Source: a virus (lineage: Duplodnaviria; Caudoviricetes). Taken from it: 29,588 nt of DNA. The notes below the pieces were generated by a model, which saw only the letters and a list, made by a program, of their open reading frames with translations, was not told the DNA's origin and did no database searches. Below, in pieces: positions 1 to 29,588 of this stretch; the stretch's first letter is position 1, and each line of letters begins with the position of its first letter. The stretch is taken from IMG/VR virus record IMGVR_UViG_3300009472_000016, positions 1 to 29,588 of that record. One strand, written 5' to 3'. A program made the position numbers and the translations under genes.

Positions 1-539
1 ACTTCCCCGGCGTGATCGTTCCGCGCAAAACCGTGTCGATCCTGCGCGGGTGGCTGGACAGCATGATCGATGATGACGCGGTCAGCCTGTCCGTGTCCGA
101 CGCGCGCATCCGGATCGAGGCCGGGGGCCGGACGCTGCTGTCCAAGCTGATCGACGGGACCTTCCCGGATTATGACCGCGTCATCCCCAAAGGCCCGTTC
201 CAAACCGCGACCGTGGACAGCGCCGCCCTGTCGGCTGCCGCCGCGCGCGTGTCGATCCTGTCGACCGAGAAAAGCCGCGCCGTGCAGTTTGATTTTGCCA
301 AAGACACGGTGACGCTGCGGGTGTCGACGCAGGCGGGCGACGCCCGCGAAGACATCGCAAGCGCGTTGGACGGCGATCCAGTGACCATCGGGTTCAACGG
401 CAAATATCTGGCCGAGGCCCTGTCCGCCAACGGCGCGGACACCGTCATCATCGATCTGGGCGACGCCAAATCCCCCGCCCGCCTAACCACCCCCAACGAC
501 CCCGACGCGCTCGACGTGATCATGCCGCTCAGGGTGTGA
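1..539 (+). CDS. dnaN: DNA polymerase III beta sliding clamp, C-terminal part (5' truncated by the window)
   Basis: Frame open from the window edge. Has GVIVPRKTV, SKLIDGTFPDYDRVIP, IGFNGKYL and C-terminal VIMPLRV, all typical of DnaN. Confidence 0.93.
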   Translation, partial: FPGVIVPRKTVSILRGWLDSMIDDDAVSLSVSDARIRIEAGGRTLLSKLIDGTFPDYDRVIPKGPFQTATVDSAALSAAAARVSILSTEKSRAVQFDFAKDTVTLRVSTQAGDAREDIASALDGDPVTIGFNGKYLAEALSANGADTVIIDLGDAKSPARLTTPNDPDALDVIMPLRV

Positions 540-636
540 TCTGGGATTTGATCCGGGGATCAAACCCCGCTCACACCGAAGGTCGCGCGCCACTCGGCGC
601 GACCGCCGGACAACAAACCGAGTGAAGGAGAGAGAG

Positions 637-906
637 ATGGAAACCAACAAGAGCGTCCTTGGACCAAGTCGAAAGAACACGGATCAGAAATATTACCACG
701 GCGATGAATGGCACACCTGTTTCGATGAGGCCGAGATGGTCCTAGAGGAACACCCCGAATGTCAGATTATTGAGATCGGTGTCCTGCAGCGGTTGCCGTC
801 GGTCTGGGCAGTCAGATGGGTTGACTGCGATGGCTGCTCTGAGGTCTCCGAGTTCGAGACCGAATCTGCGGCAGACTCTTTTGCCAAAACGGTGCACCCG
901 TCATGA
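637..906 (+). CDS. Small acidic hypothetical phage protein
   Basis: ATG at 637 preceded by AAGGAGAGAGAG; stop overlaps the next start (ATGA at 903-906). Confidence 0.7.
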   Translation: METNKSVLGPSRKNTDQKYYHGDEWHTCFDEAEMVLEEHPECQIIEIGVLQRLPSVWAVRWVDCDGCSEVSEFETESAADSFAKTVHPS

Positions 907-1493
907 CTGCCCCCACTGAATTCCCGCTCGCGTGGCCCATCGATCGGGTCCGGACCCGTCGCCCTGTTGAGGGGCAGTTCAAGACGACGCTGCACAAGGC
1001 GGTCGAGAATGTGCGCCGGTCTTTGCGCCTTTTGGGTGACGACACGGGCAAGCGCATCGATGTCAATCAGATCGTGATCAGCTCAAATGTCGGCGGTTTA
1101 TCCGGTCGGGCGCCTGCGGATCCTGCCGTCGCGGTCTATTTCCACTGGGACGATCGCCCGCAATGTGTTGCCTGTGATCGGTACCGGACCGTCGCCCATA
1201 ACGTCCAAGCGATCCACATGTTGATCGAAGCGCGGCGGACAGATTTCCGGCATGGCGGGTTGCACTTCCTGCGCGCCAGTTTCGAAGGTCACAAAGGCCT
1301 GCCCGCCCCCGCCGGTCACGGGGATCCGTTCGCCGTGTTGGGATTGCCGCGTTCCGCCAGCGCGGCCGACATCAAGTCAGCGGCCAAGCGCCTTGCGCTG
1401 ACCCATCATCCGGATCGCCCCGGCGGATCGACCGAGGATATGAGCAAGATCAATGAAGCGCGCGACAAAGCCCTGGCAGAGGCAGCGCCATGA
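903..1493 (+). CDS. Phage J-domain (DnaJ-like) protein
   Basis: C-terminal DPFAVLGL...ADIKSAAKRLALTHHPDRPGGS..MSKINEARD with intact HPD; N-terminal FPLAWP / DPAVAVYF / ACDRY domain typical of phage J proteins. Confidence 0.88.
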   Translation: MTAPTEFPLAWPIDRVRTRRPVEGQFKTTLHKAVENVRRSLRLLGDDTGKRIDVNQIVISSNVGGLSGRAPADPAVAVYFHWDDRPQCVACDRYRTVAHNVQAIHMLIEARRTDFRHGGLHFLRASFEGHKGLPAPAGHGDPFAVLGLPRSASAADIKSAAKRLALTHHPDRPGGSTEDMSKINEARDKALAEAAP

Positions 1494-1693
1494 CCGCCGC
1501 GACCCTGTCACCCCGCGACCGCGATGTGATCCGGCATTGGCGGGGAGAGCTGTCGGCGACGGCCGTCGGCGCGGCTCGCATCGAACGCCGCCCGCCCGCC
1601 CTGATCGCAGCCGGATATCTCACCCCCGGCAATTGCACCCCCACCGCCCAAGCCCTGGGCGCCCTGTCAAAATGTGAAGGTTTATCATCATGA
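1490..1693 (+). CDS. Small hypothetical protein
   Basis: ATGA overlaps with both neighbours, consistent with translational coupling. Confidence 0.65.
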   Translation: MTAATLSPRDRDVIRHWRGELSATAVGAARIERRPPALIAAGYLTPGNCTPTAQALGALSKCEGLSS

Positions 1694-2787
1694 GCAAGAT
1701 CGAATGGACAGACGCAACGTGGAACCCGCTTGTCGGCTGTGCGGTGACGTCGCCAGGCTGCACCAATTGTTACGCGATGGCGATGGCTGGGCGGCTGGAA
1801 GCGATGAACGAAGCGACGGGCAAGACACCGCATTATGCGGGTCTGACCCGAAAAGTGAATGGCAAGACCGTTTGGACCGGCAAGGTCGGGCAAGCCCCGG
1901 ACGCCGTGTGGGAACAACCGCTGCGGCGGCGTAAACCGACGACCTATTTCGTCAATTCGATGGGGGATTTGTTTCATCCGGAAGTGACGGACGATCAGAT
2001 CGATCGCGTCTTTGCCATCATGGCGCTCGCGCCGCAGCACCGGTTTCAAGTGCTGACCAAGCATCCAGAGCGGATGCGGGATTGGATGATAGCGGATCCA
2101 TTCTCTCGCATTTTAAATGTTCGCGTTCAGGGTATCTCGGTATTCGATCAAATTGCGAAGGGCCGGAAGCTCAGTTTTCAAGAGTGGCCACTCCCCAACG
2201 TCTGGCTCGGCGTGTCCGTCGAGGATCAGCGCCGCGCAGACGAGCGCATCCCGCTCTTGCTCGATACGCCGGCCGCCGTGCGGTTCGTGTCGTGCGAACC
2301 GTTGCTGGGGCCGGTGAATTTGACGCTGATCCAAAAGGCTGGGACCGGAACGGAGGACGCCCCCGTCCAAGGAGACTATTGGTTATCCGCGATACATGGG
2401 GGTGCGTGCGTGTTTGATCCTGACCCTGGGCAGGATCCTGATGAAGGCTGGGTCCATATTTTTGATGCCCACCCAAAGCTCGACTGGGTCATCGTCGGCG
2501 GGGAAAGTGGTCCCGATGCGCGGCCCATGCACCCCGATTGGGCGCGGTCGATCCGTGACCAATGTGCCGATGCGGACGTCCCGTTTTTCTTCAAGCAGTG
2601 GGGCGAATATTTTCCGCATGGCATGACATGGAAAGAGGGCGGAGACTATTCCTCTGCATACATCAGAGAAGCGCCTGTTTCTCTTCCGAGCGGAACAATG
2701 GTTTACCGAGTCGGCAAATCAAAAGCAGGACGTCTCCTTGATGGCGTGGTGCATGACGCCATGCCTGCTGCGGAGGCGCAGTCATGA
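1690..2787 (+). CDS. Phage Gp37/Gp68 (DUF5131) family protein
   Basis: MSKIEWTDATWNP, CxxxSPGCxNCYA, FVNSMGDLFH, PNVWLGVSVEDQ, VRFVSCEPLLG, DWVIVGGESG, PFFFKQWG. Confidence 0.93.
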   Translation: MSKIEWTDATWNPLVGCAVTSPGCTNCYAMAMAGRLEAMNEATGKTPHYAGLTRKVNGKTVWTGKVGQAPDAVWEQPLRRRKPTTYFVNSMGDLFHPEVTDDQIDRVFAIMALAPQHRFQVLTKHPERMRDWMIADPFSRILNVRVQGISVFDQIAKGRKLSFQEWPLPNVWLGVSVEDQRRADERIPLLLDTPAAVRFVSCEPLLGPVNLTLIQKAGTGTEDAPVQGDYWLSAIHGGACVFDPDPGQDPDEGWVHIFDAHPKLDWVIVGGESGPDARPMHPDWARSIRDQCADADVPFFFKQWGEYFPHGMTWKEGGDYSSAYIREAPVSLPSGTMVYRVGKSKAGRLLDGVVHDAMPAAEAQS

Positions 2788-3281
2788 GCGGGATATTGTT
2801 GTCGTTTCAGTTGCCGGAGATGTTGCCGGAGTTGCTCTATGGCGTCTGTTTGACCGGCGGCGTTGACGGATCATCAGCCGATGCGGATATGTGGTGCATC
2901 GACTTGACCGGGCGGTCAGCCTTGGATGTTGAACCACCCAAACGCCAAACCATCCGCAAATTTGATCCGGCTGCCTCGTCGCCCCGCTCCCCGTATCGGC
3001 GCGTGGCGGCGGGTGACACGGCGCATATTTGGTGGAAGTCGCGCGTGCCCGCCGAGAAGCGAAAGCTGGGCGCGGTGACGATCCGCGCGGTCAATGTCAT
3101 CGAGATCCGGCACGGCGGCGCGCATGTGTTTGCCTACGCCCGCGACGGGCAGGGTGAATGGGTGCGTCAAGACATCGACGCGCTCGCCCGCGCCGACGGC
3201 TTCGCCGATGTCGCCGCCTTCACTGCCTATTTCGTGCCCCAGCCGGGGGATATTTTCCACGGCATCCTGATCGCGTGGTGA
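2784..3281 (+). CDS. ASCH/PUA-like domain protein (tentative)
   Basis: KRQTIR...GD.AHIW...LARADGF..VAAF..YF pattern resembles phage ASCH proteins; coupled ATGA start. Confidence 0.6.
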   Translation: MSGILLSFQLPEMLPELLYGVCLTGGVDGSSADADMWCIDLTGRSALDVEPPKRQTIRKFDPAASSPRSPYRRVAAGDTAHIWWKSRVPAEKRKLGAVTIRAVNVIEIRHGGAHVFAYARDGQGEWVRQDIDALARADGFADVAAFTAYFVPQPGDIFHGILIAW

Positions 3282-3287
3282 GGGACG

Positions 3288-4502
3288 ATGTGGCTAATCC
3301 TTCCTCCTACAATGTCCTGTCCATCTGCGCCGGCGTCGGAGGCCTCGACCTTGCTGTCGGACTTGCAGTTACAAACGCTGTCACAGTCTGCCACGTCGAG
3401 AGGGACGTCGAAGCCGCCGCAGTCTTGGGTGCGCGCATGGAAGACGAAAGTCTTCATGCAGCGCCTGTCTGGTCTGACCTGTCCACCTTTGACGGCAAGC
3501 CGTGGCGTGGAACAGTGGATTGCATCATTAGCGGCGACCCGTGTCAGCCCAACAGTGTCGCCGGTTCCGGTCTTGGATCCGATGATGACCGTTTCCTTAT
3601 CGACCAACTTGTTCGGGTCATCCGTGAAGTGCGGCCTGCCCGTGTGTTCCGAGAGAACGTCACAGGGAATGCGGACGGACAGCTTGCCGTGCTCATCCCA
3701 GCATTGGAGCGATTGGGCTACCGCGTTGCGGCGGGAATTTTCAGCGCGGAGGAAGTGGGCGCATCCCACAGGCGCGAGCGATTATTCGTCATGGGCGACG
3801 CCAGTGACGCGGGATTACTTTCCGCCTCACACAGCAGCATATATCGCAAAAAAGAAATCGCAGGGGCATGGGATGCGCAATCTGAACGACGAGGTTGCGT
3901 TTTGGGCAACGCCTCAGACACGAGATTTTCGGGCGGGCGAGGCGCACCGCTGGGACGATCCGGCGCGGAGCCAAACCCTGAACGACCAAGTGGACAAATG
4001 GCCGACCCCAATGGCGGGAACCCCCGCACAGAACGGCAACAGCATGGCGGGCAACAGCGACTTCAGCCGTCGGGTGATGGCTCTGGCGGAGACGTGGCCA
4101 ATGCCGTGCGTGGTGATGTTCAAGGGGTCATCACCGGACAGTGTGACGCGTGTGGACGGCAAGAGCCGGATGGACCGCTTGGATTATGCAACGGAGCAGG
4201 GCTTCCCTATTTCGCCCCGGGGCCGTCAAGTGCCCGATGGGAGCATGTTCTCACCTCATACCCGTTTTCTGCGCCGAGCCTTGCTGATCTGGACACGTCC
4301 TCGGGTTCGATCGCGCAAGCAGTTGCGCGCGTGGGTCATTCGGGTTGGCAAGAAACGGCTCAATCCATATTTTGTCGAGTGGCTAATGGGCTGGCCGCGC
4401 GGGTGGACCGATTACGGGCATGCGGTAACGGGGTTTGCTCAATGGCAGGCGCGGTCGCGTGGCTATCTCTGTCAGCTCATTTTGAGGACGGGTGAAACTT
4501 GA
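3288..4502 (+). CDS. Alternative-frame methyltransferase partner (beta-like polypeptide with WxTP repeats and motif IX)
   Basis: 404 stop-free codons overlapping the MTase gene; four W(A/P)(T/M)P repeats; RLNPYFVEWLMGWPRGWT resembles motif IX; ATG at 3288 after the same SD; stop overlaps the next start. Confidence 0.75.
   Translation: MWLILPPTMSCPSAPASEASTLLSDLQLQTLSQSATSRGTSKPPQSWVRAWKTKVFMQRLSGLTCPPLTASRGVEQWIASLAATRVSPTVSPVPVLDPMMTVSLSTNLFGSSVKCGLPVCSERTSQGMRTDSLPCSSQHWSDWATALRREFSARRKWAHPTGASDYSSWATPVTRDYFPPHTAAYIAKKKSQGHGMRNLNDEVAFWATPQTRDFRAGEAHRWDDPARSQTLNDQVDKWPTPMAGTPAQNGNSMAGNSDFSRRVMALAETWPMPCVVMFKGSSPDSVTRVDGKSRMDRLDYATEQGFPISPRGRQVPDGSMFSPHTRFLRRALLIWTRPRVRSRKQLRAWVIRVGKKRLNPYFVEWLMGWPRGWTDYGHAVTGFAQWQARSRGYLCQLILRTGET
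3290..4495 (+). CDS. DNA (cytosine-5) methyltransferase, catalytic (alpha-like) polypeptide
   Basis: Motif I NVLSICAGVGG, IV SGDPCQP (catalytic Cys), VI RENV, VIII SHRRERLF, X RLRACGNGV. GTG at 3290 follows SD GAGGGA. No recognisable motif IX in this frame. Confidence 0.88.
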   Translation: MANPSSYNVLSICAGVGGLDLAVGLAVTNAVTVCHVERDVEAAAVLGARMEDESLHAAPVWSDLSTFDGKPWRGTVDCIISGDPCQPNSVAGSGLGSDDDRFLIDQLVRVIREVRPARVFRENVTGNADGQLAVLIPALERLGYRVAAGIFSAEEVGASHRRERLFVMGDASDAGLLSASHSSIYRKKEIAGAWDAQSERRGCVLGNASDTRFSGGRGAPLGRSGAEPNPERPSGQMADPNGGNPRTERQQHGGQQRLQPSGDGSGGDVANAVRGDVQGVITGQCDACGRQEPDGPLGLCNGAGLPYFAPGPSSARWEHVLTSYPFSAPSLADLDTSSGSIAQAVARVGHSGWQETAQSIFCRVANGLAARVDRLRACGNGVCSMAGAVAWLSLSAHFEDG

Positions 4503-4888
4503 CCCCCGCCTGGGCCGAAAAATATCAGACGATCAGCGAAGATCAGGCGATGGATATTTTGGGTCTATCGCAGCGGCGCCTGCGGACATTATCGGATGAA
4601 TTGGGCGCCTGTCTGCGGACTGGGGCGAATGGCAAAGGCGCGCGGCGGTTCACAGAACGTCATTTGCAAATGATTATCGGGCAGCTTAACGCACAATCAT
4701 GCTCACGCTCGATCAAAGGCCGTCCGGTATCTGGCGTATCCGCGGCACGCACCACGGCGTCCGGATCGACCAGAGCGCGCGAACTCGCAGCAAAACAGAG
4801 GCGCGCGCGATCCTCAAGCAACTCGAAGTCAGCATCTTCGCCGATGTTCACGGAGTCGCCTTGCCAGGGCAGGCGTCAAGGTCGGTAA
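4499..4888 (+). CDS. Excisionase-like / MerR-type HTH protein
   Basis: ISEDQAMDILGLSQRRLR...ARRFTERHL winged-HTH pattern; TTG start overlapping the upstream stop; lies directly before and overlaps the integrase gene. Confidence 0.65.
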   Translation: MTPAWAEKYQTISEDQAMDILGLSQRRLRTLSDELGACLRTGANGKGARRFTERHLQMIIGQLNAQSCSRSIKGRPVSGVSAARTTASGSTRARELAAKQRRARSSSNSKSASSPMFTESPCQGRRQGR

Positions 4889-5712
4889 GTGAACCGACCT
4901 TTGGCGACGCCGCTGCGCTGTGGCTCGAAGCCGGCGGGAACTCGACGCTTTATTTTTATTTCGACACGGTGATCCATGCGATCGGCGATACGGCGTTGTC
5001 GGATATCACCAATGGATATCTTCACCGTCAAGCGCGCAAGCTATTTCCGACTCAATCCGCGTCCACCATCAACCGTGGATATTTCGCGCTCGCCAGCGTG
5101 ATCATGACCCACGCGGCGGAGGAAAAGCTCGCTCCGCCGATCAAGATTCGGAAGCTCAAGACAGAAAAGTCGGCCTATGAGTGGTATGAACCGGAACGGA
5201 TCGAGGCGTTAATCACGGCGGCTGGTCCGATGGCGCCGCTGATCACATTTTGCGTGGCGTCCGGCGCGCGCACATCGGAAGTCATGTCTTTGACTTGGGG
5301 GCAGGTGGGGCTGGATGGACGGCGGATCGTCTTTTGGAAAACCAAGGGTGGCCGCGTCCGGAGTTTCGATCTGTGTGCGCGTGGCCGCGCGGCGCTGCCA
5401 GAGCGCGGGGCAGATGACGTTCATGTCTGGCTTGATGGCAATGGTGAGCCCTATTCCCAGTCGCCGGACAAACGCTACTACGGGCCGAAGCGACGGCTGG
5501 ACCGGCTGACAAAGCGTGTGGGCCTTCCGCGCACCAGCATTCGGTCGTTCCGGCACACTTGGGCGACGTGGCAATATTCAGTCAATCCGGATCTGCTGAA
5601 GCTACAGGAAAAAGGTGGCTGGTCGACCGTTGCGATGGTACAGAACTACACACACGTCGCTAGCCCAGAGATAAAGAAGCGGGTGTTGGACCATGGTTGG
5701 TTCCAGGATTAA
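4699..5712 (+). CDS. int: Tyrosine recombinase / phage integrase
   Basis: SGARTSE (R), KTK (K), RSFRHTWAT, GGWS (W), VQNYTH (Y); N-terminal GIWRIRGT arm-binding-like strand; adjacent to an att site. Confidence 0.92.
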   Translation: MLTLDQRPSGIWRIRGTHHGVRIDQSARTRSKTEARAILKQLEVSIFADVHGVALPGQASRSVSEPTFGDAAALWLEAGGNSTLYFYFDTVIHAIGDTALSDITNGYLHRQARKLFPTQSASTINRGYFALASVIMTHAAEEKLAPPIKIRKLKTEKSAYEWYEPERIEALITAAGPMAPLITFCVASGARTSEVMSLTWGQVGLDGRRIVFWKTKGGRVRSFDLCARGRAALPERGADDVHVWLDGNGEPYSQSPDKRYYGPKRRLDRLTKRVGLPRTSIRSFRHTWATWQYSVNPDLLKLQEKGGWSTVAMVQNYTHVASPEIKKRVLDHGWFQD

Positions 5713-5714
5713 GT

Positions 5715-5974
5715 TGGGCAATATCTGGGCAATTTTGGTGTGTTCCTAGAAAAATATTCGATAATTCAATCGCTTATATAAACAGATCCCGAACATTGAC
5801 ATTGTAGGGGTCACTGGTTCAATCCCAGTATCGCCCACCACGGATTTTCTCTTTAAAATCAAATATTAAGCGCAGCTTTAGCGGTGTTTTCATCTGCTTT
5901 ATTGGTGTCGAAACATGCGAAAAGAGGCGTGTTTTTGGGCCTGTTTGATCAAAGGTGTGGGCAATATCTGGGCA
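5715..5974 (+). repeat. Integrase arm-type direct repeats TGGGCAATATCTGGGCA at 5715-5731 and 5958-5974
   Basis: Exact 17-bp repeat, each containing two TGGGCA, on both sides of the att core; AT-rich IHF-like near-matches lie between them. Confidence 0.8.
5793..5840 (+). other. attP core: 3' half of tRNA-Val(GAC)
   Basis: ACA-TTGACAT-TGTAG GGGTC ACTGG TTCAATC CCAGT ATCGCCC ACCA gives the anticodon loop GAC, T-arm, acceptor 3' strand and CCA. The D-arm and acceptor 5' strand are absent. Confidence 0.9.
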
Positions 5975-6016
5975 GTTTTATTCGGGGTGGGGTGCTGTGA
6001 TGTGTTATGAGGCGGC

Positions 6017-6823
6017 ATGCGCACTTTGATTCTGTTTTTGTTGTCCGTCTGTTTTTGCGGGGTCTTGCCGGCCTCCGCCTGGGCGTGGGGGAAGACGGGG
6101 CACAGGGTCGGCGGGGCGATCGCGGAGGCGTATTTGTCGCCGGAGGCGCGGGCCGGTGTTGCGGCGCTGGTTGGGGTTGAGACCTTGGCGGAAGGGTCGG
6201 TGTGGGCCGATTTCATGCGCAGTTCGAATGAGAGTTTTTGGCGGCGGGAGGCGGGGCCTTGGCATTATGTCACCGTGCCGGACGGAGAGAGCTATGACAC
6301 GGCCGTCGCGCCGGATGAGGGCGATTCTGTGACGGCATTGGCGCGGTTTCGCGCGGAGATCGTAAACCCGGACCTGCCGCTGGCGGAGCGGCAGCGGGCG
6401 CTTCGGTTTGCGGTTCACATCATCGGCGATTTGCATCAGCCGCTGCATGCCGGCAACGGCGACGACCGGGGCGGCAATGACGTGCAGATCAAATGGTTTG
6501 GCGACATGACGCGGCTGCACACAATCTGGGACACGAAGATCGTTGATCATCAGCAATTGAGTTACACGGAAATGGCCGAGGGGCTGTCACGCCGGATCAC
6601 GCCGGAGCAGGCGTCCGCGTGGGACGATCCGGATCCGCGCGTGTGGATCGCGGAGAGCGTGGCGCTGCGGCCCGGTGTTTATCCGGGTGAGGCGCGCAAA
6701 GATCTGCGCTGGAATTATGTGTTTGATCATCAGGCGACCGTCGATTTGCGCCTGAGCCAGTCCGGTGTGCGAATCGCCAGCTGGCTGAATGACGTGTTTG
6801 CCGCCGCGCCCGCTGCGCCGTGA
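6017..6823 (+). CDS. Secreted S1/P1 nuclease
   Basis: Sec signal peptide ending AWA, then mature WGKTGH; WAD, WHY, HIIGDLHQPLH, GGN and LHTIWD supply the tri-zinc ligand set. Confidence 0.93.
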   Translation: MRTLILFLLSVCFCGVLPASAWAWGKTGHRVGGAIAEAYLSPEARAGVAALVGVETLAEGSVWADFMRSSNESFWRREAGPWHYVTVPDGESYDTAVAPDEGDSVTALARFRAEIVNPDLPLAERQRALRFAVHIIGDLHQPLHAGNGDDRGGNDVQIKWFGDMTRLHTIWDTKIVDHQQLSYTEMAEGLSRRITPEQASAWDDPDPRVWIAESVALRPGVYPGEARKDLRWNYVFDHQATVDLRLSQSGVRIASWLNDVFAAAPAAP

Positions 6824-7101
6824 TTTGGGGGCTGCTGCTGGTTTTGGCGGCGGCGATGGTCGCCAATGCGCTGTTGGCGCATAACCGGCTTGTGGCGCGG
6901 TTGGAGCGGCGACGGCTGGCGGATGTGGCGCAGGGCGGGCCCCCGCCGCCCTTGCGCGGTGTGTCGGGGCATGAACGCGCCGATATTCAGATCGAGATGC
7001 ACCGGATGAGCCTGATGACCCGGCGGGAACGCTGGATCATGGGGGCGCAGTGGTGGGCCATTCCCGTCGTTGTCGGCGGTGCGGCGTGGGCGTTGTTTTA
7101 A
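6820..7101 (+). CDS. Small membrane protein
   Basis: Hydrophobic N- and C-terminal segments; GTGA overlap with the nuclease stop. Confidence 0.6.
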   Translation: MIWGLLLVLAAAMVANALLAHNRLVARLERRRLADVAQGGPPPPLRGVSGHERADIQIEMHRMSLMTRRERWIMGAQWWAIPVVVGGAAWALF

Positions 7102-7421
7102 GCTTTCTCGCGGCCCTTTTTGCCGCCCCTTTTCCCCCCGTCTTTGCCCCGCTTGCCGCCCCAATCGACACTGAGACCGACATGGAGTTTGGGTAGGCCG
7201 TGGGTTTTGGCGTCCCACGGGTGGAGATCCTGCGCCAAGGCGGTCATGGCGAGGCGCGTGTCACGCGGGATGGCCGCGCCGTTTTGATAGTCACGGATGC
7301 GGTCCCGGCTTTTGCCCAACGCCTCGGCCGCTTTGGCTTGGCCGCCATGGCTGTTGAAGTCCATCTCGGCCATCCAGGCCGCGAAGTCGGTGGCGTCTGA
7401 TGTTTTATGGGTGTCTTGCAT
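7098..7421 (-). CDS. Cro/XRE-like HTH protein with Gly/Lys-rich tail
   Basis: DFAAWMAEM...QAKAAEALGKSRDRIRDYQNG..IP...LAM.AL. Confidence 0.8.
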   Translation of the reverse strand: MQDTHKTSDATDFAAWMAEMDFNSHGGQAKAAEALGKSRDRIRDYQNGAAIPRDTRLAMTALAQDLHPWDAKTHGLPKLHVGLSVDWGGKRGKDGGKRGGKKGREKA

Positions 7422-7455
7422 TTTTCGATCATGGTGATTAAATGAAAGTCACGGT

Positions 7456-7481
7456 GCAGCGCCCCCCGTAGGGGACACTGC
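7456..7481 (-). promoter_or_regulatory. 11-bp RNA hairpin with cUACGg tetraloop just after the peptide stop
   Basis: Minus strand GCAGUGUCCCC-UACG-GGGGGCGCUGC; two G:U pairs work only on the minus strand. Confidence 0.75.
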
Positions 7482-7486
7482 TTCGT

Positions 7487-7561
7487 TTAGAACTTGATGG
7501 TCAGTTTCAGTTTGAACCCTAAAAACTTGACCGTCAGCTTAAACAACCGTGGGATTTTCAT
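7487..7561 (-). CDS. 24-aa cationic amphipathic peptide MKIPRLFKLTVKFLGFKLKLTIKF (candidate toxin)
   Basis: Strong SD GAAAGGATGGTGA 7 nt before the ATG at 7561; upstream promoter and downstream hairpin. Confidence 0.7.
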   Translation of the reverse strand: MKIPRLFKLTVKFLGFKLKLTIKF

Positions 7562-7617
7562 TCCATAATCACCATCCTTTCTATGTTTTATTGGGCGGGC
7601 TTCATTGCCCGTCCATG

Positions 7618-7696
7618 CTATTTTAATGCCGGAAAATCCGGCATATGTCAATAGAAAAGCGGAATAATTCGGCATTTATACCGGAAACACGGGCTG
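7618..7696 (-). promoter_or_regulatory. Sigma70 promoter with palindromic operator ATGCCGGA-N3-TCCGGCAT (7626-7644) and two degenerate copies
   Basis: TTGACA on the minus strand at 7651-7646; perfect 8-bp inverted repeat in the spacer; related sites at 7657-7675 and 7678-7696. Confidence 0.72.
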
Positions 7697-7842
7697 TTTT
7701 TCTGGTCGAGACTGCGGCGTGGATTGTGTAGCTTGACAGATGGCACTGGTGTGTGGGAGTCCGCCGAGGCGTTCCGATGGAACGTCCGGGTCTTGACAAG
7801 CTCGCGCGCAGATTGCCTCGCGTTATTGCGAATTCGTCTTTT

Positions 7843-7938
7843 ATGGGCGGGTGGCTGGGGAGTCCTTCGGGGCTGCCGGGCCGCGATTCCGGCTTTCGGT
7901 CGCGTGCTTTGGTTTGTCAACCCCGGTTCATCCGCCCA
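7843..7938 (+). ncRNA. C4-like (P1 c4 / P4 CI type) antisense RNA
   Basis: Closing stem 7844-7860 / 7921-7938; internal CCTTCGG hairpin; TTGTCAA (7914-7920) complementary to TTGACAA upstream (7793-7799) and downstream (7944-7950, in a hairpin loop). Confidence 0.75.
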
Positions 7939-7975
7939 CCAGATTGACAACTGGTGGTTATCGAAAGTCCATAAA

Positions 7976-8233
7976 ATGACCACACAATCCACGAATCCCA
8001 TTCCCATCGACACGACCCCGCTGCCCGGCAGTTTGCTGGGTAATGCGTGCCGCGCGCTGGGCTTCCGGCGCACCGAATTCACGAACAGCCGCGGCTGTCG
8101 TATCTCGATTGACGTTTCCGACGAAATCAGTGGCGATGGGCACACGCAAGCCTGCAAGGACCTTGTCATTGCGCTGCTGGCTGGACGGGCGTCTCTGATC
8201 GAGACCACCGCGCCGGATGGCCGTCATGTCTGA
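7976..8233 (+). CDS. Hypothetical protein downstream of the C4-like RNA
   Basis: ATG just after the downstream C4 target; shares the LG.AC..LG.RR motif with the next ORF. Confidence 0.65.
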   Translation: MTTQSTNPIPIDTTPLPGSLLGNACRALGFRRTEFTNSRGCRISIDVSDEISGDGHTQACKDLVIALLAGRASLIETTAPDGRHV

Positions 8234-8558
8234 GCGCGCCGTTCCGAGCGAGGTTCCCGTCCCCTTTGAAAACCCCGGGCCGAGCCCGTCCCGCGACACG
8301 ACGCCCGAATCGACGTCGGTATTGGGTATGGCCTGCAATGTGTTGGGCCTGCGGCGGATTGAAGGGCGTGGCCATGATGGCGAGCCCGAAATCTGGATCG
8401 ATACGCGCGGGCGCGTCCAGCTGGACCATTGTCCGCTGGCGCTTTACACGTTGGTGCTGCAATTATTGCGCAGGGATGATGTGGACGCGGCGGATCAGGT
8501 CGCGTTTATTCCGGCCGTTGCGCGCGCGACCGTGCCGGATGGGGCGACGGCGCAGTAA
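8226..8558 (+). CDS. Hypothetical protein, probable paralog of 7976..8233
   Basis: SVLGMACNVLGLRRIE motif; overlaps the upstream stop. The start could instead be 8217. Confidence 0.65.
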   Translation: MSERAVPSEVPVPFENPGPSPSRDTTPESTSVLGMACNVLGLRRIEGRGHDGEPEIWIDTRGRVQLDHCPLALYTLVLQLLRRDDVDAADQVAFIPAVARATVPDGATAQ

Positions 8559-8569
8559 AAGGACAGACC

Positions 8570-8851
8570 ATGCCGCATAAAACCGTGAATGGTGAGGCGA
8601 TCGAGACGGGACGGTGTCGGCATTGTTCGACGCCGTTGGCCGTGGAGACGGGCGTGACCTGCGGGCCGTGTCAGGCCGCGCATGAGGTGGCCCGCCGGCG
8701 CGAATTGGCGGCGATCCGGCGGCGTGATCCGGCGGTCGATGTGGCGGCGTTGGCGCGGCATTACGGCCTATCACAAGACCGTATTTGGGCCATCATCGAG
8801 GCGGCGTCGCCCGTCGTGGGTGTACCCAATCCGGGCGTTCAGCATCGATAG
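8570..8851 (+). CDS. Zn-ribbon plus HTH (Mor-like) small regulator
   Basis: CRHC...CGPC, then VAALARHYGLSQDRIWAII; SD AAAGGA. Confidence 0.7.
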   Translation: MPHKTVNGEAIETGRCRHCSTPLAVETGVTCGPCQAAHEVARRRELAAIRRRDPAVDVAALARHYGLSQDRIWAIIEAASPVVGVPNPGVQHR

Positions 8852-8902
8852 CGGCGCGCTTCGCCACCCTGCTGCGCGTCGCCGCGTCTAACCCCCCTTA
8901 TC

Positions 8903-8935
8903 GCCCGGATTGGCTCTGCTGATCCGGGCTTTTTT
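8903..8935 (+). terminator. Rho-independent terminator
   Basis: GCCCGGATTGGC-TCT-GCTGATCCGGGC followed by T6. Confidence 0.75.
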
Positions 8936-9099
8936 GTGCGACCTGGGTCGGTTTTGGCCCGATTTCGCCCCCGCTCCCCCAGCCTAGCCCCCCTTATCGA
9001 CGCCCTTTTTCCTGCCCCCGCCCCCTTGTGATGGGCAGACAGGGAAGGGCGCACCGGGGCGACGTCGCCACAATTTATCGTTTATCGTATAATCCGGCA

Positions 9100-9445
9100 T
9101 GGATTTGGTGTCGCGATATTCGGATGTGTGTCGCCCTGTTTCGCCTGCTGTCTTCCCGAAGGGGCGGATATTGTCAGGCCACAGTGGTGTTTGTATTTGT
9201 CAAGGCCGCGAGTGTCGCCACTTTGCGGAACTTTATTTTTCCCCACTGCCCGTCGATGCGGCGTCCGAGTTACCGATTGAGGGAGATAATTTGCGAATGC
9301 TTTTTGGGAATGGCGACACACGACACTGTTTTGGGTGTTTTTTTCTATTGACCTTTAAAAAAAGCGAACAGGAACAAGAGCTTATAAGTAGTGTCGCGAT
9401 ATTCGAAAACAGTGTCGTGAGGGGTGAAAACAGTGTCGCGTTATT
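9100..9445. repeat. GTGTCG iteron-like array around an AT-rich core (putative replication origin)
   Basis: GTGTCG at 9108, 9128, 9212, 9391, 9412 and 9433; inverted copies at 9314 and 9321; AT-rich segment about 9328-9390. Confidence 0.6.
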
Positions 9446-9553
9446 TCCGGGTCGGTTGGCTTGGCGGCGGTCTGTGCCGTTGGGTCGGCTCTATGATCGG
9501 TTGGATCGGGATGGGCGGGCGGTGGATCGTTTGATCCGTGGAAAGGTGAGCGC

Positions 9554-10126
9554 ATGAGCGGGTTGGGCAATGTGATGCGGGCGGTCGCGATCACGGCGGA
9601 GTGGGGCGATTATCGGGATCGGCGCGCGCCGGGCGAGACGGTGACGGCGTTTAAGAAGCGGCGGAGTGCGTGGCGGGCTCACGGGCAGGACGCGGCGGCG
9701 TCGGCTAAGCCGTTTGACGGTCAGGCGGCGCGGTTGGCCGAGGCTTTGCCGCCAGCGGTGCGGGTTCTTATGGATCGCGGGCGGGTGAGCCGTGCGATGG
9801 GGAGTGCGGCGGCGCGGTTTATTATCGATTATCGGACGGGCTATCTGCGCAGTGGCTCGGTCAATTATGGCGAGCGGGTGCAGGGCGGCGGCGGTTGGGA
9901 TGAAGGTCGGGCGTTGTCCGGGCAGGCGGCGCGGCAGCGGGCGGCGGATGCGATGACGGCGATGCGTCCGCTGCCGGCGGCGTGTGCGAAGGCGGTGCTG
10001 ATCGATGGTGTGAGTCTGTCGGCGGCGGGGGCTGGGTCTGGATATGCGGGGGATAAGCAGCAGCGGAGCTATGCTGTGGGGCTGCTCGAAGTGGCGTTGG
10101 ATGAGCTTGTGCGGTTTTACTCTTGA
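9554..10126 (+). CDS. DUF6456-like putative late transcription regulator
   Basis: L..RG.V....AA.RF..DY, YGERVQGG, AVLIDGVSLSA, LEVALDELVRFY; located immediately before cos and terminase. Confidence 0.65.
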   Translation: MSGLGNVMRAVAITAEWGDYRDRRAPGETVTAFKKRRSAWRAHGQDAAASAKPFDGQAARLAEALPPAVRVLMDRGRVSRAMGSAAARFIIDYRTGYLRSGSVNYGERVQGGGGWDEGRALSGQAARQRAADAMTAMRPLPAACAKAVLIDGVSLSAAGAGSGYAGDKQQRSYAVGLLEVALDELVRFYS

Positions 10127-10190
10127 CGGGCGGGCCCGAGTCATCGTGTAGATCAGGCATCCTGGGAAATTGCGACTAAAAAGGCCGTTT

Positions 10191-10301
10191 GGGTCCTTCC
10201 TCGGGGCCTGCTGGTAAATGGTGGGCCTTAGGCAATTTATTTTCCAGTCTACGGATTTTTTGAAAAGGGTTGCGTTTCCCGCATTCAGGGTTGCGCTTTC
10301 C
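10191..10301 (+). other. Putative lambda-like cos site (cosQ-cosN-cosB)
   Basis: GGGTCCT at 10191-10197 is identical to lambda cosQ; 23 nt later a 12-mer GTGGGCCTTAGG with AAATG/CAATT flanks; AGGGTTGCG repeats at 10266 and 10287. Confidence 0.62.
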
Positions 10302-10326
10302 ACCGGGCTTCGCCGCCCACCGCTTT

Positions 10327-11016
10327 ATGTCAGAACCATTGATCTCCATAACCGCCTGCGCCCAGCGGCTCAGTGTGTCCGAAGGTGCCAAAGTCAGCCG
10401 ACAGGCCATCACGGACTACATCGCCCGCCACGACCTGCCGACCTACCCCAAAGGCAAGCGCCGCGCCGTCAAGTTCAGCGAGATCGCCGCCGCCCGCCAG
10501 TCCTTCACCCGCGAGGTCCAGCGCGGCCAGCACCTCAACACCGACCCCCAACCCGCGCCCGCGCCCACCGACGCTCCCAACAGCCCTGCCTCGCTCGACA
10601 ACGCCCGCAGCGCCAAAACGCGCAAAGAAAACGCGCAGGCCGAACGCGAAGAACTCGCCCTCGCCAAAGCCAAAGGCGAGCTGGTCGACCTCGCCCAGAC
10701 CGAAGCCGCCGCCGCCGAGACCTTCACCGTCCTGAAAGATCACCTGCTGGGTCCCGCTTTGTCCGATACCGCCGACCGCGTCATCTCCGTGCTCGGCCTT
10801 GGCGACGCACAGAAACGCCAGACCCAAGCCGCCATCCGCGAAACCTTCGCCGCGGCTCTGCTCGCCGTCTCCGCCACCCTGACGGAGCTGCTCGCCGAAA
10901 TGGCTGACGACGCCCCGACGGCGACGCGCCTGCGGTTCGACTATCTCACCGCCGCCGCCGCCCACTTGCGCGACAATCCAACCGAAACGGCGAAGCTGTT
11001 AGAGGCCGCCGCCTGA
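10327..11016 (+). CDS. Terminase small subunit (Nu1-like)
   Basis: N-terminal wHTH (VSRQAI); coiled coil A..EEL.LAKAKGELV; coupled to the large subunit. Confidence 0.8.
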   Translation: MSEPLISITACAQRLSVSEGAKVSRQAITDYIARHDLPTYPKGKRRAVKFSEIAAARQSFTREVQRGQHLNTDPQPAPAPTDAPNSPASLDNARSAKTRKENAQAEREELALAKAKGELVDLAQTEAAAAETFTVLKDHLLGPALSDTADRVISVLGLGDAQKRQTQAAIRETFAAALLAVSATLTELLAEMADDAPTATRLRFDYLTAAAAHLRDNPTETAKLLEAAA

Positions 11017-13226
11017 TGCGTCTGCTCACGCTCCCCCGCCGCCGCATCCTCTCCGGCCTTGTCTGTGCCTCCGTGCTCGTCGCCAGCTTCGCCGAAGCCG
11101 CGATCCCGCAAACGCAATCCACTGTTTCGGACTGGGCGGGCACCACCCGCGTCATGACGTCAGAAAGCGGCACCCGCTTTCCCGGTCCGTGGGATCCGCA
11201 CCGCGTGCCCTACCTCAACGACATCATGGACGCCTGCGGACCCCAAGACCCGTCGCAAATCGTCGCCATCCCGGGCAGCGCCCAATCCGGCAAATCCGAA
11301 GTCGCGCTCAACGCCATCGGCCGCATCATCGAAGAATCCCCGATGGGCATCCTCGCCGTGCTGCCGACCCATAACGAAGCCTCCAAATGGGCCGAGCTGA
11401 AACTGGAACCGATGATCGCGGCGACCCCGCAATTGGCCCGCCGCGTCTATTCCCGCCACGGTGAAAAACGCAGTTCCCAAACCCGCAAGAAATTCCGCGA
11501 CGGCTTCCTGCAGGTCGCGTCCGCCAACGCCACCGCCAACCTGCAAATGATCACAGTCGGCTTCATCCTGTGCGAAGAAATCTCTGAATGGGATCTGCCG
11601 GATCCCGATGATGATCGCGGCGACGCCTTTGACCAGGCCCAAGCCCGTGGCACGACCTACGGCGAAGCGCTCAAAACCGTCATCCCGTCCACGCCCGGAC
11701 GCATCGGCTCTTGCCGCGTCACGGACCATTACAACGCGGGCGACCAACGCCGCTGGGCATGGGAATGCCCGCATTGTGCCGACTGGTTCATCCCGCACTT
11801 CTCGCAACTCACCCGCACCGGATCGGGCACCACGGCCCGCGTTGATCTGGCCCCGCCCTGCTGCGGCGCCCTGATCGGGCACAGCCACAAACGCGCCATG
11901 AATGCGCGCGGGCGCTGGGTCCCCACATTCGTCTCGGCCAATCCCGACAATCCCGCTCCGGCCTCCGCTCCGGATAAAAAAGACACGCCAGATCAAGGCG
12001 GCGACGACACACGGATCAAAGGCGTCATCCCGGCGGATCAGATTGATGCCGCCACATCTCGCGACTGCGAAGGCCGCGACAAGTCCTTCCACGTTCATCA
12101 GCTGATTTCGCCCTTTTCAACCTGGGACATCATCCACCGCAAATACCGTCAGGCCAAAGGCAACCCGGCCAAGATGATCGCCTTCACGCAACAGATCCTC
12201 GGCGAAGCCTACGATGCGGAAATGGACACGCCGGATGATGAAAAACTGCTCGCCATGGCGGGCGGCGCGCCCAATATCAAAACCTCGCCCGTCCGCCGCA
12301 CCATCGTCCCCAATTGGGCGGGCTTCCTGACCTCCGCCGCCGACCTGCAGGGCGACCGCTTCGAATGGGCAACCTATGCCTGGGGCCCCGGTCCGCGCAC
12401 GGCGTGTATCGACCACGGCATCATCGACAAAGACCCGATGCAACCGGCGGGCTGGCGGGACTTGCGCGCCGTGTTCGCGCGCGAATATGGCTCGGCACAC
12501 CTGCGTCCGCAAACCGCGCGCCGCTTCGGGACTGATACGGGCGGGCAGGACACCCAATATGCCTACCGCTTCATTCTCGGCAATCCGGACGTGATCGGCA
12601 TCAAGGGCATGACCGGACCCAAAGCCCGCTTCGAACCGCCCCTGCAAAAAAGCCGCAAGGGCGGACGGCTCAAACGCGACGGACAAACGACGATGCGTGT
12701 GCCGCTGACCCTGCTCAACACCCATCTGCTCAAAAAATCCATCTATGTCGGTCTGGCCAATGCGCTGCTCGCCTATGACAATGGCGACGTCGGCGAAGGC
12801 TTCCACCTCTTCCTGCATGATGAAGTCGATAGCGAATTCACGCGGCAGCTGACGGCGGAGTCCCTGATCGTCGACAAAGTCCGTGACCATGAACAATGGG
12901 TCCGCAATGGCGCCCAGGCCAATGAACAATTGGACCTCGCGGTTTATAATCTCGCCATGGCGATTGACTTCGGCCTGTTCCGCATGACGTCGGACGATTG
13001 GGAAACGCTGTTCCTGCGCGAAGCCCTCGACAGCGCCGCCGCAGACCTCACCCCGCTCGAACGGCTCGCGCGCGACGAATCCACCGCACCCGCCCCGCTG
13101 CCGCGCCAATCCGATAAAGATGCCGGCGACGGGCGCAAAATGCCGGACTGGATGAAAAAACAAATCGCCATGAACAAAGGCGCGACCCAACCGCTGAACA
13201 AATCCGGCGGGGATCGTCAATCATGA
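11016..13226 (+). CDS. Terminase large subunit, GpA family
   Basis: PGPW...VPYL, SAQSGKSE (Walker A), STP, GDQRRW..CPHC, AADLQGDR, DTGG, NEQLDL.VY. Confidence 0.95.
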   Translation: MRLLTLPRRRILSGLVCASVLVASFAEAAIPQTQSTVSDWAGTTRVMTSESGTRFPGPWDPHRVPYLNDIMDACGPQDPSQIVAIPGSAQSGKSEVALNAIGRIIEESPMGILAVLPTHNEASKWAELKLEPMIAATPQLARRVYSRHGEKRSSQTRKKFRDGFLQVASANATANLQMITVGFILCEEISEWDLPDPDDDRGDAFDQAQARGTTYGEALKTVIPSTPGRIGSCRVTDHYNAGDQRRWAWECPHCADWFIPHFSQLTRTGSGTTARVDLAPPCCGALIGHSHKRAMNARGRWVPTFVSANPDNPAPASAPDKKDTPDQGGDDTRIKGVIPADQIDAATSRDCEGRDKSFHVHQLISPFSTWDIIHRKYRQAKGNPAKMIAFTQQILGEAYDAEMDTPDDEKLLAMAGGAPNIKTSPVRRTIVPNWAGFLTSAADLQGDRFEWATYAWGPGPRTACIDHGIIDKDPMQPAGWRDLRAVFAREYGSAHLRPQTARRFGTDTGGQDTQYAYRFILGNPDVIGIKGMTGPKARFEPPLQKSRKGGRLKRDGQTTMRVPLTLLNTHLLKKSIYVGLANALLAYDNGDVGEGFHLFLHDEVDSEFTRQLTAESLIVDKVRDHEQWVRNGAQANEQLDLAVYNLAMAIDFGLFRMTSDDWETLFLREALDSAAADLTPLERLARDESTAPAPLPRQSDKDAGDGRKMPDWMKKQIAMNKGATQPLNKSGGDRQS

Positions 13227-13507
13227 GCCAGCTCGAAACCTGCCAACAGCTCAAAACCGACATTGCCGCCGCGCGTCAGGCGCTGGCCGACAAACGGCTC
13301 GGCAATATGGCCGTGATGGTCCAAACCGGGCCGGACGTCACCCGCTTCGCCAACACCTCCGTGGCCCAGATCGAAGCCCAGCTGCGCGAATGGGAAGCGG
13401 ACTATCGGTCGCTGTCTTGCGCGGTCGTGTTGGGCGAAACCGCGACCGACACAATCCGGCCCGCCCGCCGTCGCGGGCCCCTCGCAGGCCCGGTGGGACG
13501 TCGATAG
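13223..13507 (+). CDS. Head-tail joining protein (gpW-like)
   Basis: Size, helix-hairpin-helix pattern and position between terminase and portal. Confidence 0.65.
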   Translation: MSQLETCQQLKTDIAAARQALADKRLGNMAVMVQTGPDVTRFANTSVAQIEAQLREWEADYRSLSCAVVLGETATDTIRPARRRGPLAGPVGRR

Positions 13508-13526
13508 GATTTTGGGCTAACCCGCC

Positions 13527-15161
13527 ATGACCCTTCCCAACCCAACCTCCCCAACGGGCCTGATCAAGCCCGATGGCAGCGCCGTGACCCGCGCCGACGT
13601 CGCCGCCTCCCGCCACGCCGCAGCACTATCAATGTCCGGGCGCGGCGCGCACCGGGGCGCGGGCGGCAGTACGCAGGAACTTTCCCTGTTCCGCGCGCCC
13701 ACGCTCTCGGCCAATGCGGCCAATCGCTGGGAACGCCAGACGATTTCCAACCGCGCGCGCCAATTGGTCCGCGACGAACCCGAAGCCGCCACCGGCGTGC
13801 GCCAATCCGTCGGCATGGTCATTGGCTCCGGCTGGCGCTTCCGCTCGCTGCCCAATGCCCGCGCGCTCGGGATCACCAAGGACGAGGCCAAAACCCTCGG
13901 CGATTCGATTGAACGGCTGATCGCGACATGGGCGACGGATCCGCTGCGCCGTTGCGATTTGTCCCGCCGCCATGATTTTGGCGGGATGCTCCGCCTGATG
14001 TGGCGCGAATGGAAAACGGCGGGCGAAACGCTCGGCGTCCTCAACCTGCGTGACCGCTGGAACCCGGTTCTGCAAACCACGCTCAATGTCGTCGATACGG
14101 ACCGCCTGTCCAATCCCAACGGCTCGTTCGATACCAAAAACCTGCGCGAAGGCGTGGCGCTGGATGATGACGGCGCGGCGATCGGCTATCACATTCAACG
14201 CGGCCACCCCGGTGACTTCACGACCAATGCGCTCGACACGCTGATCTGGGACTATGTCCCCCGCAATGCCGCCTATGGCCGCCCGGTCGTCGTTCACGGG
14301 TTTGAAACCACGCAGCCGGGGCAGGCGCGCGGCGTCTCCGCCTTTGGCCCGCTGATCGAAACCTTCATCATGATCGGCCAGTACAAATCGGCCGAACTGC
14401 AAACCGCGCTGATCAATGCCTTGTTCGGCGCGTTTGTGCGGTCGGGCTTTGATCCGCAATCCGTCGCCGAAATCCTCGGCGTGTCGGACAATTCCGGCGT
14501 CAACCTGTCCAGCTTCCAGGACGCGCGCACCGCGTTTTACGCCGAAAGCCCTGTCGAATTCCAAGGCACCCGCATTCCCGTTTTGATGCCCGGCGACAGT
14601 GTGGATCTCAACACCGTGCCGCGCTCCGCCTCCGCGTTCGATCAATTCTACCAAACCATGATGCAATCCACTGCTGCCCATCTCGGCCTGTTCGAAGGCC
14701 AAATCACGGGCAATTATCGCGGTCTCAACTATTCCACGCTGCGCGGTGTGTTCAACGAAGTCTGGCAACAGGTCGCGGTCCAACGCTCTGACTTTGGCGC
14801 GCAAATCGCCGTGCCGATCGTGCTCGCTCTGATCGACGAAGCCGAAGACCGCGGCCTGCTCGATGTACCGGATCACTGCGCCCCGCTCTGGGACAATCCC
14901 GCGGCCTGGGTGCGCGGCGAATTTATCGGTCCCGCGCGCGGTCAAATTGATCCGGAAAAAGAAGCCAAAGCCAACCTGCTCAACCTCGAAGGCCAGCTCA
15001 CGACCCGCACGGCCATCTGGGCGTCCCAAGGCGCAGATTTTGAAGACGGCATTCGCACCATGCGCGACGAAATGGACATGATGGCCGACGCCGGCCTCGA
15101 TCCGTCCATCCGCGAAGGCGCGCTCGCCCCCACCAACCCGAACGATGGGCGCACTGACTGA
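13527..15161 (+). CDS. Portal protein, lambda family
   Basis: RARQLVRD, DRLSNP, GVALDDDGAAIGYHI..HPGD, GQARGVS, NYST.R, IDPEKE. Confidence 0.95.
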   Translation: MTLPNPTSPTGLIKPDGSAVTRADVAASRHAAALSMSGRGAHRGAGGSTQELSLFRAPTLSANAANRWERQTISNRARQLVRDEPEAATGVRQSVGMVIGSGWRFRSLPNARALGITKDEAKTLGDSIERLIATWATDPLRRCDLSRRHDFGGMLRLMWREWKTAGETLGVLNLRDRWNPVLQTTLNVVDTDRLSNPNGSFDTKNLREGVALDDDGAAIGYHIQRGHPGDFTTNALDTLIWDYVPRNAAYGRPVVVHGFETTQPGQARGVSAFGPLIETFIMIGQYKSAELQTALINALFGAFVRSGFDPQSVAEILGVSDNSGVNLSSFQDARTAFYAESPVEFQGTRIPVLMPGDSVDLNTVPRSASAFDQFYQTMMQSTAAHLGLFEGQITGNYRGLNYSTLRGVFNEVWQQVAVQRSDFGAQIAVPIVLALIDEAEDRGLLDVPDHCAPLWDNPAAWVRGEFIGPARGQIDPEKEAKANLLNLEGQLTTRTAIWASQGADFEDGIRTMRDEMDMMADAGLDPSIREGALAPTNPNDGRTD

Positions 15162-17047
15162 TGACGATTCCTTTGCATCTCACCCTCACGGGCCGCCCGC
15201 TGCTGCTGCACGCGCCCGTCGTGCCCGAAATGCAGTCGATGCTGGCGCAGGCCTATTCGGACCGCGCCGGACGGCTCGCTGACAGGGCCCACCGCCGCGG
15301 GGCGAACAAGCCGTCGCTGCTGAAATCTGTTTTCGGGATCGGGTCCGCCCTGCCGGATCCCGAAGACGTCGCCGCCAGCGCATACTCCGGTGACATCGCC
15401 GGGCTGGCGGCGACCCATCCCGCGGCGCGCCTGCCACTGGCGTCGCGACCCGCCACATCGATGGCGGAGCCCTATCTCGCCCAGATCACCATCCACGGCC
15501 CACTGCTCAACCGTGCCGAAATCCTCTGCGGCGAACTCTGTGTCGATGGCTATGACCGCATCACGGCGGATATCGAAGCCGCCATGGCCGATCCCGCTTG
15601 CCTCGGCATTTTCCTCGATATCGACAGCCCCGGCGGCATGGTCAATGGCTGCTTTGAACTCTCGGACCGGATCCGCGATTGGTCAGCGGACAAACCCATC
15701 GTCGCCTTCACCGACGGGCTCGCCTGTTCCGCCGCTTACGCCGTGGCCTGCGCCGCCACCGAACTGCACGGCGCGCTGACCGCCATGATCGGCTCGATCG
15801 GCGTCATTTATGGCCGTCTCGACACCTCCGCGCGCGACGCCGACAAAGGCCTCGCGACCCATTTCTTCACCACCGGCACCCGCAAAGCCTTCGGCCATCC
15901 CGAACTGGCGCTGGGTGAACAGGAACTGGCCGAAACCCAAGCCGAAATTGACAAGCTCGGGGCCATGTTCTTTGACCGCGTTGCAATCGCGCGCGGCCTC
16001 ACTGTCGATGCCGTGCGCGACCTTCAGGCCGGATATTTCCTGACCGATGACGCGATTGCCCACGGCCTCGCCGACAGCCAAATGACTCGCGCCGCCGCTT
16101 TGGCGCGTCTCGCCGATCTCGCCGCCACCCCACCAGCCTCTGCCGACAATGGCCCGCATGATGTGCCCGCCGATCCCGCGCCCGCTGATGCTGGGGCCGG
16201 CGGCGGGTCCAAACCCAAATCCGCTGTCCGACCGACAGCGCGCCGCCGTCCGGCAAAGCCGAACGGTTCCTCGCCAATTGATCCCCCGGATCAATCGGCT
16301 TCGTCACCCGCCGGAATGTCTCCGGTCATCACCTCGACAGCCAAGGAGACCCCAATGTCGATCAAAACCCTGCGTGCCCGCGCCTCTCTGTCCGCGCTGC
16401 TCTGTGCCTCTGCCGCGTCTATCGCCATGGCCGAAACCCCCGGCCTTGACCGCACGGCCCTGACCGCCGCCGTGGAAACGGAAACCGACGAAACCGTCGC
16501 CGCCATGGACGACGAAGACGTCGATGCCATGACAGACGACGAAGACACAGACGCGATGGAGGAAGAGGCCGAAGACGAAGACGAACCCGTCGAAGCGGCG
16601 TCGGATGAGGACATGGACGCCGCCGAGGATGATGAGTCAGAGGACGCCCCGTCCGCCCGCGTCGTGGCCACCCGCATCGCCCGCAAAGCGACAGCGGCGG
16701 TGACAGCGGGCACACAGGCGTCCGCGAAACCCAAACGGCGCAAAGCGGCCAAGGCGGCTAAAACTGACGCCATCGACCCCGCCACCGCCCAGGCGATCCA
16801 AGGCCTGAAAGAGGCCAATGGCCGCGAACAACAGGCCGCTGCCCTGTCCATCACCCCCGGCATGACGGTCGATAATGCCCAACGCATCCTCGCCGCCTCC
16901 GGCAAAGCCACCGGCAGTCGCCTCGCAGGCGTCCCCGACCCGAACATTGGCAGCTCGGGTAGCGGGAAACCGAAAGTCTCGGCTTTTGAACAGGCGCAGA
17001 TCGCCAGCGCGGCCTCCATGCACAAACGGGCCGGTCACGCCGCCTAG
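15161..17047 (+). CDS. S49 capsid maturation protease fused to a scaffold domain (gpC/Nu3-like)
   Basis: LDIDSPGG, ACSAAY, IGSIGV, F...VA.ARGL; acidic low-complexity C-terminal domain. Confidence 0.92.
   Translation: MTIPLHLTLTGRPLLLHAPVVPEMQSMLAQAYSDRAGRLADRAHRRGANKPSLLKSVFGIGSALPDPEDVAASAYSGDIAGLAATHPAARLPLASRPATSMAEPYLAQITIHGPLLNRAEILCGELCVDGYDRITADIEAAMADPACLGIFLDIDSPGGMVNGCFELSDRIRDWSADKPIVAFTDGLACSAAYAVACAATELHGALTAMIGSIGVIYGRLDTSARDADKGLATHFFTTGTRKAFGHPELALGEQELAETQAEIDKLGAMFFDRVAIARGLTVDAVRDLQAGYFLTDDAIAHGLADSQMTRAAALARLADLAATPPASADNGPHDVPADPAPADAGAGGGSKPKSAVRPTARRRPAKPNGSSPIDPPDQSASSPAGMSPVITSTAKETPMSIKTLRARASLSALLCASAASIAMAETPGLDRTALTAAVETETDETVAAMDDEDVDAMTDDEDTDAMEEEAEDEDEPVEAASDEDMDAAEDDESEDAPSARVVATRIARKATAAVTAGTQASAKPKRRKAAKAAKTDAIDPATAQAIQGLKEANGREQQAAALSITPGMTVDNAQRILAASGKATGSRLAGVPDPNIGSSGSGKPKVSAFEQAQIASAASMHKRAGHAA
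16355..17047 (+). CDS. Nested in-frame scaffolding protein (Nu3-like)
   Basis: Internal SD AAGGAG before an in-frame ATG at 16355, after a Pro-rich linker. Confidence 0.65.
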   Translation: MSIKTLRARASLSALLCASAASIAMAETPGLDRTALTAAVETETDETVAAMDDEDVDAMTDDEDTDAMEEEAEDEDEPVEAASDEDMDAAEDDESEDAPSARVVATRIARKATAAVTAGTQASAKPKRRKAAKAAKTDAIDPATAQAIQGLKEANGREQQAAALSITPGMTVDNAQRILAASGKATGSRLAGVPDPNIGSSGSGKPKVSAFEQAQIASAASMHKRAGHAA

Positions 17048-17093
17048 GCGACCCGCTCTCCATCACTCAGCCCCCTAGATACAGGACTCCATC

Positions 17094-17474
17094 ATGCAAA
17101 CCACGACAGGCACAACCCCGCGCGAATTAGGCGCGATGCTCAAATCCGATCCCAATCCTGAAATCAGCCGGGAAAATCGGACTTTCACCAATGGCGGCGC
17201 CAGCGTCGTCACGCTTCAACCCGGCACGATCATGACGGGCGGCGCGACTCCGGCCGTTTTTGACACAGGAACCCCCGCCGCCTTCACCGGCCTCTGCTTG
17301 ACGCATGTCGAGGTGCAGCCCGGCGCGACGGTCCCGATCAGCACGCTCGAAGGCGGGCCAGCCTTGGCCAACGCCAAGGAAATCGACTTCCCCGCAGATG
17401 CGGGTCAGACGACCACGCTCAAAACAGCGATGGTCGCTGCGGGCATCAAACTCGTCGACGGGCTGCCGGCTTAA
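17094..17474 (+). CDS. Head decoration protein (gpD-like)
   Basis: SRE..T...G motif and C-terminal GI; position just before the major capsid gene. Confidence 0.75.
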   Translation: MQTTTGTTPRELGAMLKSDPNPEISRENRTFTNGGASVVTLQPGTIMTGGATPAVFDTGTPAAFTGLCLTHVEVQPGATVPISTLEGGPALANAKEIDFPADAGQTTTLKTAMVAAGIKLVDGLPA

Positions 17475-17554
17475 CGGCCCCGTCCCTCAACCGCGATCCG
17501 ATTTGTCGGGTCGCACTCTTTTCATAGACCCGACACTTCCAAAAGGATCCTATC

Positions 17555-18601
17555 ATGCCCGCTACCCCAGCCCCTTTCTCAGTCACCACAATCGGCGCGG
17601 CGGTTAACCGCCTGCCGAACCTCTATTCCCGCGTCGGCGAACTTGGCGTCTTCGGCGCGCCGCGCGGCGTTCCGACAACCAATGTTACCGTTTTGCGCCG
17701 CAATAACCGCGTCACACTGCTGTCCTCCGTGTCTCGCCAAGGGCCGGGGCAGCGTCTGAACCGCGCGCGAGATTCTTTCGTGACGTTCGACGTGCCGACC
17801 TTCAAAACCGAAGACACACTCACCCCGTCCGACATTCAAGGCTTCACTGCCTTTCAACCTGGACCGGAACAGCTGCGCAGTATGGCGGAAGCCTATAATC
17901 GCCGTCTTTTGGAAACACGTCAGCCGCATGACGAAACCCATGAATTCCTGCGCATGTCCGCCCTCAAAGGTGTCGTGATGGATCCGGGCACGGGTGATGA
18001 AATGTATGATCTCTTCGATGAATTCGGCATCGCCAAGAAGATCATCTACTTTGATCTCGATAATGCCAACTCAGATATCTTTGCGAAGATCGAAGAGCTG
18101 GAAGATCATATTGCCACAAACCTCAATGGCGATGTGACGACAGGGCCGCGCGTTCTGGCGGCCGCTGACTTCGTTCGCAAAATTAAGCGCCATCCAAAAT
18201 ATGAAGTCTATCTCGAAGGCCACGCCGCGGCGCTCAATCAGATCGCAATGTCGCGGGCAACGGCGGGCAACCCCAATGCCCAGCGTCAGGTCATCCTCGA
18301 AAACACTATCTTCGAAAGCTACACCGGGCAGGGCGTCCGCGCCGATGGCTCGACGGTCGATTATATCGATGCGGGCAAGGGTCACGCTTTCCCCGAAGGG
18401 ACGATCAACACGTTCCAAGAATATGACGCCCCGCCTGAACGGATGAGCGCCGTCAATCTTGCGCCGACGCAATCCATCCATGTCTATGCCGAAGAGTTGT
18501 CGCGCGATCGCGGCGTCGAGATGGATGTGGAAAGCTGCAAAATCCCGCTCTGTAACCGTCCAGAAGTCTTGGTCGAAGTCCGCGCGGGCGCCGCGCCGTA
18601 A
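17555..18601 (+). CDS. Major capsid protein, lambda E family
   Basis: AVNRLPN, T.EFLRMSALKG, YDLFDEFGI, HAFPEGT, S..IPLC.RPEVLV. Confidence 0.93.
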   Translation: MPATPAPFSVTTIGAAVNRLPNLYSRVGELGVFGAPRGVPTTNVTVLRRNNRVTLLSSVSRQGPGQRLNRARDSFVTFDVPTFKTEDTLTPSDIQGFTAFQPGPEQLRSMAEAYNRRLLETRQPHDETHEFLRMSALKGVVMDPGTGDEMYDLFDEFGIAKKIIYFDLDNANSDIFAKIEELEDHIATNLNGDVTTGPRVLAAADFVRKIKRHPKYEVYLEGHAAALNQIAMSRATAGNPNAQRQVILENTIFESYTGQGVRADGSTVDYIDAGKGHAFPEGTINTFQEYDAPPERMSAVNLAPTQSIHVYAEELSRDRGVEMDVESCKIPLCNRPEVLVEVRAGAAP

Positions 18602-18625
18602 TCCGCCATCCGGCGACATTCGGTT

Positions 18626-18677
18626 AAACCCCGCCCGCTGTCCGCGTTACCTTCGCGCGGCGTGGGCGGGGTTTTTC
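18626..18677 (+). terminator. Terminator-like hairpin after the capsid gene
   Basis: AAACCCCGCCCGC...GTGGGCGGGGTTTTT. Confidence 0.65.
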
Positions 18678-18717
18678 AGACTGTCATCGCCCATCCCCCC
18701 TCCTGAAAGGAACCCCC

Positions 18718-19179
18718 ATGCAAACCGCTATCATCGACACCTGGTTCGATCCCGTCACCAACTTGCGCTACAAAGCAGGCATCACCTACAGCATGGATCA
18801 AGACGCGATTATCCGCGCCGCCGCAGCAGGCGCGACGAAGGACGATCACGCCATGGCTTTGTTGAAAGACGCAGGTGGAAAATCCGCCGTCAATAAGGCG
18901 CTCAAGGCCGCGTCTCAGGACGAGGTCACGGCTGCGAGCGAAAAGACCGCGTCCACCAAAGCCGCCGCGAAGCGCATCAAGACCCTCGAAGATCAGGTGG
19001 AAAGCCATGAGGCTGCTCTGACATCGGCGCGAGCAGAATTGTCGGACGCCGAAGCCAAGATCCAAACCTTCATCGACGGCTGGAATGACGGCGTGGATGA
19101 GGGGGCGCAGGCCGAAACGCTGGCCGACTGCCTCGCGGCGGTGCAGCTTATGAAAGAACAGGCGGCGGCGGGCGAATAA
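18718..19179 (+). CDS. Coiled-coil hypothetical protein (gpFI position)
   Basis: SD AAAGGA; Ala/Glu/Lys-rich helix; synteny. Confidence 0.65.
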   Translation: MQTAIIDTWFDPVTNLRYKAGITYSMDQDAIIRAAAAGATKDDHAMALLKDAGGKSAVNKALKAASQDEVTAASEKTASTKAAAKRIKTLEDQVESHEAALTSARAELSDAEAKIQTFIDGWNDGVDEGAQAETLADCLAAVQLMKEQAAAGE

Positions 19180-19213
19180 AGCGCCCCCCGGTTTCCTTCG
19201 GTCCCTTCCGGCC

Positions 19214-19606
19214 ATGTCCACCCCCACCGCTCGCGACCGCGCCGTCGCCCGCCACCTCGGCGTGCTCTACGGACACAGCGGTATCAAAGCCGATCTGATC
19301 CAATCAGATCTAACCACGACCCGCCTCACTGTGATCATGCGCGTGTCAGAGGCGGAAGAGGGGGTGGACGGCGCGGCCTTTGAGGCCCGGATCAAGGGCT
19401 ATGGCTGCCAGATCCAGACGACGGACCTGACCGGCCTGACAGCGCCGTTCACGGGGTCGCGGCTGGAATTGGCGGATGACCGGACCTTCGATGGCCATAC
19501 CGCCTTTGACGTCGATGCCGATCCGCTGTCCTTCGGGCGCGGCGGGCATCAGCGCCTGCTCAAACTCTCCGCCGCGCCGGACGTCGCGGACGCGGACCTC
19601 GTCTGA
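19214..19606 (+). CDS. Head-tail connector (gpFII-like)
   Basis: Size, beta-rich pattern and synteny. Confidence 0.55.
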   Translation: MSTPTARDRAVARHLGVLYGHSGIKADLIQSDLTTTRLTVIMRVSEAEEGVDGAAFEARIKGYGCQIQTTDLTGLTAPFTGSRLELADDRTFDGHTAFDVDADPLSFGRGGHQRLLKLSAAPDVADADLV

Positions 19607-19608
19607 TC

Positions 19609-20316
19609 ATGACTGATTTTGACCTCGCCATTCGCGGCGATCTGCAAAAGACATTCGCCTCCCGCACCAATGCCTACATCTCGGGCTTGGCGGGTGGATC
19701 AAAGGTCACGGCAGATCAGACGAAGATGGAACTGCGTCGCGACGTGATGCAGTCTGGCCTCGGCAAACGGATTGCTTTCACCATGCGGGCCGATGTCCAT
19801 CCAAAGGGTGGACGATCCTACGAACCCAGTGTGCTCATCTATTCAAAGGCCCCGAAGATTGCCTCGGGTCATGCGGATGGCGCGACGGTTCGCCCGCAGT
19901 TTTCGGAATTCTTACCCATTCCCATCACGGGCAGCCCCGCCGAAAACCTGCGCGGGCGGATGGGGGAAACAAAGATCGAAGCCTTCTGGCGACGGTTTGG
20001 CAATGACAGCCTGCGGCTCACGCGAACGGCCAAAGGGCAATATCTGATGGTCGCCCGTCTGCGGCGCTCAGAAGCCGGTAATCTTTCAAAGGTGAAATCC
20101 CTCAAACCGCTTAAGCGCCGACAGGGTCCGCGGATCAATAAAGGCGAATTTGTCGATGTGCCGGTCTTCACCCTCATCAAATCCCACAAAGCCCGCCGCC
20201 GTCTCGACAGCCGTAAAATTCTCGCTAAGGCCGCGCGCCGACATCCCGCCCGTTTGGCCTTCCACATCCAACAGGAAATGGCCCTCTCCGAACGCGACAC
20301 GGCGGTGCGGGTATGA
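19609..20316 (+). CDS. Basic tail-completion protein (DUF6441 / gpZ-like)
   Basis: K.ELR..V..SGLG.R, VLIYSKAPKI, GATVRP...FLPIP, VPVFTL. Confidence 0.7.
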   Translation: MTDFDLAIRGDLQKTFASRTNAYISGLAGGSKVTADQTKMELRRDVMQSGLGKRIAFTMRADVHPKGGRSYEPSVLIYSKAPKIASGHADGATVRPQFSEFLPIPITGSPAENLRGRMGETKIEAFWRRFGNDSLRLTRTAKGQYLMVARLRRSEAGNLSKVKSLKPLKRRQGPRINKGEFVDVPVFTLIKSHKARRRLDSRKILAKAARRHPARLAFHIQQEMALSERDTAVRV

Positions 20317-20876
20317 CCGACACACCCGCATCCGCCATTGCCTACACCGGCGCGAACCACACGCGCCGCGCGGCCAAAGCGGCGCTCGCGGCGCTCCTGT
20401 CATCCCATGATTTCGGCGGCCGTGCCGATGTGCGCGCGGCCTACGCCCCCGACAGTGCGGACTGGCCGGGCGTCAAGGCTGCGCCGCTCGTCTTGGGCGT
20501 CAAGATCGACAATCCGATTGATGAACGCTGGGACGGCGAAACCACGATTGAAACACGGCTCGCCGTCTTGTCCGAAAAACTGTCCGGTGAGGCCTATCTC
20601 GGCGGCACGGGCGCCGAAGTCTTCCCCGCCTTCGTCATTGACTGGTCGGTCGTGACGTCCGGCACGCTGACCGATTGGTGCGCCCCCGTGTTCGACCATG
20701 TTCTGAGCCAGATCGGGGCCATTCTGACTGCCGCGCAGCGCAATCCCGATCCCGCCTTCCTCGATCTGTCGGTCGGTGAGGTGGAGCTGATGCAATTTGA
20801 CCTCGGCGACCGCGCGGCCCTGTCCGCCTCCATCCCCGTCGATCTCATCCTCGACGCCCAGACCCTGTTCGCCTGA
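20313..20876 (+). CDS. Putative tail terminator (gpU position)
   Basis: Acidic protein of about 190 aa upstream of the tail tube gene; coupled start. Confidence 0.55.
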   Translation: MTDTPASAIAYTGANHTRRAAKAALAALLSSHDFGGRADVRAAYAPDSADWPGVKAAPLVLGVKIDNPIDERWDGETTIETRLAVLSEKLSGEAYLGGTGAEVFPAFVIDWSVVTSGTLTDWCAPVFDHVLSQIGAILTAAQRNPDPAFLDLSVGEVELMQFDLGDRAALSASIPVDLILDAQTLFA

Positions 20877-20907
20877 CCTGCCCCCTGACCTGAAAGGACC
20901 ACCCCCG

Positions 20908-21066
20908 ATGCCTGACAAAAAAACACCCACCCCAAAGGTCGTCAAACCTGTCGATTTCGTCTTTCCGGATGGCGTGATCCGCCGCGTCAAACCCGGCGAT
21001 GCCCCGGAAGGGGCCCGCCGCGCCACGACCCGTGACCGCGCCATCGCGGGCTTTCCGACCCGCTAA
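20908..21066 (+). CDS. Small hypothetical protein (52 aa)
   Basis: SD GAAAGGA before the ATG at 20908; fills the gap before the tail tube gene. Confidence 0.6.
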   Translation: MPDKKTPTPKVVKPVDFVFPDGVIRRVKPGDAPEGARRATTRDRAIAGFPTR

Positions 21067-21105
21067 CGCGCCCCTTCTCTTCGCCTGTTTTAAAAGGACC
21101 CTCCC

Positions 21106-22098
21106 ATGCCCATCACCGATGCTGACCTGACCCCCCGTTTCCCGCGCGACCCGGAAACGGCGTTTTTCTTGGCCCCGCAGGCCGCCTTCGGCACGCCGAC
21201 TTACACCGGCCTGCAGGCGCTCCACTTCACCGACTTCGACCCACAAAAACCCCGCGATCCGATTCAAGAACGCGAATATGGCGGCGCGGATGTGGACGGC
21301 GCGATCGATCAGGGGGAGGTCGTGTTCGGCGACATCACCGTCACCCCGCCGCTCAAAACCAATCTCTGTCTCAATGAAATCGGCTTCTGGCTCGCCTATC
21401 TGCTCGGCGCGCCGACCAGCACCGATCTGACGGGCGGGCGGTACCAGCATGTCTTCACCTCCGGCAAATCCCAACTGCCAATCGGCACGCTGTTGTTGCA
21501 GGACCCGGAAGGCGCGCGCGTGATCGACAGCTGCGTCGTCGGCAGCCTCGCGCTGGCGATCGCCCAAGGCGGTGGCCGACAGGTCTGTGACTTCACCACT
21601 GTCGCCCGCGACATGGTGCAGGTCCCGACCGCGACCATCACGGCGGGCGTCGCTGCGGCGACCGCCCCGCCGACGCGTCTGTTCGTGCCGCAAAAGGCCT
21701 GGACCGTGGCGATGGACGGCACCAATGTCGGGCGGCTGCTCTCGGCCACGCTCAACTATTCCGCCGATATCGGCACGGACCGTTATGTCGATGGCGGCGA
21801 CGCGATCGGCGCGTCCTACGTCGGCGACCCCACAGCCTCGCTGCAGGTCAGCCTGCGCCACGTCAATGAAGCGCAACGCGCCCTGTTCGACAATGAAAAC
21901 ACGGCCAAGGCCCTGACCCTGACCGGCACGGCGGCGGGCAATCATTCCATCGCGATCAGCCTGCCGCAGGCGAAAATCCCGCCCGTCTATTCCGCCAAAG
22001 ATGACAAGCTTCGCTCACTGTCGCTGACCGCCACGGCGGAACGCAACAACGGGTCGGCCATGACTATCACCCTCATCAATTCGCTGGCCAGCTACTAA
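21106..22098 (+). CDS. Tail tube (major tail) protein
   Basis: IGFWL..LLGAP, YQHVFTSG...LP, I.LP, ITLIN..ASY C-terminus. Confidence 0.85.
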   Translation: MPITDADLTPRFPRDPETAFFLAPQAAFGTPTYTGLQALHFTDFDPQKPRDPIQEREYGGADVDGAIDQGEVVFGDITVTPPLKTNLCLNEIGFWLAYLLGAPTSTDLTGGRYQHVFTSGKSQLPIGTLLLQDPEGARVIDSCVVGSLALAIAQGGGRQVCDFTTVARDMVQVPTATITAGVAAATAPPTRLFVPQKAWTVAMDGTNVGRLLSATLNYSADIGTDRYVDGGDAIGASYVGDPTASLQVSLRHVNEAQRALFDNENTAKALTLTGTAAGNHSIAISLPQAKIPPVYSAKDDKLRSLSLTATAERNNGSAMTITLINSLASY

Positions 22099-22589
22099 TG
22101 GCTGTACGATTGACATCGGCAGGGCCGGCGGTCCTAACAATTGGGAAGGGGCCGGAAGCGGGTAAGCTGACATTTGCGCGTGCGACCTCCATGGACCGTG
22201 ACGTCGCCCGTGAAACGGCGGCGGGCTGGTTCGTCCAAATCATTGGCGCAGAGGCTGTGGCCAACGATTTTGGCATGGCGGAAATGGGTTTGTCAGAGAT
22301 CATCGCCCGCGTCGCAAATGGTGAACGGGATCTGCGGGCTTTCTCAACTGCCCTTTTCGCCGTGGCTCTTGCTTTGCGCCTCTCACCGACGGTTGAAGGT
22401 GTCGAAAATGGGGATATCGACCCGCCCCGCCTGATTTCCGTAACTCGCGCGGATCTGGCGTGGTTGTTCCGGCAAAAGGATTATCAGGACGACTTCCTCG
22501 AGCTGGCATTGGCGGACGTGTTTACGGTGGAAACGCTGGGAAAGCCATCCGGGGCCGGATCCGACACGAACTCGGCACCGGCCCCCTAG
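22098..22589 (+). CDS. Tail assembly chaperone (gpG-like)
   Basis: Between the tube and tape measure genes; has a G GGA AAG slippery site near its end. Confidence 0.8.
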   Translation: MAVRLTSAGPAVLTIGKGPEAGKLTFARATSMDRDVARETAAGWFVQIIGAEAVANDFGMAEMGLSEIIARVANGERDLRAFSTALFAVALALRLSPTVEGVENGDIDPPRLISVTRADLAWLFRQKDYQDDFLELALADVFTVETLGKPSGAGSDTNSAPAP

Positions 22590-22918
22590 ACTGTGACGGC
22601 TGCGTCGACATTGGTGCGCCCTGCGCCACGGGTGGCCTCTGCGCCGATGGGCGCTCGCGCTGTCCGCGCTTTGACTGGCCGCTCGCGGATGATCTGGGCC
22701 GCGCAGCGCTCGCCATTGCCGACCGTCGCGGCTGCTGGACGTTCCAGTCAATCCCCATGGGCGCGCCGATGCGCTGGTCGCTCAACCGCACCGAAGCCCG
22801 GCAGCAGCTCTCCGACTGGATTGACCCCGACACGCCCAGCTGGGCGGTCAATGCCCTGCTCGACGCCATTGAACAGGGCGGACTCATGGGCGCGGCGGAT
22901 CTCTCGAAAGGGCAATAA
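22538..22918 (+). CDS. -1 frameshift extension of the chaperone (gpT-like; gpGT spans 22098..22918)
   Basis: -1 frame is open from GGGAAAG (22538-22544) to a stop overlapping the tape measure ATG. Confidence 0.78.
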   Translation, partial: GKAIRGRIRHELGTGPLDCDGCVDIGAPCATGGLCADGRSRCPRFDWPLADDLGRAALAIADRRGCWTFQSIPMGAPMRWSLNRTEARQQLSDWIDPDTPSWAVNALLDAIEQGGLMGAADLSKGQ

Positions 22919-25542
22919 TGTCGCGTAACCAAGCCGATATGGTCCTGCGCCTCGTCGCCAAAGACGAAGGCGTGCGCGCCGCGCTGGAAGGCGCGGGTAA
23001 GGCTGGCAAAAAAGCCCTGCGCGATATTGACCGCGCCGCGAAAGGGGCCAAGCCCGGCCTGAAAGCCGTCGACAATGTCATGGGGGACGTCAAGCGTAGC
23101 GCCGACGACATGCTCGGTCGCCTCGGACCCGTCGGCTCGGCCCTCAAAGGGATCGGGCCGGTTGGCATCGTGGCGGGTGCCGGCTTTGCCGCGACCGTCC
23201 TCGGCCTGCAACAAATGTCAGCCGCAGGTGAGCAATTCATCATGACGGCGGCGGAAATGGGCCGCACGGCAGAGCAGCTGGAACTCGACCCGGAACAGTT
23301 CCAAGCCCTCCGCCTCGAAATGGAACGCCTCGGCGTCGCGACAAACTCGACCGACGCGGCCTTTGCCACGGCGCAAAAGACGCTGTCAGAGGCCACGCTT
23401 GGCACGGGGGAGTTTTATTCTGCTGTGAGGCAGATTAACCCTGAATTGGTCGAACAGGTGCGCCTCGCGACCACCACATCCCAACGGATCGATCTCATCC
23501 GCGATGCCTATCGCAATGCGGGCACAGAAGCGGAACGCAACACGATCTTGGTCCGAACATTTGGCGACGGCAATATCGCGGCGGGTCGTGAAATTTTGAT
23601 GATGAAGGGATCAATCGAAGACACCACCGCCGCCTACAAGGCGCAAGGCTTGATCATTTCCGGCGACCTGCTGCCAAAATATGAACAGATGGCGCAGGAC
23701 ATCACAGCCAATAGTCAAAAGGCCGAGGCTGCGGCCCTGCGTCTGACGGCGCGCCTGTCTGATCTCGGCCTCTCAGGGTCCCAGCTGAAGGCGCGGGCGT
23801 CCGAATTTCTGGTCGGGCTGTTCCCACCCGAAGGATTGGACGACGAAATCATCACACTCACCCAAAAGGTCAACCGCCTGAATGAAGCGGCGGAAGGTTT
23901 CGGCGGCGATTCGGTGTTTCTCGGCAACTTTACGGCGCGCGCCCAAGCGGCTCAGGGTGAGCTGGATGCCCTGATCAAAAAGCGCGAGCGGCTTGCCGCG
24001 GCCGACGCGGCGGTCGGGGCGCAGTTCGGCCTCGGCGGATCCCAATCCGTCTTGGATCCAACACCTGCCGCTGATCCCGCCACACCGCGCGGCCCCACAG
24101 AAGCGGAGCGCACGGCCGCCCAAAATGAACTCAACGCGGCCCGCCAACGCGCCGCGCAGGTCTTGGCGACGCTGGGCAATATCTCCGGCCTCGTCGCGCA
24201 AAAGGAACGCGAGCTGAATGATCTGGTCGCCCGTGGCACCCTCGACCGCGCCGACGCGGACGCCGCCCTGAAAAAATACACCGACACCGTGCGCGCCCAG
24301 ACCGACGCCGGCCGCGCGCAGGTCGTGATCGAACAACGCGCCGCCGAGGTCGGCCTGTCGCTGATGACCCAGACCGAGCAAATGCAGGCCAAGCTCAATG
24401 CGCGGGCGCTGGAACTCAAAGCCGCGCAAGACGCGGGCGCGCTGTCCAATGATCAGGTCCGGGCCGCGCTCGCGGCCTATCGGGATGAATTGCTCGGCGT
24501 TGATGATGCCAAGCGGCAGTTGAATTCCGCGCTGCTGGACACGCTCGACCCGATGGCGCGCTATAATCAGGAACTGGCCGAGCTGAACCGCCTGCAGGAA
24601 CTGGGCAAACTCTCGGACGGGGACTTCGCCAAAATCCTCGCCAATCGCAAAAAAGCCCTGACCGATGAATTGGAACGCGACAGCTTTGGGGAGACATTGG
24701 ACGCGGCAGAGACGCGCATTCGCGAAGCGGCGATGGGCGCGGAAGCCGTCATTCAAGCCAAGATCGATGCGGAAAAGGCGATTATCGAAGCGCTGGGCGA
24801 CCGCCTGTCCGATGATGAAGCGGCGACCTATCTTGAAAAATATGAAAAAGGACTGCGCGAAGCCTCGGCTGCGGGCCGTGAATTCGAAGGCGTCAATTCG
24901 CTGATCCAAGACGCGCTGCGCGGCAATATCAAATCCTTTGAAGATTTCGGGGAGGCGGCTTTGTCGATCCTCGGCGACGTGATTTCAAAAGCCCTCGAAG
25001 GCTCGGACGCTCTCGGCGGGATTTTTGGCAGCGGGGGGTTCGGCGACGCCATTGGCTCCGTTCTCGCAGGCGTCTTCCACGATGGCACACACAGCCCGTC
25101 GCGCCCCAAACGCACACGGCAGCTGGGGGCCGGATCCCGTCTTGGGCGCGACGAAACCATTGCCGTCGTCCGCCGGCAGGAACGGATCTTCTCGGAAAGC
25201 GATAACCGCGACCTGATCCGCGCCATCCGCTCCCCCGTCGAAGCCCGGATTGACATGCCGCCCGCTGCGCCCATGCCCGTCATCGACATGTCGGCCCTGT
25301 TCGCGTCCGCGCCTGCGGGCCCGTCCGCGCCGCAGGTCCATGTTGAAATCATCAACGCGTCGGGGGAACCCGTGAAACGCGAAGAAAGCACCGACGCGCA
25401 GGGCAATCGCCAGCTCCGCATCATGATTGGCAATATGGTGAACCAACAGATCGACGGCTATTTTTCCGGCCCGCGCGGCGATCGTCGGCTGAAGGATCGC
25501 TACGGCCTTCTTCCGACCACGACGGGCCGACGGAACAGCTAG
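22918..25542 (+). CDS. Tail tape measure protein
   Basis: 874-aa Ala-rich helical protein; C-terminal FHDG...DETIAVV..QERI and V.IIN.SG motifs. Confidence 0.9.
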   Translation: MSRNQADMVLRLVAKDEGVRAALEGAGKAGKKALRDIDRAAKGAKPGLKAVDNVMGDVKRSADDMLGRLGPVGSALKGIGPVGIVAGAGFAATVLGLQQMSAAGEQFIMTAAEMGRTAEQLELDPEQFQALRLEMERLGVATNSTDAAFATAQKTLSEATLGTGEFYSAVRQINPELVEQVRLATTTSQRIDLIRDAYRNAGTEAERNTILVRTFGDGNIAAGREILMMKGSIEDTTAAYKAQGLIISGDLLPKYEQMAQDITANSQKAEAAALRLTARLSDLGLSGSQLKARASEFLVGLFPPEGLDDEIITLTQKVNRLNEAAEGFGGDSVFLGNFTARAQAAQGELDALIKKRERLAAADAAVGAQFGLGGSQSVLDPTPAADPATPRGPTEAERTAAQNELNAARQRAAQVLATLGNISGLVAQKERELNDLVARGTLDRADADAALKKYTDTVRAQTDAGRAQVVIEQRAAEVGLSLMTQTEQMQAKLNARALELKAAQDAGALSNDQVRAALAAYRDELLGVDDAKRQLNSALLDTLDPMARYNQELAELNRLQELGKLSDGDFAKILANRKKALTDELERDSFGETLDAAETRIREAAMGAEAVIQAKIDAEKAIIEALGDRLSDDEAATYLEKYEKGLREASAAGREFEGVNSLIQDALRGNIKSFEDFGEAALSILGDVISKALEGSDALGGIFGSGGFGDAIGSVLAGVFHDGTHSPSRPKRTRQLGAGSRLGRDETIAVVRRQERIFSESDNRDLIRAIRSPVEARIDMPPAAPMPVIDMSALFASAPAGPSAPQVHVEIINASGEPVKREESTDAQGNRQLRIMIGNMVNQQIDGYFSGPRGDRRLKDRYGLLPTTTGRRNS

Positions 25543-25563
25543 GCCCCGCCCGGACCCCCGCCC

Positions 25564-25953
25564 ATGACCCGTCCCGCTTTCCCCGCCGATATCCGCGCCG
25601 CCGGCACCCGTGTGTTACGCGATGGCTACGCCTACAGCCCGCCTGCCAATGTCGATGTGTCCAACCCGGGGAGTTCCGAAAAACGCCGCCCCAAATCAAC
25701 CGCGGCGTGGGAAGAACGCACCGTGCCGTTCAATCTGCCTTGGGCGGAATGGCTGTTGTTCGAAGTCTGGGTGCGCGAGACCCTTGTCGATGGGACCCTC
25801 TGGTTTGACTGGCAACCGCCCGAAGCCGCCGTGCTGCGCCCGTCCAAATTTGTGATCAATGATGGCCGCGCCTACCCGCCCGCTGTGCCCGCGCCGGGCG
25901 GGCGGATGCGCGTGACCGTGACGATTGCCAGCTTGCGGGCGTCTGTGTCGTGA
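25564..25953 (+). CDS. Distal tail protein (gpM-like)
   Basis: F..W....L.DG..WFDW..P motif; synteny. Confidence 0.7.
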   Translation: MTRPAFPADIRAAGTRVLRDGYAYSPPANVDVSNPGSSEKRRPKSTAAWEERTVPFNLPWAEWLLFEVWVRETLVDGTLWFDWQPPEAAVLRPSKFVINDGRAYPPAVPAPGGRMRVTVTIASLRASVS

Positions 25954-26477
25954 CCGATTTGCCCAAAATCGCCAAGACCCGCGCCGGGCTGGAAGCCATG
26001 ACGGCAAGCGAAGACACGGATGTCTGGTTGCCGCTGCTGCGGCTGGAATGTGCCGACTTTGACTTTGTCGATATTGACGAATTTGACGGCTTTGACCCGG
26101 GCGTCCTGCGCTTTGTCGCCAATGAGGAAGACATCATCAGCGACGGCGAGCTTTATCTGGCGTGGGGGTTTGATTACGTTCCGCCCGCCCAAGGTCTGGC
26201 GGGCACGGCGCCGCGTCTGCGGATGGATAATGTCGATCGCCGCATCACCCAGGCGATCAAACTACTGCCCGCGGACGCCGATATTCAAGCCCGGGTCGAT
26301 ATCGTCCTGTCCGGGGACCCCGACACGGTCGAACGTTCCACCCCGCGCCTGCGGGTCGGGGCGATTGATTTTGACGCGCTCGACATCACGGCGACCTTGG
26401 CGGTCCGTGACGATAGTCGCGTTGCGATTTCCAGTTTCAATTATGACCGGGCAACGACGCCCGCGCTGCACGACTGA
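25950..26477 (+). CDS. DUF1833 / gpL-like minor tail protein
   Basis: LRFVAN.EDI...G..Y.A.GF..VPP, L.MDNVDR.I, PD.VE, TPAL. Confidence 0.8.
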   Translation: MTDLPKIAKTRAGLEAMTASEDTDVWLPLLRLECADFDFVDIDEFDGFDPGVLRFVANEEDIISDGELYLAWGFDYVPPAQGLAGTAPRLRMDNVDRRITQAIKLLPADADIQARVDIVLSGDPDTVERSTPRLRVGAIDFDALDITATLAVRDDSRVAISSFNYDRATTPALHD

Positions 26478-26950
26478 TGGCTGGTCTGTTCCCGTTTTTC
26501 TGCGTGCCGGTGGGCTGGCAGTCTGGTCTGATCGGGTCACCGTGGGAATTGGACGCGGCTGGGCCGGATGCGTTCGACTGCTGGGGTCTCGTCGAACATG
26601 TCTGGGCCGAACAGGCCGGGCTTGACCTGTCGCCGTTTCGCGCGGGCGAGGTTTCGGGTGAGCTCCGCGCGCGTCACAAACAAGTGGCGGTCTGGACGGC
26701 GGACGCGGTGGACGCGCAGCGTTTCATTGCGCTGGCCCAGCCCCGCCCACTGGCCATCGGCATCGTCCGGCACAAGCGCTTTCCGGTCCATGTCGGTCTG
26801 TACGCCGAAGGCGGTCTGTTCGTTCATGCCTGTCAGGATAGCGGACAGGTCCGGCAGGACCGGGTCAGCAACTACCGCACGGCCAAAGGCTCCCGCCTGA
26901 CGGGCTGGTACTGGCCCGCCGCCACCACGCTCCGTGTGAAAGCTGCCTGA
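26477..26950 (+). CDS. NlpC/P60 tail assembly protein (gpK-like)
   Basis: GPDAFDCWGLV (Cys), HVGLY (His), FVHA. Confidence 0.88.
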   Translation: MAGLFPFFCVPVGWQSGLIGSPWELDAAGPDAFDCWGLVEHVWAEQAGLDLSPFRAGEVSGELRARHKQVAVWTADAVDAQRFIALAQPRPLAIGIVRHKRFPVHVGLYAEGGLFVHACQDSGQVRQDRVSNYRTAKGSRLTGWYWPAATTLRVKAA

Positions 26951-29588
26951 TGCGCCCCCTTGATTTTGAAAAATTCACTGCCGCGCAAGTCGCGCGCGCG
27001 CCCGAAGGTCAGTCGATTGACGCCGCCGTGCGCCATCACCTGCGCGACCCGGTGTTGCAAAGTTTCGCCGTGGTCGAGCTGGACGGCGAAACTGTTCCGC
27101 GCGCGGATTGGGCGACGACAATCCTGAAAGCCGGGCAGCGCCTGCGGGTCGCCCTGCGTCCGCGCGGGGAGACGGGCCGCAAAGTGCTGCGCACGGTTCT
27201 GCTGATCGCCGTCGTCGTCGTCGCGACGTGGATCACGGCGGGCGGTATTGCCGCGCTTGGCTCCGGCTTCACGGCCTCTATTGCCGCCGCAGGCTTCACG
27301 GCGGTCGCCAGCCTCGCGATTAATGCTCTGATCCCCCCGCCCGGTCTGGGTGACGGGGCGAAGCAGGAAGTCGATCCGACCTACAGCCTGTCCGGCACCC
27401 GCAACCAGATGCGCCAAAATGCGGCGATCCCGATCACGCTGGGCTCGCACCGCTACACGCCGGATCTGATCACGCAGCAATATCAGGAAGTGGTCGGGGA
27501 TGACATTTGGTTGCGCTTCGGCGTCTGCTGGGGCGTTGGATCCTACGAGGTCGAAGATCTGCGCATCGGCGAAACCCCGATCAGTGAATTTGACGGCATT
27601 CAGGTCCAGCACCAACTGACCCCGGACGCGCCGCCGACGACGCTGATCCGGTCTGATTTTACGCAGGACGCCGTCGGCGCAACGCTAGACACGGGCTGGA
27701 CGACGCGCCGCACGGCGGCGGATGCGGCGGACGCCGAAATCCTGATCCAGTTTCCGCGCGGGCTGGGGACGCAGGACGACAAAGGCAATCCCAAAGCCGT
27801 CACAGTCGGGGTGGATGTCCGGGTTCGGGCCGTCAATGATGATGACACGGTCGACGCTTGGACCACGCTGGGCACGGATGATCCGGCGCTCGCGGACCAG
27901 ATCGCGATCGATTATGGCTGGACGGGCCGGTCGGGCTTTCTCAGTTCCGGGATCGGCTCGGCTTGGCCGAATTATGTTGCGGGCCTCGGCGCGGCGGGGG
28001 TCTCGTCGCTGGGCCGCGTGTTTAGTCGCTCTGATTTCAAACCGTTCTCAGCCGTCATTCCGATCGCCCTGCCGACCGGCAAGCGCTTCGACATCTCTGT
28101 GCGCCGCACCACGACCGAAAGCGCGGAAACCGACGTGCTCGACACGGTCAACTGGGCCATCCTGACGACCCATCAAATCGGCGATGTCGTGCGCGATCCG
28201 CGCCTTGCGACCAGTTTCTTCCGGATCAAAGCCTCGGACCAACTGTCGGGGCAAATCAGCGAGCTGAACGGCCTGCTGCACCGTCTCGCCCGGACCTATG
28301 ACGGGCCGTCTGATCCCGGTCTTGCGACCCTGTCGGACTGGAACGGCGACTTGGTCCGCACGTCCAATAATGCCGATGTGCTGCTGGAAGCGGCGCAGGG
28401 CGCCCACACGCTGGTGCCGACACCGGATGATGAGATCAACGCCGAAGATCTGGCGCGTTTCTGGCACTGGTGCTTTGACAATGACTTTACCTTCAACCTG
28501 CCGATCGATGGCGGCATGTCGCGCGGCGATTTGTTTGACGCCATCACCCGCGTCGCCCGCGCCCGGACCTTTCGCCAGAACGGACAGATCCGCATCGCCA
28601 TTGACCGTCCGCGTCCCGAAGGACCGAGTCAGATCCTGACTGAGCGCAATGCGTGGAACTTTAGTTTCACCCGCAGCTTCGCGCCGCCGATCCACGCGTT
28701 GCAGGTGGTGTTTCCGAATGCGGCCAATGACCACCGCGATGACACAATGCGGATCTACGCCGAAGGGTTTGACGACAGCAATGCGACCCTGATCGAAGAC
28801 ACGCCGATGCCGGGCCTGGTCCACGCCGATGACATTCACGGCTACGGCCAATATCTGCTGGCCCAGATGGCGGAGCGGACCCTGATCGCGTCCTGCGATA
28901 TGGATGTGGAGTTCGAGACGCTGGGCCTTGGCGATTATGTCCGGCTCGCCCATCCGGTGCTGGATGAAACTGTGCTGAGCGCCCGCGTGCTGGACCAGAC
29001 CGCGCGCGTAATCGCGATCGATACGGCGCATGATTTTGATCCTGCCCAAAGCTACGTGCTGCGCCACCGCCGCATCAATTCGGACGCAGACGGCGCATGG
29101 CTCGATTGTCAGGGGCTGTACCCGATTGTCACGCCAACGGGTCGCGCCGATCAGCTCACGCTGGCAGATGATCTGCCCGACGGTGTGAGCATCGCGCCGG
29201 ATGATCTGGTCATCGTCGGCATTGCCGGACAGGACAGTTTTGAGGGGCTTATCCGCGACATCGAACCGACCGGCCCCCGCGCCGCGCGGGTCGAAATGGT
29301 CGCCTATCTGCCCGACACGCTGATCAATCCGCCCGCGTCCGGCCACACCCCGTCCGGGGTCCCGCCCTTTGCCCCAGTCCCTGCGCCGTCGCTGGTGGGG
29401 GTGGCCGTGGATGAAGAAACCCTGTCGGTCAGTTTCGACATTGATCCGTCCCTGTCGGCGCGGCTGGCGCGGCTGAGCGTGCGCCACAGGGCCAAGCCCC
29501 CTGTGTCCGCGACGGGCGGTGTGTGGACGGAACATCCGGCGCTCCCAGCCGACGCGCGCAGCCTGTCTCTGGCCATCACCATTCCGGA
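26950..29588 (+). CDS. Tail tip / host specificity protein (gpI-like N-terminus plus gpJ), 3' truncated
   Basis: ATG overlaps the upstream TGA; frame appears open to the window end; YSLSG.RN, IP..LG.HR..PD, DLRIGETPI, FPRGL, RIKASDQLSG. Absent from the ORF track because it has no stop in the window. Confidence 0.88.
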   Translation, partial: MRPLDFEKFTAAQVARAPEGQSIDAAVRHHLRDPVLQSFAVVELDGETVPRADWATTILKAGQRLRVALRPRGETGRKVLRTVLLIAVVVVATWITAGGIAALGSGFTASIAAAGFTAVASLAINALIPPPGLGDGAKQEVDPTYSLSGTRNQMRQNAAIPITLGSHRYTPDLITQQYQEVVGDDIWLRFGVCWGVGSYEVEDLRIGETPISEFDGIQVQHQLTPDAPPTTLIRSDFTQDAVGATLDTGWTTRRTAADAADAEILIQFPRGLGTQDDKGNPKAVTVGVDVRVRAVNDDDTVDAWTTLGTDDPALADQIAIDYGWTGRSGFLSSGIGSAWPNYVAGLGAAGVSSLGRVFSRSDFKPFSAVIPIALPTGKRFDISVRRTTTESAETDVLDTVNWAILTTHQIGDVVRDPRLATSFFRIKASDQLSGQISELNGLLHRLARTYDGPSDPGLATLSDWNGDLVRTSNNADVLLEAAQGAHTLVPTPDDEINAEDLARFWHWCFDNDFTFNLPIDGGMSRGDLFDAITRVARARTFRQNGQIRIAIDRPRPEGPSQILTERNAWNFSFTRSFAPPIHALQVVFPNAANDHRDDTMRIYAEGFDDSNATLIEDTPMPGLVHADDIHGYGQYLLAQMAERTLIASCDMDVEFETLGLGDYVRLAHPVLDETVLSARVLDQTARVIAIDTAHDFDPAQSYVLRHRRINSDADGAWLDCQGLYPIVTPTGRADQLTLADDLPDGVSIAPDDLVIVGIAGQDSFEGLIRDIEPTGPRAARVEMVAYLPDTLINPPASGHTPSGVPPFAPVPAPSLVGVAVDEETLSVSFDIDPSLSARLARLSVRHRAKPPVSATGGVWTEHPALPADARSLSLAITIP

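Follow-up and report, generated by a model that had tools for sequence, protein, structure and literature searches.

The closest published layout to that of the locus described here is the acr-aca operon. In the part of the published description on which we draw, acr-aca operons of the Aca1 and Aca2 kinds place a small effector gene first and the gene of a small HTH autorepressor last, with inverted-repeat operators in and upstream of a strong promoter and a conserved 5′ UTR hairpin after the transcription start (PMC13551039). The same part describes acr-aca1 operons as carrying an inverted repeat in the promoter, with a second upstream copy in a fraction of them, and an RNA hairpin directly after the start site, in which a lower stem that is short and conserved is followed by unpaired bases and an upper stem that covaries, and which ends a few tens of nucleotides before the first start codon (PMC13551039). 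Here we analyse a cassette of similar layout on the minus strand of a viral DNA stretch of 29,588 nucleotides (the window). Unlike in the acr-aca operons, its first gene has only 24–27 codons and is embedded in an RNA with a three-way junction, which pairs the gene's own Shine–Dalgarno (SD) sequence or start codon; the resemblance is one of layout, and Aca1 structures matched the fold of the cassette's regulator at E-values of 0.6–1.1.

The cassette also recalls several other systems. Type II toxin–antitoxin (TA) operons of the higBA, mqsRA and hicAB types have the toxin gene first and the gene of an XRE-HTH antitoxin second, and share with the cassette a small first gene followed by an HTH gene and a palindromic operator that overlaps the promoter; in contrast to these operons, the first product here is 24–27 aa long, far below the size of those toxins, and the HTH gene occurs without the first gene at six of eleven loci. 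Restriction–modification controller (C) proteins such as C.AhdI, which is among the fold matches given below, are likewise small dimeric regulators of the XRE type that have operators at their own promoter and delay or limit expression of a harmful partner, but no restriction or methylase gene is present in the operon here and the regulated product is a micropeptide. Antisense regulators are known from phages, as with P22 sar and lambda oop; together with P1-type C4 RNA these are comparable in being short RNAs of phages by which translation in immunity regions is controlled, with the difference that C4 RNA comes from a separate gene, on the opposite strand from the small ORF. Type I toxin mRNAs, aapA/IsoA among them, are structured in the same way. 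For hok/sok and zorO/orzO, the portion of the source used here describes a tiny ORF within a highly structured and probably stable mRNA, a ribosome-binding site (RBS) hidden by a downstream segment such that 3′ processing would activate translation, and genes borne on prophages or plasmids, all of which resembles the cassette (PMC8309996). Unlike the membrane toxins covered in that portion (PMC8309996), the peptide here lacks hydrophobic character, and no transmembrane helix is predicted in it; moreover, the mRNA runs on into a regulator gene, the cassette is present in single copy and its antisense RNA is putative.

Recurrence and genomic setting of the cassette

Read along the minus strand, the cassette consists of a promoter with a palindromic operator, a 5′ hairpin, an SD sequence, an ORF of 24–27 codons, a GC hairpin with a stable loop and an XRE-type HTH gene. 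These parts (the TTGACA element, the palindrome with its two weaker copies, the hairpins, the SD sequence, the ORF and the HTH gene) are all present as the initial annotation had listed them. It had also proposed looking for a conserved short ORF upstream of homologues of the HTH gene, and such an ORF was found, within the full layout, at five of the eleven distinct homologue loci: the window, L002 (identical to L025, in genome G078), L007, L027 (genome G304) and L065 (genome G269). The small ORF is missing from the remaining loci (L003, L004, L008, L026, L056 and L057). The five copies fall into only two subfamilies, A (window, L002, L007) and B (L027, L065), and their sources are contigs of metagenomes and viruses, and genomes that all belong to one bacterial order; with so few copies and a single order among the genome sources, the pairs used in the substitution counts below are not independent. 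The arrangement goes beyond chance: the leader folds far better than its shuffled versions and the layout recurs at four loci besides the window.

Homologues were sought in several collections. An alignment of 18 HTH proteins was too diverse for pattern scans, and an eight-row alignment (A2) led to L002, L003, L004, L007 and L008; scans of the genome contigs and viral contigs with a single HTH protein gave no match, and viral scans with the HTH proteins of L027 and L007 gave nothing further. Neither blastn with positions 7050–8300 nor tblastn with the HTH protein found a match in the phage collection. The plasmid search returned one weak match to the HTH protein, in Devosia (40%, E = 6e-4), where the preceding gene stops 18 nt before the HTH gene and so leaves no space for a leader. 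A DNA pattern based on the 5′ hairpin P1 matched eight stretches in the viral contigs, one of which (L011, on the L002 contig) is the element; the other seven were rejected as unrelated hairpins. Genomes G078 and G304 each hold one copy of the cassette, and no extra copy of the leader was found in G078, G304, G002, G003 or G049.

In the window the cassette adjoins attP, the integrase gene and nuclease cargo genes, and in L007 an AbiZ-like gene lies directly upstream of it, supporting its placement in an attP-proximal cargo and defence neighbourhood of the prophage. With its nucleases and AbiZ-like gene, this region of these marine alphaproteobacterial prophages is a hot spot for cargo and defence. 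PADLOC assigned no family to the HTH protein or to the neighbouring ORFs of the window; its models describe defence rather than anti-defence, so this result bears little on a kinship with acr-aca operons.

Promoter, operators and the HTH regulator

The promoter-like element (7620–7651, minus strand) consists of TTGACA (7651–7646), a 17-nt spacer and CATTAA or TAAAAT (7628–7620). Operator O1, a perfect 8+3+8 palindrome (ATGCCGGA-AAA-TCCGGCAT; 7626–7644), occupies the spacer between the −35 and −10 elements and has no other match in the window at up to three mismatches. Two weaker operator-like copies, O2 (7656–7675, 75% identity) and O3 (7677–7696, 65%), lie upstream of the −35 element, and four half-sites within one mismatch cluster at 7626–7685, including 7668–7675 (minus strand) and 7678–7685 (plus strand). 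The element aligns with TTGCAT-17-TATAAA in L002 and TTGCTT-17-TATATA in L007, and transcription is predicted to start at about the first base of P1. Exact operator sites number only two in provirus G001 (48.4 kb), both at the cassette promoter; operators occur at no promoter but that of the cassette, with the reservation that G001, being 71% complete, may hold others.

The gene downstream (7098–7421, minus strand) encodes a 107-aa HTH protein of the XRE/Cro type, predicted to be an autorepressor from its fold, its homologues and the co-variation of its recognition helix with the operator. Here, RDRIRDY in the window goes with CCGGA-n3-TCCGG, and R(R/K)TIERY in L002 and L007 goes with ACGACA-n3-TGTCG. 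The AlphaFold model has helices at residues 4–19, 27–35, 39–46 and 53–63, with pLDDT above 90 over residues 11–60. Pfam HTH_3 and HTH_31 matched the protein below threshold only, HTH_31 reaching E = 3e-6 in one family member, and its neighbours in the atlas are named XRE regulators. The best Foldseek matches included Aca1, HipB, C.AhdI and Cro, all of them weak (E 0.6–1.1, TM 0.43–0.65) and of a generic XRE kind; chains of HipB and of HigA-like proteins occur among the weak matches by fold and sequence.

Palindromes that overlap the promoter are a feature of type II TA autoregulation, and binding of the HTH protein to them is a prediction. The initial annotation had drawn on type II logic in joining a co-transcribed HTH gene to the small peptide; the part of dedicated partner or antitoxin does not fit the six of eleven homologue loci that lack the ORF. 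Its solitary occurrence at these loci gives the HTH gene an independent role and allows the peptide to be a passenger or a regulatory upstream ORF (uORF). As a main reading, a master repressor of the CI/Cro kind was considered and rejected: L002 and L007 have no divergent early operon next to the promoter, and the operators are found only at the cassette.

An anti-defence operon of the acr-aca kind, in which the effector would be made in a burst on phage entry while an Aca-like HTH protein acts on the promoter repeats and perhaps also on the P1 RNA, so as to block translation, is a rival reading that we consider unlikely. The order of parts agrees with the acr-aca1 operon as far as the portion of the description used here extends (PMC13551039): O1 lies within the promoter and P1 at the predicted 5′ end before the first gene, in the window and also in L002 and L007. 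In P1 itself (7592–7615, minus strand), an A×C mismatch separates a lower stem of 3 bp from an upper stem of 5 bp, in which one pair is compensatory; the top fold matches include Aca1 chains. However, those matches are the weak, XRE-generic ones given above, and P1 is nearly alike in the window and L007 despite their different operators, which argues that P1 is no operator mimic. A product of 24–27 aa would also be far smaller than any Acr of which we are aware.

The small ORF and its folded leader

The small ORF (7487–7561, minus strand) has 24 codons followed by TAA and encodes MKIPRLFKLTVKFLGFKLKLTIKF, a peptide with a net charge of +7 and alternating hydrophobic and polar residues that has homologues in L002, L007, L027 and L065. 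It is preceded by SD-like AAGGA and GGTGAT (7568–7579, minus strand), the latter 6 nt before the ATG; L002 and L007 have AAGGAG 8 nt before a GTG, and L027 and L065 have GGGAG 7 nt before an ATG. Differences within subfamily A, summed over the three pairs, fall on codon positions 1, 2 and 3 as 30, 14 and 42, position 2 being the most conserved, and an indel of a single codon keeps the frame. For subfamily B the counts are 7, 7 and 13; of 25 codons, 10 are identical, 4 differ synonymously and 11 are changed. The other two sense frames of the three subfamily-A loci contain 5 and 1, 3 and 3, and 4 and 4 stops. Judged by these signs in the sequence, the small ORF looks translated. It has no upstream extension in L007, where an in-frame TAA lies four codons before the GTG.

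Cationic charge (+6 to +8) and strict alternation are common to the peptides of both diverged subfamilies. Their hydrophobic moment at 180 degrees exceeds that of composition-matched shuffles in all four cases compared (P = 0.015, 0.021, 0.0002 and 0.033; L065 left out), mean Eisenberg hydrophobicity ranges from −0.15 to 0.15, and Lys or Arg occurs every 1–4 residues. From this pattern the peptide is predicted to be of the beta-hairpin type. Hydrophobicity analysis detected no hydrophobic or transmembrane helix in the peptide, which is therefore no classical type I toxin.

Could the open frame be a by-product of an A/U-rich hairpin in a non-coding structured RNA, each codon in one arm of the hairpin being complementary to a codon in the other (AAA/UUU, AAG/CUU)? 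Conservation of the RNA structure is strong, the hairpin loop of subfamily A falls on the Gly turn of the peptide, and in all three subfamily-A loci no stop interrupts the antisense frame whose third codon positions coincide with those of the ORF. We nonetheless regard this explanation as very unlikely, because substitutions recur with a three-base period and are fewest at position 2, the indel preserves the frame and all five copies have an SD sequence with a start codon. In addition, L027 keeps the peptide pattern with its RNA hairpin loop out of register with the Gly turn, and L065 keeps it with a hairpin that is likewise off the pattern; the mismatch in L027 indicates that the pattern is more than a shadow of the RNA hairpin.

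Micropeptide genes this small are invisible to gene callers, as the initial annotation had anticipated for this cassette. The exact peptides of 24–26 aa (four of the five were looked up) are absent among about 15 billion proteins, and the sole call is a 62-aa version. We rejected the 62-aa ORF as the true product, since it starts upstream of the −35 element, conservation does not extend to its N-terminal part and an in-frame stop lies just before the GTG in L007. Run over 257 genomes of the family to which G078 belongs, a peptide profile recovered G078's own copy only; four further hits (E 0.015–0.1) were discarded as lying within longer unrelated frames (36–94 aa), three of them far from the frame start.

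The leader of the window, L002 and L007 shares one fold of four helices. P1 ends 30 nt before the ATG and has two compensatory pairs among the three loci. P2 is a long-range helix whose 5′ arms (7546–7575, minus strand; 7575–7566, 7562–7556 and 7551–7546) lie over GGTGAT, the start codon and codons 4–6 and whose 3′ arms (7431–7455, minus strand; 7455–7450, 7447–7441 and 7440–7431) directly follow P4 and stop 9 nt short of the HTH start codon. In P3 (7484–7545, minus strand), the main part of the small ORF, stop codon included, folds into an imperfect hairpin of 24 bp. P4 (7456–7481, minus strand) is an 11-bp GC-rich hairpin with a UACG loop, replaced by GCAA in L002, GAGA in L007 and GAAA in L065; it contains two G·U pairs that form in the minus-strand RNA only, and these sense-orientation pairs are kept in all three subfamily-A loci.

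The window leader folds with a z-score of −6.99, none of 200 shuffles being as good; the scores are −5.43 for L027 and −4.07 for L065 (mononucleotide shuffles). RNAalifold gave 50 pairs, 22 of them with compensatory change, and the sense strand folds more stably than the antisense strand in each of the three loci. Minimum-energy folds place in P2 the SD sequence and start codon of the window, the start codon of L002 and L007 and the SD sequence of L065, using sequences specific to the locus: CCGGGAG with CUCCCGG in L065, and GAUGUGA..UAAGCACUUCC with GGAAGUGCUUAUCACAUC in L007. L027 has no long-range P2; there a local hairpin hides the SD sequence. As in type I toxin genes, then, the ORF stays under about 60 codons (24–27 in the five loci) and the mRNA fold sequesters the RBS, by P2 in four loci and by the local SD hairpin in L027. 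The leader is a conserved structured RNA in addition to holding the small ORF, and no Rfam family matched positions 7430–7620.

This fold could also serve the regulator alone, with the uORF and P1–P4 tuning mRNA stability and HTH translation and the peptide having no function in trans. The 3′ arm of P2 ends 9 nt from the HTH start in the window and 10–11 nt from it in L002 and L007, so ribosomes that open P2 on the uORF would free that start; the HTH gene has no clear SD sequence in the loci read; and its occurrence alone at six of eleven loci makes the leader resemble an add-on to an autoregulated gene. Such coupling is not general, since 37 nt separate the anti-SD arm of L065 from the HTH start and the long-range helix is missing from L027. 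Cis-acting leader peptides usually need less conservation of pattern over their whole length than is seen here, where the physico-chemistry of the entire peptide is kept in two diverged subfamilies. We regard a purely regulatory leader as somewhat unlikely.

Sequence and comparison establish the layout, its conservation, the coding signature, the compensatory helices and the confinement of the operators to the cassette. The explanation that we prefer, and hold tentatively, is a conserved prophage cargo operon in which the HTH protein is predicted to repress the promoter and the RNA fold to hide the RBS and start codon of the peptide gene, and the peptide is probably a harmful, toxin-like effector that would be produced only in a brief burst or once the RNA has been processed. 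According to this model, an HTH dimer would bind O1–O3 and shut off transcription once it has accumulated, and P1 at the start of the RNA would shield the 5′ end. In the full-length RNA, P2 would close over the SD sequence and start codon of the peptide gene, so that the peptide would be made only from nascent RNAs or from RNAs that lack the 3′ arm, having been cleaved or having stopped at P4. A ribosome that enters the peptide gene would make the HTH start accessible as well, and so couple both products. The peptide, which has a charge of +6 to +8 and is amphipathic in the manner of a beta strand, would have membranes or nucleic acids as its target and would serve abortive infection, exclusion or addiction from the attP-proximal cargo region. 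More doubtfully, the cassettes may define a new class of strongly cationic, phage-borne beta-hairpin micropeptides of 24–27 residues, encoded inside a three-way-junction RNA that locks their own translation and produced in a burst under an Aca- or C-protein-like HTH regulator, as an abortive-infection toxin or an anti-defence factor in the attP-proximal hot spot of alphaproteobacterial prophages.

Comparison backs the cassette unusually well for both translation and RNA structure. It would thus offer a clean system in which to ask how the folding of an mRNA controls production of a peptide that may be harmful, whether small regulators of the XRE type that control phage cargo genes bind RNA besides DNA, and how cationic beta-hairpin peptides act inside bacteria.

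Proposed antisense transcription and the neighbouring C4 RNA

The initial annotation had proposed a type I TA system in which a cis-antisense RNA of about 170 nt, transcribed from the plus strand and ending at the hairpin 7592–7615, is the antitoxin and the HTH protein adds a transcriptional layer. The letters of its convergent promoter are present on the plus strand at 7416–7445 (TTGCAT at 7417–7422, then TAAATG at 7440–7445, or alternatively TG-n-TTAAAT), but the match is weak: the consensus promoter scan did not list it, its PWM score of 7.2 is no better than that of other matches in this AT-rich stretch, and neither L002 nor L007 has a counterpart at the same position. The supposed end of the RNA is identical to P1, the 5′ hairpin of the mRNA. 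With a weak, unconserved promoter and the mRNA's own P1 as terminator, the antisense RNA of about 170 nt is a possibility rather than an observation.

Other points could still favour an antisense antitoxin. Read on the plus strand, P1 contains a G·U pair where the sense RNA has the A×C mismatch, in all three subfamily-A loci, and it is followed by a T-rich tail. Promoter-like matches on the antisense strand occur in the window, L002 and L007: in the window TAAACA-18-CATAAT (7540–7569, plus strand) could give a putative RNA of about 45 nt made up of an anti-SD stretch and the antisense of the P1 hairpin, and TTGAGA-17-TAAACT (score 14.2) and TTGGAA-17-TAATCT are present in L002 and L007. Sequestration of the SD sequence is typical of toxin mRNAs such as zorO and hok, as stated in the portion of the source cited (PMC8309996). 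Against this, the promoter-like matches lie at a different position in each locus, the T-rich tail is the −10 region of the sense promoter read backwards and the G·U pair of P1 in L027 is in the sense orientation. Type I logic further loses ground on the peptide, which lacks the hydrophobic helix of membrane toxins, and on copy number, G078 and G304 having one cassette each. Comparison thus lends the antisense RNA no support, and we judge a type I system quite unlikely.

A genuine C4 RNA (RF01695, 54.2 bits against a gathering score of 45) is encoded 220 bp away on the plus strand. Its pairing to the leader shows no excess over shuffles (duplex energy −68.9 against a mean of −66.6, SD 5.6) in crude whole-length duplexes that ignore internal structure. 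The cassette of the window faces the c4 operon, where a wider role of the HTH protein is possible.

Layout and coding signature of the minus-strand cassette

The minus-strand unit at 7098-7696 has the order described in the initial annotation. A perfect 8+3+8 operator-like palindrome (7626-7644), the single full occurrence in the window at ≤3 mismatches, fills the spacer of the promoter, and two further operator-like copies lie at 7656-7675 (75% identity) and 7677-7696 (65% identity). The promoter, composed of TTGACA (-35, 7651-7646) and an A/T-rich -10 region (CATTAA/TAAAAT, 7628-7620), is followed by hairpin P1 (7615-7592), which would form the extreme 5′ terminus of the transcript, SD-like AAGGA and GGTGAT (7579-7568), a small ORF of 24 codons (7561-7487), P4, an 11-bp GC hairpin (7481-7456), and the ORF of a 107-aa HTH protein (7421-7098).

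The HTH family is small, with 19 representatives at E ≤ 1e-3 in an exhaustive search and 3 proteins in a word-based search. Pattern scans with an 8-row alignment, together with searches of 401, 257 and 152 genomes, yielded 11 distinct loci with an HTH homologue (L005 and the window are one and the same, and L006 departs from it at 2 bases outside the cassette). A conserved short ORF upstream of the HTH gene, which the initial annotation had proposed to look for, was found in five of them together with the rest of the layout: the window (MKIPRLFKLTVKFLGFKLKLTIKF), L002 (identical to L025, genome G078; MKIKYLWFSLTLKFFGLKIEFKIKR) and L007 (MKIKHFRLKFQIKFLGLKLKLEIKI), whose peptides constitute subfamily A, and L027 (G304; MLLKLKLLFGKGKRRIELQLKIRLKP) and L065 (G269; MFLKLKLLLRKTKKRIAAQLTIRFRLF), which constitute subfamily B. 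The small ORF is absent from the remaining six: the leader of L003 has diverged, keeping a P1-like hairpin and a frame of only 6 codons, the leaders of L004 and L056 are short, L026 and L057 are without any such leader, and L008 is a remnant adjoining a tRNA. A heuristic scan found no counterpart of this small ORF in the weaker HTH matches L028-L048 and L066-L069.

Comparison of these few loci (n=5) is consistent with translation of the small ORF. Within subfamily A the differences at codon positions 1/2/3 number 30/14/42 (summed over three pairs that are not independent), lengths differ by exactly one codon, and the remaining two sense frames are interrupted by stops (5 and 1, 3 and 3, 4 and 4). 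Between the two subfamily B copies 10 codons are identical, 4 synonymous and 11 changed (differences 7/7/13), a pattern that persists despite the strong G+C contrast of their upstream regions (36% in the 360-nt upstream stretch of L027, visibly G+C-rich in the leader of L065). All five copies have an SD at 6-8 nt plus ATG or GTG, and L007 has an in-frame TAA four codons upstream, leaving no room for a longer product. The four peptides tested carry a charge of +6 to +8, and in each the 180° (β-type) hydrophobic moment exceeds that of composition-matched shuffles (p 0.015, 0.021, 0.0002, 0.033). Because the RNA hairpin loop of L027 falls over the second strand of the peptide and not over the Gly turn, this alternation is not explained by the RNA hairpin alone. 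The antisense frame sharing third positions is likewise open in subfamily A; by eye it has no SD or start in the window, and conservation is lower at its equivalent of position 2.

Of the five exact peptides, the four looked up were absent from the protein collection, where only a 62-aa call by the source's gene caller was found (7490-7675, minus). This call contains the peptide and begins upstream of the -35 element, and is a mis-called start. The cassette is indeed hidden, self-contained and conserved, as had been proposed, and on comparative grounds the observation is real, with better support than the sequence alone could have given the initial annotation.

A structured leader RNA and the question of an antisense transcript

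The minus-strand RNA from 7640 to 7400 has a predicted folding energy of -86.1 kcal/mol, compared with -54.8 ± 4.5 in shuffled sequences (z -6.99, 0/200 as good); the z for its plus-strand counterpart is -4.34. The predicted fold is a three-way junction in which the long-range helix P2 (7575-7566/7440-7431, 7562-7556/7447-7441 and 7551-7546/7455-7450, minus) encloses P4 and P3, a 24-bp hairpin formed from the ORF body and stop codon. In the window the segment immediately 3′ of P4 is the predicted P2 partner of codons 4-6, the start codon and the SD-like GGTGAT. The same P1/P2/P3/P4 fold arises independently in the window, L002 and L007, and RNAalifold reports 50 consensus pairs; at 22 of these, one or more sequences carry a compensatory change. 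All three subfamily A loci fold better in the sense than in the antisense orientation (-79.8/-76.5, -61.6/-56.2, -78.4/-70.4) and carry two sense-oriented G·U pairs in P4, which is capped there by stable tetraloops (UACG in the window, GCAA in L002, GAGA in L007); the loop is GAAA in L065 and not a tetraloop in L027. The helix hiding the start differs in sequence locus by locus; that of L065 joins the SD CCGGGAG to CUCCCGG just past P4, and in L027 the SD lies under a local hairpin instead. As far as comparison can show, the leader RNA structure is real.

The initial annotation had also proposed a cis-antisense RNA of ~170 nt, running from a plus-strand promoter-like element to a hairpin at 7592-7615. 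The element (7416-7445) exists, but is absent from the consensus-scan matches and scores like several other matches in an A/T-rich stretch. It has no counterpart at the same position in L002 or L007, and other antisense promoter-like matches sit inside the ORF at a position different in each locus. The hairpin is better on the plus strand in the three subfamily A loci, where a G·U replaces A×C and a T-rich tail follows. The T-rich tail, however, coincides with the sense promoter's -10 region, all three hairpins are closely related, and the L027 counterpart carries its G·U pair in the sense orientation. According to PMC13551039, acr-aca1 operon RNA carries a 5′ hairpin motif bound by the Aca HTH, in which the lower stem is short and conserved, some bases are unpaired and the upper stem covaries; this precedent would explain a P1-type 5′ hairpin without an antisense RNA. 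This part of the original interpretation is therefore probably wrong, or at least unsupported.

Predicted autorepression, proposed mechanism and known systems

The HTH model has pLDDT above 90 at residues 11-60 and an XRE/Cro helix arrangement. Matches by sequence and by fold (NE0471, Aca1, HipB, C.AhdI, Cro, P2 C) are all weak and generic, and its neighbours in the Atlas bear XRE-regulator names. Between loci, operator and predicted recognition helix co-vary, RDRIRDY occurring with CCGGA-n3-TCCGG in the window and R(R/K)TIERY with ACGACA-n3-TGTCG in L002 and L007. In provirus G001 (48.4 kb, 71% complete) the only exact operator sites are two at the cassette promoter, with a further site at 30,805 having one mismatch. 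This co-variation and confinement make it a well-founded inference that an HTH dimer shuts off its own promoter.

The proposed mechanism builds on the observed layout, coding signature, helices and operator distribution. P1 would stabilize an RNA starting there and might be bound by the HTH protein. P2 would close over the start of the peptide gene after synthesis of its 3′ arm, confining peptide translation to nascent RNA or to molecules that lack the 3′ arm through cleavage or a stop at P4. Such molecules would be compact mRNAs between two stable hairpins, comparable to the 3′ activation of hok mRNA outlined in PMC8309996. A gap of 9-11 nt separates the end of the 3′ arm from the HTH start in subfamily A, so ribosomes on the peptide gene would open the HTH start too. 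The peptide may be a harmful or defence-related effector, as suggested by its strong charge and amphipathicity, the double lock on its gene and a cargo neighbourhood of nucleases and an AbiZ-like gene.

The RNA lock resembles that of type I toxin mRNAs, but the peptide lacks the hydrophobic helix of type I toxins and the antisense RNA is a candidate only. In gene order and operator logic the cassette matches C-protein control units and toxin-first type II modules, but the HTH gene also occurs without the ORF. Among published layouts the acr-aca operon comes closest, with operators, a 5′ hairpin, a small first gene and the HTH gene last, although the first product of the cassette is far smaller than any Acr known to us. 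No description of such a peptide was found in the portion of the open-access literature searched, which is not proof of its absence in print.

Phage context and island borders

The window is an entire virus record (29,588 bases) with an estimated completeness of 59%. Just past a tyrosine integrase gene (4699-5712) lies the 3′ half of a tRNA (T arm, acceptor strand, CCA; ~5805-5846, plus), at which ARAGORN detected no whole tRNA and which is likely the attP core. After integration there, the cassette and the nuclease genes would sit at the end of the prophage, in a cargo region beside the attachment site. Nuclease cargo genes adjoin the cassette in all three subfamily A loci: in the window an S1/P1 nuclease gene on the opposite strand (6017-6823, plus; Pfam E 8e-54), with a 93-aa ORF next, and, judged by eye only, staphylococcal-nuclease-like ORFs in L002 (1-522) and L007 (~250-693). 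Directly upstream of the cassette in L007, a 398-aa ORF (774-1970, plus) matches the abortive-infection protein AbiZ (PADLOC PDLC02354, E 1.2e-13) and ends ~20 bp short of the operators.

A C4 antisense RNA (7839-7943, plus; Rfam RF01695, 54.2 bits, above the gathering threshold of 45) heads a plus-strand operon diverging from the cassette; beyond it come small ORFs, one ORF resembling Mor, and the terminase genes (small and large). This suggests that the phage has a P1 immI-like antirepressor control module. Two ORFs 3′ of the C4 RNA (7976-8233 and 8217-8558, plus) appear paralogous by eye, sharing the motif ...LG.AC..LG.RR.E..., and a search for their family gave no match. In P1, icd and ant follow c4, and the two ORFs occupy the corresponding place. 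The next ORF (93 aa, 8570-8851, plus) matches Mor (Pfam E 0.005) and a late transcriptional activator (PHROG 836, E 0.001), in both cases below threshold, and just past it 8853-8937 (plus) has a sub-threshold match to Rfam anti-hemB (28.2 bits against 49.5, E 0.0012).

In L008 a near homologue of the L007 HTH gene (~770-1100) stands alone beside the tRNA gene, bracketed by a direct repeat of ~25 nt (by eye), and the locus looks like a decayed island reduced to the HTH gene. Many distant HTH matches from one bacterial order (L028, L034-L036, L040, L042, L047, L048, L066 and L067) also lie beside tRNA-like sequence, so small XRE genes at tRNA-linked island borders seem common in that order. The same translated motif, MEPPGTAPGS..., is repeated just upstream of these distant matches.
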